The position numbers and the translations under genes were made by a program. From Bacteroidota bacterium (GTDB lineage: Bacteria > Bacteroidota > Bacteroidia > Bacteroidales > VadinHA17), in contig JBAXXU010000002.1 in assembly GCA_037127735.1 (NCBI GenBank), positions 18,406 through 82,405 of the forward strand: a stretch of DNA of 64,000 bases, read 5' to 3'. Shown here piece by piece: positions 1 through 64,000 of this stretch. Every line of letters starts with the position of its first letter. Within the stretch, counting starts at the first letter, position 1. The notes beneath the pieces are model-generated. The model did not search any database. It saw only the letters and a list, made by a program, of their open reading frames with translations, and had not been told where the DNA came from.

Positions 1-1
1 G

Positions 2-106
2 GGGCCATATTATCCTATCCTGAGATCCATTATTGATACTGCCATAAAAAATAATCAAAATGTGTTGCAAGCATTAAATGTCATAGGTGATTATAAAAGA
101 ATATGA
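2..106 (+). mobile_element. 3' end of a probable IS66-family transposase, partial and probably degenerate
   Basis: Not in the ORF track. Frame 2 reads GPYYPILRSIIDTAIKNNQNVLQALNVIGDYKRI* (TGA at 104-106). This resembles, from recall, the IS66 TnpC C-terminal motif (I/L)RS(V/I)IDTxIKNxQNVxxAL. Truncated by the window edge. Confidence 0.55.
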
Positions 107-124
107 TTTATCTTATTACTTTTA

Positions 125-170
125 ACTTTAGGCACTTTAGGCACTTTAGGCACTCCAAACTTTAGGCACT
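125..170. repeat. 9-bp tandem repeat ACTTTAGGC: three tandem copies plus one displaced copy
   Basis: Exact copies at 125-133, 134-142, 143-151 and 159-167. Confidence 0.9.
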
Positions 171-199
171 GATTAGTAACCTATATCATTATTTATTAT

Positions 200-207
200 T
201 ATCTTTG
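200..207 (+). promoter_or_regulatory. Bacteroidota sigma-A -7 element TATCTTTG
   Basis: Matches TAnnTTTG, 35 nt before the ATG at 243. Confidence 0.6.
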
Positions 208-242
208 CACCTTAAATCGAAATGATATATTCAGGGAGGTAA

Positions 243-1049
243 ATGGAAAGCAGGAAGGTATTATTCATTTCACAAGAGATCACTCCATACTTAGGTGAGA
301 CGAAGTTATCGAAGATCGGAAGATTTCTCCCGCAAGGCATTCAGGAAAGGGGAAAAGAGATCCGGACTTTCATGCCGAGGTATGGTTGTATTAATGAAAG
401 AAGGAATCAGCTTCATGAAGTTATCAGGCTTTCGGGGATGAATCTTATTATTGACGACACTGATCATCCTCTCATAATTAAAGTTGCTTCAATTCAATCG
501 GCCCGAATGCAGGTCTATTTTATTGATAATGACGACTATTTCCAGCGAAAACATATTATAAGCGACACTTCAGGACAAGAATTTGAAGATAATGATGAAC
601 GTGCATTATTCTTTGCCCGGGGTGTAATTGAAACGGTTAAGAAACTGCGATGGGCTCCCGATATTGTTCATTGCCTTGGATGGATGTCAGCCCTGGCGCC
701 TGTTTATCTCAGGAGTATCTACCATGATGATCCCCTGTTCCATAATTACAAAATTATCTATTCGATTTACAATAATGATTTCAAAACTCCGTTTAGATCA
801 ACATTCGCCGATAAACTGCGTTTCGACGGAATAGATGGAGAAAACCTTAAAATGATTAAGAAACCCGATTTTGTCAATGTCTCAAAACTGGCTATCAAAT
901 ATTCTGACGGGATCATTATCGGTAGTGAAGATATAAATGAAGAATTGACCAAATATATTAGTACAATTAACAAACCGGTTCTTACATACAAGGATGAGAC
1001 CGAATATATTGATGCCTATAATGATTTTTATGACAAGATATTATCATAG
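243..1049 (+). CDS. Glycogen/starch synthase N-terminal-domain-only protein (Glyco_transf_5-like)
   Basis: KVLFISQEITPY, EIRTFMPRYG, YFIDNDDYF, DNDERALFFARG and PDIVHCLGW are GT5 N-domain motifs. Only 268 aa, with no C-terminal GT-B domain. Confidence 0.8.
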   Translation: MESRKVLFISQEITPYLGETKLSKIGRFLPQGIQERGKEIRTFMPRYGCINERRNQLHEVIRLSGMNLIIDDTDHPLIIKVASIQSARMQVYFIDNDDYFQRKHIISDTSGQEFEDNDERALFFARGVIETVKKLRWAPDIVHCLGWMSALAPVYLRSIYHDDPLFHNYKIIYSIYNNDFKTPFRSTFADKLRFDGIDGENLKMIKKPDFVNVSKLAIKYSDGIIIGSEDINEELTKYISTINKPVLTYKDETEYIDAYNDFYDKILS

Positions 1050-2391
1050 TTCCAAACTCCCCAACAGATTTATTTCTGTTTCATATACTAACTTTTACAT
1101 ATTTCGTCTGATATTCTTTGCTCTAATGGTTTTTTTTGTAACCTCTTGTGAGGAGGGACCAACAAAAATTGGATCCGATCTGCTGCCGGGAAGTGATTTT
1201 GTTAATATAAAATCGATCGATACTATAAGTGTAAAGTCTTATACCATGTATGATGATTCAATACGGACAGATAATTCCAGTGTTTCTTACCTGGGGCAAA
1301 TTTATGATCCCTACTTTGGCACAACAACGGCGAATTTTGTTACGCAGATAAGAATGGGTTCAAAATGGGATGGATTGTCATATACCGTTGACTCAGTAAA
1401 ATTATTTCTCTCGCTTCTCGATGTTGAGGGAGGAACTAATGTTACTCATTCAATAAGTATTTCTGAGATATCTGACCAGCTTGATACAGATTCGGCATAC
1501 TATTCAAATAAACCGGTTCCACTGACAGGATGGGAGCTTACAAATATTGACCTTCCTCAACTTCAGGCTGATACAATAAATAATATAGTAGTAAGGATAC
1601 CTGTTGATTTCGGCAATTACCTTATACGCGACACTTCAAAATTGTTTTATAGCAATACTAAAAGTGATTTCAGGTCTTATTTCAAAGGCATTTACTTCCA
1701 GATGGACCCCAGCCCCGATCCGTTGCTCGTATCCCTGACCCTTCAGCTATCATCAACTTCGACCGGTTACAGCAACCGTTTTGTTCTGTATATGCATGAC
1801 ATCGATGGTCTCGCGAGCGAATTCTATTTTATTCTTGATGCTGTAAACAGAAACGCTTCTTTTAACCGATTCTCTCATAATTTCAGTACCGCCAGCCTGG
1901 GGAATAAGATGTTACATAGAAATACAACGTACAAAGACACTCTCTCGTATCTTCAGTACCTTAATGGAGTATATATCAAAATATCATTACCAGGCCTCGA
2001 AAATCTGAAAAACGATCCTTCTTTTGACAATATTGCAGTGAATAAAGTCAGGCTCACCGTTCCTGTATATTTAGATGGTGATCTTTATAAAACAACAACC
2101 GTTCCTTCTTCGTTGTTTCTCAGGTATAAAACTAACAGCGGAACCAAATATGTTGTACCTGACTATAATATAGATACTTATCATTCCTTCTTTGATGGAA
2201 CACTCGATACAACAGCTCTTGTTTATAATTTCAATATACCTTCTTTTGTTCAGGGATATCTTGAGGATGATAAAAATAATATACAACCGGAACTTGAAAT
2301 TTTTCAGGGAACAGGTACAAAAAACGTTATTCTAAAAGCTAATAACAATAAAACTCCGGTAAAATTTCAATTTACCTATACCAAGTTCTAA
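994..2391 (+). CDS. DUF4270-family lipoprotein; start uncertain (ATG 1030 or 1126 possible)
   Basis: Hydrophobic stretch ending in the lipobox-like VTSC, a beta-rich body, and position between the GT5-like gene and glmS as typical of Bacteroidota. Confidence 0.7.
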   Translation: MRPNILMPIMIFMTRYYHSSKLPNRFISVSYTNFYIFRLIFFALMVFFVTSCEEGPTKIGSDLLPGSDFVNIKSIDTISVKSYTMYDDSIRTDNSSVSYLGQIYDPYFGTTTANFVTQIRMGSKWDGLSYTVDSVKLFLSLLDVEGGTNVTHSISISEISDQLDTDSAYYSNKPVPLTGWELTNIDLPQLQADTINNIVVRIPVDFGNYLIRDTSKLFYSNTKSDFRSYFKGIYFQMDPSPDPLLVSLTLQLSSTSTGYSNRFVLYMHDIDGLASEFYFILDAVNRNASFNRFSHNFSTASLGNKMLHRNTTYKDTLSYLQYLNGVYIKISLPGLENLKNDPSFDNIAVNKVRLTVPVYLDGDLYKTTTVPSSLFLRYKTNSGTKYVVPDYNIDTYHSFFDGTLDTTALVYNFNIPSFVQGYLEDDKNNIQPELEIFQGTGTKNVILKANNNKTPVKFQFTYTKF

Positions 2392-2446
2392 ATTTTTTGA
2401 ACCAAAATTGTTACTTTCGTGCATAGTATTCTAAAACGCGTATATT

Positions 2447-4282
2447 ATGTGTGGAATTATTGGCTATATAGGATCAAAACCTGCCCGTGAAATAATCATT
2501 AATGGCCTTAAACGACTTGAATACCGCGGATATGATTCTGCCGGAATGGCTCTTGTAAATGGTGAGACCAGGATCTTCAAATGTGCAGGCAGAGTGAAAG
2601 ATCTTGAGGAAGTGGTTAATAAATCAAACTTTGATGGAACAACCGGTATGGGTCATACGCGGTGGGCAACGCACGGAGAACCCAACGAGCTGAATGCCCA
2701 TCCTCAGGTATCATACAAAGGCAACTTTATTGTTGTCCATAATGGGATTATTGAGAATTATTCCCGTCTCAAAAAACACCTCGAGAGCAGAGGAATAGTA
2801 TTTACAAGTCAGACCGATACCGAAGTTCTTGCCAATCTTATTGAACACCTTTATCTTGAAGGCGATCTGACAGCTGAACAGGCAATTACAATGGCGCTTA
2901 ACAGAGTTGAAGGTGCATACGGTCTGGTAATACTTTGTACTCAGGAAGCCAATAAACTATTCGCTGCCAAAAAAGGCAGTCCGCTCGTCATCGGGGTAGG
3001 AGAGGGTGAAAACTTTATTGCTTCCGATGCAACACCGATTGTCGAATATACCCAGAGGGTTATCTATCTGAACGATGATGATATTGCCATTATTAAGAAA
3101 GATGAGCTTATTCTCAAAACAATAAGAAGTGAAAAGATTCAACCGGTGGTAAAAGAGCTTGACCTTAAGATCGGTGAGATAGACAAAGAGGGTTTTCCCC
3201 ATTTCATGCTGAAGGAAATATTTGAGCAGCCCAGGGCAATTCACGATACTTTCAGGGGCAGGGTCTTGCCCGATTATTCAGGTATAATGTTAGGCGGCCT
3301 TCATAATATCCTTGAATCGTTGGCCCAATCAGAGAAAATAATTATAATAGCCTGTGGAACTTCGTGGCATGCAGGGCTTCTTGGCGAATATATCTTTGAG
3401 GAGTACACCCGTATTCCTGTTGAGGTGGAATACGCTTCCGAATTCCGGTACCGGAATCCAATAATTAATATGGGGGATTTAGTAATTGCCATAAGCCAGA
3501 GCGGCGAAACTGCCGATACCCTCGCAGCTATCAAACTTGCAAAATCCAAAGGGGCTAAAGTCATAGGGATATGCAATGTAGTAGGCAGCAGCATCCCCCG
3601 CGAAACCGATGCAGGTGTTTATACCCACGCCGGTCCGGAGATTGGTGTTGCATCAACAAAAGCTTTTACAAGCCAGGTCACGGTACTGGCAATGATGGCA
3701 TTTGAAATAGGGCACAAAAAGGGAATTCTATCCGATTCGGCATACAAAGAGCTGATAACGGAACTGGTATCAATCCCGGGGAAAATTGAAAAGGCACTGG
3801 GAGTTAATGATCAGGCACTGGAGCTTGCAAAAATATTTCAAAATACACACAATGCCCTATATCTCGGAAGGGGATATCTTTTCCCGGTTGCTCTTGAAGG
3901 CGCTTTGAAGCTGAAGGAGATTTCGTATATACATGCCGAAGGTTATCCTGCTGCTGAAATGAAACACGGACCTATTGCCCTCATCGATGAGAATATGCCT
4001 GTTGTAGTAGTTGCCACAAAAGATGACACCTATGAAAAGATCATAAGTAATATTCAGGAGATTAAAGCGAGAAAGGGGAATGTAATTGCTATTGTCACCC
4101 AAGGGGATGAAATAATCAGGAAAATGGCCGATTATGTTCTTGAAGTACCTGAAACACTACCGGTATTTTCGGGTCTGCTTGCCGTAATTCCTCTTCAGTT
4201 GCTATCATATCATATTGCAGTTTTGAGAGGGTGTAATGTTGACCAGCCCAGGAATCTGGCAAAGTCTGTTACCGTCGAATAA
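2447..4282 (+). CDS. glmS: Glutamine--fructose-6-phosphate aminotransferase
   Basis: N-terminal MCGIIG, LEYRGYDSAG, GHTRWATHG, SQSGETADT, EGALKLKEISY and C-terminal PRNLAKSVTVE. Confidence 0.98.
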   Translation: MCGIIGYIGSKPAREIIINGLKRLEYRGYDSAGMALVNGETRIFKCAGRVKDLEEVVNKSNFDGTTGMGHTRWATHGEPNELNAHPQVSYKGNFIVVHNGIIENYSRLKKHLESRGIVFTSQTDTEVLANLIEHLYLEGDLTAEQAITMALNRVEGAYGLVILCTQEANKLFAAKKGSPLVIGVGEGENFIASDATPIVEYTQRVIYLNDDDIAIIKKDELILKTIRSEKIQPVVKELDLKIGEIDKEGFPHFMLKEIFEQPRAIHDTFRGRVLPDYSGIMLGGLHNILESLAQSEKIIIIACGTSWHAGLLGEYIFEEYTRIPVEVEYASEFRYRNPIINMGDLVIAISQSGETADTLAAIKLAKSKGAKVIGICNVVGSSIPRETDAGVYTHAGPEIGVASTKAFTSQVTVLAMMAFEIGHKKGILSDSAYKELITELVSIPGKIEKALGVNDQALELAKIFQNTHNALYLGRGYLFPVALEGALKLKEISYIHAEGYPAAEMKHGPIALIDENMPVVVVATKDDTYEKIISNIQEIKARKGNVIAIVTQGDEIIRKMADYVLEVPETLPVFSGLLAVIPLQLLSYHIAVLRGCNVDQPRNLAKSVTVE

Positions 4283-4303
4283 AAAAACTTAGAGTGTTCC
4301 GGG

Positions 4304-6301
4304 ATGAACCTGACTGACAACTATAGAGACATAAGCGGGCCTGAAATCGCGATACTGAAATCGAATGGTTGCCATTGCGACAACTGGGGCAGGGTCAAGG
4401 TAAAAGAAGAATTTGATCCCTCGCGTTGCACAAATGTTATCTTTTCAGGCGATATCCGACTTGGTGTTTTCAATGAACCTTTTATTGATGAATCGGGGGT
4501 TAGCATACCAAGCGGTATTCTGAATGCGAGATTACATAATTGTTCCATAGGATCAAATGTAATAATTAATAATATCGGTGATTATATTGCAAATTATAAT
4601 ATTGAAGATAAGGTTGTTATAAAAAATTGCGGGAAAATACATACCGAAGGTATTTCCTCTTTTGGAAACGGAACATCTGTTGCTGTCCTCAATGAAACCG
4701 GAGCCAGGGCAGTTAAGATGTGGGACAGGCTTTCTGCTCACGAAGCCTATATAATAGCGCTCTACAGGCATCGTGGGAATGCTATTAATGAAATTGAAAA
4801 GTTGGTTGATGACTATGCTTTATCACATTCCGGTGGAACAGGAACTATAGGACAAAATTCAAGAATATTCAATTGCAACAACATACGGAATGTAAAATTG
4901 GGTCCGTGCAGCCGTATTGAAGGAGCTATGACTCTGAATGAAGGATCGGTAAATAGTTGCGAGGCTGATCCTGTTTTTATCGGCCCGGGAGTTATAATGG
5001 AACATTTTATTGTCTGTTCCGGCTCTGTAGTTACTGAATCAACGCTGATTGATAAATGCTTCATCGGGCAGGGCTGTGTACTTGCCAAACATTATTCAGC
5101 AGAAAACTCCCTGTTTTTTGCAAACTGCGGTGGTTATCATGGTGAAGCCTGTTCAATATTTGCCGGCCCCTATACAGTTACTCATCATAAGTCAACACTT
5201 CTTATTGCCGGGATCTTTTCATTCATGAATGCAGGCAGCGGATCGAACCAGAGTAACCACATGTACAAACTTGGCCCTATTCACCAGGGAATTATGGAGC
5301 GCGGTTCCAAGACAACCAGTAACTCATACCTGTTATGGCCGGCGCGCATTGGGCCTTTTACCCTGGTTATGGGCCGTCATTATAAGAATATGGATACCTC
5401 TTTACTTCCATTCTCATATCTTATTGAAAGTAACGATGAAAGCATCCTTGTTCCCGGAATCAACCTCAGAAGTGTCGGCACGATAAGGGATGCTCAGAAA
5501 TGGCCCGTCCGCGACAGGAGGAAAGATCCTTTAAAGATCGATCAGGTTAACTTTAACCTGCTTAGTCCATATACAATAAGGAAGATGTTTGACGGCAGGA
5601 ATCTTTTACGTAAAATTAAGGCAGAATCTGCTGAAGAAACATCAATTTATTCTTACAATAACATGCTGATAAAAAGAGCTTCCCTTGAGCGGGGTATAGA
5701 ACTTTATCAGACAGGCATCAATAAATTTCTTGGCAACTCATTAATAAAAAGGGTTGAAAAGATAGATTTCCAAACAAATGAGGAGCTGAGAAAACGACTT
5801 ATTCCTGACCGGCAGCAGGGAAAAGGAGAATGGGTTGATCTGGCTGGATTGATTGCTCCAAAGAATGAAGTTGACAACCTTCTCGATGAGGTTGAATCTG
5901 GTAAGATAAATTCGGTTGAAAGATTGTCAGAAGCATTTGTTGAAATGCACGATTCATATTACGATTGGGAATGGACATGGTCATGCGAAAGGGTAGAGGA
6001 AGAATATGGAACCACTGTTAATAAATTAACAGCAGGCGATGTGATAAGGATAGTTGAAAGATGGGAAAAGAGTGTTGTTGATCTGGACAATCTTCTTTAT
6101 GAAGATGCCCGGAAAGAGTTTACATTATCATCTATGACCGGATTTGGAATTGACGGTGGAGATGATATCAAAAAGCTTGATTATGAGCAGGTAAGGGGAG
6201 AATTTGAATCAAACAGAGTTGTTGCTGCTATTAAGGAGCATATAAAAATAAAATCAGCTCTTGGAAATGAGCTGATTGAACGGATGAAAAGGATAAATTG
6301 A
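4304..6301 (+). CDS. DUF4954-family protein with a left-handed beta-helix-like region
   Basis: 665 aa with hexapeptide-like repeats, GEACSIFAGPYTVTHHKSTLLIAG and GSGSNQSNHMYKLGPIHQG, recalled as DUF4954. Confidence 0.75.
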   Translation: MNLTDNYRDISGPEIAILKSNGCHCDNWGRVKVKEEFDPSRCTNVIFSGDIRLGVFNEPFIDESGVSIPSGILNARLHNCSIGSNVIINNIGDYIANYNIEDKVVIKNCGKIHTEGISSFGNGTSVAVLNETGARAVKMWDRLSAHEAYIIALYRHRGNAINEIEKLVDDYALSHSGGTGTIGQNSRIFNCNNIRNVKLGPCSRIEGAMTLNEGSVNSCEADPVFIGPGVIMEHFIVCSGSVVTESTLIDKCFIGQGCVLAKHYSAENSLFFANCGGYHGEACSIFAGPYTVTHHKSTLLIAGIFSFMNAGSGSNQSNHMYKLGPIHQGIMERGSKTTSNSYLLWPARIGPFTLVMGRHYKNMDTSLLPFSYLIESNDESILVPGINLRSVGTIRDAQKWPVRDRRKDPLKIDQVNFNLLSPYTIRKMFDGRNLLRKIKAESAEETSIYSYNNMLIKRASLERGIELYQTGINKFLGNSLIKRVEKIDFQTNEELRKRLIPDRQQGKGEWVDLAGLIAPKNEVDNLLDEVESGKINSVERLSEAFVEMHDSYYDWEWTWSCERVEEEYGTTVNKLTAGDVIRIVERWEKSVVDLDNLLYEDARKEFTLSSMTGFGIDGGDDIKKLDYEQVRGEFESNRVVAAIKEHIKIKSALGNELIERMKRIN

Positions 6302-6310
6302 TGAGATTCG

Positions 6311-7372
6311 CTATCTGCCTGAATACATCAGATCGTAATACTTGCCATAATCACCTGACAATACCCTTTCGAGCCATTTTTCGTTTGTAAGATACCATTC
6401 AACGGTTTTTTCAAGACCATCAGCAAACTCAGGTATCGGAGACCAGCCAAGTTCTTTCTGTAACTTCGAGGAGTCAATAGCATACCTCAGGTCATGGCCC
6501 GGACGGTCCTTAACATAGGTTATGAGCTTCGCGGATGTTCCGGCAGGACGGTTGAGTTTTTTATCCATTATCCTGCAGAGAAGATTTATGAGATCAATAT
6601 TTGTCCATTCATTATTTCCGCCGATGTTATAAGTTTCGCCCATATTTCCGCGGTGAAAGATAAGATCTATAGCCGAAGCATGATCTTCAACATATAGCCA
6701 GTCGCGTATATTTTCACCTTTTCCGTACACTGGGATAGGTTTGCTGTTTTTAATATTATTTATTGCAAGCGGAATAAGTTTTTCAGGGAACTGGTTGGGC
6801 CCGTAATTATTTGAACAGTTAGATATTATAACAGGAATTCCGAAGGTGTGGTTATAAGCTCTGACAAGATGGTCGGAACTTGCCTTGGATGCTGAGTAAG
6901 GACTTTTTGGGTCGTATGCAGTCTGTTCCGTGAAGAGACCCTCTTTTCCCAGTGATCCGTAAACCTCGTCGGTTGAAATATGATAAAACAGTTTTCCTTC
7001 AGGAGAATTTTTCCAACAGTTACATGCAGCATTAAGAAGGTTAACAGTGCCCACAATATTTGTAAATACAAATTCATCGGGAGCGGTTATGGAACGATCT
7101 ACATGCGATTCGGCAGCAAGATGTATTATCCCGTCAAGGTTATACTTCTTAAAAAGTTCCAGAACAGATTGCTTGTCAACGATATCAACCTTTTCAAAAA
7201 GGTAATTGTTCTTTTTATCAATATCTGTCAGGTTTTCAAGGTTCCCTGCATAGGTAAGCTTATCAGCATTCACAATAAGATAATCGGGATAATTGTTAAC
7301 GAACCTTCTTACCACATGCGAGCCAATAAATCCGGCGCCACCGGTTATAAGAACAGTTTTCTTCATAATCAT
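6311..7372 (-). CDS. rfbB: dTDP-glucose 4,6-dehydratase
   Basis: GGAGFIGS, HLAAESHVDRSI, HISTDEVYG, YSASK, NNYGPNQFPEKLIP and DRPGHDLRYAID. Confidence 0.97.
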   Translation of the reverse strand: MIMKKTVLITGGAGFIGSHVVRRFVNNYPDYLIVNADKLTYAGNLENLTDIDKKNNYLFEKVDIVDKQSVLELFKKYNLDGIIHLAAESHVDRSITAPDEFVFTNIVGTVNLLNAACNCWKNSPEGKLFYHISTDEVYGSLGKEGLFTEQTAYDPKSPYSASKASSDHLVRAYNHTFGIPVIISNCSNNYGPNQFPEKLIPLAINNIKNSKPIPVYGKGENIRDWLYVEDHASAIDLIFHRGNMGETYNIGGNNEWTNIDLINLLCRIMDKKLNRPAGTSAKLITYVKDRPGHDLRYAIDSSKLQKELGWSPIPEFADGLEKTVEWYLTNEKWLERVLSGDYGKYYDLMYSGR

Positions 7373-8400
7373 TCAATTTTATTCCTGATTTTCCTTTCCC
7401 AGGCCCAGGCTGTTTTCATAGCTTCATCGAGGGAGCTTAAAGTTTTCCAGCCGAGCTCTTTATTTGCAAATGACGGATCGGCCCATATCTTTTCAATATC
7501 ACCCGGTCTTCTTCCTGTTACCCTGTATTTTAATTTAATGCCGGAAACCCGTTCAAATGATCTTATAGCCTCAAGAACAGATACTCCTGTGCCTGTTCCC
7601 AGGTTAAAAACTTCATAATTGGTCTTGTTTCTTCCTTCAATAAGTCTTTTTACAGCAATTACATGGGCTTTAGCGAGATCGACAACATGCAAATAATCTC
7701 TTACGCAATAGCCATCGGGAGTATCAAAATCGTTTCCGAATACTCTGAGTTCATCTCTTAAGCCGTACGCGGTTTGTGTAATATATGGCACAAGATTTTC
7801 GGGAACTCCTCTCGGCAGTTCTCCTATCAGGGCGGATGGATGAGCTCCTATCGGATTGAAGTACCTTAAGGAAATTGCATTGATATTTTTATCGGAGAAG
7901 GTAGTATCCCTGATAATTGCTTCACCAATTTGTTTGGTATTTCCGTAGGGTGAAGCTGCAGGTTGGAATGGAGTATCTTCAGTGACCGGTAATTTTTCGG
8001 GCTGCCCGTAAACTGTACATGAAGATGAAAAGACCAGGGCAGGAACATTGTACCTTTTCATTGAACTGAGGATATTTACCAGCGATAGAAGATTATTCCG
8101 GTAATACTCCAACGGCTTTGTAACTGACTCCCCCACAGCTTTATAGGCCGCAAAATGAATGATAGCTGATATATCCTTATTCTTACTGAAAAACTGGTCA
8201 AGTTTTTCCTGATTGCACAGGTCAAATACTTCAAGCGCGGGCTTAACTCCGGTTATCTCATATATTCTGTCAACAACCTCTGCTTCAGAGTTGTAGAGGT
8301 TGTCGATCATTACAACATCGAATCCCTCCTTAATAAGTTCAACTGATGTATGCGAACCGATATATCCGGTTCCACCGGTAACAAGGATTTTCTTTCTCAT
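7369..8400 (-). CDS. galE: UDP-glucose 4-epimerase
   Basis: GGTGYIGSH, HFAAYKAVGESV, FSSSCTVYG, YGNTK, LRYFNPIGAH and DGYCVRDYLHV. Overlaps rfbB by 4 nt. Confidence 0.95.
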   Translation of the reverse strand: MRKKILVTGGTGYIGSHTSVELIKEGFDVVMIDNLYNSEAEVVDRIYEITGVKPALEVFDLCNQEKLDQFFSKNKDISAIIHFAAYKAVGESVTKPLEYYRNNLLSLVNILSSMKRYNVPALVFSSSCTVYGQPEKLPVTEDTPFQPAASPYGNTKQIGEAIIRDTTFSDKNINAISLRYFNPIGAHPSALIGELPRGVPENLVPYITQTAYGLRDELRVFGNDFDTPDGYCVRDYLHVVDLAKAHVIAVKRLIEGRNKTNYEVFNLGTGTGVSVLEAIRSFERVSGIKLKYRVTGRRPGDIEKIWADPSFANKELGWKTLSSLDEAMKTAWAWERKIRNKIE

Positions 8401-9690
8401 TTACAGGCTCCAGTAAGTATGATTTTTAATTTTTCCGCGAAGAACCCCTTTTACATCAACAAGGATTCCATCCTTATTTAGTAAAGGAGTAAAAAATGAT
8501 TCATCCAGTTTTAAATAATCTTTATGACTGACAGCCAGTATTACAGCATCGTATTTGCCTGACGGATGGTCTTTCATGTCAATGCCATATTCTTCTTTAA
8601 CCTCATGTTTTCCTGCTCCGGGATCAATTACATCCACCTTGATTCCAAAATCAGCAAGCTCTTTTATTACATCAACTACTTTTGAATTACGGATATCTGT
8701 AACATCCTCTTTGAAGGTAATGCCCATGATAAGTACGCGTACATCTTTAAGGTTCTTGCCGGATGCAATTATTTTTTTTACAGTCTGTTTTCCAATATAC
8801 CCGCCCATACTGTCGTTAATGAACCTCCCCGAATCAATCATCTGCGGGTGATAACCCAGAGACTTTGCTTTGAACGACAGATAGTAAGGATCGACACCAA
8901 TACAATGGCCTCCGACAAGCCCGGGATAGAACTTAAGGAAGTTCCATTTTGTTCCGGCAGCTTCAAGAACTTCATAAGTGTTTACACCAAGTCTGTTAAA
9001 AATAATTGACAGTTCATTCATAAAGGCTATGTTAATATCGCGCTGGGTGTTTTCAATGATTTTTGCAGCCTCGGCAACTTTTATTGAGCTTGCCCTGTGA
9101 ATACCGGCCTTAATGATCAGTTCGTAGGTTTTTGCTATGTTTTCAGCCGATTCGGCATCGCAACCGCTTGTAACTTTCACGATTTTTGTAAGGGTATGAT
9201 TAGTATCTCCCGGGTTTATTCTTTCGGGTGAGAAACCAACCTTAAAGTCAGTGCCGCATTTCAATTCTGAATATCTCTCGAGCACCGGGATACAGTCATC
9301 CTCGGTACATCCGGGGTAAACGGTTGATTCATAGACAACATAATCTCCTTTTTTAAGGACTCTTCCAACTGTTTCTGAAGCCCTGAGAACCGGTGTCAGA
9401 TCGGGTAAGTTATTCCTGTTTGTAGGAGTGGGTACAGCGATGATATGAAATGATGCCTCTTTTAAGTCAGCCTGATCACTGGTAAAAACGATATCAGCAT
9501 CCTTAAACGCATCAGAGGTGAGTTCATTACTGGGGTCGATACCGTTTCTCATTAGTTCAACCCGGTCAGGTTTTATATCAAACCCGACTACTCTGATTTG
9601 TTTTGCAAACTCAAGTGCGATTGGCAGGCCAACATATCCGAGGCCTATGACAGAAAGTTTTGTCTCCTTATTGATTAGCTTCTTGTACAT
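8401..9690 (-). CDS. UDP-N-acetylhexosamine 6-dehydrogenase (WbpO/TviB/WbpA family)
   Basis: GLGYVGLP, VYESTVYPG, FSPERINPGD, EAAKIIENTQRD, GLVGGHCIGVDPYYL and GITFKEDVTDIRNS. Confidence 0.9.
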   Translation of the reverse strand: MYKKLINKETKLSVIGLGYVGLPIALEFAKQIRVVGFDIKPDRVELMRNGIDPSNELTSDAFKDADIVFTSDQADLKEASFHIIAVPTPTNRNNLPDLTPVLRASETVGRVLKKGDYVVYESTVYPGCTEDDCIPVLERYSELKCGTDFKVGFSPERINPGDTNHTLTKIVKVTSGCDAESAENIAKTYELIIKAGIHRASSIKVAEAAKIIENTQRDINIAFMNELSIIFNRLGVNTYEVLEAAGTKWNFLKFYPGLVGGHCIGVDPYYLSFKAKSLGYHPQMIDSGRFINDSMGGYIGKQTVKKIIASGKNLKDVRVLIMGITFKEDVTDIRNSKVVDVIKELADFGIKVDVIDPGAGKHEVKEEYGIDMKDHPSGKYDAVILAVSHKDYLKLDESFFTPLLNKDGILVDVKGVLRGKIKNHTYWSL

Positions 9691-9692
9691 TG

Positions 9693-10652
9693 TTATATTG
9701 TTTTTATTAATGGATGATAGTCTCCCTGAAGTCCGACAGGTTTTGAATTTCTGATTGTGTATGCAATATCTACTGACCGGCGCACTTCTTTAAGTCCGAA
9801 TCCCCTTCCTGCAAGTATCTCTTTGTATGTAGTTGTATGCAGGTCGGCAAATCCTTCGCTGAATTCGATCTCTTCTCCTTCAATAATTATTGACCTGAAT
9901 GTTCTCTGACCCGTTTTTTTAACTGAATCCGGGATATCATTATAATCGAGGCTGAGGAACCATCTGACCCTGGCATTCTCAAGTTCGAGATATCCGGCAG
10001 CCTTATCGGGTTCGGAGAGATGAACAATATTTTTCTTTGTTTCACCAAAAATCCAGCCCAGCATATCGAAAAAATGAATGCCTATGTTAGTAGCCACTCC
10101 ACCCGATTTCTGGATATCGCCTTTCCATGATATTGAATACCAGTTTCCACGGGCGGTGATGTACGACAAATCAACATCATATATCTTTCCTTTGGCTCCA
10201 TTCCGGATTTTCTCCCGTAGTTCAATTATCTTAGGATGAAGACGAAGCTGAAGAACAGTATTGATTTTATAGCCGGTCTCATTCTCAATCTCCTGCAACG
10301 CTTCAACATTCCATGGGTTAAGCACTATGGGTTTTTCGCAAATTGCTTCAGCCTGATGACGCAGGGCAAACCTGATATGAGAATCGTGAAGATAATTCGG
10401 CGAGCAGATACTTACATAATCAATCTTTGTTCCTGTTCGTTTCAGTTTGTCAAAATGTCTGTCGAAGCGTTCAAACTCAACAAAAAAATCACTTTTAGGA
10501 AAAAAGCCGTCAATACGACCAACACTGTCAAACCTGTCGAGGCTGGCAAGGAGGTTGTTCCCTGTTTCCTTAATGGCATTCAGATGCTTAACGGCAATAT
10601 ATCCGGCAACACCTATAATCCCGAAATTTTTTGGGCTCTCTGTCATCATCAA
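9693..10652 (-). CDS. wbpB: WbpB-like UDP-GlcNAcA 3-dehydrogenase (Gfo/Idh/MocA family)
   Basis: NFGIIGVAGYIA..HL.AIK.TG, FFVEFERFDRH, ICSPNYLHDSHI, CEKP and SGGVATNIGIHFFD closely resemble WbpB. Confidence 0.85.
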   Translation of the reverse strand: MMMTESPKNFGIIGVAGYIAVKHLNAIKETGNNLLASLDRFDSVGRIDGFFPKSDFFVEFERFDRHFDKLKRTGTKIDYVSICSPNYLHDSHIRFALRHQAEAICEKPIVLNPWNVEALQEIENETGYKINTVLQLRLHPKIIELREKIRNGAKGKIYDVDLSYITARGNWYSISWKGDIQKSGGVATNIGIHFFDMLGWIFGETKKNIVHLSEPDKAAGYLELENARVRWFLSLDYNDIPDSVKKTGQRTFRSIIIEGEEIEFSEGFADLHTTTYKEILAGRGFGLKEVRRSVDIAYTIRNSKPVGLQGDYHPLIKTI

Positions 10653-10672
10653 ATATTTACAGCGGGATAAAA

Positions 10673-11254
10673 CTACAAAATTATTTTAAAAACTTTACCA
10701 TCTTCAAGCTTGTATCTCTCTCTGCTTTCAGGACAGATAGCTACGCCATGGTTATCAAAAAGCAGTTTATGCCCATATTCACTCATCCATCCGGTTTGCC
10801 TGGCTGGATTTCCGACAACAAGGGAATATGGTTTTACATCTTTAGTAACAACAGCGCCGGCCCCTATAAATGAAAAGGTTCCGATATTATTTCCACATAC
10901 AATTGTAGAATTTGCACCAATGGAAGCTCCTTTTTCCACGGTGGTTTTGTAGTAGCTGTCCTTGCGGATTATTGCACTTCGCGGATTAATGACATTGGTA
11001 AAGACCATTGATGGCCCAAGGAATACGTCATCTTCACAAGTGACTCCTGTATAAATAGATACATTATTCTGGACTTTAACATTTCTCCCGAGTTTCACCC
11101 CGGGTAAGATGACAACATTCTGACCGATATTGCAGTTTTCCCCGATTTCCGAACCTGACATGATATGACTGAAATGCCAGATTTTTGTTCCTTTTCCAAT
11201 TTTACAGCCATCATCTACAACAGCAGTTTCGTGAGCAAAATACTCTTTCTCCAT
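10673..11254 (-). CDS. wbpD: WbpD-like N-acetyltransferase (hexapeptide repeat)
   Basis: [50 protein letters not shown] and C-terminal CPES. Confidence 0.87.
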
Positions 11255-11259
11255 ATTGG

Positions 11260-12390
11260 TTATTTATCGAAGAAATTTAAGACATTAAGTATAATATAAT
11301 CAAGTTGTTCCTGTTCCATTTCAGGATGAATGGGCAAAGAAAGAACCTCTTTGCACAGAGCTGTTGTAACCTGGAATTCATTATCCCTGTATCCAAGGTA
11401 TTTGTAAGCTTCCTGAATATGAAGCGGGCCAGGGTAATAGATCATTGAAGGTATTTTTTTCGATTCGAGGAACTTTTTCAATTCATCTCTTTTACCGTTT
11501 TTTACCCTGATAGTATATTGATGAAATATGTGAGAAGAATAACTGACTCTTTCCGGAATAGTTATTGAATGGCATCCGGTAAATGCTTCATCATATTGAT
11601 CAGCAACTGCTCTTCTTGCTGCATTGAATTGAGAAAGATACTTTAGTTTTACCCTGAGGATAGCTGCCTGAATTGTATCCAGCCTTGAATTGATACCGAT
11701 ATTATCATGATGATACCTGATTTTCATACCGTGGTTGGCAATGCTTCGGATCTTTTCTGCAAGAGAATCATCATTGGTATAAAGCGCCCCGCCATCGCCA
11801 TAACATCCCAGGTTCTTAGATGGGAAAAAGGAAGTTGTACCGACATGTCCGATGGTTCCTGCCTTCCTGGTAGTACCATCGCGAAAGATATAATCAGCCC
11901 CGGTTGCCTGAGCGGCATCCTCAATAACAAAAAGATTATGTTTTTTTGCAAGTTGCATAATGCTCTCCATGTCGGCACACTGGCCAAAAAGATGGACAGG
12001 AACAATTGCTTTTGTTTTTGGGGTAATCGCTTTTCGTATCTCTTCAACGGAAATGTTGAAACTTCCCGCTTCGGGGTCAACAATTACCGGCTTACACCCA
12101 AGCAGCGCTACAACCTCAACTGTTGCAATAAATGTGAAATTTGGAGTAATAACCTTATCTCCGGGTTTCAACCCGAGGGCCATTATGGCAAGCTGAAGGG
12201 CATCTGTCCCATTCGCGCAGGAAACCACATGTTTTACCCCCATATATGTTTGCAAATCTTCCTCAAATAACATAACATCAGGGCCTTTAATGAAGGCTGC
12301 TGATTCAAGGACGAATCTAATAGCGGGATCTATTTCTGACCCATACTTCGCGTATTGTGCTTTCAGGTCAACCATCCGGATCTCTCTCAT
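11260..12390 (-). CDS. WbpE/PorR-like DegT/DnrJ/EryC1/StrS aminotransferase
   Basis: [43 protein letters not shown] and [10 protein letters not shown]. Likely start MREIRM at 12390; the ORF track start is 12435. Confidence 0.9.
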
Positions 12391-12477
12391 AAGGAGTTTA
12401 CTTTTGGAAATACGAAGATAATATTTTTTTGGCAAGACTATTTTTCTTATTTTTGTAATTATTACAACAAAGACATT

Positions 12478-13440
12478 TTGGATATTACAGCTTTCATACG
12501 GGAATTATTATTCGGGCACGATTGTGTTATTGTCCCGGGTTTTGGTGGTTTCATCGGGAACTATACTCCGGCGCGTATTGACAAGAATTCCGGTACGTTT
12601 TATCCTCCTGTTAAGCAGATATCATTCAACAGGAACCTGAATCACAATGATGGTCTTCTTGTCGGGAAGATTTCGGGATCTTCGAACATCAACTATGGCG
12701 ATACAAGGAATTTGGTTGAAGAGTTTGTTAGTGAGCTTCGCGAAAAACTGGGGAAAGGCGAAAAAATTGTTTTCGATAATATTGGAAGTTTTGTCAATAA
12801 TCAGGAAGGCAATATTCAGTTTGAACCTGACAGAAGTGCGAACTATCATCTGGATTCTTACGGGCTGGAGTCTTTTCAATGTTTGCCTCTTGAAGGATAT
12901 GATGTTAGAAAAAGAATCCTCCGGCATGACGGGAAAGATCCTGTAAAACAGGCTTCGATGAAAAAAAATCTTTGGAGGGCAGCTGTAATCGTTCCTCTTC
13001 TTTCCCTTATTGTTGCAGGTTCCCTGAAAACTGACCTTTTTAAAACGAAGATAGAATCAACAACTTTGAACCCGCTCGCCACGTATGAGTTTGAGAACAA
13101 TAAACAGGCTGTGGATGGAGGTCTTAAAGATGAGTCAACGAAGATTGAAGAGAATATAAATCCAATATCTGAAAAGTCAGCCTCACTATCTGTTGTTATA
13201 CCTGTCGAAGTTGAAGGGAAGGCCTATTTTCTTATTACCGGCAGTTTCAAATCAGAAGAAAATGCAGTTTCACAGGTAAATATCCTGAAATCAGAAGGCT
13301 TTACTCCTGAAATTGTAACTGCTCCAAATGGTTTTTACAGGGTAAGTGCAATGATGTGTAAAGATATGAATACTGCTTTAAACATGAAAGACAGCATCGC
13401 TACAAGATTTCCCGGAACCTGGATTTCAAGAAAGAGATAA
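12478..13440 (+). CDS. HU-CCDC81-like N-terminal domain plus C-terminal SPOR domain protein
   Basis: HDCVIVPGFGGF and FNRNLNHNDGLL, a single TM segment, and C-terminal ITGSFKSEENA...YRVS. Likely TTG start at 12478 after TATTTTTG at 12448-12455. Confidence 0.8.
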   Translation: MDITAFIRELLFGHDCVIVPGFGGFIGNYTPARIDKNSGTFYPPVKQISFNRNLNHNDGLLVGKISGSSNINYGDTRNLVEEFVSELREKLGKGEKIVFDNIGSFVNNQEGNIQFEPDRSANYHLDSYGLESFQCLPLEGYDVRKRILRHDGKDPVKQASMKKNLWRAAVIVPLLSLIVAGSLKTDLFKTKIESTTLNPLATYEFENNKQAVDGGLKDESTKIEENINPISEKSASLSVVIPVEVEGKAYFLITGSFKSEENAVSQVNILKSEGFTPEIVTAPNGFYRVSAMMCKDMNTALNMKDSIATRFPGTWISRKR

Positions 13441-13442
13441 TA

Positions 13443-15476
13443 TTATTTTATCATGCTTCCGTTACTCACTTTATCAAAAGGAGTAACCATCACTAACTTC
13501 CCATCTTTGTCCTCAGCCATAAGTATCATCCCTTTTGACTCAATACCTTTTATCTTCCGTGGTTCAAGATTGGCAACAATTGATATCTGTTTGCCGATTA
13601 TAGATTCCGGTGCATAGTATTCTGCAATACCTGATACTATGGTTCGGATATCGAGACCTGTGTCTATTTTGAGTTTAAGCAGTTTGGTGGTTTTTGGAAC
13701 TTTTTCGGCTTCAAGAATTGTAGCTGTTCTGATATCTATTTTTGTGAAATCATCAAAAGTTATGGTATCTTTTCCGGGAGCTGTTTTTGCTGCTGCCTTT
13801 TCATTGGCTCTTTTTGTTGTAAGAAGTTTGTCTATCTGCCTGATTATCTCTTCATCTTCAATCTTTTCAAAAAGTAATCCTGGTTTATTGATAACATGTC
13901 CCGGAGCCAGCAGGCCTGTTTTTCCTGCTTCGCTCCATTTTAACTCGTTGAAATTGATCCAACCGCGCAATTTCTTCATTGAGAAAGGCAGAAAAGGTTC
14001 ACAAATAATTGTCAGGTTGGCGGTTATCTGGAGGGCAATATTCATTATAGTTTTTACCCTTTCAGTATTAGTCTTTACAACCCTCCAGGGTTCAGCATCG
14101 GCAAGATATTTATTGCCAAGTCGCGCAAGATTCATTGCCTCTTTGAGGGCTTCACGGAACCTGAATGATTCAAGGCTGGTCTCCACATTTTCCTTTATCC
14201 GGTCAATTTCTTTCAAAACAGAATCATCATTTGAATCTGTTTTTCCTCTTTCAGGGACTATTCCATCGTAATAATTGTTGGTAAGCACGAGGGTCCGGTT
14301 AACAAAGTTCCCGAGAATAGCAACCAGTTCATTGTTATTTCGTGCCTGAAAATCTTTCCATGTGAAGTCGTTATCTTTTGTCTCAGGAGCGCTGGCACAA
14401 AGGGAATATCTTAATACATCCTGTTTTCCGGGAAAATCTTCAAGATATTCGTGAAGCCATACTGCCCAGTTTCTTGAAGTTGATATCTTGTCGTTTTCGA
14501 GATTAAGGAATTCGTTGGCAGGAACATTTTCAGGAAGAATATAACTTCCCTCAGCTTTTAGCATTGCCGGGAATATTATGCAATGGAATACAATATTATC
14601 TTTCCCTATGAAGTGGATCATCTTGGTCTCTTTATCCTTCCAATATTTTTCCCAGTCGGGTGTAAGTTCTTTTGTAGCAGAGATATAACCTATCGGAGCA
14701 TCGAACCACACGTAGAGAACTTTTCCATCTGCGCCCTCAACAGGCACAGGTACTCCCCAGTCGAGATCGCGGCTTACTGCCCGTGGCTGCAAACCCTGGT
14801 CGAGCCATGATTTGCACTGTCCATATACATTTGCCTTCCACTCCTTATGATCATCGAGGATCCATTTTTTGAGCCAGGGTTCGTATTTGTCGAGCGGGAG
14901 ATACCAATGCAGTGTATCGCGTAGTATCGGCTTGCTGCCACTGACAGTTGAGTGTGGATTAATGAGTTCATTGGGGCTGAGCGAAGTACCACATTTTTCA
15001 CACTGGTCGCCATAGGCATTCTCATTGCCGCAATGTGGGCAGGTGCCAGTAATGTACCTGTCGGCCAGGAAACAACCGGCTTCTTCATCATAATACTGTT
15101 CAGAAGATTTTTCAGTGAATTCTCCTTTGTCATAAAGAGTCTTGAAAAAGCCGGATGCAGTTTCGTAATGAATTTTATTTGAAGTGCGTGAATAGATATC
15201 GAAAGCAATTCCAAAATCTTCAAAGGCTTTTTTATTTATTGAGTGATATCTGTCAACGATCTCCTGTGGTGTAACACCTTCTTTGCGGGCCTTAAGTGTG
15301 ATGGGAACACCATGTTCGTCCGATCCGCATACCGATATCACGTCAACACCCTTCATTCTCAGGTACCTGGTATAAATATCTGAAGGAACATAAACCCCTG
15401 CAAGATGGCCGATATGTATTGGTCCGTTGGCATAGGGAAGAGCAGAAGTGACAAGATATCGTTTGAAATTCTTCAT
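13443..15476 (-). CDS. metG: Methionine--tRNA ligase
   Basis: [13 protein letters not shown], zinc knuckle CPHC...CEKC, YVWFDA, FIGKDNI, KISTS and a C-terminal tRNA-binding domain. Confidence 0.98.
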
Positions 15477-15515
15477 GATTCTGATAATGATGTGTTAGCA
15501 ATTTGTAAAATTGAA

Positions 15516-15523
15516 CAAAGATA
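15516..15523 (-). promoter_or_regulatory. -7 element TATCTTTG for metG
   Basis: CAAAGATA on the + strand, about 40 nt upstream of the metG ATG. Confidence 0.55.
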
Positions 15524-15624
15524 ATAAATTAAAAGACTTTGTGATCCTTAACACCTTGTGTATTAGTGGCCTTTTTTCTGAAAACGGGTATTGAAAGCGC
15601 GTGTGGGTAAATATGCCCTGAAGT

Positions 15625-16848
15625 TCAAAACGCTGAGATAAGCAAATCGAGGTCTTTTGATATTATTCCGAACTTCTGTCCCAATGTTTCATTTGTCAGC
15701 ATACCGTTATATAGATATGCTCCGTTGCGCAACCCCTGATCGTATTTCAGTAATTGGGTAATTCCACCTGCATCAGCCATACTCTGAAGCAAAGGAGTGA
15801 AAATATTACTGAGCGCTATTGATGCTGTACGGGCAACGCGCGATGGAAGATTCCATGCTGAAAAATGTATTACGCCATGTTTCTCATAAACAGGATCGCA
15901 CAGGGCGCGACATTCAGTTGTTTCGATGCAGCCGCCGCGGTCAATGCTCAGGTCGATAACCACAGCCCCCTTTTTCATATTACGTATCATGTCTTCTGTT
16001 ATGTAATACCATGGTTTCAGATCTTCAAGCTCAATAGCGCCAATAAGCACATCGGCCGATTTAAGAGCTTTTCTTAAAACCTGGGGATGGAATACAGATG
16101 TCTGGAGCCGTTGTCCGAGCAGATTCTGAAATCTTCTTAACCTGTGGAGCGAATTATCGAATATTTTAACGGTGGATCCGAGCCCGATAGCTGCTCTGGC
16201 AGCATATTCCCCTGCAGTATTTGCACCTATTATAACGACCTCTGTCGGAGTAACACCGGTAATTCCGCCAAGCATCACTCCTTTGCCGCCATGCAGATTG
16301 CTTAGATATTCTGAAGCAATAAGCAGAGATGTTATACCGGATATCTCGCTCATTGATTCCACTACCGGCATAACCCCGTTGTTGTCGCGGATCTTTTCAA
16401 ATGCTATTGCAGTTACTTTTTTTCTGATCAGCTTCCCAAGTGTTTCTTCATTAAGCTTTAGGATATTAAGGTAGGAGAACACTACCTGATTGCCTTTAAG
16501 ATATTCGGTTTCTTCTTCTGAAAAGGGGGCAACCTTAATTACTGCATCGGCGCTATAAACCCTTGCAGGAGAATCGGTTATTAATGCTCCGTTCTCACTG
16601 TAATCCTTATCAGTGTAATTGGCCCCGAGCCCGGCGCCTTTCTGAACAATAACCTCATTGTTGCTTTCAACAAGCAGATTGATTGCCTCAGGAGTCAGAG
16701 CCACCCTCTTCTCATCATCTTTATTGTCACTGGGTATTCCGATCGAAATCCTCCGGTTCTTAACAGCAGTTTCGAGGAGTTCTTCTTTTGGCATGAAAGC
16801 TGTATTTCCAAAACTTACTTTTCCGCTATTACTTTTGTCGTTCATCAT
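15625..16848 (-). CDS. Alanine dehydrogenase/PNT-domain-I family protein with a degenerate AlaDH active site
   Basis: EKRVALTP, MSEISG, GVMLGG, IIGANTAG, IDLSIDRGGCIET and NLPSRVARTAS. KVKEP reads KVAPF and TYLH reads SYLN. Confidence 0.8.
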   Translation of the reverse strand: MMNDKSNSGKVSFGNTAFMPKEELLETAVKNRRISIGIPSDNKDDEKRVALTPEAINLLVESNNEVIVQKGAGLGANYTDKDYSENGALITDSPARVYSADAVIKVAPFSEEETEYLKGNQVVFSYLNILKLNEETLGKLIRKKVTAIAFEKIRDNNGVMPVVESMSEISGITSLLIASEYLSNLHGGKGVMLGGITGVTPTEVVIIGANTAGEYAARAAIGLGSTVKIFDNSLHRLRRFQNLLGQRLQTSVFHPQVLRKALKSADVLIGAIELEDLKPWYYITEDMIRNMKKGAVVIDLSIDRGGCIETTECRALCDPVYEKHGVIHFSAWNLPSRVARTASIALSNIFTPLLQSMADAGGITQLLKYDQGLRNGAYLYNGMLTNETLGQKFGIISKDLDLLISAF

Positions 16849-16906
16849 CAGGAGGAGGATATTTCTTCAAAGGTAAAAAAATTGCGGTACTGCACAAAAT
16901 CAGATA

Positions 16907-17323
16907 TTATTTTGATATTAAAAGGGTACGCTGTTCATCGTCATCAACTGTAATTGTGACTTTCACGGTTCCGGGAGGTAGAATTTCTTCAACAAGCTCA
17001 GGCCACTCCATAAAACAGAACGTATCGCCGGTAAGGTACTCCTCAACCCCAAAGTCAAACACCTCTTCTTTTTTCTTTATTCTGAAGAAATCGATATGAT
17101 AAATTGATTCTTCTTTGGAAGTACGGTATTCATTTACAAGAGTGAAAGTAGGACTACTGATAATATCTATGGCGCCCAATACTTTGCAGATAGCTTTAAT
17201 GATTGTTGTTTTGCCGGCACCCATTGACCCGTAAAAGGCAAATATTTTATTCTCTCCGGTATATTTCAGAAGTTTTTTTGCTGCAGCAAACAAATGCCTT
17301 TTATCCTTTATTAAGATCTTCAT
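16907..17323 (-). CDS. tsaE: tRNA threonylcarbamoyladenosine biosynthesis ATPase
   Basis: GSMGAGKTT, SSPTFTLVNEY, YHIDFFR and MEWP. Confidence 0.97.
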   Translation of the reverse strand: MKILIKDKRHLFAAAKKLLKYTGENKIFAFYGSMGAGKTTIIKAICKVLGAIDIISSPTFTLVNEYRTSKEESIYHIDFFRIKKKEEVFDFGVEEYLTGDTFCFMEWPELVEEILPPGTVKVTITVDDDEQRTLLISK

Positions 17324-17344
17324 CGGGATAAAAAAACTACTATT

Positions 17345-18898
17345 TCACACGGGTTCAAGACAGGCAACCGGTAACATTATTTCCTGCATTGAAATTCCTC
17401 CATGCTGGAATGTATCTTTGTAATAACCTGCATAATAGTTATAATTATTCTGATAAACAAGGTAGTCTTTGTTGAGAGCAAAAATATATCTCGAGCTGAT
17501 ATTTGATTTAGGGAGCATCGCTTTTTCAGGATTTATCAGTTCGAACACTTTTTTTGGATCGTAATTGAGATTCCTGCCCATTTTATACCTGAGGTTGGAG
17601 GAGGTATTCCTGTCGCCTATTATTTTAATCGGATTCTGTACTCTGATGGTACCATGGTCGGTGCTGAAAATTACTTTAACAGAATGTGATGCAAGGGTTT
17701 TCAGCAATTCGAACAGGGATGAATGTATAAACCATGAGCGGGTCAGGCTTCTGTAGGCAGGCTCATCGCTTGCAAGATCGCGGATCACACCTACCTCGGT
17801 TCTGGCGTGAGAAAGCATATCAACAAAATTAAAGACAAGAATGTTTATATCATTTTCAAGCATCGATCTTACCTTCTCATTCACCTTTTTACCTTGCTGA
17901 CCGCTGCTGATTTTATTATACGACCACTTATATTTCAGCCCTTTACGGTTTAATTGGTTTCTAAATAACTCTTCTTCAAAATTATTTTTACCTTCATCTT
18001 CATCATCATTTACCCAGAACTCGGGCATGGTTTCTGCAATTTTGGATGGCATCAATCCTGCAAAAATTGAGTTCCGGCTGAATTGTGTTGCAGTAGGCAA
18101 AATACTGAAATAAATGTCTTCCTCGATGACCCTGTACATTCCGGATAGTTCAGCAGAAATAGTCTTCCATTGATCATACCTCATATTATCAATAAGTATA
18201 AAAAACAGAGGTTTATGTTCATGAATCTGAGGGAATATTTTATTCTGAAAAAGGGCAGGCGATAGCAATGGCTTATTAGTACTTTCAGGCATAAGCCATC
18301 CGGAATAATTGTTAATCATAAATTTGGAGAACGAATTATTAGCTTCGTTCTCCTGCATTTTCAGGATTTCAGACATTCCCGGGTCGGACGATTTTTCAAG
18401 TTCTGATTCCCAGAATACTAACTTTTTATAGAGCTCTGTCCAGTCGGTAAATGTTGAGGCTCTTGATATCATGTCGCTGATCCGGCTAAATTCCATCCTG
18501 TAGTCGGTTGTTGTTTTTTCCGTTACCAGTCGTCGCTGGTCGAGTATTTTTTTTATTGCAAGCAGTACCTGTTTTGGCTTCACGGGTTTAATCAGATAAT
18601 CAGCTATCTCCGATCCGATTGCAGCCTCCATTAACTCTTCTTCATCACTCTTGGTGACCATTACTACAGGGATATCAGCCCTTACTTGTTTAATAAGCCT
18701 GAGAGTCTCAATCCCACTTAGCCCCGGCATATTTTCATCGAGAAAGATAAGATCATATCCATTATGTCTGACAAGGTCAATTGTATCATTACCATTTGAG
18801 CAGGTATCTATCTCATAACCTTTTTCTTTAAGAAAAAAGATGTGCGGTGTCAAAGCCTCTATCTCATCATCTGTCCAAAGGATTCTTATTTTTCTCAT
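17345..18898 (-). CDS. porX: PorX response regulator (receiver + PglZ domain)
   Basis: ILWTDDE, FLDENMPG, IDNMRYDQW, SILPTATQFSRN, STDHG and FQHGGIS. 517 aa. Confidence 0.93.
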   Translation of the reverse strand: MRKIRILWTDDEIEALTPHIFFLKEKGYEIDTCSNGNDTIDLVRHNGYDLIFLDENMPGLSGIETLRLIKQVRADIPVVMVTKSDEEELMEAAIGSEIADYLIKPVKPKQVLLAIKKILDQRRLVTEKTTTDYRMEFSRISDMISRASTFTDWTELYKKLVFWESELEKSSDPGMSEILKMQENEANNSFSKFMINNYSGWLMPESTNKPLLSPALFQNKIFPQIHEHKPLFFILIDNMRYDQWKTISAELSGMYRVIEEDIYFSILPTATQFSRNSIFAGLMPSKIAETMPEFWVNDDEDEGKNNFEEELFRNQLNRKGLKYKWSYNKISSGQQGKKVNEKVRSMLENDINILVFNFVDMLSHARTEVGVIRDLASDEPAYRSLTRSWFIHSSLFELLKTLASHSVKVIFSTDHGTIRVQNPIKIIGDRNTSSNLRYKMGRNLNYDPKKVFELINPEKAMLPKSNISSRYIFALNKDYLVYQNNYNYYAGYYKDTFQHGGISMQEIMLPVACLEPV

Positions 18899-21549
18899 TT
18901 TAAATAATTTTCCATGAAGAAAAGCTTATAACGTGCAGGATTTTTATCGTTGGCAAGGACTTTAAGGTTAGAGTCGCTTATTATGAAAGTCATCATCTTC
19001 GCGGCAGAAGCATTCCTGACAATTTTATCGGAGCTGAAAGCATTGAAATATTTGAATGCCTCTACATAATCTGAAAAGCCTGAAACGGTTATTATTATAT
19101 ATTTCTTATCGACAAGCAACCCTTCGGTGCGATAGTTTTTATTAGTGTAAGTATCAATATTATAACTGATTACATCAAAAGTCGCCAGGTTAATATTAAA
19201 TGTCGGATCGGGTATGATCAACGCGAAAACATGAGTTACAGTTGTATCAGCCATATATAACTCCCCGGCTATCTTTTTATCTTCTTCAATTTTGAGTTCA
19301 GGAGTTTTCTGGTTAAGGAATGTAATAACCTCCAGTGCCTTTTTGCTTTCGATGCTTTCCGGCCATGCTTTGATTAGTTTATTCAGTTCTTCCTTAAAGC
19401 TTCTTTCATCACTTATCCGGGCTACGGAATAGGCGCGAAGGAGCAGGAATTTTGGCGCAAGAAGATCCTGAGGGTATTTTTTATAAGCATCATCGCAGAG
19501 TGTTATCACATCGTTAAACTTCTCACCAATGTAAGCATTATATGACTCCTGGTACAGTTTTTCGGCCATTTTCAGATCGGCCATCTTTTTTTCGTAATAG
19601 GATGGATCTGACAGTATCTTTGCAAACTCACTTTCGGGATACTTCTCGAGTAGCCGTTGCCTGTAAGCTTCAGATTTAGAACTGTTCTTTTCCTTATTGA
19701 CATTACATAGATTGTATAATGCTTCAGGAACAAGTTCACTGCCGGGGAAACGGTTAATAAGCGACTCAAATGTTTCAGTGGCTTTTACCGGATCGTGGAT
19801 TTTTTCGGAATACGCTTTTCCGGCGTTCAGCAAAGCAGTAGCTATCTTATCCTTAGAAATAGTGATTAAGGAATCATTTAACGGCAGGTTTTTAAGATAA
19901 AACGCGGGTTTTTTGTAATCGAGTAACGCGGCTGAAGTATCAGACCCGTTCTTTGACGATTCATCCGGATTGGCAGCTATCTGCCCTGTACTTGCTCTTG
20001 CTTTGTTCGGCCTTCTCCAGTTGTCTTCAAGTTTTCTGTCTCCCCACCGTCTCCGGAATTCTGTACGTCCGAATGTAAGAGCCGACTGATTATAGAAATA
20101 CCATTTGCCTTCCTGATTAATATTCCCCTGAAAGCGTCTTTCATTCTCATAAAACTGGCCCATATTATATCTGTCGGAATATTCTGAAACTTTTCCTTCA
20201 CTTTCAGCTTTAATTATTTTATCGATTATTGATGAAATCAGTGCATTCCTTTGGGGCTCAGTCAGCGATGCCACTCTTTGCAGACTGTCTTCAGTCTGGA
20301 TAACAGTTAATTGTGAAACAAGAGCATTCAGGTTCTGTGATTTGGTTTTTAATGCCTGGTAATCGGGGTATTTCTGGTCAAGGAAAAAGATAGCGCTATC
20401 ATAAAACTTCCCGGCTTTCATATAATCGGGTTTTTCATAATAATGGATAGCAAGGGCAAGGTAGGATCTTCCTTTCTGATTTGGATTACGGGAAACAGTG
20501 GTAGCTGATTTTCTGAAGAATTCCAGAGCCTCTGTCTCATTTCCCTCTTTCATCGACATTTCCCCCAGGGCAAAATAAATCTGATCCTGAAAATCTATGT
20601 TCTTTGAATCTTTCAGCATTTTTTCAAGCTCTTTCCTTATTTCACGGGGATTACCGGAGTTAATATCAAAAACACCGGCAATATTTATCCTGGCGTTGAA
20701 TTCGACATCATAAGGAGGGTTCATTTTAACAACTTCGCGGAAATAAGATGTTGCCCTGGTTCCATCTCCTGTTTGCTTATATAACTGAGCCAGAAGGTAG
20801 GTCAACCTGTATTTTGTCCTTTTCCCCGAAACCAAATCAATTGATTTACTTAGCGGATCAATAGCTTCAGAATATCTTTTCTGTTTTATGAAGAGATCTG
20901 CAAAGGTTGTATAGTACATTGATTTTAAAGCTTTTGTGAAACCTGTAGTTATTTCAAGCTCACTAAGTAATCTTAACGATTCACTGTAGTTGCCGGTTTC
21001 ATTAAAAATTCTTGCCAGCCAGATAGTAGCTTCTGCTTTTATTAACGAATCGTTTGCCTCGGCTATGCAATAATTGAAGACAGAGGTTGCTTCTTTTAAC
21101 TCGCGTTTATAGAAACGAGCTTTACCAATAAGGAGATAACTGTCATCAACCCACTCATTATATTCCTTCCTGTCAAGTAATTCCTTCTCTTTTTCAGAGG
21201 GTTCGCGATTCCCCTTTATTTCAGGTTTGGAAGTAATGGATTTTAATGTAATTACTTTTGAGGCTTTCTGTATTGCTCTTTCCATATCGGAGGAGCAGAG
21301 AGAAGCTGTTGAAGGATCACTATATTCAAATACCTTCAGTATTTCTGCATAGTCATCCTGATAACCATTGTTTATTTTAATTAGACCTGCCTTAAAGCTC
21401 TCATAACCATTAAAATAGATATTATATTTTGAGGTCAGGCTATGATAAAACCTTGTTGTGTCCGTGTTTTTTTCAACCGAACAGTTAGTCAGGATCATGG
21501 ACAATCCTAATAACAACAGATATTTATATGATGCTTTTCGTGAAGCCAA
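18895..21549 (-). CDS. porW: T9SS/gliding TPR lipoprotein PorW/SprE
   Basis: Lipobox LTNC then SVEKN..TRFYHSLTSKYNIYFNG, W.DDSYLLIGKARFY, many TPRs and WYFYN...FRRRWGDRKLEDNWR. 4-nt overlap with porX. Confidence 0.8.
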   Translation of the reverse strand: MASRKASYKYLLLLGLSMILTNCSVEKNTDTTRFYHSLTSKYNIYFNGYESFKAGLIKINNGYQDDYAEILKVFEYSDPSTASLCSSDMERAIQKASKVITLKSITSKPEIKGNREPSEKEKELLDRKEYNEWVDDSYLLIGKARFYKRELKEATSVFNYCIAEANDSLIKAEATIWLARIFNETGNYSESLRLLSELEITTGFTKALKSMYYTTFADLFIKQKRYSEAIDPLSKSIDLVSGKRTKYRLTYLLAQLYKQTGDGTRATSYFREVVKMNPPYDVEFNARINIAGVFDINSGNPREIRKELEKMLKDSKNIDFQDQIYFALGEMSMKEGNETEALEFFRKSATTVSRNPNQKGRSYLALAIHYYEKPDYMKAGKFYDSAIFFLDQKYPDYQALKTKSQNLNALVSQLTVIQTEDSLQRVASLTEPQRNALISSIIDKIIKAESEGKVSEYSDRYNMGQFYENERRFQGNINQEGKWYFYNQSALTFGRTEFRRRWGDRKLEDNWRRPNKARASTGQIAANPDESSKNGSDTSAALLDYKKPAFYLKNLPLNDSLITISKDKIATALLNAGKAYSEKIHDPVKATETFESLINRFPGSELVPEALYNLCNVNKEKNSSKSEAYRQRLLEKYPESEFAKILSDPSYYEKKMADLKMAEKLYQESYNAYIGEKFNDVITLCDDAYKKYPQDLLAPKFLLLRAYSVARISDERSFKEELNKLIKAWPESIESKKALEVITFLNQKTPELKIEEDKKIAGELYMADTTVTHVFALIIPDPTFNINLATFDVISYNIDTYTNKNYRTEGLLVDKKYIIITVSGFSDYVEAFKYFNAFSSDKIVRNASAAKMMTFIISDSNLKVLANDKNPARYKLFFMENYLK

Positions 21550-21629
21550 TAAATGACTTTTAATACTATAACTGACTATATTTGTGTATAGTATTTCAAA
21601 GGTAGATAAAATTGAGATGATCTGCTTTC

Positions 21630-21869
21630 TCAGGCTGAAATAACTCTCTTTATTTCGGGAACTTCCTTCATAATAGCCTGTTCAACGCCGGCTTTTAAGG
21701 TTTGCATGCTGTATGGGCAACCATGGCAAGCGCCGGTTAGTTTTACCTTAACGGTCATATCGTCAGTTACATCTATTAGGTCTATATCTCCTCCATCAGA
21801 CTGAAGATAAGGTCTGACTCTTTCAAGGGCTTTCAAAACGCGGTCTTTAATGCTTAATATTTCTGCCAT
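21630..21869 (-). CDS. NifU/NfuA C-terminal domain Fe-S scaffold
   Basis: VRPYLQSDGGDI and GACHGCP (CxxC). Confidence 0.93.
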   Translation of the reverse strand: MAEILSIKDRVLKALERVRPYLQSDGGDIDLIDVTDDMTVKVKLTGACHGCPYSMQTLKAGVEQAIMKEVPEIKRVISA

Positions 21870-21882
21870 ATCTATTTAAAAT

Positions 21883-22986
21883 TTATTTAGTTATATGAAG
21901 TTTAACAGTTGGACTATGATCTTTGTTTCGTTTATCGGCTTTCTTAATGAGCTCTACGGCCAGTTCCGAAAATGCATTTCCTGAAATTGAATCTCCGAGT
22001 GACACAGGCTTACCATTATCACTTCCTTCGCATATACTCTGGACCAGAGGAATTTGTCCAAGAAAAGGCACATTCATTTTTTCAGCGAGTTTTTTACCTC
22101 CATCTTTTCCGAAAATGTAATATTTGTTGTCAGGAAGTTCAGCAGGAGTAAACCACGACATGTTCTCAATAAGGCCGAGTACGGGTACGTTAATTTTATC
22201 GCTTCGGAACATTGAAATTCCTTTAACAGCATCGGCCAGAGCAACATTCTGAGGTGTGGTTACAACAATTGCACCGGTAACAGGAACCTCTTGCACCAGT
22301 GTCAGATGAATATCGCTTGTTCCGGGAGGAAGGTCAACAAGCAGATAATCGAGAGTTCCCCATTCGCCCTGGGTTATGAGTTGCTTTAAGAAATTTGAAG
22401 CCATTGGTCCTCTCCAGATAACCGCATCTGCAGGATCAACAAAAAATCCTGTTGAAAGAACTTTAACCCCATATTTTAATAAAGGGATAATATGATCAGC
22501 ATTATTTTCCCTTCTTACTTCAGGCCTGTATTTTTCGGAATCGAACATTTTGGGAACAGAAGGTCCATAAACGTCAGCATCGAGAAGTCCGACATTATAT
22601 CCTTTTCGTGCCAGAGAAATTGCCAGGTTTACAGCGATTGTTGTTTTTCCCACGCCTCCCTTTCCCGAAGCGACAGCAATAATATTTGTAACTCCCGGTA
22701 AGACATCAGGTTGTTTTTCCTGTAGTTTTCCAACCATGACCTTTGGCTGAACTTTAATTTCGTTAATAACCGCATCGGATCCAAGAACCTCTTTTATTGT
22801 CCTTACAATTGTGCTCCTGATTGATGAGATAAAAGGGTCGTTCGACTTCTCCGGTTCTATTGTAAGCGAGATCCCGTTATCATCAGAATAAATTTCCGAT
22901 ATCATCCCCAGAGTAACTATGTCTTTTCCTTTCTCAGGGTGGATTATTCTGGAAAGGGCTTTTAAAATCTGTTCTTTGGGAAACAT
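21883..22986 (-). CDS. mrp: Mrp/NBP35 (ApbC) Fe-S carrier ATPase
   Basis: DUF59-like N-terminus, SGKGGVGKTT, DADVYGPS, WRGPM, DLPPGTSD and ENMS. Confidence 0.93.
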   Translation of the reverse strand: MFPKEQILKALSRIIHPEKGKDIVTLGMISEIYSDDNGISLTIEPEKSNDPFISSIRSTIVRTIKEVLGSDAVINEIKVQPKVMVGKLQEKQPDVLPGVTNIIAVASGKGGVGKTTIAVNLAISLARKGYNVGLLDADVYGPSVPKMFDSEKYRPEVRRENNADHIIPLLKYGVKVLSTGFFVDPADAVIWRGPMASNFLKQLITQGEWGTLDYLLVDLPPGTSDIHLTLVQEVPVTGAIVVTTPQNVALADAVKGISMFRSDKINVPVLGLIENMSWFTPAELPDNKYYIFGKDGGKKLAEKMNVPFLGQIPLVQSICEGSDNGKPVSLGDSISGNAFSELAVELIKKADKRNKDHSPTVKLHITK

Positions 22987-23169
22987 TATATTTGTTATTT
23001 TTATTTAAATTAAATATAAACAAGGTGCAATTTTAGTAATTTTCCGGGAGACTGCAAAATTTCTATAATGATATTTCCCTAAACAAGGAAGCGTGCGATG
23101 GCGCCATACGATGTGATCCTTCCGTGAGGTATCATTTTCGTGATCTCATATACCCGCGAGAAAAAGTCG

Positions 23170-23949
23170 TTATTTACTTTTTGCTTTCCGTGGGACATCT
23201 TCGATAATCTTTTCTTTTTTAAGTCTGAAAGAGAGGTAATTGATTTTTAGCCCTTCATTCAGGAAAATCTTTTCATAGTGAGTTTTTATAGAAAGGATAT
23301 CATCAGGAATGGCTTTTTTCACCCCCGGATCCCCTAAAGCAGACTTATTATGAGAGGTAATTGTTTCAATGGCAATATTTTCCGCGTAAAGATCATTCGT
23401 GGCAAAGATCATTTCAAGATTGTTATGGCTGACAACAGTTTTTGTATAGTTATACAGTTCAGTATTATCTGTTTTCAGATGTATTAACCCATTGTTTTTC
23501 AGGAATAAACGAAAGGTATTCAGGAACCATGGAGATGTAAGTCTCTTATTTGATTTTCTTCCCCCGGGATGTGGGTCAGGGAAAGTGATCCATATCTCAT
23601 CAACCTCATCAGCCGCGAAAAACGAATTAATAAACTCAATTCTTGTGCGGAGGAAGGCAACATTAAACAAATTCTGTTGGTTGGCTGTTTTGGCTCCCCG
23701 CCACATACGGGCTCCCTTTATATCAATACCGACATAATTGTTATCAGTAAACCTAGCAGCAAGTCCGGTTGTATATTCCCCTTTACCGCATCCAAGTTCA
23801 AGAATAACCGGATTTTTATTCTTGAACATCTCCGTGTTCCATCTGCCTTTTACAGGGTGGTCTTTAGCGGAAACATCTCTGATTTCGGGCTGGATAACAT
23901 TATCGAATGCTCCCAATTCTGTCCATCTGGCAAGTTTATTCTTTCCCAC
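23170..23949 (-). CDS. trmB: tRNA (guanine-N7)-methyltransferase with a 20-aa insertion
   Basis: LELGCGKGEY, GIDIKGARMW, ITFPDP, HLKTDN and KTHYEK. Confidence 0.95.
   Translation of the reverse strand: MGKNKLARWTELGAFDNVIQPEIRDVSAKDHPVKGRWNTEMFKNKNPVILELGCGKGEYTTGLAARFTDNNYVGIDIKGARMWRGAKTANQQNLFNVAFLRTRIEFINSFFAADEVDEIWITFPDPHPGGRKSNKRLTSPWFLNTFRLFLKNNGLIHLKTDNTELYNYTKTVVSHNNLEMIFATNDLYAENIAIETITSHNKSALGDPGVKKAIPDDILSIKTHYEKIFLNEGLKINYLSFRLKKEKIIEDVPRKAKSK
23314..23373. repeat. 60-nt in-frame insertion containing half of a C-run/G-run palindromic repeat
   Basis: AATGGC direct repeat at 23308-23313 and 23368-23373. ACCCCCGGATCCCCTAAAG (23321-23339) matches 30632-30650 at 15/19 positions. 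Confidence 0.65.
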
Positions 23950-23959
23950 GTAAGAAAAT

Positions 23960-24442
23960 TTATTTGCTGATCTTTTCTATTCTCAACCCGAAATCATAAA
24001 CGCCTTTAAGATCTTCAACCCGCATACCATGCTGAATTTTAAATTGGTATGTGCCTTTCGAAGGGAAGTAAACATTTGATTTATATGGAAGATAAAGCTC
24101 GTGAATATCTCCGAAACCTTTCCCGTACCAGTTTCCCTTTTCATCGGCAAGATTATATTGAAGGGTATCTGTAATAGTTTTTCCATCGGGTGAGATTGCA
24201 CTAACGAAAAGGTAGATATTGCGAAAGGGGTATGATGAACCGGTTCTGATAGTAAAAAAGACATTATTGCTGTTAACAGTATCATTCACCGGGATTCTGA
24301 AAGCAGAAATATCGGACAGTCTCCAGATTTTTTCAGCCATCACTTTAGAATCGGTGTACACAACATTACTGTTGCAGGATGATAGTAATAATAAGGATGT
24401 CAGTATTATAATGAATGGATATCTACTTATTCCTTTTATCAT
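23960..24442 (-). CDS. gldH: Gliding motility lipoprotein GldH
   Basis: Lipobox LSSC, R....YPFRNIYL, DTLQYNLAD..G.WYGKG and IQHGMR..L.GV.D.GLRIE. Confidence 0.9.
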   Translation of the reverse strand: MIKGISRYPFIIILTSLLLLSSCNSNVVYTDSKVMAEKIWRLSDISAFRIPVNDTVNSNNVFFTIRTGSSYPFRNIYLFVSAISPDGKTITDTLQYNLADEKGNWYGKGFGDIHELYLPYKSNVYFPSKGTYQFKIQHGMRVEDLKGVYDFGLRIEKISK

Positions 24443-25574
24443 TGAATCTTTTGTTTTTTCTTTTGTTTTGGTTCTTGTTCTGCCGGCTTTTATTGTCAGG
24501 CGGATCGAATCGCGTGAGACTGTTATTCTTTAAAAGGTCCTGAGAAACGGGAGCAGATTCCCATGATTCATCAATTATCTGAAGCCGATCGACCTTTTCC
24601 CCATTTTTATTAATTGATTGTATCTCCTTTACTCTTTGAACCGGCAGAGCTACAAGGTTGGCTGTTGAATGAGGATCTGTTGAATACCAGTAAAGACCTT
24701 TGTGTACTTCCATTTTCTGGAACCAGGCAGTACAGTCGAGCGCTTGAAGAGGGATATCTTTTGGAGGGAATGACCTCTGTGCATCAACGTAGCAATCGAG
24801 CTCAAAATTGAGGCAACATTTCAGTTTACTGCATTGTCCGGCGAGTTTCTGCGGGTTCAGAGATAACTCCTGGTATTTTGCATGAGTTGTTGTAACAGAA
24901 ATAAAATTAGTTATATAGGTAGAACAGCAGAGCTCTCTTCCACATGAGCCGATTCCCCCGATCCTTCCTGCTTCCTGACGAGCGCCAATCTGGCGCATCT
25001 CAATCCTTACCCTGAACTCATCGGCAAGGACTTTAATCAGCTGGCGGAAATCAACCCTTTCATCGGCAATGTAGTAAAAGATTGCTTTTGTTTTATCTCC
25101 CTGGTATTCAACATCCCCGATCTTCATATTAAGTTTGAGCTCTTCAGAAATCTTTCTTGACCGCAGCATTGTGGTGGTTTCAAGTTTTTTTGCTTCTTCC
25201 CACTTCTGTATATCAGCAGCTTTTGCTTTACGGTACACTTTTTTCAGGTCATCAGGTGATGAATGGACTTTAAGTTTTTTCAGTTGTTCATCAATCAGAG
25301 CTCCTAACATCGAAACTCTTCCAATATCATGCCCTGGCGAGGCTTCAACCGCTACAACATCGCCGATCTCAAGCCTGAGTCCATTGACATTCCTGAAAAA
25401 TCCTTTTCTTGTATTCTTGAAGCGGATTTCCACAATATCATTTTCATCAGTAACGGCTGGAAGATCTTTCAGCCAGTTGAATGAATCCAGTTTATTATAT
25501 CCGGGTTTATATGTTATATCCGGCATCCGGATCTCTTCACCGGGTTGCCATTGAACATCTTCATTATCTGTCAT
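24423..25574 (-). CDS. ricT: PSP1-domain protein RicT/YaaT
   Basis: VEIRFKNTRK, FYYIADERVDFRQL, RQIGARQEA..IGGIGSCGRELCC and KLAGQCSKLKCCLNFE. Confidence 0.88.
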   Translation of the reverse strand: MTDNEDVQWQPGEEIRMPDITYKPGYNKLDSFNWLKDLPAVTDENDIVEIRFKNTRKGFFRNVNGLRLEIGDVVAVEASPGHDIGRVSMLGALIDEQLKKLKVHSSPDDLKKVYRKAKAADIQKWEEAKKLETTTMLRSRKISEELKLNMKIGDVEYQGDKTKAIFYYIADERVDFRQLIKVLADEFRVRIEMRQIGARQEAGRIGGIGSCGRELCCSTYITNFISVTTTHAKYQELSLNPQKLAGQCSKLKCCLNFELDCYVDAQRSFPPKDIPLQALDCTAWFQKMEVHKGLYWYSTDPHSTANLVALPVQRVKEIQSINKNGEKVDRLQIIDESWESAPVSQDLLKNNSLTRFDPPDNKSRQNKNQNKRKNKRFNDKRNK

Positions 25575-25649
25575 AAAACTATTAAGCTATCGAAATTACC
25601 CCGCAAAAGTAGTGAATAAAAGCATTAAATTCAACATTAGGTTTCAGGA

Positions 25650-26777
25650 TCAGCGGATGAGTCTTGTTACTTTCAGTGCAAGGTCAAGAAATATGATTTT
25701 GGCATTACCGTTTGCTTCAACATGCGAATAGACCAGATTAAGCTCTTCCGTAAGCGGATAGATATTTTTCTGATTGATGAAAGGATGGAAATTTCCTGAG
25801 AAGATTGCCTCTTCACCGGTAAGAAATACCAGACTGTTTTTTTTCTGATCAAGAGACAGCATAAGGTTTTCACGAAGTATTCTCAGAGAAAAAGAGATAA
25901 AGTTCTTCTGCGCTTCCCTGCCGGTTGCTGCAATCTCCTCCGACCAGGTGATGATTGAAATGATGTCGCGTTTCCATGCATATCTCATAAGACTTTTAAA
26001 ACGTCCAAGATTAGCGAGTGAGGAATCTTCGTTTTCGCATAGTTCAATAGCCCTGGTGATATTCCCATTGGAAACACGCGATATATCTGCAGCTTTGTCA
26101 GTAGCAGTATTAAACCGTTCTACAAGATATTTTTCAATATCATGATCGGTGAAGGATGGAATTTTCACAAGCTGACATCTCGAAAGTATGGTAGGGATCA
26201 CCTTATCCGGCTCTTCTGAAACAAGGAGAAAGAGAGTTTTTTCGGGTGGCTCCTCAATCATTTTCAGAAGCTTATTAGAAGTTGCCTGATGCATTTTTTC
26301 GGGAAGCCAGATGATCATTATTTTAAAATCCGATTCGAATGTTTTAAGGTTAAGCTTTTTTATTATCTCAGAAGCTTCAGAAGCGAATATCATCCCCTGA
26401 GCGTTACCAACTTCGATTGAATCGAGCCAGTTATTAATAGTAAAGTAGGGAGTCTTTTTTACAAAGTCACGCCATTCTTCTATATAATTATCACTTACAG
26501 GGTCTGTAGTTTTTTTCCCTTTTATCACAGGAAAGACAAAATGCAGATCGGGGTGGATCATTTTCTCATATTTGACGCACGACTTGCATGTGCCGCATGA
26601 GTCATGTTCCGTCCGGTTCTCGCAACTGACATAACCGGCATAGGCCAAAGCCAGGGCCATACTGCCACATCCTTCAGGACCGGTAAACAACTGGGCATGG
26701 CTTACTCTTTCTTCCTGAACGGAACGTAGAAGCTTACTGATTATTTCTTTTTGACCAGGTATCCGCGAGAAATTCAT
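25650..26777 (-). CDS. holB: DNA polymerase III subunit delta'
   Basis: HAQLFTGPEG, CGTCKSC, HPDLHF, NKLLKMIEEPP and TILSRCQ. Confidence 0.92.
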   Translation of the reverse strand: MNFSRIPGQKEIISKLLRSVQEERVSHAQLFTGPEGCGSMALALAYAGYVSCENRTEHDSCGTCKSCVKYEKMIHPDLHFVFPVIKGKKTTDPVSDNYIEEWRDFVKKTPYFTINNWLDSIEVGNAQGMIFASEASEIIKKLNLKTFESDFKIMIIWLPEKMHQATSNKLLKMIEEPPEKTLFLLVSEEPDKVIPTILSRCQLVKIPSFTDHDIEKYLVERFNTATDKAADISRVSNGNITRAIELCENEDSSLANLGRFKSLMRYAWKRDIISIITWSEEIAATGREAQKNFISFSLRILRENLMLSLDQKKNSLVFLTGEEAIFSGNFHPFINQKNIYPLTEELNLVYSHVEANGNAKIIFLDLALKVTRLIR

Positions 26778-26800
26778 CCTGCAATTGTTTTTTCTGCAAA

Positions 26801-27298
26801 TTATAACGCTGCAAGCGCTGCATCATAATCAGGCTCCTGAGTTATCTCCGGAACAAGCTGTGTATAAGTTACTTTCCCGGTTTCATCAACAACTACAATA
26901 CTCCGGGCATAAACCCCGGCAAGCGGGCCATCTATTATGTCGATGCCATACGATTTTCCAAAAGCCTGATCGCGGAATCCTGAAAGAGTGGTAACATTTG
27001 TTATTCCTTCAGTAGAGCAAAACCGGCCATGGGCAAATGGAAGATCCTTTGAAATTGCGAGGACTACCGTATTATTTTTCCCTGCTGCCAGCTGGTTGAA
27101 TTTTCGGATCGAGGTAGCACACACCGCAGTGTCAAGACTCGGGAATATGTTCAGTATGAGTTTTTTCCCCTGGAGATCTGACAGGGAAAGGTTTGAAAGA
27201 TCAGATTTTACAAGCGTAAATTCAGGAGCGTTACTTCCTTTTGAAGGAAGGTTTCCGCATGTATTTACAAGGTTTCCTTTTAATGTAATTTTTGCCAT
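26801..27298 (-). CDS. tpx: Thiol peroxidase (atypical 2-Cys peroxiredoxin)
   Basis: MAKITLKGN, PSLDTAVCATS, SKDLPFAHGRFC and EPDYDAAL. Likely start 27298. Confidence 0.96.
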   Translation of the reverse strand: MAKITLKGNLVNTCGNLPSKGSNAPEFTLVKSDLSNLSLSDLQGKKLILNIFPSLDTAVCATSIRKFNQLAAGKNNTVVLAISKDLPFAHGRFCSTEGITNVTTLSGFRDQAFGKSYGIDIIDGPLAGVYARSIVVVDETGKVTYTQLVPEITQEPDYDAALAAL

Positions 27299-27428
27299 AA
27301 CTTTTTTTTCAAAATTAATCAATCTTTTTAAATTCTATCAATTATCCAAATTCGATACATGCAGACCAATCCATGTTTAAGCTCCTGATTGAAATAGTAT
27401 GTAAACCAGCTTAGTTACCCAAAAACAT

Positions 27429-27585
27429 ATTGATTTTCTTCGTTTACCCCGGCCCCAAGGGGAGCGAAGAACCGACGATGCGAAGCGAGGAGCTCGACGA
27501 AGTCAAAATCAATTTACTCCCCCCTCGCCTTCGCGTAGCCGCTACGGCAGAGCAAGGTTGGGGATGGGGTAAATAAATTGATTTT
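27429..27585. repeat. Composite nested palindromic (REP-like) element
   Basis: ATTGATTTT 27429-37, AAAATCAATTTA 27505-16 and TAAATTGATTTT 27574-85 are mutually complementary. Internal CCCC/GGGG arms and CGTAGCCGCTACG at 27534-46. Confidence 0.7.
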
Positions 27586-27697
27586 CAAGCGACATGGGAT
27601 AGGCTGCTATTTAATGTTGATACTCATTAGAATATTTCTAAAAAAAATGTAGGTTTGCAAAAGAAAAGTTATCCATTTCAATATAAATATTTAATCT

Positions 27698-28960
27698 ATG
27701 AAAATGATTCAGGATTTTAACTTCAGGGGAAAGAAAGCAATTGTCAGGGTGGATTTTAATGTCCCCCTCGACAAAAAAACTTTTACAGTAACCGATGATA
27801 CCCGGATAAGGGGAGCATTACTGACAATCAATAAGATTATCAACGATGGTGGTTCGCTGATTCTCATGTCTCATTTGGGAAGACCGGAGGGGAGGATGGA
27901 AAAATATTCACTTAAGCCTGTCCTTCCTGTTCTTGAGAAACTTCTTGGCAGAAGTGTTCTCTTTGCCGATGATTGCCTTGGGGAACCTACAGTAAAAATG
28001 GCTGCGGCATTGAAACCGGGAGAGATACTGCTTCTTGAGAACGTAAGGTTTTATCCTGAAGAGGAAGGGAAACCCATTCTGCCTGAGACAGTAACAGAAG
28101 AAGAGAAAAAAGCAGCAAAAGCCGACATGAAGATAAGACAGAAAGAGATGGCGAAAAAACTGGCAGGTTATGCTGAAATTTATGTTAATGATGCATTCGG
28201 GACAGCGCACCGAGCTCATGCTACAACTGCCGTCATGGCTGATTATTTCCCGAAAGAGAATATCATGTTCGGGTATCTCATTAACAGTGAGCTGGCTGCA
28301 ATGGATAAGGTGTTAAATAATTCACAAAGACCCTTTACAGCCATAATGGGAGGAGCAAAAGTATCAGATAAGATTATGCTTATTGAGAATCTGCTTAACA
28401 GGGTAGATAATCTGATTATCGGTGGCGGAATGACCTATACCTTTATTAAAGCCATGGGTGGCAAAATCGGTAAATCGCTTTGTGAAGAGGATAAACTTGA
28501 TCTTGCTTTGAGACTTATTGAAAAGGCTAAAGAAAAAAATGTGAATCTTTACCTTCCTGTTGACAGCCTGAATGCCGATAAGTTTGATAATGATGCCAAT
28601 ACATCTGTTACTGCCGTTGATGCTGTCGAAGACGGATGGCTGGGCCTGGATATTGCAGAAAAATCCATTCAACAATTTTCAACCGTCATTGAAAATTCAA
28701 AAACAATTTTATGGAATGGACCGATGGGTGTATTCGAGATGGAAAAATTCTCAAAGGGCACAACGGCTGTTGCTAAAGCAATAGCTGCTGCCACGGCGAA
28801 AGGAGCCTTTAGTCTTATCGGTGGCGGCGACTCTGTTGCTGCTATCAACAAAAACGGTCTTTCTGATAAAGTCAGTTATGTTTCAACCGGTGGTGGAGCC
28901 ATGCTTGAGTACATGGAAGGGAAAAAACTTCCGGGTATAACCGCGATTCGGGGAGAATAG
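27698..28960 (+). CDS. pgk: Phosphoglycerate kinase
   Basis: [54 protein letters not shown] and STGGGA. Confidence 0.99.
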
Positions 28961-28973
28961 AAGATTAAGAAGG

Positions 28974-29042
28974 GGAGAGGGGGAGAAAAGGAGAAAGGGA
29001 GAAAAGGAGAAAGGGAGAGGGGGAGAAAAGGAGAAAGGGAGA
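28974..29042 (+). repeat. All-purine octamer tandem repeat GGAGA(GGG/AAA/AAG), 8 units plus a partial unit
   Basis: Units start at 28974 with an 8-nt period in the order A B C B C A B C. Confidence 0.92.
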
Positions 29043-29064
29043 TATACCTTATATTATTGTTAAC

Positions 29065-29092
29065 AGGCTGCATTCAGGTGCGGCCTTTTTTT
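29065..29092 (+). terminator. Rho-independent terminator after pgk
   Basis: AGGCTGCA-TTCAGG-TGCGGCCT hairpin followed by a T run. Confidence 0.75.
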
Positions 29093-29100
29093 TATCTTTG
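29093..29100 (+). promoter_or_regulatory. -7 element TATCTTTG
   Basis: TAnnTTTG immediately after the terminator, 8 nt before ATG 29109. Confidence 0.5.
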
Positions 29101-29108
29101 TATTAATT

Positions 29109-29639
29109 ATGAAGAGAACATCATTTATTTTACTTGCAACATTCTCACTGCTGACAGGTTGCACGAAAGTCGAATCAACACGTACATCGGGCATTGATAC
29201 AATTGATAATACTACTTACGAGTCAACTACTTATTACGTTTATGGTTTTTCATTTTCCAAGGCAAGCCTTGTTTCAACTATTGGTAAACCAGAGCCGGAT
29301 ATTACTTTATATGTTAATTTTGACAATCTGCCCCACAGATTAACATTACAGGCTAATAATCTAAAACCATCATTTTTTAAGTACGGAGAATTTGCCGATG
29401 AGGCAGCAGCTAAATTAGCCTTTGGCAATCTGAAAACATTTTCCGCCTCGTCCTGGCAGGATATGGCAGATCCGATAAGTGATAATCAGGTCTGGATATA
29501 CAGGTCCGGAAGCGAAAGCTACGCGAAGATCAGGGTAATTAGTACAGTCAATGAGATGAGGAATAACCTCCCATACGGAGAATGTAAATTCGAATGGGTT
29601 TATCAGCCCGATGGGTCCTCAACTTTTCCGGGTAAATGA
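29109..29639 (+). CDS. Hypothetical lipoprotein
   Basis: Signal peptide II ending in LLTGC, 176 aa, ATGA overlap with the next gene. Confidence 0.7.
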   Translation: MKRTSFILLATFSLLTGCTKVESTRTSGIDTIDNTTYESTTYYVYGFSFSKASLVSTIGKPEPDITLYVNFDNLPHRLTLQANNLKPSFFKYGEFADEAAAKLAFGNLKTFSASSWQDMADPISDNQVWIYRSGSESYAKIRVISTVNEMRNNLPYGECKFEWVYQPDGSSTFPGK

Positions 29640-30625
29640 AAACGGATTTACGGGATAGAATTTTCAACATTAAAAATCAGTCAGACTTTTTGCAAACAGC
29701 TCTGGAAATATTTGATTTTCAGTATTTAAAAAACACTGTTTATCAAATATTTACAGATAGTCTGGGAAGGAAGCGGAAGGCAGTTGATACTCTTGCAAGA
29801 ATACCATTCCTTCCCGTGGAATTTTTCAGGAATCATAAAATTGTTACCGGCAACCTTCCTGTCGAAATGATCTTTGAAAGCAGCGGCACAACCGGATTTT
29901 CACCGGGAAGACATTTCATAAATGATTTAAGTTTATATGAGAAAAGTTTCTTAAAAACTTTTAATCTATTTTTTGGAGACCCCGTGCAATATTTAATTAT
30001 GGCTTTGCTACCATCATATTCTGAAAGAAAAGGTTCTTCTCTTGTTTATATGGCTGATAAACTTATAAAAAGAAGCGGGCATCCACTCAGTGGCTTCTAT
30101 AATGGAAACATTGAGGATCTTATGTATGTGATTAAGAGATCAAAGGAAGAAAACCAGAAAACATTATTTCTCGGAGTCAGTTTCGCCCTTCTTGATCTGG
30201 CTGAAAAACATTCACCCGATCTGTCAGAGTTCATTGTTATGGAGACAGGAGGCATGAAAGGCAGGAGAAAGGAGTTAACCCGTCTGGAGCTTCATAATAT
30301 TCTGAAAGAGAAATTCAATATGACTTCAATACATTCAGAATATGGAATGACTGAACTGATAAGCCAGGCCTATTCGAAAGGTAACGGTATATTTTATTGT
30401 CCGCCCTGGATGAAAATACTGATAAGGGACCCTCAGGATCCTCTCTCTCTTTATACTGAAACAGGTAAAACAGGTGGGATCAACATTATTGATCTGGCAA
30501 ATATAAATTCATGTTCATTTATTGCCACAAGTGATCTCGGAAGGCTTCATGAAGACGGTGGCTTTGAAGTTCTGGGCAGGTTCGACAACAGCGATATCAG
30601 GGGTTGTAATCTGTTGGTTGAATAG
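29636..30625 (+). CDS. LuxE-family acyl-protein synthetase-like / acyltransferase
   Basis: IPFLPVEFF, FESSGTTG, ALLPSY.ER.GSSL, GVSFALLD, METGGMKGRR, SEYGMTEL.SQAY and GRFDNSDIRGCN. Confidence 0.8.
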   Translation: MKTDLRDRIFNIKNQSDFLQTALEIFDFQYLKNTVYQIFTDSLGRKRKAVDTLARIPFLPVEFFRNHKIVTGNLPVEMIFESSGTTGFSPGRHFINDLSLYEKSFLKTFNLFFGDPVQYLIMALLPSYSERKGSSLVYMADKLIKRSGHPLSGFYNGNIEDLMYVIKRSKEENQKTLFLGVSFALLDLAEKHSPDLSEFIVMETGGMKGRRKELTRLELHNILKEKFNMTSIHSEYGMTELISQAYSKGNGIFYCPPWMKILIRDPQDPLSLYTETGKTGGINIIDLANINSCSFIATSDLGRLHEDGGFEVLGRFDNSDIRGCNLLVE

Positions 30626-30631
30626 TATTTA

Positions 30632-30668
30632 ACCCCCCAATCCCATAAGGAGGTTTGGGGGTGAAAAA
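30632..30668. repeat. C-run/G-run palindrome (REP-like), probably a bidirectional terminator between convergent genes
   Basis: ACCCCCCAATCC-CATAA-GGAGGTTTGGGGGT followed by GAAAAA. Confidence 0.6.
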
Positions 30669-30692
30669 CACCGGGCAGGGAAAAATAATCTC

Positions 30693-31904
30693 TTAAAGCC
30701 CCAGTTTTGTTTTGATTCCGGCAGGGATAGCGTTTTTGTGAACCATGATCGCAATTGTCTTGGCACGAACATAATTCTCAGACATATTAAGATTTCCTCC
30801 AAAAGGATTTCTTTCAGTTCCCCATGAGTTCTTTGTAATATAATATCTGTTACCGTCCTGATCTTTAACAATACCGGTCAGGTGCATCAGGTGATCGTCT
30901 GTGGTGGTTTTATTATCGTAACCTGCTTCACGCGATTCCTGCGTTACTTTTATTTCAGGAAAAGGGCTGCTGAATTTGTAGGCTTCAGCTGTGCGTTCCT
31001 CATTGGTCATTTTACCAAACCTGGCCTTGTCGGCAGCAGAGTACCGGTCAATATTTTCAACATCAGGTATAATTGCAACACCTTTAGAATGAGAGAAGCC
31101 CTTTTCGCTTACATCGCCATCCCAGGCAACAGTATATCCTTTTGTGAGGGAAGAATCCATAATTGCTATAAGTTCATCGAGAGGGACATTGTAATAATTC
31201 ATTTTCCTCCAGTTGTCTGGAATAGGAACGACTCCCTGTGTGTAAAATGGGAAAAATGTGAACGAAGTGATCTCAACATAATCATCGGGATTAATTCCGA
31301 GGCTTGCCGAGAATGATTTTGGAGTATAACCGACTCCTTTATATGTAAAGGTTTGGGGAACTTTTCCAAGATAAGTGTCGAGTACTGCATCAACTATACT
31401 GAAATACTGATCGCTTTCCTTGTTTCTCTTGAGAGGCACAGCAGCGATTGCATTTACAAAAGCATTAAGCTCACCGTGGTTATGGTTAGGCATGCTGTAA
31501 TTCAGACCCGTATATACTTCATCCGGAATAATTCCATTTTTAACAAATTCTACGATCCAGTCATGTCCGACACTTCCCTGTCCCAGGTTTCCTTTACCTT
31601 GTTGCATGAAGTTGTCTTTCAGCCTGTCGGCATAGTTATATCTTACTATATACATTTCTGACAAATCATATTCTCCTTTTCCCATACGAAGGAGTTCTGA
31701 TTCAATGAACGAAGTCGTGGCGAAACACCAGCAGGTTCCGGTTCCAGCCTGATTTTTGACAGGAGTGGCTTTTAATTCAATCACCGGAGTAAACTTGTAA
31801 CCCTCTTCATTTTTCTGAAGGGCTTTATTTTTATTTTGGGCAAAGGAGGGTAAAATTGAAATAGAAATAGAAAGAATAATTGAAAGAAGAATACGGTTTT
31901 TCAT
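30693..31904 (-). CDS. Secreted C1-family cysteine aminopeptidase (PepC/bleomycin hydrolase-like)
   Basis: Signal peptide, Q..TGTCWCFAT (catalytic Cys), DDHLMH (His) and KNSWG (Asn). Confidence 0.9.
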   Translation of the reverse strand: MKNRILLSIILSISISILPSFAQNKNKALQKNEEGYKFTPVIELKATPVKNQAGTGTCWCFATTSFIESELLRMGKGEYDLSEMYIVRYNYADRLKDNFMQQGKGNLGQGSVGHDWIVEFVKNGIIPDEVYTGLNYSMPNHNHGELNAFVNAIAAVPLKRNKESDQYFSIVDAVLDTYLGKVPQTFTYKGVGYTPKSFSASLGINPDDYVEITSFTFFPFYTQGVVPIPDNWRKMNYYNVPLDELIAIMDSSLTKGYTVAWDGDVSEKGFSHSKGVAIIPDVENIDRYSAADKARFGKMTNEERTAEAYKFSSPFPEIKVTQESREAGYDNKTTTDDHLMHLTGIVKDQDGNRYYITKNSWGTERNPFGGNLNMSENYVRAKTIAIMVHKNAIPAGIKTKLGL

Positions 31905-32153
31905 ATAGTTGTAATTTTAATTTCTATTTAACCTGATTATCGTCTGAACATTTTTTCCGAGGAGTAAAGCTATGAAAAAACCAAAACCAAAATTAATTAA
32001 GATCAGTTATTTTGATTAAAGATCCATCCTGCGCAATAAAAATTGCTACGGCTGGCAAAGCATTTGAACAAACGAATTAAGAGTGCAGAAGTTACTATAG
32101 AAGGAAACAGTTCTGATTTCTGACTTCGATTGTTCTATTGTTCGTTTGTTACC

Positions 32154-32480
32154 TTACAATTTTTTCTTTCCGAAAACAAGGCTATATGAATGGTCGATCC
32201 ACGAAAAAACCTCTTTATCAGGAACTGTCCCATCAAGATTTATTGTGTTCCAGTGTTTCTTATTCATGTGGTAACCAGGTGTTACTGAAGAGTATCTTTC
32301 TCTCAGATCGATTGCAAGTACGGGATCACATTTCAGGTTAATACTCAGATCGTCGTTGAGATTTACCAGAGCAAAGATTTTCCCCCCCGCTTTAAATACA
32401 AGTGTATCATCACCGAAAGGGAAACTTTCTGTAACGTCTTTTTTCGAGATGCAATATTCTCTTAATGTTTCGATGTCCAT
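32154..32480 (-). CDS. MmcQ/YjbR-family protein
   Basis: ESFPFG..TLVFK..GKIFAL, NLKCDP and PGYHMNKKHWN. Confidence 0.92.
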   Translation of the reverse strand: MDIETLREYCISKKDVTESFPFGDDTLVFKAGGKIFALVNLNDDLSINLKCDPVLAIDLRERYSSVTPGYHMNKKHWNTINLDGTVPDKEVFSWIDHSYSLVFGKKKL

Positions 32481-32488
32481 AATAAGTT

Positions 32489-32854
32489 TTATCTCAGTGT
32501 TGGATAAAAGGCTCCTTCGATATGGTCTATATCGTATGTCTCGCCTGTTTTTATTATTGTGATTACATCAAACCGGCCCTCCTTATTTACATTAAACTTT
32601 TGAAGGTAGCCATCGGCAGCATAAATAATTGATTTTTGTTTTTCGTTGGTTACCGCTGTTACAGGATGCATCTGGTAATCGTCAGTGCGGGTTTTTACTT
32701 CCACGAAAACGATAATATCCTTATTATCAGCAATGATATCAATTTCATGTTTCCCCCATTTCCAGTTTCGGAACAGGATATTAAAGCCGGCATTTTTCAG
32801 ATAATCGTTTGCCAGATCTTCCCCTTTTTGACCCAGAATATGTGATTCGGCCAT
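32489..32854 (-). CDS. yraN: YraN (UPF0102) family nuclease-like protein
   Basis: G.KGE.LA..YL, RNW....EIDII, VFVEVKTR and RFDVI. Confidence 0.92.
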   Translation of the reverse strand: MAESHILGQKGEDLANDYLKNAGFNILFRNWKWGKHEIDIIADNKDIIVFVEVKTRTDDYQMHPVTAVTNEKQKSIIYAADGYLQKFNVNKEGRFDVITIIKTGETYDIDHIEGAFYPTLR

Positions 32855-32896
32855 ATAGATTGATGTTCTTTACTTAACCTGTATTATTAATTCAGA

Positions 32897-32928
32897 AGAT
32901 AAAAGACAAAAGTAAAAAGATAAAAGTC
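32897..32928. repeat. Short heptamer array (AAAAGAY-type), inverse of the array at 32994-33084
   Basis: AGATAAAAGACAAAAGTAAAAAGATAAAAGTC. Confidence 0.7.
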
Positions 32929-32993
32929 ATTCATTTACAGCCATTTGCAATATTTTTTATGTAAAGTTGATTTTTATGGTTGTTTTTCATAAT

Positions 32994-33084
32994 GTCTTTT
33001 TCCTTTTGTCTTTTTCCTTTTGTCTTTTTCCTTTTGTCTTTTGTCTTTTTCTTTTTGTCTTTTGTCTTTTTCTTTTTGTCTTTT
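32994..33084. repeat. Heptamer tandem repeat, 13 units (GTCTTTT/TCCTTTT/TCTTTTT)
   Basis: 91 nt = 13 x 7, counted unit by unit. Confidence 0.92.
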
Positions 33085-33117
33085 CAGAAGTTTAATAATT
33101 AAACAGGTAAATGAGTG

Positions 33118-33759
33118 TTAAATGGTGATAAGTTTATTTCTTATTGCAAAAAGTATAAGGCTTGCTGTATTTTTGGAATTGGTTTTTCCCAGAAGGTTAG
33201 CTCTGTGTTTATCAACAGTTCTTTTACTGATAAAAAGGGTTTCAGCTATCTCCTGGTTAGAGAAACCTTCGCATATTTTAAACAGAATTTCTTTTTCTCT
33301 TTTTGACAGGTTGGCAGTTTTACTCTCATTTTCGCGATGTTTGATCTTCTGAATGACATGATAAAGCAGCTCCTGCGAGAAATAGCTGCCTCCTTTTCTC
33401 ACTGTAAGGATGGCTTCTTTAACTTCGGAAATATCTGAATCTTTTAGCAGAAATCCTTTCGCTCCTGCATCCACCATTTTATAATAATACTCTTCCTCTC
33501 CGTACATTGAAAGAGCGATAATGTCAATTCCCGGACAAAGTTTAAGGCCTTTCCTTGTAGCTTCAATACCATCCATCAACGGCATGTTGATGTCCATAAG
33601 AGCAACATCTGCCCCGGTATTATTCAGAATTTTGAGAAACTCTTCCCCGTTTGATGCTTCACCGGTCACTTCAAATTCGGGGAAAGCATTAAGAAGTATT
33701 TTTAATCCGTTACGAAAGAGCTGGTGATCGTCTGCTATTATTATACGTATTTTCTCCAT
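33118..33759 (-). CDS. NarL/FixJ-family response regulator (REC + LuxR HTH)
   Basis: IIIADDHQLFRNG, LMDINMP, GFLLK and LSKREKEIL...HRANLLGK. Likely start 33759. Confidence 0.93.
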   Translation of the reverse strand: MEKIRIIIADDHQLFRNGLKILLNAFPEFEVTGEASNGEEFLKILNNTGADVALMDINMPLMDGIEATRKGLKLCPGIDIIALSMYGEEEYYYKMVDAGAKGFLLKDSDISEVKEAILTVRKGGSYFSQELLYHVIQKIKHRENESKTANLSKREKEILFKICEGFSNQEIAETLFISKRTVDKHRANLLGKTNSKNTASLILFAIRNKLITI

Positions 33760-33785
33760 TGCAAGTAATTCTGATATACAAAGAC

Positions 33786-34733
33786 TCAATCAATCATTTT
33801 GATAAGGGCGCTGGTTCCTTTTCCCGCGGCACTTTCCAGAATAAATACTCCTTCAACAGTTTTCACGCGTGTCTCAATGTTTGACAATCCCATTCCTTTA
33901 GTTTCTTCCTTGCTCAGAGTGGATGTGTCAAAACCACGGCCATTATCATAAAACTGCAAGGTAATAAATTTTTGTTGTTTGTTCAATTCTATCTCAATCC
34001 TCGAAGCTCCCGAGTGGAGAATAGAGTTATTTATAAGCTCACAGACAGCCCTGTAGATAACCACTTCCTTTTCATTTTCAAGTCGTTGGTTTTCCATATT
34101 TGTCTTAAAATCAATTTCAACTGCTTTTGTCTGATTTATTTTGGCGCTAAAAGCGCTTATTGCGCTGGCCAGTCCAAAATTCGACAGCATATGCGGACTC
34201 AGATTATTTGATATTTCTTTAATAGTATTAATAGCTTCGTTTACAAGATGGTTGGTATTATTGAGGATCACCATTCCTGAAGGATCCTTTATTCTGTCAT
34301 TTAGCGCTGAAAGAGACATTTTCACTGTTGAGAGGATTGGTCCAAGTCCATCGTGCAGATCTTTTGCGAACCTTTTCCTCTCATTTTCCTCCGTGTTAAT
34401 TATAGCATTTATTACCCTTTTTTCAGAACGCACCCTGTCTGTTTCTGCACGTTTAAGTGAGTAGAATAGTTCACGGATGAGGACAACACCGCTAATTATC
34501 ATAACTGCAACAAGAACTCCTGTCCATTCATCGATCATCCGCCAGGTATAAGAAGGTGTTCCTCTGAAATATTCAAAAAGCTGGATGATTGAACGCACAG
34601 TCATGAAAACAAAAGAGAGAGAAAGTAATATCCACGAGAGCCTGTATTTGGTAAGCTTCATGAATCCCAATGCAATTGATGCGGCAATGATCTGCAGAAC
34701 AATTGAGATAATAAGGGCAATAAGTCTTACCAT
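33786..34733 (-). CDS. HisKA_3 (NarX-like) sensor histidine kinase with a short three-TM input
   Basis: ERKRFAKDLHDGLG H-box, ELINNSILHS, DNGRGF and GMGLSNI. Hydrophobic N-terminus. Start 34733 or 34757. Confidence 0.9.
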   Translation of the reverse strand: MVRLIALIISIVLQIIAASIALGFMKLTKYRLSWILLSLSFVFMTVRSIIQLFEYFRGTPSYTWRMIDEWTGVLVAVMIISGVVLIRELFYSLKRAETDRVRSEKRVINAIINTEENERKRFAKDLHDGLGPILSTVKMSLSALNDRIKDPSGMVILNNTNHLVNEAINTIKEISNNLSPHMLSNFGLASAISAFSAKINQTKAVEIDFKTNMENQRLENEKEVVIYRAVCELINNSILHSGASRIEIELNKQQKFITLQFYDNGRGFDTSTLSKEETKGMGLSNIETRVKTVEGVFILESAAGKGTSALIKMID

Positions 34734-34829
34734 GGGGATTAAGATATTCTCATACAAAAATAGAAGTTAATTTATCTATAGCATCAACATGAAGATATAA
34801 AATAAAGGCACATCGGCACAACGGCGCCC

Positions 34830-34899
34830 GTAGGGACAGGTCGCGACCTTGTAGGGACAGGTCGCGACCTTGTAGGGACAGGTCGCGACCTGTCCCTAC
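34830..34899. repeat. GTAG-type REP: two 21-nt tandem partial copies plus a perfect 28-bp palindrome
   Basis: GTAGGGACAGGTCGCGACCTT at 34830 and 34851. GTAGGGACAGGTCGCGACCTGTCCCTAC at 34872-34899. Confidence 0.88.
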
Positions 34900-34951
34900 A
34901 GTATGCCATTATCCTATTTTTATTACCTTTGGCTATTCAAATGCAGCCATA

Positions 34952-36178
34952 ATGAAAGTACTATACAATATTGGAATTGTGATTTTTTCGGTTCTGGCGT
35001 ATCTTATTTCTCCATTTAATTCCAAAGCTTCATTATGGGTTAAAGGCAGGAAAAACTGGGCCGAAAAAATTTCAGCAAAGATAAAACCCGGGGATCGGAC
35101 TATTTGGATCCATTGTGCCTCGCTAGGAGAGTTTGAACAGGGAAGGCCGGTAATTGAAGCCATAAAACAAGAGAGACCGGACTTTAAAATTGTGCTTACA
35201 TTTTTTTCACCTTCAGGATTTGAGATCAGAAAGAACTATCCTGATGCTGACTGCATAAGCTATTTGCCTGTCGATACTCCGCGAAATGCAGAAAAATTCA
35301 TCGGTTTAGTGAAACCCGAATTTGTTATTTTCGTGAAATATGAGTTCTGGAACAATTATATATCAGCGCTTTACAAGAATAGTATTCCGCTCTATTTAGT
35401 CTCGGCTATTTTTAGACCAGACCAGCATTTTTTCAGATGGTACGGGTCATTTTTCATAGGCATGCTGCGAAAGTTTGAAAGGATATTTGTCCAGGATCAG
35501 GGGTCGTTTAATTTACTTTCAGGTATCGGCATGAAAAATGTATTGCTTGCCGGCGATACAAGGTTTGACAGGGTTATTCAGATAACCGGTACTGCAAAAG
35601 ATATTCCGCGTTTAGGAAAGTTCAGAGGAGATGAAAAGTTATTTCTCGCGGGTAGCAGCTGGAAACAGGATGAAGAGATTATTGCACGATATATAAACAA
35701 GTTCCCCGGCAGGATGAAGTGGGTTTTCGCCCCGCATGAAATTGATAAGCAAAATATCGAAAGACTTGAAAAACTTTTTACTGTCAGCCATGTCAGATTT
35801 TCTGAATTAAGTGAAGCTTCAGCTGATGCGAGAGTTATGATTATTGATAATATCGGGATGCTCTCTTCGGCGTATAAATATGCATATATTGCAGCAATTG
35901 GCGGAGGTTTCGGGAAAGGTATCCACAATATACTCGAGCCGGCATGCTGGGGAATACCTGTCATGTTTGGTCCAAGGTATAAAAAATTCAGAGAGGCAGT
36001 TGATTTAATTAATGAAAAGGGAGCAATGACTTTCGATTCATTTGAATTTTTTTCAGTTATTCTTGACAAATGGTTGACAGATGAGCAATTTTACTTAAAA
36101 TCAGCAAAAGCAGCAGTCGGTTATATTGATAAAAATGCCGGAGCAACTGCCAGATTTTTACAGGAAATTTCACAATAA
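34952..36178 (+). CDS. waaA: 3-deoxy-D-manno-octulosonic acid (Kdo) transferase
   Basis: WIHCASLGEFEQ, LTFFSPSG, GDTRFDRV, APHEI, IDNIGMLS and HNILEPA. Confidence 0.95.
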   Translation: MKVLYNIGIVIFSVLAYLISPFNSKASLWVKGRKNWAEKISAKIKPGDRTIWIHCASLGEFEQGRPVIEAIKQERPDFKIVLTFFSPSGFEIRKNYPDADCISYLPVDTPRNAEKFIGLVKPEFVIFVKYEFWNNYISALYKNSIPLYLVSAIFRPDQHFFRWYGSFFIGMLRKFERIFVQDQGSFNLLSGIGMKNVLLAGDTRFDRVIQITGTAKDIPRLGKFRGDEKLFLAGSSWKQDEEIIARYINKFPGRMKWVFAPHEIDKQNIERLEKLFTVSHVRFSELSEASADARVMIIDNIGMLSSAYKYAYIAAIGGGFGKGIHNILEPACWGIPVMFGPRYKKFREAVDLINEKGAMTFDSFEFFSVILDKWLTDEQFYLKSAKAAVGYIDKNAGATARFLQEISQ

Positions 36179-36365
36179 GATATTAACAAATTAAGCTCAT
36201 AAATTGTTAAAAACTAATCATTTCTAAATTGATAAGGTTGATTTAAAGTGACGTAATTTGATCGCTCGGATTTAAAATTTTTGTATTTCCGGTGTAACCA
36301 AACTATCAATTAATTACGCTAACCTTATCGAAAAATTCTTAATCCTTAAACCTAAATTCATTTAT

Positions 36366-39300
36366 ATGAAAAAACTTTTTCTTAATCTAAGTCTTACAAT
36401 TCTGCTGGCTGTGGCACTTGTGTCGAATACATTCAGTCAGGTTACAACAGCCGGTCTTAAAGGGCGTGTTGTTGACGAAAAGAATGAAACCCTTCCTGGT
36501 GCTTCTGTTGTTGCTATTCATCTTCCTTCAGGCACTCAGTACGGTGTTCTTACAAGTGGAGATGGGCGTTTTGTAATTCCCAACATGAGAGTTGGAGGAC
36601 CATACCAGATCACTCTTTCTTTTATCGGTTATAAAGCGCAGGTTTACAATGATATTAATTTAAGCCTGGGTAACGTAGTCGATATGGCAATTAATCTTTC
36701 CCCTTTGGTAACAGAACTAAGTGAAGTTATCGTTTCTGCCGGGAAGAACAGCATTATCAATTCGGATAGAACAGGCGCATCTATTAACCTTTCAAACGAA
36801 ACCGTTAATGCTGTACCTACTATTTCAAGAGGTCTGAGAGACTTTACAAAAATAAGTCCGCTTGCAAATACCTCCGGATCCGGTACCTCTTTTGCAGGAA
36901 GCAATAACAGGTACAATCAATTCTCCATTGACGGACTGGTAAACAATGACGTTTTTGGTCTCACCTCATCGGGTACCAATGGTGGTCAGGCAGGGATTGA
37001 GCCAATAAGTCTCGATGCAATCGAAGAGTTCCAGATCAACATTGCTCCTTATGATGTACGGCAGGGTGGCTTTACAGGTGGTGGGATAAATGCAGTAACA
37101 AAAAGCGGAACAAACAATTTTAAGGGAACTGCGTATTTTTTTGGCAATAATCAAAAATTTGTCGGAAAAAATGAACCAAAAACAAATACAAGTCTTGCAG
37201 TTGCAACACAAAAAGATTGGCAAGGTGGATTCACACTTGGTGGCCCAATTGTTAAAAACAAACTGTTTTTCTTTTTAAGCGGTGAAATTACAAGACAATC
37301 TTACCCATTGGCAAATGTACCCGGAACGGCTACCTCTAATATCACTCTTGAAGAAGTCGACAGGATTCTTGCAGTTGTGAACAGAGTTGCTCCCGGTTAC
37401 AATCCCGGGAGTTATCTGGATATCAATAATGAAACAAACAGCAATAAAATTCTTGCTAAGGTTAACTGGAATATAAGCAACAAGCATAAATTAACTCTCA
37501 GACATAGTTACACGTATGGCGAAAACATCAGTAACAGCCGTTCTCCTAATGCTTTACGGTTTTATAACAATGGTATATTCTTTCCAAGTACCACTAATTC
37601 AACAGGTTTAGAACTTAACAGTATATTAGGTAATAAAATGTCCAATCGGCTTATGCTGGGATATACAACCGTTCTTGACGATCGCGAACCTTTAGGTGCT
37701 AATTTCCCAACAGTATTAATAAATCTCGGAAGTGGTAAGACCGCAACCCTTGGAAGTGAGTACTCATCCGTTGCCAATTTGCTTAAACAGAAGATTTTTT
37801 CATTGGATGATGAATTCAGCATTTTCAAAGGAAAACATACAATTACAGTTGGCACCCATAATGAATTCTATTCATTTTATAATCTTTTTGTCCAGAATAT
37901 TTACGGAAGTTATGCCTATAAAACTCTTCCTAACTGGGAATCTGTGGGAACAGCTGACGAAGTTGCCCCGACTTATTATGCAATAAGTTATTCTTTTGAT
38001 AACACAGATAATCCATCACAAAGTAAGGGTGCGGCTAGTTTTAATGCTATGCAATTAGGGTTTTATGGACAGGATGAATACCAGTTAACAAACAGAATGC
38101 AGGTAACGGGTGGTTTACGCATAGATGTTCCGGTATTTCCTGATTCACCTGTAGCAAATAACGCGTTTAACACAGCATATGCTGCAGAAGGAGTTGCAAC
38201 AGGCTCTCTTCCAAAAACGAAGATCATGTGGTCTCCTCGTCTGGGATTCAACTGGGATGTTTTAGGAAATAAGACCTCACAGGTAAGAGGCGGCACAGGT
38301 CTGTTCACGGGAAGAGTACCTTTTGTATGGATTTCAAACCAATTTGCCAACAACGGGGAACTTAACGGGACTTACAGTACCGGGAACTCATCCTCAAGTG
38401 GAAACCCGATAACCAATCCTGCCGGATTGAATTTTGTAGCAGATCCTTATTCTCAGAAACTTGCCGAAGATCTTGGAAAAATCGCGGGGAGGGGAGCTAT
38501 AAATGTTGTTGATAAAAATTTGAAATTTCCACAGGTATTCAGAACCAATCTTGCAATTGATCAAAAACTTCCTTATGGTATAATTGCAACAGTAGAAGGA
38601 ATTTTCAGTAAAACTTACAACAATGTAAATTTTATTAATCTGAACAGGCAGGTCGACCCAGCCTTTGCATTTGTCGGAGTTGATCAACGGCCACGATATG
38701 TTTCAGGTAGAATCGATCCAAATTTTGAAGAGATCATTAGGTTTGAAAACACCAGCAAGGGGTATTCCTATAACTTTGTTTTCATGTTGCAGAAACAATT
38801 TACTAATGGGTTCAATGCCCAGGCGTCATATACATATGGAAAGTCGATGGATCTCAATTCGGGGACTTCTAGTGTAGCTTACTCGAACTGGCGTTATGTC
38901 AACAATGTTTATGGCCTGAATGATCTTCGCCTTACCAGATCAAACTTCGACCTGGGATCAAGAATTACAGGTCTTGTATCATACAGGAAAGAATATCTGA
39001 ATGGATTGTTGGCTACGCAGGTATCTCTGTACTATAGCGGACAGTCAGGGCAGACTCATTCATACATTTATAACGGGGATATGAATAATGATGGCTCTTC
39101 TAATGATATGATCTTTATCCCTGCCACACAATCAGATATTAATCTGATTACTATTCCTGCCACAGGTTCTGCTCCTGCCGTGACTCCTGATGAACAATGG
39201 GCTGCTCTTGATGCCTTTATTGCTAAAGATAAATATCTTAGCAAACACAGGGGAGAGTATGCAGAACGCAATGCTGCGCGTCTGCCCTTCCAGGATCAGT

Positions 39301-39599
39301 TTGATTTCCGTTTACTCCAGGAGATTAAGGTTAAAGTCGGGAGTTCAACAAATAAGTTACAGATAAGTTTCGATATTCTTAATCTGGGTAACATGCTAAA
39401 TAAGGAGTGGGGTCATGTGATCTACGCTTCAAACCAGCAATTCAGTCTTATAAACTATAAAGGACAGAGTTCCGCTTCAGCCTCCACCCCAACATTTACA
39501 TACGATGGAGCCGGGATGACCAATCGTAATGCATATTATTTGTCTGATTATGTATCACGCTGGAGAGGCCAGATCGGCTTAAGATACATTTTTAACTAA
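36366..39599 (+). CDS. Oar-type TonB-dependent transporter with an N-terminal carboxypeptidase-regulatory-like domain
   Basis: Signal peptide, plug motif N...IDG..NND.FG, DAIEEFQI..APYDVRQGGFTGG.INAVTKSGTN, SPRLGFNWD and terminal aromatic YIFN. Confidence 0.9.
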   Translation: MKKLFLNLSLTILLAVALVSNTFSQVTTAGLKGRVVDEKNETLPGASVVAIHLPSGTQYGVLTSGDGRFVIPNMRVGGPYQITLSFIGYKAQVYNDINLSLGNVVDMAINLSPLVTELSEVIVSAGKNSIINSDRTGASINLSNETVNAVPTISRGLRDFTKISPLANTSGSGTSFAGSNNRYNQFSIDGLVNNDVFGLTSSGTNGGQAGIEPISLDAIEEFQINIAPYDVRQGGFTGGGINAVTKSGTNNFKGTAYFFGNNQKFVGKNEPKTNTSLAVATQKDWQGGFTLGGPIVKNKLFFFLSGEITRQSYPLANVPGTATSNITLEEVDRILAVVNRVAPGYNPGSYLDINNETNSNKILAKVNWNISNKHKLTLRHSYTYGENISNSRSPNALRFYNNGIFFPSTTNSTGLELNSILGNKMSNRLMLGYTTVLDDREPLGANFPTVLINLGSGKTATLGSEYSSVANLLKQKIFSLDDEFSIFKGKHTITVGTHNEFYSFYNLFVQNIYGSYAYKTLPNWESVGTADEVAPTYYAISYSFDNTDNPSQSKGAASFNAMQLGFYGQDEYQLTNRMQVTGGLRIDVPVFPDSPVANNAFNTAYAAEGVATGSLPKTKIMWSPRLGFNWDVLGNKTSQVRGGTGLFTGRVPFVWISNQFANNGELNGTYSTGNSSSSGNPITNPAGLNFVADPYSQKLAEDLGKIAGRGAINVVDKNLKFPQVFRTNLAIDQKLPYGIIATVEGIFSKTYNNVNFINLNRQVDPAFAFVGVDQRPRYVSGRIDPNFEEIIRFENTSKGYSYNFVFMLQKQFTNGFNAQASYTYGKSMDLNSGTSSVAYSNWRYVNNVYGLNDLRLTRSNFDLGSRITGLVSYRKEYLNGLLATQVSLYYSGQSGQTHSYIYNGDMNNDGSSNDMIFIPATQSDINLITIPATGSAPAVTPDEQWAALDAFIAKDKYLSKHRGEYAERNAARLPFQDQFDFRLLQEIKVKVGSSTNKLQISFDILNLGNMLNKEWGHVIYASNQQFSLINYKGQSSASASTPTFTYDGAGMTNRNAYYLSDYVSRWRGQIGLRYIFN

Positions 39600-39619
39600 T
39601 AAATTTCTTTTTGTTTCAG

Positions 39620-39650
39620 GAGGCTGTCAGATTCTGACAGCCTCTTTTTT
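39620..39650 (+). terminator. Rho-independent terminator
   Basis: GAGGCTGTCAG-ATT-CTGACAGCCTC followed by TTTTTT. Confidence 0.9.
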
Positions 39651-39703
39651 ATTAAAGCGGAGCGGTTTCATAAATGTTGTTGAGTAGAACAGAACGCCTG
39701 GAG

Positions 39704-39796
39704 GTGTTAATAAATTAACACTATAAAAACTATCTAAATAACAGATTATCAGATATTAAGCAAATAGTTCATAACTATATCATCAAATGTTAATAA
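39704..39796. promoter_or_regulatory. Repeated TGTTAATAA-type boxes and palindromes upstream of nrdJ
   Basis: GTGTTAAT-AA-ATTAACAC 39704-21, ATAGTT-CAT-AACTAT 39764-78 and TGTTAATAA 39788-96. Confidence 0.4.
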
Positions 39797-39908
39797 AGTT
39801 AAATTTTTACTCTTGCATTGAAATGCGCACTTTCTTAATTTAGCATTTACCCGCTTAAATAGTCAGTGGTCATTTAATCTCATTATAATCAGAGAGTAAC
39901 AAAAATTT

Positions 39909-42530
39909 ATGGAAGAATTATTTGTCCGGGAATCATCTATCGCTATAGAAAAGATATCGAAAGAACAATCAGCGACCGCGGTACGGAAAACAGTGGAAGG
40001 GAAAGATATTACCAGATCAAAAGAAAAAGCTGTTTATTCTCACGAGGAAGCTGTGGAAGCAAGTATTCAGTACTTCAGGGGAGATGAGCTGGCTGCACGG
40101 GTATGGGCAAATAAATATGCATTAAAGGATTCATTCGGGAACCTGTATGAAAAAACACCTGACGATATGCATCGCAGGCTGGCCCGCGAAATACACCGGG
40201 TGGAAAAGAAATATATAAACCCGCTTTCTGAAGATCTGATTTACAACGTCCTGAAAGATTTCAAATATATTGTTCCCCAGGGCGGACCAATGACAGGTAT
40301 TGGAAATGGCTACCAGATAGCCTCATTATCCAATTGTTTCGTCATTGGTAACGAGGGATCTTCAGACTCCTATGGGGGGATAATGAAAATTGACCAGGAA
40401 CAGGTACAACTTATGAAACGCCGTGGAGGAGTTGGTCACGATCTTTCGCATATCAGACCAAAAGGAACTCCTGTACTAAATAGCGCGCTTACCTCAACAG
40501 GAGTAGTCCCATTCATGGAAAGATATTCCAACTCAACACGCGAAGTGGCACAGGACGGCAGGAGAGGGGCACTTATGCTTTCAATCTCCATCAAACATCC
40601 CGATTCAGGTAAATTTATTGATGCAAAACTTGAAAGCGGAAAGGTTACCGGGGCAAACATCTCGGTTAAGCTTACCGACGATTTCATGAAAGCGGTTGAA
40701 AATAAATCGCTATTCAGACAGCAATATCCGATTAAATCTGATAATCCGAAGTTTGCAAAAGACATCGATGCAGTTAATTTATGGACCAAGATTATCCATA
40801 ATGCATGGAAGTCGGCCGAACCGGGTGTATTATTTTGGGATACAATAATAAAGGAGAGCGTTCCCGATTGTTATGCCGATCTCGGGTATGCCACAGTCTC
40901 TACAAATCCTTGCGGAGAAATTCCTTTGTGCCCGTACGATAGCTGCCGTCTGCTGGCAATTAACCTGTTCAGCTATGTCAACAATCCATTTACCGATAAA
41001 TCTGAATTTGACCTTGAATTATATAAAGAGCATGTAGGACTTGCACAACGTATAATGGATGACATTATTGATCTTGAACTGGAAAAGATCGATGCAATTC
41101 TTGTAAAAATAGATGCGGATCCCGAAATTGAAGAATTGAAACGCGTTGAAAGAAACCTCTGGAAAAATATCAGGATAAAAGCGGAAGAGGGAAGAAGAAC
41201 AGGAATAGGTATAACGGCTGAAGGAGATATGCTTGCCGGTCTTGGACTGAGATATGGCAGTGAAGATGCTACAAATTTCTCAGTTGAAGTTCATAAAACC
41301 CTTGCGCTCGAAACATACAAATCTTCAACCTATCTTGCAAAAGAGAGGGGTGCATTTGCAATTTATGATGAGGAACGTGAAAAAAACAATCCTTTCATAC
41401 TGAGGATGAAGGAAGCCGATCCGGTTATGTATAATAACATGGTTAAGTATGGCCGCAGGAATATTGCCCTTCTGACGATTGCTCCAACAGGAACCACCAG
41501 CCTTATGACCCAGACAACTTCCGGGATTGAACCAATCTTTTCAACTTTCTATAAAAGAAGAAGAAAGGTTAATCCAAATGACAAGGATGTTAAAGTGGCA
41601 TTTAAGGATGATGTTGGCGATTCGTGGGAAGAATTCAATGTATTTCATCATAAATTTGTTGACTGGCTGAAGCTGAATGGATACGATTCGGATGAAGTTA
41701 CGAGGATGAAAGATGAGGAAATTGAATCCATAATCGCGAAGTCGCCATATTATAAAGCCACTGCAAATGATGTTGACTGGATCGCGAAGGTTAAGATGCA
41801 GGGTGCAATCCAGAAATGGGTTGACCATTCAATAAGCGTTACCATAAACCTTCCTGCAGATGCAAAAGAAGAGCTGGTGAGCGAACTTTACATGACCGCC
41901 TGGAAATCGGGATGCAAAGGAGCAACGGTATATCGCGATGGATCAAGAACCGGAGTACTTATCGCGGGAAAGACCGAGGATCGTCCTGAAAGACCGAAAC
42001 GTCCTAAAATTCTGGATTGTGACGTGATAAGGTTTAACATTAATGAAGAGAAGTGGGTTGCTTTTGTCGGACTGAAAGAAAGCAGACCTTATGAGATATT
42101 CACAGGTATAGCCGAAGAGGAGATATTCCCTATTCCAAAAAGCATAATGAAGGGGAAAATTATCAAAATTAAAGATGATGATGGTAAGACGCGCTATGAC
42201 TTTCAGTTTACCGACAAATATGGGTATAAGAAAAATATTGAAGGCCTTTCGCACATGTTCAAACCGGAGTTCTGGAATTATGCAAAGCTTATTTCAGGAG
42301 TGTTGAGACATGAGATGCCAATACAAGATGTTGTTAATCTTGTTCAGTCGCTTAAGCTTGACAGTGAGTCAATTAACAACTGGAAAAACGGCGTGGAACG
42401 AGCCATGAAAAAATATATTCCAAACGGAACAAAAGCAAAAGGTAAATGTGGTGAGTGCGGTTCGGATAACCTGGTTTATCAGGAAGGGTGTCTCATCTGT
42501 AAAGACTGTGGGTCATCGAAATGTGGCTAG
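39909..42530 (+). CDS. nrdJ: Class II (adenosylcobalamin-dependent) ribonucleotide reductase
   Basis: SLSNCFV, RRGGVG, TNPCGEI, TIAPTGT, KG.TVYRDGSR and C-terminal Cys motifs CGEC...CKDCGSSKC. No ATP cone. Confidence 0.95.
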   Translation: MEELFVRESSIAIEKISKEQSATAVRKTVEGKDITRSKEKAVYSHEEAVEASIQYFRGDELAARVWANKYALKDSFGNLYEKTPDDMHRRLAREIHRVEKKYINPLSEDLIYNVLKDFKYIVPQGGPMTGIGNGYQIASLSNCFVIGNEGSSDSYGGIMKIDQEQVQLMKRRGGVGHDLSHIRPKGTPVLNSALTSTGVVPFMERYSNSTREVAQDGRRGALMLSISIKHPDSGKFIDAKLESGKVTGANISVKLTDDFMKAVENKSLFRQQYPIKSDNPKFAKDIDAVNLWTKIIHNAWKSAEPGVLFWDTIIKESVPDCYADLGYATVSTNPCGEIPLCPYDSCRLLAINLFSYVNNPFTDKSEFDLELYKEHVGLAQRIMDDIIDLELEKIDAILVKIDADPEIEELKRVERNLWKNIRIKAEEGRRTGIGITAEGDMLAGLGLRYGSEDATNFSVEVHKTLALETYKSSTYLAKERGAFAIYDEEREKNNPFILRMKEADPVMYNNMVKYGRRNIALLTIAPTGTTSLMTQTTSGIEPIFSTFYKRRRKVNPNDKDVKVAFKDDVGDSWEEFNVFHHKFVDWLKLNGYDSDEVTRMKDEEIESIIAKSPYYKATANDVDWIAKVKMQGAIQKWVDHSISVTINLPADAKEELVSELYMTAWKSGCKGATVYRDGSRTGVLIAGKTEDRPERPKRPKILDCDVIRFNINEEKWVAFVGLKESRPYEIFTGIAEEEIFPIPKSIMKGKIIKIKDDDGKTRYDFQFTDKYGYKKNIEGLSHMFKPEFWNYAKLISGVLRHEMPIQDVVNLVQSLKLDSESINNWKNGVERAMKKYIPNGTKAKGKCGECGSDNLVYQEGCLICKDCGSSKCG

Positions 42531-42594
42531 TTTAATGTAATTGATCCTTCGTTCAGGGAATATGTAATATATTAAACGACAACAAACAGGTATT

Positions 42595-43359
42595 TTAGCT
42601 TGGAGCAATTTTCTGGTCCTTTTTTGCACTGGTAGAATTCTCTTCATTCTTTCCTTTATAAACAAAGATCAGATTGTGGTAAAAATGAATTGAGATAATA
42701 TTCCTGTCAAAAAAGACCGGCTGGTATTCAGGGTTTAAAAAATCTTTGAAGTTAAGACCGTCAGTTAGTTTTTTAAAAAAATTCATTGATGTATCAGGAT
42801 TGTCAAATTTAGTACTGTCACCACCATAATCTGGCCAGTAAGAAGTGCAGGTATCTTCTATAACATAAATTCCTCCGTCACTCAATTTTGGGAACAATAT
42901 TTTAAATGATTCAATTACGTGTTCATTAATATGACTGCCATCATCGATAATGATATCTATATTACCTATCTCTGAACACACCTTATCAAGAAAAATTTTA
43001 TCTACCTGACTTCCCTGAAAAATTTTTATCCGATCCTCCTGAAGAGCAGACTTATCATAAATATCTATAGAGTAAATATTTCCAAGCTGAAAATATTTCT
43101 TCCACATTTTTAATGATTTTCCACCCGAATATGGTTTTTCATATCCACCGACACCAATTTCAAGCAGATTGATCTTCTTGTCTCTGAATCTATTAAAATG
43201 TAATTGATAATGAGTTGTATAAGAATGGTTTGCTGCCTTATCTGTTCCATAAATCTTCCCTAACTTATCCAAATCATCAGTGGAATACTTTGCTCTCAGT
43301 TCATTGATGGGATTCAGGATATGATTTTTAAATTTACGTAATCTGTTAAGTGCTTTCAT
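42595..43359 (-). CDS. SAM-dependent O-methyltransferase (MycE/TylE-like catalytic domain)
   Basis: YGTDK...H.Y, LLEIGVGG, GSQVD, IIIDDGSH and GGIYVIED. Confidence 0.75.
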   Translation of the reverse strand: MKALNRLRKFKNHILNPINELRAKYSTDDLDKLGKIYGTDKAANHSYTTHYQLHFNRFRDKKINLLEIGVGGYEKPYSGGKSLKMWKKYFQLGNIYSIDIYDKSALQEDRIKIFQGSQVDKIFLDKVCSEIGNIDIIIDDGSHINEHVIESFKILFPKLSDGGIYVIEDTCTSYWPDYGGDSTKFDNPDTSMNFFKKLTDGLNFKDFLNPEYQPVFFDRNIISIHFYHNLIFVYKGKNEENSTSAKKDQKIAPS

Positions 43360-43440
43360 AAAGGTGAAATTGTATTGTAAAACTATATCTGACGAAGGGT
43401 CATAAGGTCGATGGTAAAATAAGCATTTTATCGATAAAAG

Positions 43441-44517
43441 TTATTCATTGTTATAATTTCTTAATGGTTTAAGCATAATTGCGCACAATTTGTTTCCTCT
43501 GTCTTTACAAACAATTACATTTGGACTAAGTAATTTTCTTGATTTTCCGTAAATCCTTTTTGTGTATTCTTGTAATTTTCCGGCAGCTTTGTTCAAATAG
43601 TGAAATTTGATTAAAAGCAATTGGAGTGAGAATTTTAGATCCCCTTTTGAAGCAGCATGTTTAATCAACTCGCCGTTTTTATTGAAAAACGGTTTTGGTA
43701 AATTATTGTCATTTAATGATCGTATGCCAATAACACGATAATTCATCTTGAAGTACTCCCTGAAGTTGATGAAGCTGATACCAATATTAAGTTTTTCGGC
43801 AATGAAATTCATTGATTCCTCACCTAGCCACCAGCAATGGACAGGTGGAAGGTCTGAGGCCCAAACTACTTCTAAAGGATAAAAAGATTTATTTGGAGTT
43901 GTAATAATTGCCCGGCCACCTGGTTTAAGTAATCTTATGATGGAATCAATAAAATCCAAAGGCTTATTTACATGTTCTATAACTTCTGTTAAGATCACTA
44001 TATCATATGATTCAGGGTGGGACTCAGCATATTCAAATAAATCTTTACAAATAAAATGATCACCAAAGGTATTAGCTGCTAAAGTGACAGCCGTTTGAGA
44101 TACATCCAGCCCAATAACCTTATAATCTGCCTTTATTAATGAATACGTTAAATAGCCCAACCCACTTCCGATCTCCAGAATTTTTGTTGATGTTTTGTCT
44201 TTTACAAACATTTCCAAAGCTTTCTTTACACTCCAATAATCATCATCATTTCGTGCAAGGTAATCCAAAGGTTGAGAGATTTTTTTAATATTCTTAGCAT
44301 ACCTCCAATAACGGTTATACCCCGGTACTTTATCTCCGTTTTTATAGATGTTTTCATAAATAACAGTGCTATCATCCATGGGCAAAGAAAAACCGGTATT
44401 GCAGGTATGACAGTGATAAATTTTGTAAGTCAATGGCTCCTGGTAACCGGGATATTTATTATGTTTCAGTTTAGCTGTGCCTCTGCACAGAAGACATTCT
44501 GTTTCATTATTTTCCAT
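43441..44517 (-). CDS. Class I SAM-dependent methyltransferase with an N-terminal Cys (zinc-ribbon-like) motif
   Basis: CLLC...CHTC, ILEIGSGLG, GLDVS, YDIVILTEVIEHV, LLKPGG...ITTPN and PPVH. Confidence 0.8.
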   Translation of the reverse strand: MENNETECLLCRGTAKLKHNKYPGYQEPLTYKIYHCHTCNTGFSLPMDDSTVIYENIYKNGDKVPGYNRYWRYAKNIKKISQPLDYLARNDDDYWSVKKALEMFVKDKTSTKILEIGSGLGYLTYSLIKADYKVIGLDVSQTAVTLAANTFGDHFICKDLFEYAESHPESYDIVILTEVIEHVNKPLDFIDSIIRLLKPGGRAIITTPNKSFYPLEVVWASDLPPVHCWWLGEESMNFIAEKLNIGISFINFREYFKMNYRVIGIRSLNDNNLPKPFFNKNGELIKHAASKGDLKFSLQLLLIKFHYLNKAAGKLQEYTKRIYGKSRKLLSPNVIVCKDRGNKLCAIMLKPLRNYNNE

Positions 44518-44536
44518 GTGACATCTTTAGAATTTA

Positions 44537-45727
44537 CTACTTCAATATATCTAGTTCTCTTCCGATCTTTCCAAATGCCTTTATAGCTTTGTTGAGATGC
44601 TTTTCTTCATGGGCAGCTGATAATTGCACTCTTATTCTTGCCTGATCCTTTGGTACAACAGGAAAATAAAACCCGATAACATAAATTCCTTCTTTAAGAA
44701 GCCGGGCAGCAAATTCCTGAGATAGTTTGGCATCATAAAGCATTACTGCGCAAATTGCCGATTTAGTGGGTTTAATGTCAAACCCAAGATTTTTCAGCCC
44801 GGCAATAAAATATTCTGCATTCCGGTGGAGCTTCTCCTGCAACTCATTATTCTCAGTCATCATTTCAACCATCCTTATACCGGCAGCTGCAACCATTGGC
44901 GGTATTGAATTTGAAAACAGATAAGGTCGCGATCTCTGTCTGAGAAGCTCAATTATCTCTTTTTTACCGGTTGTAAACCCGCCGATTGCTCCACCAAACG
45001 CTTTCCCGAGGGTGCCGGTTATAATTTCAACCTTTCCTGTAATATTATAAAGTTCAGTAACTCCTCTTCCTGTTTTCCCGACAACCCCTGCTGAGTGTGA
45101 TTCGTCAACCATCACCATCGCGTTATACTTATTTGCCAGCTCTACGATTTTATCAAGAGGAGCTACATTACCATCCATTGAGAAAACACCATCTGTTACG
45201 ATAAGTCTGAACCTTTGTTCCTGGGCGAGTTGCAGTTGTGCTTCCAGATCGTCCATATCGGCATTTTCGTACCTGTAGCGCTGAGCTTTGCAAAGCCTAA
45301 CCCCATCAATTATTGAAGCATGATTCAGAGCATCAGAAATAATCGCATCTTCGCTTGTAAGCAAAGGTTCAAAAACACCTCCGTTAGCGTCAAAACAGGC
45401 AGCATAGAGAATTGTCTCTTCTGTTCCGAAAAATTCAGAGATTTTAGTCTCAAGTTCTTTATGCAGGTCAGTGGTACCGCAAATAAATCTGACAGATGAC
45501 ATTCCATAGCCATAATTGTCAAGAGAAGTTTTTGCTGCTTCAATCAGTGATGGATTGTTTGAAAGGCCGAGGTAGTTATTGGCACAGAAATTCAGAACTT
45601 TTTGACCTGTATTAAGTTCAATTTCAGCGCCCTGTGGTGAAACAATTACTCTTTCATTTTTGTAAAGACCGGCCTCTTTAATTTCTTTCAGCTGGGTATT
45701 GAGATGATTCTTATAGGCTTTATACAT
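44537..45727 (-). CDS. kbl: Glycine C-acetyltransferase (2-amino-3-ketobutyrate CoA ligase), Bacteroides-like copy
   Basis: GLYKNER, NFCANNYLGL, SSVRFICGT, SDALNHASIIDG, DESHSAG, GTLGKAFGG (PLP Lys), RPYLFSNS and ARIRVQ. Confidence 0.95.
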   Translation of the reverse strand: MYKAYKNHLNTQLKEIKEAGLYKNERVIVSPQGAEIELNTGQKVLNFCANNYLGLSNNPSLIEAAKTSLDNYGYGMSSVRFICGTTDLHKELETKISEFFGTEETILYAACFDANGGVFEPLLTSEDAIISDALNHASIIDGVRLCKAQRYRYENADMDDLEAQLQLAQEQRFRLIVTDGVFSMDGNVAPLDKIVELANKYNAMVMVDESHSAGVVGKTGRGVTELYNITGKVEIITGTLGKAFGGAIGGFTTGKKEIIELLRQRSRPYLFSNSIPPMVAAAGIRMVEMMTENNELQEKLHRNAEYFIAGLKNLGFDIKPTKSAICAVMLYDAKLSQEFAARLLKEGIYVIGFYFPVVPKDQARIRVQLSAAHEEKHLNKAIKAFGKIGRELDILK

Positions 45728-45787
45728 CTATATTCTTTTGCATTACAAATAAAATGCAAAATTGGCGATTTCTGAGCAAACAAAGCA

Positions 45788-45802
45788 TGATGATAATCAT
45801 CA
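45788..45802. promoter_or_regulatory. Perfect 7-1-7 inverted repeat TGATGAT-A-ATCATCA (Fur-family-like operator candidate)
   Basis: Lies in the 85-nt gap upstream of kbl, next to a -7-like CAATTTTG on the minus strand (45757-64). Confidence 0.4.
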
Positions 45803-45812
45803 ATTGAAATAA

Positions 45813-47060
45813 TCACAGTCCGTATTTTGCCACGATCTGTTCCCTGGTTATCCCCAGAATACCATATTTTTTTCCGACTTTAATGAATGAAGCCAGAGCT
45901 TTATCAAGATGGTGAATCTCATGTCCGGCAGATATCTGGGTCCTTATCCTTGCCTGACCGTTAGGCACAACAGGGAAAAAGAAACCAATAGCATAAATTC
46001 CTTCATTATAAAGATCTTTCGAAAAGTCCTGGGATAATTTTGCATTAAAGAACATTACCGGAACAATAGGGCTGTCTCCATCTTTAAGAATAAAACCGGC
46101 TTCTGTTAATCCTTTTCTCCAGTAGGCTGCATTTTTTTCCAGTTTATCCCTCCTTTCTGTACTTGAGGATAATATATCAAATACTCTCAGGACACCTGAT
46201 ACGATTACCGGAGCAATAGTGTTTGAAAAGAGATAAGGACGGGCCTTCTGTCTGCACATCTGCACTATCTCTTTTCTTCCTGAAACACATCCTCCCGATG
46301 CGCCTCCGAGGGCTTTTCCGAAGGTGGTAGTTATTATATCTATTTTCCCGATAACATTACAATGCTCGTGAGTACCGCGACCTGTTCTGCCAATGAACCC
46401 GGTTGAGTGGGAATCATCCACCAGTATCATTGCATCATATTTTTCACAAAGGGTTACCATCTCATCAAGTTTAGCTATATCCCCATCCATGGAAAAGACA
46501 CCGTCGGTAATTACAAGTTTTATCCTTTTATCTTCATGCAACCGGAGTTTTTCTTCAAGATGCTCCATGTTTGAATGTTTAAAAGTATCATGCTGTGCAC
46601 TGCATAGCCTCATCCCATCTATAATTGAAGCATGAACAAGCCTGTCGGAGATCATTACATCCTCGCTTGTCAGAATAGCTTCAAAAACACCTGCATTGGC
46701 ATCCATGCATGATGGGAACAGGATTGTGTCTTCTGTACCAAGAAACTCAGTAACTTTTTTTTCCAGTTCCCTGTGAATGTCCTGTGTGCCACAGATAAAA
46801 CGGACAGACGACATTCCATAACCTCTGCTCTCCAGACCCTCGTGGGCTGCCTTTATAACTTCCGGATGACTTGAAAGGCCAAGGTAATTATTAGCACACA
46901 TATTTATGACTTTCTTAACATCGGCTCCTGATGGAAACTCAACTTCAATGTCGGCAGCCTGTGAAGAATGAATGAACCTTTCTTCTTTATAGATCCCTGC
47001 ATTACGGATATCTCCGAGCTGGGTCTGATAAAGATGCTTGATCTTGTCGCTATAGCTCAT
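45813..47060 (-). CDS. Second, divergent Kbl-like alpha-oxoamine synthase
   Basis: NMCANNYLGL, SSVRFICGTQ, DDSHSTG, TTFGKALGG and ARIRTQ. Has an insertion near FPSGADVKK and a C-terminal extension. Confidence 0.9.
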   Translation of the reverse strand: MSYSDKIKHLYQTQLGDIRNAGIYKEERFIHSSQAADIEVEFPSGADVKKVINMCANNYLGLSSHPEVIKAAHEGLESRGYGMSSVRFICGTQDIHRELEKKVTEFLGTEDTILFPSCMDANAGVFEAILTSEDVMISDRLVHASIIDGMRLCSAQHDTFKHSNMEHLEEKLRLHEDKRIKLVITDGVFSMDGDIAKLDEMVTLCEKYDAMILVDDSHSTGFIGRTGRGTHEHCNVIGKIDIITTTFGKALGGASGGCVSGRKEIVQMCRQKARPYLFSNTIAPVIVSGVLRVFDILSSSTERRDKLEKNAAYWRKGLTEAGFILKDGDSPIVPVMFFNAKLSQDFSKDLYNEGIYAIGFFFPVVPNGQARIRTQISAGHEIHHLDKALASFIKVGKKYGILGITREQIVAKYGL

Positions 47061-47082
47061 CGTGTTTGTAAAATAAGGATAA

Positions 47083-47331
47083 TTACTGTTTAATATATTG
47101 ATTTACAAGCTCAACCATATTATTCACAGAGTCAAAAGCTTCAGGTGTTGCCTTTGCAGGTGGGATTTTTATCTTGAATTTATTCTCAATAAAAACCAGT
47201 AGTGACACCATTGAGAATGAGTCAACATAGCCACTTGATATCAAGGGAGTATCAAAGGTTATTTCTTCATCCTCGTCTTCCATGTATTCTTTTTTTACAT
47301 AATTCAGAATTATGTCTTTCATCTCTTCCAT
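47083..47331 (-). CDS. Acyl/aminoacyl carrier protein (DltC-like)
   Basis: 82 aa, acidic. L.SSGYVDSF with the phosphopantetheine site at Ser38, then IE.KF.IKI and F.SV..M. Confidence 0.9.
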   Translation of the reverse strand: MEEMKDIILNYVKKEYMEDEDEEITFDTPLISSGYVDSFSMVSLLVFIENKFKIKIPPAKATPEAFDSVNNMVELVNQYIKQ

Positions 47332-47363
47332 AGCACATTAAATTAAAGATTTATATTAAGTAT

Positions 47364-49067
47364 TTAATCGTTTTCAAGAGTGGAAATATCTCCGGTTTCC
47401 TCGCCCCATTCCTTTGCATGAAGTAGTCTTCTCATAATTTTCCCGCTTCGTGTTTTTGGGAGCTTATCCATATATTCAATTTCTTGTGGCATTGCCATGG
47501 GAGAAAGTTTTTTTCGGATAAAGTTCATTATTTCAAGTTCAAGATCAGGGCTTGCAGTAATTCCCGGTTTTAAAGTAATGAATGCCTTAACCACCTCCAT
47601 GTTAACGTCGTCAGGTTTAGCTACAACAGCAGATTCGCAGACAGCAGGATGCTGGAGAAGAGCAGATTCAACTTCAAAAGGACTTACCAGATGCCCTCCT
47701 GTATTAATAACATCATCATCTCTTCCGATAAACCAGAAATATCCTTCATTGTCTATTCTGGCCCTGTCGCCCGACAGGTACCAACCATTTATAAACTTCT
47801 CCCTGTACTTCGCATCATTGTTCCAGTATGCCCGCATCATGGCAGGCCATCCGGGTTTGAACGCGAGAAGCCCGATTTTCCCCGGTTCTCTGATCGGCTC
47901 AAAGGTTACCGGATCCAAAACTACACCCTCGATCCCGGGAAATGGTTTGCCCATTGAACCGGGCTTAACTTTCATACCGGGGAAATTTGTAATCATTATT
48001 GACCCTGTCTCTGTTTGCCAGAAAGTATCGAGGAATGGCTTTCCGAATTTTTTTTGCGACCAGATTACAGCTTCCGGGTTCAATGGTTCTCCCACACTGG
48101 CAAGGTGTCGCAAACTTGAGAGGTCATAATCCTTAATTATTTCATCACCTGCTTTCATCAACGATCTGATAGCGGTTGGTGCTGAATACCACATCGTGAT
48201 TTTCTGTTTCTCGATAAACTTATACCAGGCCTGGGCTGAGAAGCCTGAATCGAATACACACTGAGTGATGCCAAGGCTCCAGGGGCCAATAATACCATAA
48301 GAAGTGCCTGTAACCCATCCCGGATCAGCAGTGCACCAGTAAATATCGTCTTCCTGAAGGTCAAGCACCCACTTTGTTGTAAGATATTGTGAGATAAGAG
48401 AATAATGAACATGTTTTACCCCTTTAGGCTGTCCGGTAGTTCCGGAGGTATAGTGCAGCACAGAGGGTGATTCAGCTTCTGTAGGATAGATATTCATCTT
48501 CTCAACGGGGAAAGATGCATCCAGACTAAATGGCACCTCTTTGTTTTCCAGAGCTTTTGTTTTATTGTGATCAACGATGATAATAAATTCCAGGGAAGGA
48601 AGGCTCTCAACTATTTTTTTCACTTTTGGTAAATGTTTTCTCTGAGTAATTATTGCACGGGTTTGTGCATTATTGAGCCTTACAAAAAGTGATTCATCGC
48701 CAAATGCCGAAAACAGGGGCTGAACAATAGCTCCGATTTTTAATACTCCGAGAAAAGAAAGGTACAATTCAGGTATCCGGTCCATAAAAAGACAAACCCT
48801 GTCTTCATTCCTGATACCAAGCCCCGCCAGGAATGTGCCTATTGTATTACTTGCAAGGCGGATGTCATTAAAGGTAAATTTCTTTTCCACACCGCCAAAT
48901 CCCTCATAAATAAGGGCTGTTTTGTCAGACTTTCCCATCAGGCAAATCCGGTCAGAGCAGTACCATCCTATATTTATTTTATCACCATGCTTGTGTCCGA
49001 GTTCCTTTTCAGAAACTGACCAGTCAAAATCTTTAAGTCTTTCCTCGTAAGAACCTATATTTGACAT
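47364..49067 (-). CDS. AcsA-like short-chain acid adenylating ligase (acetate--CoA/ACP ligase)
   Basis: HYTSGTTGQPKG, WCTADPGWVTG, SVGEPLNPE, DTFWQTETG, SGDRA, GRDDD and LPKTRSGKIMRR. Likely start 49067. Confidence 0.9.
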   Translation of the reverse strand: MSNIGSYEERLKDFDWSVSEKELGHKHGDKINIGWYCSDRICLMGKSDKTALIYEGFGGVEKKFTFNDIRLASNTIGTFLAGLGIRNEDRVCLFMDRIPELYLSFLGVLKIGAIVQPLFSAFGDESLFVRLNNAQTRAIITQRKHLPKVKKIVESLPSLEFIIIVDHNKTKALENKEVPFSLDASFPVEKMNIYPTEAESPSVLHYTSGTTGQPKGVKHVHYSLISQYLTTKWVLDLQEDDIYWCTADPGWVTGTSYGIIGPWSLGITQCVFDSGFSAQAWYKFIEKQKITMWYSAPTAIRSLMKAGDEIIKDYDLSSLRHLASVGEPLNPEAVIWSQKKFGKPFLDTFWQTETGSIMITNFPGMKVKPGSMGKPFPGIEGVVLDPVTFEPIREPGKIGLLAFKPGWPAMMRAYWNNDAKYREKFINGWYLSGDRARIDNEGYFWFIGRDDDVINTGGHLVSPFEVESALLQHPAVCESAVVAKPDDVNMEVVKAFITLKPGITASPDLELEIMNFIRKKLSPMAMPQEIEYMDKLPKTRSGKIMRRLLHAKEWGEETGDISTLEND

Positions 49068-49130
49068 AAATGTAAATGTATGAAAGTTTAACAATGACAT
49101 CCAAGATAGTAAAAATTTTTGAAGAGTAAG

Positions 49131-50189
49131 CTATTTCTTGTGATTATTACCCTCCTGTTCCCAGTTTAAGATTATTTTACCGCAATTTCCTTCTTCCATG
49201 GCATCGAAACCCTTCTGAAAGTCATCTATAAAGAAACGATGTGTGATAACAGGATTCAGATCTATTCCTCCAATGATCATCTGTTCCATTTTATACCATG
49301 TTTCCCACATCTCTCTTCCATAGATACCCTTCAGGGTTATTGCCTTGAAAATGATATCACTCCACGGAACTTCAAAGTTCGACGGGAGAATCCCCAGCAA
49401 TGAAATGCTCGATCCATTGTACATATTGCTGAGCATCTCAACGAACGCTTTTGGCGACCCCGACATCTCAAGTCCGATATCAAATCCCCTCATTCCAAGT
49501 TTAGCAACCGCATCAGAGATTTTTTCTCTTTTTGATGGATTGACTGTAATTGTTGCCCCCATCTTTTTAGCGATGTCAAGGCGGAAATCACTTAGATCGC
49601 TTGCAACAATGAACCTTGCACCTGCAAACCTGGCAATCGCCACGGCCATGCTTCCGATAAGTCCCGAACCAGTTATCAAAACATCTTCCCCAAGGAGTGG
49701 GAACGATAAAGCTGTATGAGTTGCATTTCCAAATGGATCCATAATCGCGGCCCACTCGTCAGGGATTCGAGGGTCGAGTGGAATCACGTTTTTGGCAGGT
49801 ACCTTTACATACTCTGCAAATGATCCATCGATATGTACGCCAATGCCTACAGTATTTTCGCACACATGCTCCTTGCTACGGCGACAGTTACGGCAATGGC
49901 CGCAAGCCAGATGGCCCTCACCTGTTACTCTTTCGCCCGTTTTAAGATTGGTAACTCCTGCCCCCATCATTTCAATATGCCCCATGTACTCATGGCCTAT
50001 CGTCATTGGTGTTTTGATAGTTTTTTGTGACCATTCATCCCACTCATAAATATGGAGATCGGTGCCACAGATTGCTGACTTCTGCACTTTTATAATAACA
50101 TCATTAAGGCCCGGTTCAGGAATAGGAACTTCCTGCATCCACAACCCCTTTTCGGGTCTGGCTTTGACAAGTGCCTTCATCTTCTTCAT
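49131..50189 (-). CDS. tdh: L-threonine 3-dehydrogenase (Zn-dependent MDR type)
   Basis: ICGTDLHIY.WD.W, GHE, GEGH..CGHCRNC.....H.C, DPFGNA.HT, EMSG and GIYGREMWETW. Confidence 0.9.
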   Translation of the reverse strand: MKKMKALVKARPEKGLWMQEVPIPEPGLNDVIIKVQKSAICGTDLHIYEWDEWSQKTIKTPMTIGHEYMGHIEMMGAGVTNLKTGERVTGEGHLACGHCRNCRRSKEHVCENTVGIGVHIDGSFAEYVKVPAKNVIPLDPRIPDEWAAIMDPFGNATHTALSFPLLGEDVLITGSGLIGSMAVAIARFAGARFIVASDLSDFRLDIAKKMGATITVNPSKREKISDAVAKLGMRGFDIGLEMSGSPKAFVEMLSNMYNGSSISLLGILPSNFEVPWSDIIFKAITLKGIYGREMWETWYKMEQMIIGGIDLNPVITHRFFIDDFQKGFDAMEEGNCGKIILNWEQEGNNHKK

Positions 50190-50236
50190 AACGAACAGCT
50201 TTAAAGGTGGTAATTATTAGTTCTGCTAAATTAATA

Positions 50237-50244
50237 CAAAACTA
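50237..50244 (-). promoter_or_regulatory. -7 element TAGTTTTG for the tdh module
   Basis: CAAAACTA on the + strand, about 47 nt upstream of the tdh ATG. Confidence 0.45.
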
Positions 50245-50294
50245 TGGTACAAAACCTGATTTTTGTAATAGTATTATATGTAATCGGGTTTGTA

Positions 50295-50302
50295 TATCTT
50301 TG
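50295..50302 (+). promoter_or_regulatory. -7 element TATCTTTG for gltX
   Basis: TAnnTTTG 28 nt upstream of ATG 50331, which supports that start over 50244. Confidence 0.6.
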
Positions 50303-50330
50303 TACATATTTTAACCTATATATTCCTTAT

Positions 50331-51839
50331 ATGGCACAAGTCAGAGTACGTTTTGCCCCAAGCCCTACCGGGCCTTTGCACATCGGAGGCGTCAGGACGG
50401 CCCTGTATAATTACATTTTCGCGAAAAAAAGCGGAGGTATTTTCATTTTAAGAATTGAAGATACAGATCAGGCGCGTTTTGTTGAAGGAGCAGAGGAATA
50501 TATTATGGAGGCGCTTAAATGGTGCGGAATAATTGTTGATGAAGGGATCAAAGAGGGAGGAGATTTTGGCCCTTACCGGCAGAGCGACAAAAAAGCAATA
50601 TACAGACAATACGCAGATATTCTTATAAATAATGGCGATGCATATTATGCTTTTGATACTCCGGAACAACTTGAAACATTAAGAAATGAATCGGAAAAAA
50701 CAGGCAATACATTTATTTATAATGCAGAAGTAAGAGAAAAACTAAATAACTCGGTCTCTTTGCAGGAAACAGAATGGAAGCGTAAACTTGATAATGGGGA
50801 ACCTTATGTTATACGCTACAAAATGCCTCATAACGAGGATATACATTTTGATGATATTATCCGGGGGAACATTGTTGTAAACACTTCCACCCTCGATGAT
50901 AAAGTTTTATTCAAATCTGACGGCATGCCTACATATCACCTGGCTAATATTGTTGACGATCATCTTATGAAGATAAGCCATGTTATCCGTGGGGAAGAGT
51001 GGCTCCCTTCATTACCCCTTCACTTTATGCTTTATCGGTCTTTCGGATGGGATACCCCTCTCTTTGCCCACCTTCCTTTACTTCTTAAGCCGGATGGGAA
51101 AGGGAAATTAAGTAAACGTGACGGTGACAAATTGGGATTTCCGGTTTTTCCCCTTTTCTGGCCCTATGGAGAAACAGCAAAAGGATACCGTGAAGAAGGA
51201 TATTATGCCGATGCATTTGTAAATATGCTGGCTCTGCTGGGATGGAACCCGGGTACAGAACAGGAATTTTTTTCAATGAAGGAGCTGACTGAAGCCTTTA
51301 CTCTTGACAGGGTTGGTAAATCGGGTTCACGGTTTGACCCTGAAAAAGCAAAATGGTTCAATCACCATTATCTTCAGAACAAAACAAGTACTCAGCTGGC
51401 CCTTGAGTTCAGAGAGTTCCTGAGAGCTCGTGGATATCATGTTGACATTGTTCAGCTTGAGACTCTTGTCGGGCTCGTGAAAGAGAGAGTAAGTTTTGTT
51501 AAGGATATATGGGACCAGACCGATTTCTTTTTTAAAGCTCCGGAAACTTATGATCAGGAAGTGATTAAAAAGCGATGGAAAGAGGATTCAGCTATGCTTC
51601 TTATGGAATTAAAATGTTTGTTAGAAAAGATTAACGATTTTTCAGCTGCCAATACCGAACTTCTTGTTAAAGCCTGGATTGAGGAAAAGGGATATAACAC
51701 CTCGACAATTATGAGCGCTCTCAGATTGGTAATTGTTGGCACATCGCGTGGCCCTCATATTTTCGACATAATAAGCTGGATCGGAAGGGAGGAGACCCTT
51801 AAACGGATAGACAAAGGATTTTCAGTAATTGGTAAATAA
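50331..51839 (+). CDS. gltX: Glutamate--tRNA ligase
   Basis: VRVRFAPSPTGPLHIGG, RIEDTDQ.R, PTYHLANIVDD, IRGEEW and KLSKR. Confidence 0.98.
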   Translation: MAQVRVRFAPSPTGPLHIGGVRTALYNYIFAKKSGGIFILRIEDTDQARFVEGAEEYIMEALKWCGIIVDEGIKEGGDFGPYRQSDKKAIYRQYADILINNGDAYYAFDTPEQLETLRNESEKTGNTFIYNAEVREKLNNSVSLQETEWKRKLDNGEPYVIRYKMPHNEDIHFDDIIRGNIVVNTSTLDDKVLFKSDGMPTYHLANIVDDHLMKISHVIRGEEWLPSLPLHFMLYRSFGWDTPLFAHLPLLLKPDGKGKLSKRDGDKLGFPVFPLFWPYGETAKGYREEGYYADAFVNMLALLGWNPGTEQEFFSMKELTEAFTLDRVGKSGSRFDPEKAKWFNHHYLQNKTSTQLALEFREFLRARGYHVDIVQLETLVGLVKERVSFVKDIWDQTDFFFKAPETYDQEVIKKRWKEDSAMLLMELKCLLEKINDFSAANTELLVKAWIEEKGYNTSTIMSALRLVIVGTSRGPHIFDIISWIGREETLKRIDKGFSVIGK

Positions 51840-51844
51840 TAGAG

Positions 51845-52558
51845 ATGAATCTTCCGCGGCCAGGAGACTATATTGATATCCACACTCATGATGCCAGGCC
51901 TGCTGCAGGTATTTTCGTCATCGAGAATCTGATGGCACATGAAGACAGATTACCCGAAGATGATTCAGGATTTGTTTATTCCTATGGCATACATCCCTGG
52001 TTTCTTAATGAAAAAAATCATAATCAACTAATCAGTTCTGTAGAAAATTCAGTCAATCTCCCCAATATGATAGCTATTGGTGAAGCAGGATTTGATAAAC
52101 TTCGCGGACCATCGCAGGAACTTCAGCGGGAAGTTTTTGAAGAGCAGGTTGAAATAGCTGAGGCCCATGCAAAGCCTGTTATTATTCATTGTGTCAGAGC
52201 CTGGGATGAACTTCTTGAAGCTCATAAAAAAGCTCACCCGAAAATGCCCTGGCTCATACATGGATTCAGAGGCAAAAAGGAGCTCGCGGCACAGCTCCTG
52301 TCAAAAGGAATGTACCTTTCATTCTGGTTCGATTTTGTGATAAAACCGGAATCTTCAGGCCTTATAAAGAGTTTGCCAACCGACAGGATATTTCTTGAAA
52401 CAGATGGAGCAGAGGTAGATATACGGGAAATTTATAAAAAAGTTGCAGGAGATCTCAATATTTCAGTGGGTGAATTAAAAGCAATTGTACTATCGAATTT
52501 TAATCTGTTTTTTAACCAACCTGCCCCCAAAGAGGGAGGTGCAAATAATAATAAATAA
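51845..52558 (+). CDS. TatD-family hydrolase
   Basis: DIHTH, GIHPW, IGEAGFD, IIHCVRA, HGF and LETD. Confidence 0.92.
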   Translation: MNLPRPGDYIDIHTHDARPAAGIFVIENLMAHEDRLPEDDSGFVYSYGIHPWFLNEKNHNQLISSVENSVNLPNMIAIGEAGFDKLRGPSQELQREVFEEQVEIAEAHAKPVIIHCVRAWDELLEAHKKAHPKMPWLIHGFRGKKELAAQLLSKGMYLSFWFDFVIKPESSGLIKSLPTDRIFLETDGAEVDIREIYKKVAGDLNISVGELKAIVLSNFNLFFNQPAPKEGGANNNK

Positions 52559-52590
52559 CGTAACCTTCTTATATATAATATTATAGATAG

Positions 52591-53313
52591 ATGACTGATT
52601 GGCTTTCACGTACAGAATTGCTTCTTGGAGAAGATGGTTTGCAGAAATTAAAGACAGCAAATGTACTGGTTGTCGGATTAGGCGGTGTAGGTTCTTATGC
52701 TGCTGAAATGATATGCCGTGCAGGAGTCGGGTCTATGACTATTGTTGATGGCGATGTTATTCAGGCTTCAAACAGGAACAGACAGCTGCCTGCCCTTAAA
52801 AGCGCAGAGGGTTTAGCAAAAGCGGAAGTTATGGGTATGAGGTTAAGAGACATTAACCCTGAACTCAATCTGATAGTTATTCAGGAATATCTTAAGGATG
52901 AAAAAATGACTGATGTGCTTGATGTTGGTTTCGATTATGTTGTTGATGCCATTGATACGCTGTCACCTAAAATTTTTCTTATTTATCACAGTCTGCAAAA
53001 AAAATTTCCTCTTGTCAGTTCAATGGGCGCCGGGGGTAAATTTGACCCTGCAAGGATAAGCATTTCTGATATTTCCGAAACGACCGATTGTAAACTTGCC
53101 CGTATTTTAAGAAAACGCCTGCATAGGCTGGGTATCAGAGAAGGTTTTGTAGCTGTATATTCTCCTGAAGTCATTGATAAAAGCAAAATTGTACCAACAA
53201 ACGGTGAGCAAAATAAAGCTTCTATTGTTGGTACGATTTCATATATGCCTGCCGCCTTCGGAATCGCTTGCGCATCAGTGGTTATACGCGATCTGGCCGG
53301 CATACACAGATGA
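52591..53313 (+). CDS. tcdA: tRNA threonylcarbamoyladenosine dehydratase (ThiF family)
   Basis: RTELLLG, VGLGGVGS, SNRNRQL, DAIDT, SSMGAGGK.DP and GTISYMPA.FG. Confidence 0.93.
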   Translation: MTDWLSRTELLLGEDGLQKLKTANVLVVGLGGVGSYAAEMICRAGVGSMTIVDGDVIQASNRNRQLPALKSAEGLAKAEVMGMRLRDINPELNLIVIQEYLKDEKMTDVLDVGFDYVVDAIDTLSPKIFLIYHSLQKKFPLVSSMGAGGKFDPARISISDISETTDCKLARILRKRLHRLGIREGFVAVYSPEVIDKSKIVPTNGEQNKASIVGTISYMPAAFGIACASVVIRDLAGIHR

Positions 53314-53522
53314 AAAAGCTTAAACTATGATGATACTTATGGGTTAGCAGGGCAATATCAATAGTGATGTACAAACTGCTCAGACCGGGAATATAGTTTT
53401 TAAATATTTATCAATAAATACCAAATCAATCGGAAAATAATTCTTTTTCATAGCCTTTGTTTTATATAATATGCCTAACTTGTACTGATAATTTCCTGAT
53501 TTGTAACTAAACAAGTTTAACA

Positions 53523-54035
53523 ATGAAAATCCTTATTACCGGATTTGTCGTATTCGTGTTATGGTGCTTTATTTCCGCGTGGCTTTATAATGATAAGTTG
53601 TTGCCTGCGATGAAAAGGCCTGTACCGATACAGATAATTCCTGAATCACAGACTAATGCGGCAGATTCTTTAACAAAACTTAAAGCATTGATGCCAAAGA
53701 ACCTTCTGATCTATTTTGAATTTAATAATGCAAAATTCAAACCTGATCCGCAAATTGACATCAGCATTGCTGAATTTAAGAATTGGCTTGGAAAATATCC
53801 TGTATCAAATCTTTCAGTTACCGGGTACACTGATTTAGTTGGTACACAGGATTATAATCAGACTCTCGGGCTCAGGAGGGCGCAGATAGTTCAGAAATAT
53901 CTTGAAGAAAAGGGAATCCCCCCGGCTATTATTATTATTGATTCAAAAGGAAAGGATCAAGCTTTGGTTCATTACATTACCGAAGAGGGAAGAGCCAAAA
54001 ACAGAAGAACAGAAATATCAATTAATATGAAATAA
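53523..54035 (+). CDS. OmpA/MotB-like peptidoglycan-binding protein with an N-terminal membrane anchor
   Basis: IYFEFN, VTGYTD..G...YN..LG.RRA..V and GRAKNRRTEI. Confidence 0.88.
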   Translation: MKILITGFVVFVLWCFISAWLYNDKLLPAMKRPVPIQIIPESQTNAADSLTKLKALMPKNLLIYFEFNNAKFKPDPQIDISIAEFKNWLGKYPVSNLSVTGYTDLVGTQDYNQTLGLRRAQIVQKYLEEKGIPPAIIIIDSKGKDQALVHYITEEGRAKNRRTEISINMK

Positions 54036-54036
54036 T

Positions 54037-54342
54037 ATGAAACCATTGTTTATACTACTCACGCAATCTGTTACAGGAGCTGTAATAACTATTGTTGCTT
54101 TGCTCCTATTAGCAGCAGTCATTGGATATTTTACTGCCTGGTTTTACGCAAAATCAGTTTATACTCCTGTTATTAAAGGCCTTGAAGCGGATAATGCCGG
54201 ATTAAAAAAACAGGTCACAGATCTAAAGGATGATATTGGTAAGCTTAATGGTAAGGTTGATAAGCTGAATGAGAAAATCGGCAAACTTGAAGAGGAGATA
54301 GCCGTTATGGATAAAAGGATAATAAACCCGGATAAGGAATAA
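54037..54342 (+). CDS. Hypothetical membrane-anchored coiled-coil protein
   Basis: TM segment followed by heptad repeats (L......L). Starts 1 nt after the OmpA gene stop. Confidence 0.7.
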   Translation: MKPLFILLTQSVTGAVITIVALLLLAAVIGYFTAWFYAKSVYTPVIKGLEADNAGLKKQVTDLKDDIGKLNGKVDKLNEKIGKLEEEIAVMDKRIINPDKE

Positions 54343-54435
54343 CCTGAGGTTATCTGCATAAGCGATATCTGACCACTGCACATAAAAGAAATTATTTCTC
54401 TTATGTGAGAAAAAGTGTTATTTTCTCTATTTAAA

Positions 54436-54485
54436 ACCCCCTTTCCTCCCGATAGCTATAAGAACTTCCAGGGGGCAAGGAGGGT
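54436..54485. repeat. Degenerate C-run/G-run palindrome (REP-like)
   Basis: ACCCCCTTTCCTCCC ... GGGGGCAAGGAGGGT, with CCCGATAGCTAT inside. Confidence 0.45.
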
Positions 54486-54575
54486 GAATTAGTATGTTTA
54501 GAATATAGGGAGCGGTATTGGGGTGAGGTATAAATCAGGTTATTAAATTGCATTTACCATTAATTGATTAAAAGT

Positions 54576-55337
54576 ATGAGGCCATTTATTTTAGCTGAGA
54601 CGAACTGGAAAACAATCAAAGATCAGAAAATCGAATTAGCTGTTTTGCCATGGGGCGCAACTGAAGCGCATAATTATCATCTGCCATTCGTCACAGATAA
54701 TATTATGGTTGAGAAAATTGCAATGGAATCAGCTCAATCTGCATGGAATGTTGGAGCCAAAGTAATCGTATTGCCTGCAATTCCATTTGGTGTAAATACC
54801 GGCCAGATGGATATTAAATTAAATATAAACCTTAATCCCAGCACACAATTTGCCATATTGAATGATGTGATTGATGTCCTGAACAGACATGGAATTTATA
54901 AATTCCTGATCTTAAACGGGCATGGAGGTAATGATTTTAAACAGATAATCAGAGAATCAGGGCTGAGATATCCCAAAATGTTTATCTGTAGCTGTAACTG
55001 GTATCAGTCAATTGACCAGTCAGAATTTTTTGAAAATGGTGGTGGTCATGCTGATGAAATGGAAACAAGTATGATGCAATTCCTGTCACCGGAATTAGTA
55101 CTTCCATTAAATGAAGCGGGCATAGGGAAGGGCAAAAGGTTTAAAATAAAAGATTTAAATGAAAATTGGGCCTGGGCGGAACGAAAATGGTCAAAAGTAA
55201 CTCAGGATACTGGAATTGGCGATCCATCAAAAGCAACCTCTGAAAAAGGAGAAAGATATTTTAATGAAGTTGTTAAAAAGATAGCCAATATTATGGTTGA
55301 ATTATCGAAGGCAGATATTAGTGATATGTATGAATGA
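54576..55337 (+). CDS. Creatininase-family protein
   Basis: LPWGATEAH..HLP..TD, NGHGGN and GGHADEMETS. ATG at 54576. Confidence 0.9.
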   Translation: MRPFILAETNWKTIKDQKIELAVLPWGATEAHNYHLPFVTDNIMVEKIAMESAQSAWNVGAKVIVLPAIPFGVNTGQMDIKLNINLNPSTQFAILNDVIDVLNRHGIYKFLILNGHGGNDFKQIIRESGLRYPKMFICSCNWYQSIDQSEFFENGGGHADEMETSMMQFLSPELVLPLNEAGIGKGKRFKIKDLNENWAWAERKWSKVTQDTGIGDPSKATSEKGERYFNEVVKKIANIMVELSKADISDMYE

Positions 55338-55480
55338 TATCTATTACAAAAGTTTAAGAAGGTTTATCCGGCACATATTTGAGAGCATATTATTTATTTG
55401 TTTTATTTACCTGAATTAATAACTTTATAACTAATTAAACCGGATACAATTTTCAACTAACTAACACCAAATAATTACTA

Positions 55481-56392
55481 ATGATGAAAACTTCAAGGAG
55501 AACCTTTGTTAAGACAGGAACTATGGCAGCATTAGGTACTGCCTTGCTTCCCGGATCAGTTTTTGCCGCTGAAAAGCAAAATGGGATGGTTGGCATACAG
55601 TTATATTCTGTACGCGATGATATGTCAAAAGATCCGGTTGGATCGTTGACTCAACTTTCAAAAATGGGCTATGTGTATTTAGAACATGCCAATTACGTTG
55701 ACAGGAAATTTTATGGTTATACAGCTACTGAATTTAAGAAAATTCTTGACGGGCTGGGCCTTAAAATGGTCAGTGGCCATACTGTAATGGGCAAACAGCA
55801 CTGGGATGAAGCGAAAAAAGATTTTTCTGACAGCTGGAAACAGACAGTGGAAGATGCCGGTGTTCTTCAACAGAAGTATGTGGTAAGTCCTTCTATGGAT
55901 GAGAGCATGAGAAACAAATATGACGATTTCAAGAAGTACATGGATGTCTTCAACAAGTGTGGTGAATTGTGTAAAAAATCCGGTATGAAGTTTGGCTATC
56001 ACAACCACGATTTTGAATTCAGCGAGAAGCTCAATGGTGAAAAACTATTTGATATAATGATGAAGAGTATGAATCCTGAGCTGGTTGTAGTGCAGTTGGA
56101 TATCGGGAACCTGTATAACGGAGGGGCAATAGCTATTGATGTTGTCAATCAATACCCCGGCAGATTTGAAAACATTCATGTTAAAGACGAAATAGCCGGC
56201 CCGGTAGGGGGTGAAAAATATATAAGTACCATCCTTGGTGAAGGGATTGTTAATGCTAAGGAGGTTGTTGACCTGGCTACGAAAATCGGTGGAACTACCT
56301 GCTATATTATTGAGCAGGAATCGTATGGAACTAAGACACCCATGGAATGTGTAAAGGCCGATCTGGATATTATGAAGAAATGGGGATACTAA
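55481..56392 (+). CDS. Tat-exported sugar phosphate isomerase/epimerase (AP endonuclease 2 TIM barrel)
   Basis: SRRTFVK twin-arginine signal, GIQLYSVRD, YHNHDFEF, QLDIG, HVKD and IIEQE. Confidence 0.88.
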   Translation: MMKTSRRTFVKTGTMAALGTALLPGSVFAAEKQNGMVGIQLYSVRDDMSKDPVGSLTQLSKMGYVYLEHANYVDRKFYGYTATEFKKILDGLGLKMVSGHTVMGKQHWDEAKKDFSDSWKQTVEDAGVLQQKYVVSPSMDESMRNKYDDFKKYMDVFNKCGELCKKSGMKFGYHNHDFEFSEKLNGEKLFDIMMKSMNPELVVVQLDIGNLYNGGAIAIDVVNQYPGRFENIHVKDEIAGPVGGEKYISTILGEGIVNAKEVVDLATKIGGTTCYIIEQESYGTKTPMECVKADLDIMKKWGY

Positions 56393-56415
56393 TCCGAAAT
56401 AAGATTGAAATAAAT

Positions 56416-56439
56416 AAAACCGGCATTTAAGCCGGTTTT
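56416..56439. terminator. Bidirectional terminator between convergent genes
   Basis: AAAACCGGC-ATTTAA-GCCGGTTTT. Confidence 0.75.
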
Positions 56440-56537
56440 GTTATTACGTAACCATTTGTCCGGACTTAAGTTTACTATAATATAATGGTAGCGGAAAGGT
56501 TAATTTGGGACGAAGAAACAGCGCTACCTTCTTACCT

Positions 56538-59500
56538 TCACTCCTCGATAGCTGCATGATATTCCTGCAACGATTTTACCTTATATTCACCGTTTTGTCT
56601 TTCATTAATACCCTTGGTCGAGGAAAAAGCTGCTGATGTGGTTGTTATATACGGTATCTTGTATTTGATTGCACTCTTTCTGATATATGAATCATCGTAT
56701 TCGCTGAGTCTGCCTGCCGGAGTATTTACCACCAGATCTATTTCCCTGTTCTTGATTGCATCAACAATGTTGGGTCTTCCTTTAAGAACTTTCAGGATGA
56801 GATTAGCCGGAACACCGTGTTTTTCAAGAAACATTTTAGTTCTACCGGTCGATAGTATGGTAAAACCCATATCTCTGAAGTTTTGTGCAGTTGCGATGAT
56901 GCGATTCTTATCACGGTCAGCAATTGTAATTAGAACGGTTCCTTTAACAGGTAAAGGTGATTGTGTTGCCTCCTGCGATTTAAAAAATGCCATCCCGTAT
57001 GAATCAGCCATGCCAAGCACTTCTCCCGTGGAGCGCATTTCCGGACCCAGAAGTGGGTCAATGGCCGGGAACATATTAAAAGGGAATACAGCTTCTTTAA
57101 CACCGTAGTGGCGGAAGGTCTTTTTCTTAAGATTAAAGTCGGAAAGTTTTTGTCCAAGCAATATCTGTGTGGCTATCCTGGCCATCGAAATATTACAGAC
57201 TTTTGAAACCAGAGGAACTGTACGAGAGGCTCTTGGGTTGGCTTCCAGAATGTAAACCGTATCTTCGTAAATTGCATACTGTATATTCATCAAGCCTACC
57301 ACTTTCAATTCAATCGCGATCCTTCTCGTGTAATCATATATCGTTTTCTTATGGTCTTTCTTTATTATAACGGATGGAATAACGCAGGCTGAGTCGCCGG
57401 AATGTATTCCTGCATATTCAATATGCTGCATCACAACAGGAACAAATGCATCAACACCATCTGAAATTGCATCGGCTTCTGCCTCAATTGCATCCTCAAG
57501 GAACTTATCGAGCAGCAAGGGTCGGTCGGGAGATACGCCAACCGCTTTTGTAACATATTCTTCGAGCATCTCCCCATCGAGAATTATTTTCATGGCTCTT
57601 CCTCCAAGGACATAAGAAGGTCTTATCATTAGTGGATACCCGATTCTTCCGGCAATTACAAGAGCCTGTTCAAGGTTGCTTGCCATTCCTGACTCAGGTT
57701 GGGGAATTCCCAATTTGGTTATTATATGCCTGAAACGATCGCGATCTTCTGCAAGATCGATAGTTTCAGGGGTTGTACCCAGAATTTTCACATCGGCTTC
57801 TGCAAGCTCTTTTGCAAGGTTCAATGGCGTTTGTCCGCCAAACTGAACAATTACCCCTTCAGGTTTTTCCTTGTTATAAATGCTTAAGACATCTTCGGTT
57901 GTAAGTGGCTCGAAATATAATTTGTCGGCTGTGTCATAATCTGTAGAAACTGTTTCGGGATTACAGTTTACCATTATCGATTCGTATCCTGCATTGCGTA
58001 TCGCCGATGCTGCATGTACACAACAGTAGTCAAATTCAATACCCTGACCAATTCTGTTAGGGCCACCACCAAGTACCATTATCTTTTTTCGGTTGCTTAC
58101 AACCACCTTATCGGGGGCATTATAGGTTGAAAAGTAATAAGCAGCATTCTCGACACCACTTACAGGTACAGATTCCCATGCCTCATTAAGTCCGATTGCT
58201 ATCCGTTTTGCCCTGATCTCTTTTTCAGGAATACCCAATAACTTTGAAAGGTATTTATCTGCAAATCCATCTTTTTTTGCCTTAAGAAGGAGCTCGTCCG
58301 GCGGCATATTCCCTTTATAGGCAAGTAATACTTCTTCCTCGTCAACCAGTTCTTTCATCTGTGAAATGAACCATGACTTGATATGTGTTTTTTTGTGAAG
58401 CTCCTCTATGTCAGCGCCTTGACGTAAAGCCTCGTACATAATAAACTGCCTTTCGCTCGAAGGGTGTTTAAGCATATTCATCAGTTCGTCGAGTGGTTTT
58501 TTGTTGAAATCCTTTGCAAACCCCAACCCGTAACGTCCTATCTCAAGTGAACGGATAGCTTTCTGAAGAGCCTCTTTGTAAGTTTTACCGATACTCATTA
58601 CTTCGCCGACTGCAAGCATTTGTGTGCCAAGCTTATCTTCGAGTCCATCAAACTTCTCGAAGGCCCATCGTGCAAACTTTACAACCACATAATCGCCTGA
58701 GGGCGTATATTTATCGAGTGTCCCATCGCGCCAGTAAGGTATTTCATCGAGGGTTAACCCGCCGGCAAGAAGAGAAGAGACAAAAGCAATGGGGAATCCG
58801 GTTGCCTTTGAAGCAAGAGCTGATGAACGCGAGGTCCGCGGGTTTATCTCTATTACAACTACCTTACCGGTCTTGGGATTGTGAGCAAACTGCACATTTG
58901 TCCCGCCTATAACTTCAATTGCTTCAACAATATCGTAAGAATATTTTTGGAGACGCTTCTGAAGCTCTGGACTTATAGTCATCATTGGAGCAGTACAGAA
59001 TGAATCACCTGTATGAACGCCCATTGCATCAACATTCTCGATGAAACAGACTGTGATCATCTGGTTTTTAGAATCTCTCACAACTTCCAGTTCAAGCTCT
59101 TCCCAGCCTAAAACAGACTCTTCGATCAGGATCTGGTTTGCAATGCTTGCCGATAGTCCCCTGCCGGCTATTGTCCGAAGTTCTTCCAGATTATATACCA
59201 GTCCGCCACCGGTGCCACCCATCGTGTATGCCGGTCGGATAACTACCGGGTATCCGAGTTCAGCGGCGGCTCTTTCAGCATCTTCAACTGTATTAACTGC
59301 CTTGCTGTTAGGCATTTCAATACTAAGACGGTTCATTGTTTCCTTGAAAGCTATCCTGTCTTCGCCTCTTTCAATTGCATCAATATTAACACCAATTACC
59401 TCTACATTATATTTAGCCAGAATGCCTTTTTTTGCAAGAAGAGATGAGAGATTCAAGCCTGTCTGTCCTCCAAGGTTTGGAAGAAGTGCATCGGGGCGTT

Positions 59501-59741
59501 CCTTTTTTATTATTTCGGTTAGGGCATACTCGTTGAGTGGTTCTATATATGTTGCATCAGCAACCTCAGGGTCGGTCATTATTGTAGCAGGGTTAGAGTT
59601 GACCAATACAATTTTATAGCCTAAGGAACGCAGTGCTTTACAGGCTTGGGTTCCTGAATAATCGAATTCACAGGCTTGTCCGATGATAATTGGTCCTGAG
59701 CCAATTATTAATACTTTTTTAATATCCTCGCGATGTGGCAT
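56538..59741 (-). CDS. carB: Carbamoyl-phosphate synthase large subunit
   Basis: IIGSGPIIIGQACEFDYSG, two ATP-grasp domains (RPAYTMGG and RPSYVLGG), HTGDS/HSGDS, EINPR/EANPR and a C-terminal MGS domain. Confidence 0.98.
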   Translation of the reverse strand: MPHREDIKKVLIIGSGPIIIGQACEFDYSGTQACKALRSLGYKIVLVNSNPATIMTDPEVADATYIEPLNEYALTEIIKKERPDALLPNLGGQTGLNLSSLLAKKGILAKYNVEVIGVNIDAIERGEDRIAFKETMNRLSIEMPNSKAVNTVEDAERAAAELGYPVVIRPAYTMGGTGGGLVYNLEELRTIAGRGLSASIANQILIEESVLGWEELELEVVRDSKNQMITVCFIENVDAMGVHTGDSFCTAPMMTISPELQKRLQKYSYDIVEAIEVIGGTNVQFAHNPKTGKVVVIEINPRTSRSSALASKATGFPIAFVSSLLAGGLTLDEIPYWRDGTLDKYTPSGDYVVVKFARWAFEKFDGLEDKLGTQMLAVGEVMSIGKTYKEALQKAIRSLEIGRYGLGFAKDFNKKPLDELMNMLKHPSSERQFIMYEALRQGADIEELHKKTHIKSWFISQMKELVDEEEVLLAYKGNMPPDELLLKAKKDGFADKYLSKLLGIPEKEIRAKRIAIGLNEAWESVPVSGVENAAYYFSTYNAPDKVVVSNRKKIMVLGGGPNRIGQGIEFDYCCVHAASAIRNAGYESIMVNCNPETVSTDYDTADKLYFEPLTTEDVLSIYNKEKPEGVIVQFGGQTPLNLAKELAEADVKILGTTPETIDLAEDRDRFRHIITKLGIPQPESGMASNLEQALVIAGRIGYPLMIRPSYVLGGRAMKIILDGEMLEEYVTKAVGVSPDRPLLLDKFLEDAIEAEADAISDGVDAFVPVVMQHIEYAGIHSGDSACVIPSVIIKKDHKKTIYDYTRRIAIELKVVGLMNIQYAIYEDTVYILEANPRASRTVPLVSKVCNISMARIATQILLGQKLSDFNLKKKTFRHYGVKEAVFPFNMFPAIDPLLGPEMRSTGEVLGMADSYGMAFFKSQEATQSPLPVKGTVLITIADRDKNRIIATAQNFRDMGFTILSTGRTKMFLEKHGVPANLILKVLKGRPNIVDAIKNREIDLVVNTPAGRLSEYDDSYIRKSAIKYKIPYITTTSAAFSSTKGINERQNGEYKVKSLQEYHAAIEE

Positions 59742-59799
59742 AATACTATTGTAGATTTATTGTTTTTACTCTTAGCTTTTTACACTTTACATTTAGCGT

Positions 59800-59889
59800 T
59801 TATAAACATGTGGTCTGTAGGCGTGCCCACGGGTTAAAACATACCCAACAGATTAAGGTCAGTAATAACGCGGTGGTTAAGGTTTTCAT
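59800..59889 (-). CDS. Putative leader peptide (uORF) upstream of carB: MKTLTTALLLTLICWVCFNPWARLQTTCL
   Basis: ATG at 59889, TAA at 59802-59800, 58 nt before carB. -7-like CAACTTTG at 59913-59906. Too short for the ORF track. Confidence 0.4.
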   Translation of the reverse strand: MKTLTTALLLTLICWVCFNPWARLQTTCL

Positions 59890-60267
59890 ATTCTTTAAAT
59901 TAAAGCAAAGTTGATTCAGACCAGATTCAGCAAATTACTAATAAATTCATTTCAACAATAAAGATAGTTTTTTCATTAATTCATCTTCTATTTATTTTTC
60001 TAAAATAAAACGAACATAACGGAATAGACTCTCTGTTGTATTCACGTGCCTCTTTTACTAACACAAAAAACTAAATCTTTACGGCAAAGCGAGCCTGCCT
60101 GAAAAAATAATTATTACTTTGGACGAGTATTTCAGTTACTGAGAAGTTTGTAATAAATAATTTGACTATTAAATCGCTTGGTTACGAAAATAAACTAAAA
60201 AATCAATAAATCAAACAGTTAAATTCTGTAATTTAATTCGCCTTGCATTATTTAATAAGTAAGTTTT

Positions 60268-60810
60268 ATGAAGCAAATAGTAAAAATATTGTTTTTGGTG
60301 TTGATAGCCATTAGCTCATGCAGGAACAGGAATGACAATAATATTAAACCTGCACCTGGCGATGCAAAAAACAATATTGCTGATACCGGCTCAATCAGTA
60401 AAAAGGCTCCGGATAATTTTCTTATTGATTATACTTCAAAACAAGATAGCGGGGCTGTATATATGTATTGTGAGAAAATGCCGGAATTCCCCGGGGGAGA
60501 AACTGCTTTTTTTGATTATGTAAAAAATAAAATAAAATATCCGCGACTTGCAGTATCAGATAAAATAGAAGGACGTGTAGTCATAAAGTTTATTGTCAAA
60601 GCAAGTGGCGAGGCAGGTGACGTGCAAATTATAAGAAGCATCAGATCTGACCTGGATAATGAATGTATCAAAGTTATCAGTGAGTTGCCTAAATGGAAAC
60701 CAGGAATGATTAATGACAAACCTGTCGCGGTTTCATACAGTATTCCTGTTCGTTTTCTATTAAAGAATAGCGAGAATCTTAATGGTATTTTTATTCTGCC
60801 TGAAAAATAG
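60268..60810 (+). CDS. Lipoprotein with a TonB C-terminal domain
   Basis: Lipobox ISSC, MPEFPGG, I.YP..A....IEGRV...FIV and W.PG......V.VSY.IP. Confidence 0.85.
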   Translation: MKQIVKILFLVLIAISSCRNRNDNNIKPAPGDAKNNIADTGSISKKAPDNFLIDYTSKQDSGAVYMYCEKMPEFPGGETAFFDYVKNKIKYPRLAVSDKIEGRVVIKFIVKASGEAGDVQIIRSIRSDLDNECIKVISELPKWKPGMINDKPVAVSYSIPVRFLLKNSENLNGIFILPEK

Positions 60811-60899
60811 GAGTTATAGCTCTGGCACATCAAATATTATAGGTATAAATGCTCACCGGTAACATTCATTAAGAAAATTGTGACCAAAACAGAGTAATT

Positions 60900-61559
60900 A
60901 TGAATACAATAAAAACATTAACCAGATGCATCTTTTTAGCATCATCATTAATTATTTCCTCATGCAGCGGCGGAGTAAAAGATCAGGACGGCAACAGTTA
61001 TAAAACAGTAAAAATCGGCAATCAGAGGTGGATGGTTGAAAACCTGAGCGTTAGCCACTTCAGAAATGGTGACACAATACCTGAAGTGAGATCTTCTGAG
61101 GAATGGAAAAGATTGGGAGAAGAAGGCAAACCAGCCTGGTGCACTATACAAAATGACCCGGAGAATGGCAAAAAATATGGTAAACTTTATAATTGGTGCG
61201 CTGTGACTGATCCCCGTGGCTTAGCGCCAAAAGGTTGGCACGTGCCTTCAGATGAGGAATGGACACAACTAACGAATTACCTGGGAGGAGGAGTGTCAGC
61301 CGCACTAATAATGAGAAAAGTTGGTTTTGCAGAAAAAGGAAAGGAAGCTGACCAGGGTAGCTTTTCAGCTCTTCCGGGGGGAAACCGTATCAGCAATGGC
61401 ACATTCTACGGGCTTGATACCTACGGCTACTGGTGGTCCGCTACAGAGGTTAATGCCTCAAACGCCTGGATGCGTCTCCTGAACTACGTTAAGTGTGATG
61501 TTAATATCCTTATATACAATAAGATAAATGGGTTATCAGTTCGATGTATCAGGGAATAG
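60900..61559 (+). CDS. FISUMP (Fibrobacter succinogenes major paralogous) domain lipoprotein
   Basis: DQDGNSYKTVKIGNQ.WM.ENL, YGKLYNW, APKGWHVPS..EW, GYWWSAT and GLSVRCIR. Confidence 0.9.
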   Translation: MNTIKTLTRCIFLASSLIISSCSGGVKDQDGNSYKTVKIGNQRWMVENLSVSHFRNGDTIPEVRSSEEWKRLGEEGKPAWCTIQNDPENGKKYGKLYNWCAVTDPRGLAPKGWHVPSDEEWTQLTNYLGGGVSAALIMRKVGFAEKGKEADQGSFSALPGGNRISNGTFYGLDTYGYWWSATEVNASNAWMRLLNYVKCDVNILIYNKINGLSVRCIRE

Positions 61560-61716
61560 ATTATCTTGTTTGCAGGTGCCTCTGCCACGTATGGAGAAGC
61601 ACAATTTGCCATGATCAATTTGGAAAGTTGAAAGGAGAGGACACTAAAGTTTTCCGCGTAAAAAAACCTGATTTTACTTACTTAATTTTAGTATTAAGGT
61701 ATAAAACATTTGAAGG

Positions 61717-63528
61717 ATGAGAAGAGTGAGGAAAGTTTTCAGTTATGTAACAGGAGGAACAATTGGTTTTGCGGTAATAGTTTTGTTGGTTAAGTTTATA
61801 TTTGATAACCACTTCAGAACTCAAATACCTCCTCCTCCCGATATGCAGTCCATATCAATCCGGCTTAAGGAACAAATGTCAGATGCTTTTAAAAATGCAA
61901 ATCATAAACCCACTGCTGATAATATTGGAACATTGGGCATGGTTTATCATTCAAGTGCAAATTATGATAAAGCATCTATGTGCTATAAATTGGCTGAAAA
62001 GAAAAATAAGAAAGAATGGATCTGGAGTTATTATCTCGGATATTTAAACCAGGAGATGGGTGATCCAAATGCCGCGATTGGAAATTTCATGAACGTCACA
62101 AAGAAAAATCCACAGGCCTATTTAGCCTGGTATTATGCAGGTGAATGTTATCAGAAAATCGGTTCTTATGATAGCGCCGAACTGGCATTTAAATATATTA
62201 TAACCAGATTAGGTAAGAATGTAATTGTTAAGACTGCAAAAAGGTATGATTATTTTCCAATGGTTGCTTATTCCATGTATGATCTGGCAAGGATATATGT
62301 TGATACCAGGCAGTTTGATCTGGCAGAGAAAACACTCAGGGAAATAATTGATTACCAGAGGGCATTTGGTCCGGCATATCGCCTTCTCGGTAATGTATAT
62401 AGTATCAAAGGTTCTGATTCATTAAGCAATCGTTACCTTGTACGGGCAAATGATCTGGCAGGAAATCCTTCTCCTGTGGACACTCTGATTGACAAGCTTT
62501 CACTTATGTCAAGATCAGATATGTACCTGCTTAAAAGGATAGACGAAGCAGAAAAAAATGTTTTTCCTGAATATGCTCTTGAGTTAGTAAACCATGCACT
62601 AACCTACATTCCTGATAACAATTATTTAATTTCCAAAGCTATCAAGTTGTTTCTGATCAGGGATATCGGGAAGCAGGCCTTGCCTTATCTCGATCAGCAT
62701 AGTAATTATTTCCAGAAAGATTATAACGAGTTAAAAAGTGTTGGAGATCTATTGTATAAAAAAGGATTTTATTCTGAGGGAATGAATTATTTTTCAAAGG
62801 CAATAAAACTTAAACCGTCAGATAATCAGGCACAATCATGTATAATTATTTGCCTTTCGAAGGTTGGAAGGAAGAAAGAAGCGCTTGATTTGATAAATGC
62901 CCTTCTTGAAAAGAATGAAACAAACCCTGAAATTATCACTGATGGAATGGCATTGCTGCTTAATATCGGGGAGAAAGAAAAAGCTATGATATGGCTGGCA
63001 AGACTTAAGAGCCTCTCGTCCTCTTATCCAAAAGGGTTGCAATTGGAAGGGATGCTTGATGAGCAGGAAGGAAAATGGCAGAAAGCTCTGCCTTTGTATT
63101 ATTCTGCCTTTAAAGGCGATCCGGAAGATTTGACCACCATACAATTGCTTGGTAATCTGTTATTACGACAAAAAATGTGGGATAAGGCAATACTTCATTT
63201 CACGAAGGCGTTGGAATATCACCCTAATGAACCCTTTCTTTTGGAAAGGCTTGGAACACTTCTTGTAACTTGCAACGATCTGAAGTTCAGAAATATCACA
63301 GAGGGCAAAGACTTATGTGAAAGAGCATTTATTCATACAGCCAGTCATTCCATAACATTAATCTCGGCCGGAAGAAGCCTAGCAATTGCATACGCTGCTC
63401 TTGGAGATAATCGAAATGCCCGTAATATTTTAAAAATGACAATGAATCTGGCACGAAATGAAAATTTTTCTTCAGAATACATTGCTAATCTTGAAAAATT
63501 GATGGAGCAATTCAGCCTTCAGAACTAG
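61717..63528 (+). CDS. Membrane-anchored tetratricopeptide repeat protein
   Basis: N-terminal TM segment and many TPR-like helices (W.YYLG, AWYYAG, AYRLLG). Confidence 0.8.
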   Translation: MRRVRKVFSYVTGGTIGFAVIVLLVKFIFDNHFRTQIPPPPDMQSISIRLKEQMSDAFKNANHKPTADNIGTLGMVYHSSANYDKASMCYKLAEKKNKKEWIWSYYLGYLNQEMGDPNAAIGNFMNVTKKNPQAYLAWYYAGECYQKIGSYDSAELAFKYIITRLGKNVIVKTAKRYDYFPMVAYSMYDLARIYVDTRQFDLAEKTLREIIDYQRAFGPAYRLLGNVYSIKGSDSLSNRYLVRANDLAGNPSPVDTLIDKLSLMSRSDMYLLKRIDEAEKNVFPEYALELVNHALTYIPDNNYLISKAIKLFLIRDIGKQALPYLDQHSNYFQKDYNELKSVGDLLYKKGFYSEGMNYFSKAIKLKPSDNQAQSCIIICLSKVGRKKEALDLINALLEKNETNPEIITDGMALLLNIGEKEKAMIWLARLKSLSSSYPKGLQLEGMLDEQEGKWQKALPLYYSAFKGDPEDLTTIQLLGNLLLRQKMWDKAILHFTKALEYHPNEPFLLERLGTLLVTCNDLKFRNITEGKDLCERAFIHTASHSITLISAGRSLAIAYAALGDNRNARNILKMTMNLARNENFSSEYIANLEKLMEQFSLQN

Positions 63529-63562
63529 GCAGGAAGTTGGTGGATGATAACCTGTTAGCCAC

Positions 63563-64000
63563 TCATTTTTTCCCTGATAGTTCCCCATTATTCATCCATA
63601 ATGCTACCCTGCTCATCCTGTCATAAGGCGGATATGCATGCATTCCGCCTGTAACCATATCCATTAACCCGTCATTATTGAAATCTCCCAATTCAAGGGT
63701 AATCAGATGGGTAGGATTATTGGTAATGTCATGCCTGGTGAATTGCTGTTTCCCGTTATTCTCCAGCCAAATAAAACTTAAAGATTCAGGTTTATCCCAG
63801 AGATTAAATGCACTCACTGCGAAAATATCCAGATCCCCGTCACCATCAATGTCAACCGGCCTCGCGTTATATGCTCCTGTAAAATTGCAGATCCTGTGAA
63901 ATTCAAAATTCAGATTACCTTTATTCTCTAACCATTGCACTCCATGCCAGGGTCTGCCCTGAGGAGGAATATAGTCAAACGCATCGCCGTTTGTGTAGAG
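63563..64000 (-). CDS. FG-GAP/VCBS-repeat protein, partial (5' end beyond the window)
   Basis: The frame is open from 64000 (LYTNGDAFDYIPPQGRPWHGVQWLEN...). DIDGDGDLDI, WLENNG and GDFNNDGLMD motifs. Confidence 0.85.
   Translation of the reverse strand, partial: LYTNGDAFDYIPPQGRPWHGVQWLENKGNLNFEFHRICNFTGAYNARPVDIDGDGDLDIFAVSAFNLWDKPESLSFIWLENNGKQQFTRHDITNNPTHLITLELGDFNNDGLMDMVTGGMHAYPPYDRMSRVALWMNNGELSGKK

Follow-up and report, generated by a model that had tools for sequence, protein, structure and literature searches.

The trmB gene of an uncultured Bacteroidales bacterium has an extra segment of 66 nt (22 codons, A193–I214, AIETITSHNKSALGDPGVKKAI) at positions 23308–23373, minus strand, of the window, i.e. 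the whole 64,000 nt stretch of DNA analyzed. The 22-residue loop that this segment adds to TrmB is probably (at a probability of about 0.8) the worn-down, inherited remnant of a short and normally intergenic hairpin repeat that was inserted in an ancestor. The ends of the segment are set by codon alignments with short-form TrmB relatives, which read ..EN[LI]-[SP]DDILSI.. at the insert site. A first-pass annotation of this DNA had given the size as 20 aa (60 nt); the codon alignment gives 22 residues and 66 nt.

trmB is located at positions 23170–23949 (minus strand) and encodes a predicted 259 amino acid tRNA (guanine46-N7)-methyltransferase with an intact reading frame. The protein matches the Pfam family PF02390 (Methyltransf_4; E-value = 1e-28, 100.4 bits, cut-off 24) and this match ends at residue 190, where the insert starts. 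TrmB chains in the PDB match with an E-value of 2e-26. With a 76-sequence alignment as input, AF2 predicts a confident TrmB fold (pLDDT 82.3), compared with a pLDDT of 36 for the single sequence. Foldseek pairs the model with 2fca, 7nzi and 1yzh (E-values ~1e-17), and the TM-score to B. subtilis TrmB is 0.83–0.91, normalised to target length. The 76-sequence alignment has no variation at residues D125-P-H, K135-R136, T160-D161, T223 and E226. The catalytic residues of E. coli TrmB are D144, R154/R155, D180, T217 and E220 (PMC10130221). The window protein appears to have the conserved catalytic residues, T223/E226 corresponding to E. coli T217/E220 when the two numberings are paired by eye.

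Canonical TrmB has five residues between D-L-Y and D-D-I-L, whereas the window protein has 27. The conserved T-x-x-E motif of TrmB, T223-H-Y-E226 (positions 23272–23283, minus strand), begins nine residues past the insert end. Residues 196–213 of the AF2 model have a pLDDT below 50 and are without secondary structure, in agreement with the loop expected by the first-pass annotation. The extra segment is thus modelled as a loop of low-confidence prediction just upstream of the catalytic T-x-Y-E, and is probably disordered and on the surface. A TrmB-specific insertion between β6 and β7 is known in the E. coli and B. subtilis enzymes; this region contains the catalytic Thr and has no ordered structure in the crystal of the E. 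coli enzyme (PMC10130221). The segment described here falls in the same region.

A search of 40 related genomes and a large protein collection yielded 148 TrmB sequences for comparison. Of these, 78 have the native short loop (D-L-Y-x-E-N-L-S-D-D-I-L) at the insert site and the other 70 have 8–33 extra residues there. Dozens of segment-bearing relatives have a 68%–99% protein identity to the window TrmB; the closest ones are 72%–81% identical and most are 259 aa long, as is the window protein. The nearest relatives read E-T-I-S-S-Q-N-K-S-P-L-G-D-L-G-V-N-N where the window protein reads E-T-I-T-S-H-N-K-S-A-L-G-D-P-G-V-K-K. P0001, a 99% identical protein encoded on another contig, displays the same insert with two residue differences from the window within it. 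Since relatives including P0001 have the same insert, the segment is inherited and is not recent in this genome.

Two other trmB loci were observed in the course of this comparison. In one congener (L020, G003:C6:12916–13666) the gene appears broken, with an open frame of 186 aa, and the remainder matches with two TGA stops in another frame. A TrmB that is 64% identical to this Bacteroidales protein is encoded on a contig with the label of a Chloroflexota MAG (L033, JBLNAO010000020.1); the contig is probably mis-binned.

Near-matches to the 19-mer ACCCCCGGATCCCCTAAAG, found at positions 23321–23339 of the insert, pointed to repeated elements on other contigs of this genome. Sites consisting of a C-run, a short loop, a G-run, 1–6 nt and a G-run followed by T number 111–142 in the genome, and an HMM of 13 canonical copies finds 67 matches. 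The canonical copies read AAAAGTCCCCC-ATTT-GGGGG-ATTTA-GGGGGT-AGAAA. About half of them contain GGGGGTAG and the others read GGGGGTAA or GGGGGTGA. The repeat is almost purely intergenic, as only one of 142 pattern sites is deep inside a long open reading frame. No convincing other in-frame copies were found in this genome: the element peptide is present in long open reading frames only in trmB and in a 153-aa open reading frame on contig C106, which is probably spurious. No target-site duplication was seen around the genomic copies. The genome has six matches to PF01797 (RAYT, Y1 transposase), whose flanks carry other hairpins and not this family. An Rfam search of the elements gave nothing above the gathering score, the only matches being sub-threshold miRNA-like hairpins; judged by Rfam, these short hairpin repeats of uncultured Bacteroidales are so far undescribed.

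The family extends across the genus. Among 25 genomes of the genus, 21 contain the pattern AAGTCCCC-N2-8-GGGGATTTAGGGG, in 1–76 copies, and it is also present in two other genomes of the order; the reversed control pattern has zero matches. An exact variant, AAGTCCCCTTTAGGGGATTTAGGGG, is common in G005, G021, G023 and G025. Counts of the exact core pattern in congener genomes include 0 (G011, G013, G017 and G024), 52 (G005) and 76 (G018). G025, a genome of another family, has 22 copies and these are mostly inverted pairs ~88 nt apart. The hairpin core is also found in tandem arrays, e.g. four units with a 67-nt period in L119 (G021:C71:27250–27700) and a ~121-nt period in L120 (G005:C13:102600–103150); the 67-nt period is near the size of the trmB inserts (66–69 nt). 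In the window genome (G000), two family-like hairpins are located at C7:26540–26610, between the stop codon of a gene ending ...ITELLD, possibly tuf, and a downstream tRNA gene. These are an example of elements in very short intergenic spacers of a conserved cluster.

The trmB DNA of the relatives, fetched via their contigs, displays this repeat inside the coding sequence. In the nearest relatives the insert core is ATAAGTCCCCTTTAGGGGATTTAGGGGT, i.e. AAT AAG TCC CCT TTA GGG GAT TTA GGG GTC, and an intergenic repeat dispersed in the genus has the identical sequence. The core of P0003 is ATAAGTCCCCTTTAGG[24 nt]GGATTTAGGGGTC and with the inner 24 nt set aside it matches at 29 of 29 positions; P0002 is identical to the consensus at 26 of 28, and P0016 and P0004 at 25 of 28 each. 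Local alignments of the trmB inserts with congener elements score 44–59 vs 16–20 for the nulls (sd ~2.4). An HMM made solely from the intergenic copies of the window genome matches the trmB inserts of L111, L112 and L114 with E-values of 0.007–0.023 in 336 kb, and a blastn search of this genome with the P0016 coding sequence finds the element on C106 (E-value = 7e-4). The best-matching sub-family was picked after the inserts of the relatives had been seen, hence there is some forking of paths in these figures. The repeat link is secure for the lineage on these sequence comparisons, and for the window copy it rests on homology. The claim that the segment came from a small palindromic repeat and was kept as an extra loop is supported, by the DNA of the relatives and not by the two short matches from which it was originally drawn. 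The reading that no repeat family exists, as the insert and the hairpin at 30632 are single-copy, was overturned by the near-matches to the 19-mer, by blast searches with the elements and by the DNA of the relatives.

The window copy itself is decayed. Its core is located at positions 23313–23348 (minus strand), where the coding strand reads ATAAGTCTGCTTTAGGGGATCCGGGGGTGAAAAAAG and the family consensus is ATAAGTCCCCTTTAGGGGATTTAGGGGTGAAAGAAAG. Identity with the core consensus is 23 of 28 nt. The match to the intergenic element of G005 is 31 of 37 nt, with an alignment score of 42 vs a null of 17.2 (sd 2.4, z ~10), however the insert is not significant against the HMM of this genome's own copies (3.6 bits, E-value = 5.2 in 64 kb). 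The core has TCT GCT for TCC CCT and CCG for TTA; the hairpin is destroyed and the sequence is no longer palindromic. Folding of the insert DNA is no better than that of shuffled sequences (z = +1.78). Only ~30–37 nt of the 66-nt insert match the repeat family, and no resemblance to the sequences around genomic copies was seen for the 5′ 30 nt (GCC ATT GAA ACA ATT ... CAG A) or for the far 3′ end (z at most 2.1). A blastn search of the whole 4.6-Mb assembly found no second copy of the insert, the best other match being 17 nt (E-value = 0.012). The repeat origin had been made to depend on further genomic copies and on repeat similarity in relatives; a second copy of the insert is indeed missing from this genome, but the copies in relatives do show the similarity.

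The first-pass annotation had compared the insert with an intergenic hairpin in the same window. The 15/19 match of positions 23321–23339 with positions 30632–30650 is present, yet 11 other genomic sites are within four mismatches of the 19-mer. The 12-mer GGGGGTGAAAAA likewise recurs exactly at 30657–30668, yet the genome contains five occurrences of it, vs 0.41 expected if base composition alone is considered, and their contexts are unrelated. Each of these sequence facts, and the direct repeat discussed below, is at chance level when taken singly. The comparison element is a G/C-run hairpin, AACCCCCCAATCCCATAAGGAGGTTTGGGGGTGAAAAAC, at positions 30631–30669 (plus strand), and is single-copy by blastn. 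It matches the family HMM weakly (E-values of 0.14 and 0.77 in the window), has a fold z of −0.28, and appears to be a degenerate relative of this class of repeats.

Another abundant repeat sub-family has an exact copy, TGATTTTCTTCG-CTCCCCTTGGGGCCGGGGTAAA-CGAAGAAAATCA, at positions 27438–27463 (minus strand). This sub-family forms a long-stem hairpin around a CCCC/GGGG core, and more than 20 contigs of this genome contain it. Of a 116-aa MGMT-like gene (PF01035, DNA_binding_1), positions 23085–23198 (minus strand) retain the first 38 codons only (82% identical). The gene of relatives runs over the trmB stop codon and fills the gap before mrp; in the window genome the rest has been deleted and a truncated remnant is left.

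The segment evolves nearly neutrally. In 30 long forms of the same length, the insert columns have a mean pairwise identity of 23% vs 76% for the rest of the protein. The loop lengths found are 8, 9, 15, 16, 19–21, 24–25, 27–29 and 33. If there was one gain, the segment has been lost at least five times. At four-fold degenerate sites the short form P0021 has an identity of 0.76 to the long form P0002 and 0.81 to the long form P0004, whereas P0002 and P0004 have an identity of 0.70; the window and P0005 are more distant long forms that lie outside these three. Since P0021 is closer to P0002 and P0004 than these are to each other, its short form is probably a secondary loss, one that can be seen without the gene tree, and the deletion brought back the native five-residue spacing.

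A history that fits these observations is as follows. A short REP/MITE-like G/C-run hairpin repeat, with the core AAGTCCCC(C)-loop-GGGG(G)-ATTTA-GGGG(G)T followed by an A-run, would have landed in frame in trmB in the ancestor of a clade of uncultured Bacteroidales. The site would be the flexible stretch between strand β6 and the helix with the catalytic T-x-Y-E. The frame used has no stop codon (K-S-P-L-G-D-L-G-V), and thus the enzyme would have gained a loop of ~22 residues and stayed functional, the loop presumably being neutral for activity. The segment may then have drifted almost neutrally, with deletion to the native loop length in several lineages, partial trimming in others, and, in some, a form whose loop contains an additional 24-nt hairpin. 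The window copy would be an inherited, decayed descendant which is now merely a tolerated peptide loop.

The long-loop (33-residue) forms have 24 nt more in the hairpin loop, e.g. CTG CCC CGA CCG AAG CGT CGG GGG in P0003, a stretch that is a perfect 7-bp palindrome. In P0012, from a different species, the long-loop part with its flanks is identical at 29 of 29 nt (E-value = 1.3e-8) to elements on C115 of the window genome and also matches copies on C77 and C52. These elements (C115:1756–1784 and 342–370, C77:12011–12041, C52:21104–21127) have the core AGAGCCTGCCCTGAACGAAGTGAAGGGGG flanked by CCCCTCC.../...GGAGTGGG; a further member is on C3. At the DNA level the inserts of P0003 and P0012 can be aligned with an offset of 1 nt, which is made up for later in the segment, and ~27 nt are thus read in different frames, GLPRPKRRG vs EPALNEVKG. 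As the same DNA is read in two frames, the conserved entity is the DNA and not the peptide.

It is possible but unlikely that the trmB loop is a recurrent target, either of repeated element insertion or of gene conversion that overwrites a resident copy from genomic copies. This would explain the near-consensus cores, the long-loop variants such as P0012 with its perfect match to copies in a different species, and the unrelated segments of equal length found in some congeners. The ancestral core of the sub-clade is ~28/28 identical to the consensus though the four-fold sites among those genes are only 0.44–0.70 identical. Eight congeners have a segment of the same length (25) at the same site, and their branches of the gene tree are nested among those of short forms. 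It is difficult to explain both these eight unrelated segments and the near-consensus copies by one old insertion. The 67-nt tandem unit of a congener, which contains the core and is near the 66–69 nt insert size, also points in this direction. On the raw gene tree, from which the insert was masked, 18 losses are required if there was one gain, however the tree is poorly resolved, and when branches with support below 0.9 are collapsed the number falls to at least five. Further, no hairpin or repeat signal was found in the deep-branch long forms L003, L005–L007 and L012–L015, save a weak fold excess in L007; the mean identity of the cores, 0.91, exceeds the neutral expectation by a modest margin only; and neither a target motif nor an enzyme was identified. 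That the β6/T-x-Y-E loop is a landing or gene-conversion site of the genus-wide hairpin family, which has been filled, refreshed, expanded and cleanly emptied many times, is hence an outside chance. If true, the site would provide a natural record, on the scale of populations, of how a REP-like element cycles through one coding site in free-living Bacteroidales.

It seems quite improbable that the segment is an ordinary lineage-specific variable loop of TrmB which arose by slippage or duplication, the hairpin likeness being a by-product of the S-P-L-G-D-L-G-V codons. The site does tolerate inserts elsewhere, i.e. 17 unrelated extra residues in the order-level relative L026 and the eight congener segments without repeat similarity; the window copy alone is not significant against the family HMM; and phmmer pairs SALGDPG with B. 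subtilis SALGQPI, a hint of local duplication. However the identity of 25–29 nt to the dispersed repeat includes the spacer ATTTA and the flanking ATAAG and goes far beyond codon choice. The 29/29 match of P0012 to elements of the window genome and the reading of the same DNA in two frames in P0003 and P0012 also argue against it, and it is THYEKIFLNEGLKINY rather than the insert that truly corresponds to the B. subtilis motif. A tandem duplication of the adjacent T-x-Y-E-K-F-x-x-x-G was considered separately and is ruled out, as the real counterpart is again that sequence and the insert shares only ~5 of 18 positions by eye.

The insert is bounded by a 6-bp direct repeat inside trmB. AATGGC is present at positions 23308–23313 (downstream copy, GCC ATT = A213–I214) and 23368–23373 (upstream copy, GCC ATT = A193–I194), 60 nt apart as first reported. 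Excision of one 60-nt interval yields ...NDLYAENIAIPDDILSIKTHYEK, also as reported, but the product reads ENIAIPDD and is two residues longer than every short form, so the compact TrmB is not restored. There are 34 six-mer repeats at spacing 60 in the whole window, and 19 in-frame six-mer repeats at spacings 30–120 in trmB alone. The downstream GCC ATT is TCC ATT, TCC TTT or CCA ATT in relatives, TCC ATT being found in P0002, P0016 and P0050, and the 3′ GCC is TCC in most of them. Beyond P0001, the 5′ GCC ATT is common only to P0005; P0004 is partly alike (GCC AAT), and P0002, P0003 and P0016 differ at this position. A-I is present at both insert ends in the 99% identical P0001 alone. Comparison of these genes suggests that the exact six-mer pair is specific to the window's lineage. 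No closely related strain (>95% ANI) with the empty site ...AAT ATT GCC ATT CCT GAT... was found. The first-pass annotation's proposal of a recent palindromic insertion in this genome, with AATGGC as the target-site duplication and 20 residues added, is very improbable: the exact 60-nt spacing and the recurrence of CCATT-like ends (5′ in P0005; 3′ in P0002, P0016 and P0050) favor it, but the insert is common to relatives down to ~70% protein identity, the excision product is too long, six-mer repeats at such spacings are common, and the AATGGC repeat is not conserved in the homologous inserts.

As an inherited remnant of a hairpin repeat, the trmB segment can be compared with known repeats that are translated within genes. 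Rickettsia palindromic elements (RPEs; Ogata et al. 2000, 2002) are repeats of ~100–150 bp in ten families, found in dozens of genes per genome, 44 in R. conorii; as summarized in PMC10969869, they are small palindromic repeats located in frame in housekeeping genes and translated, at positions compatible with protein fold and function. The likeness to RPEs drawn in the first-pass annotation is apt, inasmuch as an in-frame palindromic repeat in a housekeeping gene is translated as an extra segment, is inherited and decays (PMC10969869). Unlike RPEs, the recognisable core here is ~30–37 nt within a 66-nt insert; in this genome trmB alone contains it, while RPEs are in frame in many unrelated genes; and the host is a free-living member of the Bacteroidales, which belong to another phylum. 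By analogy, the segment is treated here as an RPE analogue and not as an RPE family member, set apart by host and element length.

Intragenic REPs of the GTAG/CGTC-tagged type encode 20–30 residues in several species as dimers or groups (Di Nocera et al. 2013, PMC3733652). CGTC repeats are listed there in Bacteroidetes, without the present family. REPs are multi-copy imperfect palindromes of 20–40 nt; most are located downstream of genes and occasional ones lie entirely within open reading frames (PMC3733652), and the G/C-run hairpin family is likewise a short imperfect palindrome with many extragenic copies. However the family has no clear tetranucleotide tag, GGGGGTAG being present in some copies only; it consists of a C-run/G-run hairpin and then a second G-run and an A-run; and the PF01797 genes of this genome are flanked by hairpins of another kind. 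MITEs known from in-frame fusions (ERIC, BOX, Correia, cyanobacterial) are also non-autonomous short repeats that are read through in a host open reading frame (PMC10969869). Here, unlike MITEs, target-site duplications were not found, and the inverted repeats characterised are those of the internal hairpin only. In-frame palindromic insertion is already known from Rickettsia and REP elements and the trmB case works like those; it points to no new mechanism.

The trmB segment indicates that an enzyme of an essential pathway can take up hairpin repeats of uncultured Bacteroidales as an extra peptide; so far, most documented examples of this have come from Rickettsia and a few REP-rich Proteobacteria. 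The insert is also relevant to annotation, as it interrupts the Pfam match at residue 190 and leads pairwise alignments with solved TrmB structures astray. The metagenomes show many stages of the insert, i.e. near-consensus, decayed, trimmed, long-loop and deleted. As these are all found at one site, they form a compact series for measuring the rates at which such inserts decay and are purged.

Follow-up and report, generated by a model that had tools for sequence, protein, structure and literature searches.

The Tdh-Kbl pathway of threonine cleavage (EC 1.1.1.103 and EC 2.3.1.29), encoded in E. coli by the kbl-tdh operon, shares its enzymes with the locus analysed here, which carries a Tdh and two Kbl-family enzymes, KblA and KblB. 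KblA keeps the catalytic motifs that we checked together with a Kbl-specific Val, and the cassette lies within a canonical tdh-kblB operon. The locus departs from the pathway in two respects: firstly, KblA always comes with a carrier protein of its own and an AcsA-type ligase; secondly, KblA is 53% identical to KblB, has a fixed insertion, and has lost a basic loop at the presumed CoA-adenosyl site.

In the AasR-AcpR-SPT system of Caulobacter and other Rhodobacteria, a specialised ACP receives its acyl group from an ANL ligase selective for it, and the adjoining alpha-oxoamine synthase prefers the resulting acyl-ACP as substrate; CoA is excluded, the trio runs in the loading direction, and the authors of that work suggest that it serves to set a pool of acyl groups apart (PMC9386255). 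The first-pass annotation of our locus had invoked such a combination of acyl-ACP synthetase, specialised ACP and alpha-oxoamine synthase, and the precedent is real (PMC9386255). Whereas that system handles palmitate, the acyl group here would be C2, judging from an acetate pocket in an AcsA-derived ligase; the synthase is of the Kbl type (using glycine, with a product that keeps the carboxylate) rather than an SPT, and its partners are threonine dehydrogenases rather than ceramide enzymes.

Dlt D-alanylation (DltA-DltC-DltB-DltD; PMC9338922, PMC11035591) offers a further likeness: our small acidic carrier is weakly similar to DltC (37 bits), its loading by an ANL ligase is what we propose here, and a derived sub-clade of the ligase pairs with a DltB-like MBOAT. 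Unlike Dlt, the locus has a ligase with an acetate pocket that is not a D-alanine ligase, the ACP falls below the DltC cut-off, and an MBOAT is absent from the window and from most cassettes. The ligase itself resembles short AcsA-type acetyl-CoA synthetases (PDB 9g79), passing NF003313 with acetate pocket and catalytic Lys intact; some loci have the Pat-like or ActP-like neighbours of AMP-forming Acs, for which SaAcs1 is an ATP-forming precedent (PMC4992975, PMC13404658). It differs from these enzymes in being strictly co-inherited with a carrier protein and in two substitutions, Arg526 to Leu and Arg580 to Met. For the trio of ligase, carrier protein and second Kbl we found no description in the literature searched, so the earlier proposal of a candidate undescribed, carrier-protein-linked module stands, and the module recurs across genomes.

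Layout of the locus

The window, a 64,000-nucleotide stretch of DNA from an anaerobic, uncultured member of the Bacteroidales (Bacteroidota), contains on its minus strand the four co-oriented genes first annotated, at the positions given, and profile scores uphold the families assigned to them (Tdh, AcsA-like ligase, ACP and Kbl-like). tdh (49131-50189) encodes an MDR (zinc) type L-threonine 3-dehydrogenase of 352 amino acids (NF003808, 522 bits, cut-off 380). It is followed by the AcsA-type AMP-forming ligase, a proposed acetate:ACP ligase (47364-49100; acetate--CoA ligase model NF003313, 757 bits, cut-off 729), by a dedicated, acidic 82-aa carrier protein (47083-47331; PF00550, 27.4, cut-off 20.8), and by KblA, a divergent Kbl-type alpha-oxoamine synthase of 415 amino acids that we propose to be an acetyl-ACP-using glycine C-acetyltransferase (45813-47060). 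The four-gene operon first described was correct in its co-orientation and missed a fifth co-oriented gene: KblB, a canonical glycine C-acetyltransferase of 396 amino acids (44537-45727, minus strand; TIGR01822, 667 bits, cut-off 493), lies 85 nt downstream of KblA. Two methyltransferase genes follow KblB, with gaps of 19 and 81 nt.

The gaps of 32 and 22 nt reported within the operon are exact, and the 63-nt gap between tdh and the ligase gene is correct for a start at Met12 (49067), which gives a 567-aa product; the longest open reading frame leaves 30 nt. Met12 is the likely true start, because ortholog tblastn matches begin at residues 9-12 and the ligase ORF of locus L100 begins MSNIGNY. 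The genes had also been placed behind an element of their own, and a Bacteroidota -7-like promoter element, TAGTTTTG, does lie 47 nt upstream of the tdh ATG (50237-50244, minus strand). Only its position is suggestive, because motifs of the class TAnnTTTG are as common in the window as chance predicts (68 observed against 68.8) and another copy of TAGTTTTG sits inside the ligase gene (47916-47923). The window holds no PPTase gene, as first stated; the genome's two PF01648 matches are on contigs C9 and C8.

A recurring ligase-ACP-KblA trio

Across related loci, gene order was conserved in part: the order ligase-ACP-KblA recurs in about 60 of 80, which places the arrangement far beyond chance, while the four-gene order is not the unit. 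The conserved unit is instead the trio, often accompanied by AcpS (in 35 of the 80 loci, as a rule just upstream of the ligase). Loci with the trio come from MAGs labelled as at least seven phyla (Bacteroidota, Cloacimonadota, Zixibacteria, Aminicenantes/Acidobacteriota, Armatimonadota, Delongbacteria and Chlorobiota), and across these labels identity is 74-89% for the ligase and 75-94% for KblA. As an accessory unit the trio is complete in itself; the MAGs that carry it are uncultured and come from peat, sediment and the like. In six loci the cassette has putative acetate carriers at its flank, which are of two unrelated kinds, SatP/YaaH and a VC_2705/ActP-like symporter pair, and in three it has a Pat-like acetyltransferase there.

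Within the genus, tdh is a core gene (found by profile search in 22 of 25 genomes, 21 above the cut-off), and in members without the trio kblB directly follows tdh at the same site (L101-L104). The trio in this genus is thus an insertion into a pre-existing tdh-kblB operon, and KblB is the original partner of tdh. More widely, a threonine dehydrogenase of one of two non-homologous types adjoins the trio in 40 loci, the MDR type in 19 and the SDR type in 21; the SDR-type neighbour matches solved TDHs at E=1e-122. Where the trio has no adjacent TDH, one is encoded elsewhere in 17 of 18 genomes.

Of 41 relatives, 8 have the ligase ortholog, and precisely these 8 have the ACP ortholog; relatives without the ACP have a different Acs of 640-660 aa or none. 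In loci where the ligase seemed to lack an ACP, the ACP was found elsewhere in all eight genomes, in four of them as an ACP-KblA pair, which is therefore kept together even apart from the ligase. L012 and L046 carry ligase-ACP beside a KblB-type gene, without KblA; the ACP is therefore not tied to KblA alone.

Ligase, carrier protein and KblA

The best PDB match of the ligase is the 572-aa acetyl-CoA synthetase 9g79. Its acetate pocket (V263/T264/V336/W361) and catalytic Lys554 are kept, with the closing Trp present in 78 of 80 orthologs. By contrast with SeAcs, all 80 orthologs have Leu (Leu471) at the Arg526 position and Met (Met525) at the Arg580 position; in the Acs of M. thermautotrophicus, replacing the Arg526 equivalent by Ala left an enzyme not saturable for CoA (PMC10455477). 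The equivalent of SeAcs Arg584, which contacts the CoA 3'-phosphate, is kept in 80 of 80. In the carrier protein, Ser38 (in GYVDSF, as first reported) is invariant among 60 orthologs and is the predicted phosphopantetheine attachment site; the core PLISxGxVDSFSMVSL is likewise invariant, and the median net charge is -9. Profile searches placed the ACP below cut-off for the DltC, AcpP and OlsHI-ACP models.

KblA passes the Kbl equivalog models (NF005394, 574, cut-off 460; TIGR01822, 572, cut-off 493) and falls in a distinct clade of 61 sequences whose median identity is 82% to the window KblA and 53% to KblB. The clade has an invariant 5-aa insertion (E41-x-P43-x-G45), keeps all Kbl catalytic motifs checked, and by our own placement of the motif retains in 61 of 61 members the Val reported in all KBL enzymes (PMC11906848). 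The canonical basic loop K147/R150/R152 has become S/H/T. Fourteen residues past the catalytic His, a position equivalent to the adenosyl-pocket Lys156 of R. capsulatus ALAS (PMC4615937), Arg is found in 36 of 36 KblB and His in 54 of 61 KblA; the loop charge goes from +2 to +5 in KblB to 0 in KblA, with flanking Lys147 and Arg152 also lost. Ligase and KblA have both lost conserved basic positions that the literature connects with the handling of CoA. Weighing against this argument, L093, a 47%-identical paralog without an adjoining ACP, likewise has Leu at the Arg526 position, and the R191/R194 CoA loop, deleted in the ligase, is deleted too in the acetyl-CoA synthetase of 9g79.

Chemistry, direction and rival readings

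We consider it likely that these enzymes link acetate to acetyl-S-ACP, through KblA and glycine to 2-amino-3-ketobutyrate, and through Tdh to threonine, with the acetyl group probably borne by a carrier protein private to the trio rather than by coenzyme A. A PPTase, here one of the two encoded elsewhere in the genome, would arm Ser38; in 35 other loci the cassette-encoded AcpS could do so. The ligase would adenylate acetate and pass the acetyl group to holo-ACP, KblA would interconvert acetyl-S-ACP and glycine with 2-amino-3-ketobutyrate and holo-ACP, and Tdh would interconvert 2-amino-3-ketobutyrate and L-threonine with NAD(H), so that a private ACP pool may uncouple the equilibrium from the cellular acetyl-CoA/CoA ratio. 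Ser, Ala or another short acid, suggested at first, are unlikely substrates because the acetate pocket and Kbl-specific Val are kept. That the ligase passes an acetate--CoA ligase cut-off and keeps the Arg584 equivalent would speak against ACP-based chemistry, and the pairing of ligase-ACP with a KblB-type gene in L012 and L046 counts against our explanation.

Our commitment to the forward, acetate-loading direction is tentative. ATP-driven loading of scavenged acetate would push the unfavourable glycine condensation to ketobutyrate and threonine, and KblB would use CoA for the reverse task of cleavage, a division like that in fatty-acid metabolism, where synthesis runs on ACP and degradation on CoA. 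In a nested ligase sub-clade only a DltB-like MBOAT follows the ligase-ACP pair, and the ligase must therefore be the ACP charger there. The flanking acetate carriers and Pat-like acetyltransferase count for the same direction, as does the loading direction of AasR-AcpR-SPT. Against it, there is no evident need for a further source of threonine, since all 41 relatives have thrC (34 of them above the family cut-off, this genome among these), as do 15 of the 21 cassette genomes from other phyla; moreover, the cassette is co-transcribed with tdh and a cleaving KblB, and two Kbl enzymes of the same operon working against each other would undo part of each other's effect. The gene ackA is also present, in this genome and in 40 of the 41 relatives overall, so that neither threonine nor ATP from an acetyl-thioester depends on the module alone; with a canonical KblB in the same operon, the module would supplement the CoA route, not replace it.

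We regard it as rather doubtful that the same chemistry runs backwards to conserve energy in a branch of threonine fermentation. Tdh would oxidise threonine, KblA would cleave 2-amino-3-ketobutyrate with holo-ACP to glycine and acetyl-S-ACP, and the ligase would convert acetyl-S-ACP, AMP and PPi to acetate, ATP and holo-ACP; the private carrier would let the acetyl-thioester/thiol ratio rise, driving ATP formation without tying up CoA. The AMP-forming Acs of Syntrophus aciditrophicus makes ATP from acetyl-CoA, AMP and PPi (PMC4992975; PMC13404658), a precedent for this direction. The operon that houses the trio is a catabolic tdh-kblB one led by tdh, and cleavage by both Kbl enzymes is the only non-conflicting reading of their co-transcription; the self-contained, accessory nature of the cassette in its uncultured peat and sediment MAGs, its unusually high identity across phylum labels, and a genome encoding a membrane ion-pumping pyrophosphatase and pyruvate,phosphate dikinase point the same way. 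SatP-type channels, moreover, can pass acetate in either direction. Yet ackA already provides for ATP from acetyl-thioester, we know of no ANL enzyme that unloads a carrier protein for ATP, the MBOAT-linked sub-clade requires a forward-running ligase, and the loop with the published SaAcs1 bias determinants is deleted in the window ligase.

Other readings alter the partners of the ligase-ACP pair. It is unlikely that the pair mainly supplies acetyl-ACP to transferases such as DltB-like MBOATs acetylating a surface polymer, with KblA a second way to charge or drain the pool, from threonine. Seven loci do consist of ligase-ACP-MBOAT and a partner of about 300 aa without KblA, the window's closest relatives (L011 and L012) hold an MBOAT pair within the cluster, G007 has one ligase and two ACP copies (one by KblA, one by an MBOAT), and c10-type MBOATs with an identity of at least 67% are confined to G000, G007 and G010, all cassette carriers. 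But G013, G018, G022 and G033 carry the cassette with no c10-type match, G001 has only a 43% homolog, the MBOAT-only ligases are a small derived sub-clade, this genome's two c10-type MBOATs adjoin NRPS genes on contig C9 and are not near the cassette, and most loci of other phyla have no MBOAT nearby. That ligase and KblA are merely a standard acetyl-CoA synthetase and a standard Kbl isozyme dependent on CoA, with the ACP functionally unrelated or loaded otherwise, strikes us as very unlikely: both enzymes pass curated equivalog cut-offs of CoA enzymes, the Arg584 equivalent is kept, the ligase is the only AcsA-type (Acs) gene in this genome, and genuine acs loci typically have Pat-like and ActP-like neighbours, but ligase and ACP always go together (in 8 of 41 relatives and in all eight exception genomes), the ACP-KblA pair stays intact away from the ligase, AcpS is linked in 35 loci, CoA-related basic residues show fixed losses in both enzymes, and MBOAT-only loci have no other enzyme able to load the ACP. 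A module for making lipids or long-chain starters (sphingoid bases, aminolipids or quorum signals), in the manner of AasR-AcpR-SPT or CqsA, follows the same gene logic of ligase, specialised ACP and alpha-oxoamine synthase (PMC9386255) and is hardly credible here: an acetate-specific Trp shuts the acyl pocket, KblA passes Kbl models and falls below all SPT models (best 326 bits, cut-off 640), BioF (361, cut-off 426) and the CqsA-type model (193, cut-off 428), neighbouring genes of the loci include no ceramide synthase, reductase or other lipid genes, and both threonine dehydrogenase types are linked to the trio.

If the ACP-based chemistry that we favour is true, the Kbl reaction would be run on a protein-bound thioester instead of CoA, across many anaerobe phyla.

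The operon and its insertion site

Families were assigned by NCBIfam equivalog and Pfam cut-offs. Along the minus strand, tdh (49131-50189) encodes an MDR-type L-threonine 3-dehydrogenase (NF003808, 521.8 bits against a cut-off of 380), which as a full-length equivalog match also exceeds the TIGR00692 cut-off (458.5 against 458.35). It is followed by an AcsA-type ligase (47364-49100; NF003313 acetate--CoA ligase, 756.9 bits against 729), an 82-aa acyl carrier protein or ACP (47083-47331; PF00550, 27.4 bits against 20.8) and a divergent 415-aa Kbl paralog, KblA (45813-47060; NF005394, 574 bits against 460; TIGR01822, 572 against 493). The first-pass annotation had described these four co-oriented genes, and their families bear it out, but it left a fifth co-oriented gene off its list: kblB (44537-45727), encoding a canonical Kbl of 396 aa (NF005394, 635 bits against 460). 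The gaps of 63, 32 and 22 nt that it placed between the four genes are correct provided that the ligase starts at Met12, the start favoured by orthologs. The element it had assigned to the operon, TAGTTTTG, does lie 47 nt upstream of tdh, but motifs of this class occur at chance frequency across the window and have no statistical support. No terminator-like site was found on the minus strand between the operon genes.

Two features flank these genes. The promoter-like element of tdh is overlapped by the longest gltX ORF, which starts at 50244 on the plus strand (region 50244-50331); the first 29 residues of this ORF appear hydrophobic and non-conserved, and the true gltX start is probably the Met of MAQVRVRFAPSPTG. 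After kblB, with gaps of 19 and 81 nt, lie two SAM-methyltransferase-like genes (42595-44517, minus strand) of 358 aa (Methyltransf_23) and 254 aa (a weak CmcI-like match). In relatives another gene, of 294 aa, takes this place, which makes the segment between kblB and nrd look like variable cargo outside the ligase-ACP-KblA cassette.

Comparison with relatives, of which the closest are peat MAGs labelled Bacteroidales, indicates how the operon was assembled. MDR tdh is core to the genus (22/25 genomes), and four genus members without the trio (L101-L104) retain an empty site, gltX<- ->tdh-kblB ... <-nrd. Because these members read tdh-kblB at the same position, the window shows a three-gene insertion between tdh and kblB, and the trio is accessory. 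A ligase ortholog (75% identity or more) and an ACP ortholog occur in exactly the same 8 of 41 relatives, the remainder having a canonical Acs of 640-660 aa (~40% identity) or none; of 400 other Bacteroidota sampled evenly, no more than 2 encode an ACP ortholog. Eight genomes have ligase loci seemingly without ACP, and all of them encode it elsewhere, four as ACP-KblA pairs. KblA and KblB form separate clades (support 99), KblA sequences having a median identity of 82% to the KblA of the window and 53% to KblB.

The ligase-ACP-KblA unit across phyla

To place the cassette more widely, we scanned one genome per species for ligase relatives, which returned 403, and analysed the gene content of the best 80 loci (74-89% identity) by tblastn and clustering of all ORFs. 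The four-gene order was recovered in part: among these best 80 of 403, ligase-ACP-KblA recurs across labelled phyla, whereas the type and adjacency of tdh vary. In this same set of 80, an ACP follows the ligase nearly everywhere, full-length KblA-type genes follow the ACP in 60, the holo-ACP synthase AcpS is present in 35 (mostly immediately upstream of the ligase), and two Kbl genes stand together in 36. Forty of the 80 carry a threonine dehydrogenase, 19 of them MDR and 21 SDR (GalE-like), the SDR type matching solved L-threonine dehydrogenases at E=1e-122. The order sdrTDH-AcpS-ligase-ACP-KblA is usual in MAGs labelled Zixibacteria, Cloacimonadota, Armatimonadota and Aminicenantes, and 17 of the 18 genomes whose trio lacks an adjacent TDH encode one elsewhere. 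That the trio is linked to TDHs of two unrelated families is, among the comparative evidence, the strongest argument for threonine and 2-amino-3-ketobutyrate as the metabolites it would serve.

No other consistently coupled gene emerged among the neighbours of the cassette loci, and the tight extras considered as further partners proved mutually unrelated (cupin, two-component system, radical SAM, PfkB kinase, EF-G-like, DUFs). Putative acetate carriers of two unrelated kinds (a VC_2705/ActP-like symporter pair; SatP/YaaH) flank the cassette in six loci, and a Pat-like acetyltransferase does so in three. AcpS was not found in the genome of the window itself, whose only PF01648 PPTases are two that appear Sfp-like by open-frame length.

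Individual loci depart from the usual arrangement. At L100 (G033:C676, 2063-6935), the ligase and the ACP-KblA pair are split by 5.3 kb of sequence that codes for two large repeat proteins of 999 and 558 aa, with signal-peptide-like starts and tails resembling type IX secretion signals. At L012/L106 and L046/L107, KblA is missing and a KblB-type gene (83-91% identity to KblB) comes directly after the ACP; these two genomes may have lost KblA, or KblB may be able to serve the ACP. The ligases of L039 and L042 are identical despite the labels 'Firmicutes bacterium ADurb.Bin080' and Prolixibacteraceae, so one of these labels is probably wrong.

In seven loci, ligase and ACP are followed by a DltB-like MBOAT and a ~300-aa partner without KblA, leaving the ligase as the sole candidate loader of the ACP. 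Their ligases form a small sub-clade nested within the Bacteroidales KblA and MDR-Tdh clade, and close homologs of the MBOAT are limited to three genomes (G000, G007, G010); the association is thus a local offshoot. This confinement to the immediate clade of the window also rules out the MBOAT as a general consumer of acetyl-ACP. The window contains no DltB-like MBOAT and partner with ligase and carrier; MBOATs of this type in its own genome lie on another contig, C9, beside NRPS genes. There, at about 8.8-66.7 kb, an NRPS-like cluster with giant ANL/carrier ORFs (3789 and 3122 aa) and an adjoining PF01648 PPTase includes two such MBOATs, 67-69% identical to that of cassette locus L011 and each with a ~300-aa partner, and a separate Dlt-like set (497-aa ligase, 79-aa ORF, 478-aa MBOAT) occupies 8.8-12.7 kb. 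G007 carries a second ACP copy (L099, contig C46, 5870-8598), 85% identical to the ACP of the window, with an MBOAT and a partner of 293 aa behind it; no AcsA-like ligase lies near it, the single such ligase of that genome being on another contig.

Substrates and thiol partner

Residues of the ligase point to acetate: the pocket V263, T264, V336 and W361 is kept (W361 in 78/80), as is the catalytic Lys554; together with its NF003313 score, these residues give the enzyme the features of an AcsA-type acetate--CoA ligase. Its closest solved relative is a 572-aa acetyl-CoA synthetase (PDB 9g79). KblA passes the Kbl equivalogs and keeps the PLP Lys, stacking His, D-x-SH and carboxylate Arg; it contains HASIIDG, DDSH, TFGKALGG and ARIR, which we take to be the catalytic motifs after E. 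coli Kbl. An SVRFICGT motif, in which we presume ThAOS Val79 to lie, is present in 61/61 KblA and 36/36 KblB. This Val, close to the C-alpha of the substrate, is reported to be common to all KBLs but replaced in SPT, AONS and ALAS (PMC11906848), and by our placement KblA keeps it. KblA falls below the cut-offs of SPT, BioF and CqsA models, the SPT scores being 326 against 640, 280 against 500 and 236 against 670. Together, the acetate pocket of the ligase, the Kbl motifs and Val of KblA, and the failed SPT, BioF and CqsA models make acetate and glycine the most likely substrates.

The ACP is strongly acidic (median net charge -9 over 60 orthologs), and the motif around Ser38, the predicted carrier Ser within a D-S-x sequence, is invariant in all 60. 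It scores below the equivalog cut-offs of DltC (37.4 against 68) and AcpP (TIGR00517, 28.1 against 70.45). The nearest NCBIfam model, ACP_for_OlsHI of ornithine-lipid synthesis, was rejected as well, its score lying far under the cut-off (52.7 against 130) and the model belonging to a planctomycete pathway.

Strict co-occurrence of ligase and ACP argues for the ACP, not CoA, as the predicted acceptor of the ligase. In the acetyl-CoA synthetase SeAcs, both CoA binding and the thioester step reportedly depend critically on Arg191, Arg526 and Arg584 (PMC10455477). In 80/80 ACP-linked ligases, Leu takes the place of Arg526 and Met that of Arg580, whereas in six CoA-type comparators the former position is Arg and the latter Arg or Lys. 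Against a changed thiol partner, the Arg584 equivalent is still Arg in 80/80, the deletion of the Arg191 loop is shared by the acetyl-CoA synthetase 9g79, and Leu also replaces Arg526 in a paralog of 47% identity that lacks a neighbouring ACP. In this 548-aa AcsA-like paralog (L093, G033:C359, 415-2010), downstream of which no carrier-protein ORF was found, the Trp that closes the pocket is replaced by Phe, and the enzyme may be a ligase for a different acyl substrate.

Similar changes are seen in KblA. In R. capsulatus ALAS, Lys156 lines the pocket for the acyl-CoA adenosyl group and follows the catalytic His142 by 14 residues, and the K221V change in mouse ALAS2 raises the Km for succinyl-CoA 23-fold (PMC4615937). 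This His+14 position is Arg in 36/36 KblB and His in 54/61 KblA. The basic loop of canonical Kbl, K147/R150/R152, of which R150 occupies the position of ALAS Lys156, is lost in KblA, with Ser, Pro or Ala at the Lys147 position and Thr at that of Arg152; loop charge is +2 to +5 in KblB and 0 in KblA. These are indirect signs that the thiol partner of both ligase and KblA may have changed from CoA.

Direction and relation to known systems

We consider it probable that the ligase interconverts acetate and acetyl-S-ACP, that KblA links the latter and glycine to 2-amino-3-ketobutyrate, and that Tdh links this to threonine. That this chemistry also runs forward, with ATP-driven loading of acetate toward threonine, we propose tentatively. 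Forward loading is favoured by the enzyme family of the ligase, and by the acetate carriers, the Pat-like neighbour and the MBOAT offshoot; AasR-AcpR-SPT, the sole characterised analogue, loads its ACP and refuses CoA (PMC9386255), which we also count in its favour. The opposite, ATP-forming direction, which we rate as slightly less likely, would fit the insertion of the trio into a catabolic operon with a cleaving KblB, the self-contained and unusually strongly conserved nature of the cassette, and the PPi-linked energy economy of its own genome (membrane pyrophosphatase and PPDK). Moreover, AMP-forming Acs is documented in reverse in Syntrophus (PMC4992975, PMC13404658). The CoA-binding loop that contains the published catalytic-bias determinants of SaAcs1 is deleted in the ligase and likewise in the 572-aa AcsA of 9g79, and the Rfam search for a riboswitch or leader RNA as a clue to direction found no regulatory RNA in 12 diverse loci at gathering thresholds or in 42000-52000 of the window at E<=0.1.

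Gene content constrains both directions. The presence of thrC in 41/41 relatives and in 15/21 cassette genomes of other phyla rules out replacement of threonine synthase, and that of ackA in 40/41 relatives rules out replacement of Pta-AckA; the cassette is thus neither the sole threonine route nor the sole ATP route. More broadly, many uncultured anaerobes could use a private acetyl-carrier-protein pool as a CoA-independent C2 currency for their central amino-acid metabolism and, in the boldest form of this reading, for a new kind of substrate-level phosphorylation; we consider this less likely than not. Threonine would there be converted via 2-amino-3-ketobutyrate to acetyl-S-ACP, and this to acetate with ATP formed from AMP and PPi, a step in which the Acs-derived ligase would work backwards on a thioester carried by a protein.

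The cassette works like a combination of the Tdh-Kbl pathway with the logic of AasR-AcpR-SPT. In the latter, however, the AOS is a serine palmitoyltransferase, whereas KblA fails SPT models, and selective acylation of the ACP, not CoA, is demonstrated for AasR (PMC9386255), whereas we infer it for the ligase. Nor does the cassette belong to the SPT, BioF, Dlt or OlsHI systems, whose defining features it lacks, and a sphingolipid or other lipid reading is rejected. We found no published description of the cassette in the literature searched. It is a real, conserved and undescribed variant of known systems, with chemistry predicted from its genes.

If this chemistry holds, routine housekeeping annotations of three genes (acetate--CoA ligase, acyl carrier protein, glycine C-acetyltransferase) conceal an undescribed acetyl transfer, in which a protein carrier would move acetyl units among acetate, glycine and threonine; many uncultured lineages of anaerobes from peat, sediments and similar habitats would share it. 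For O-acetylation systems of the MBOAT type, the MBOAT-linked offshoot points to a candidate donor of acetyl groups. Metabolic reconstructions of these MAGs would change, the ligase, which is the only Acs-type gene in its own genome, now being read as an acetyl-CoA synthetase. Specialised ACP pools, known from lipid synthesis, would gain a role in the metabolism of C2 units and amino acids, and the cassette would provide either a new step that yields ATP or a route from glycine and acetate to threonine that ATP drives.
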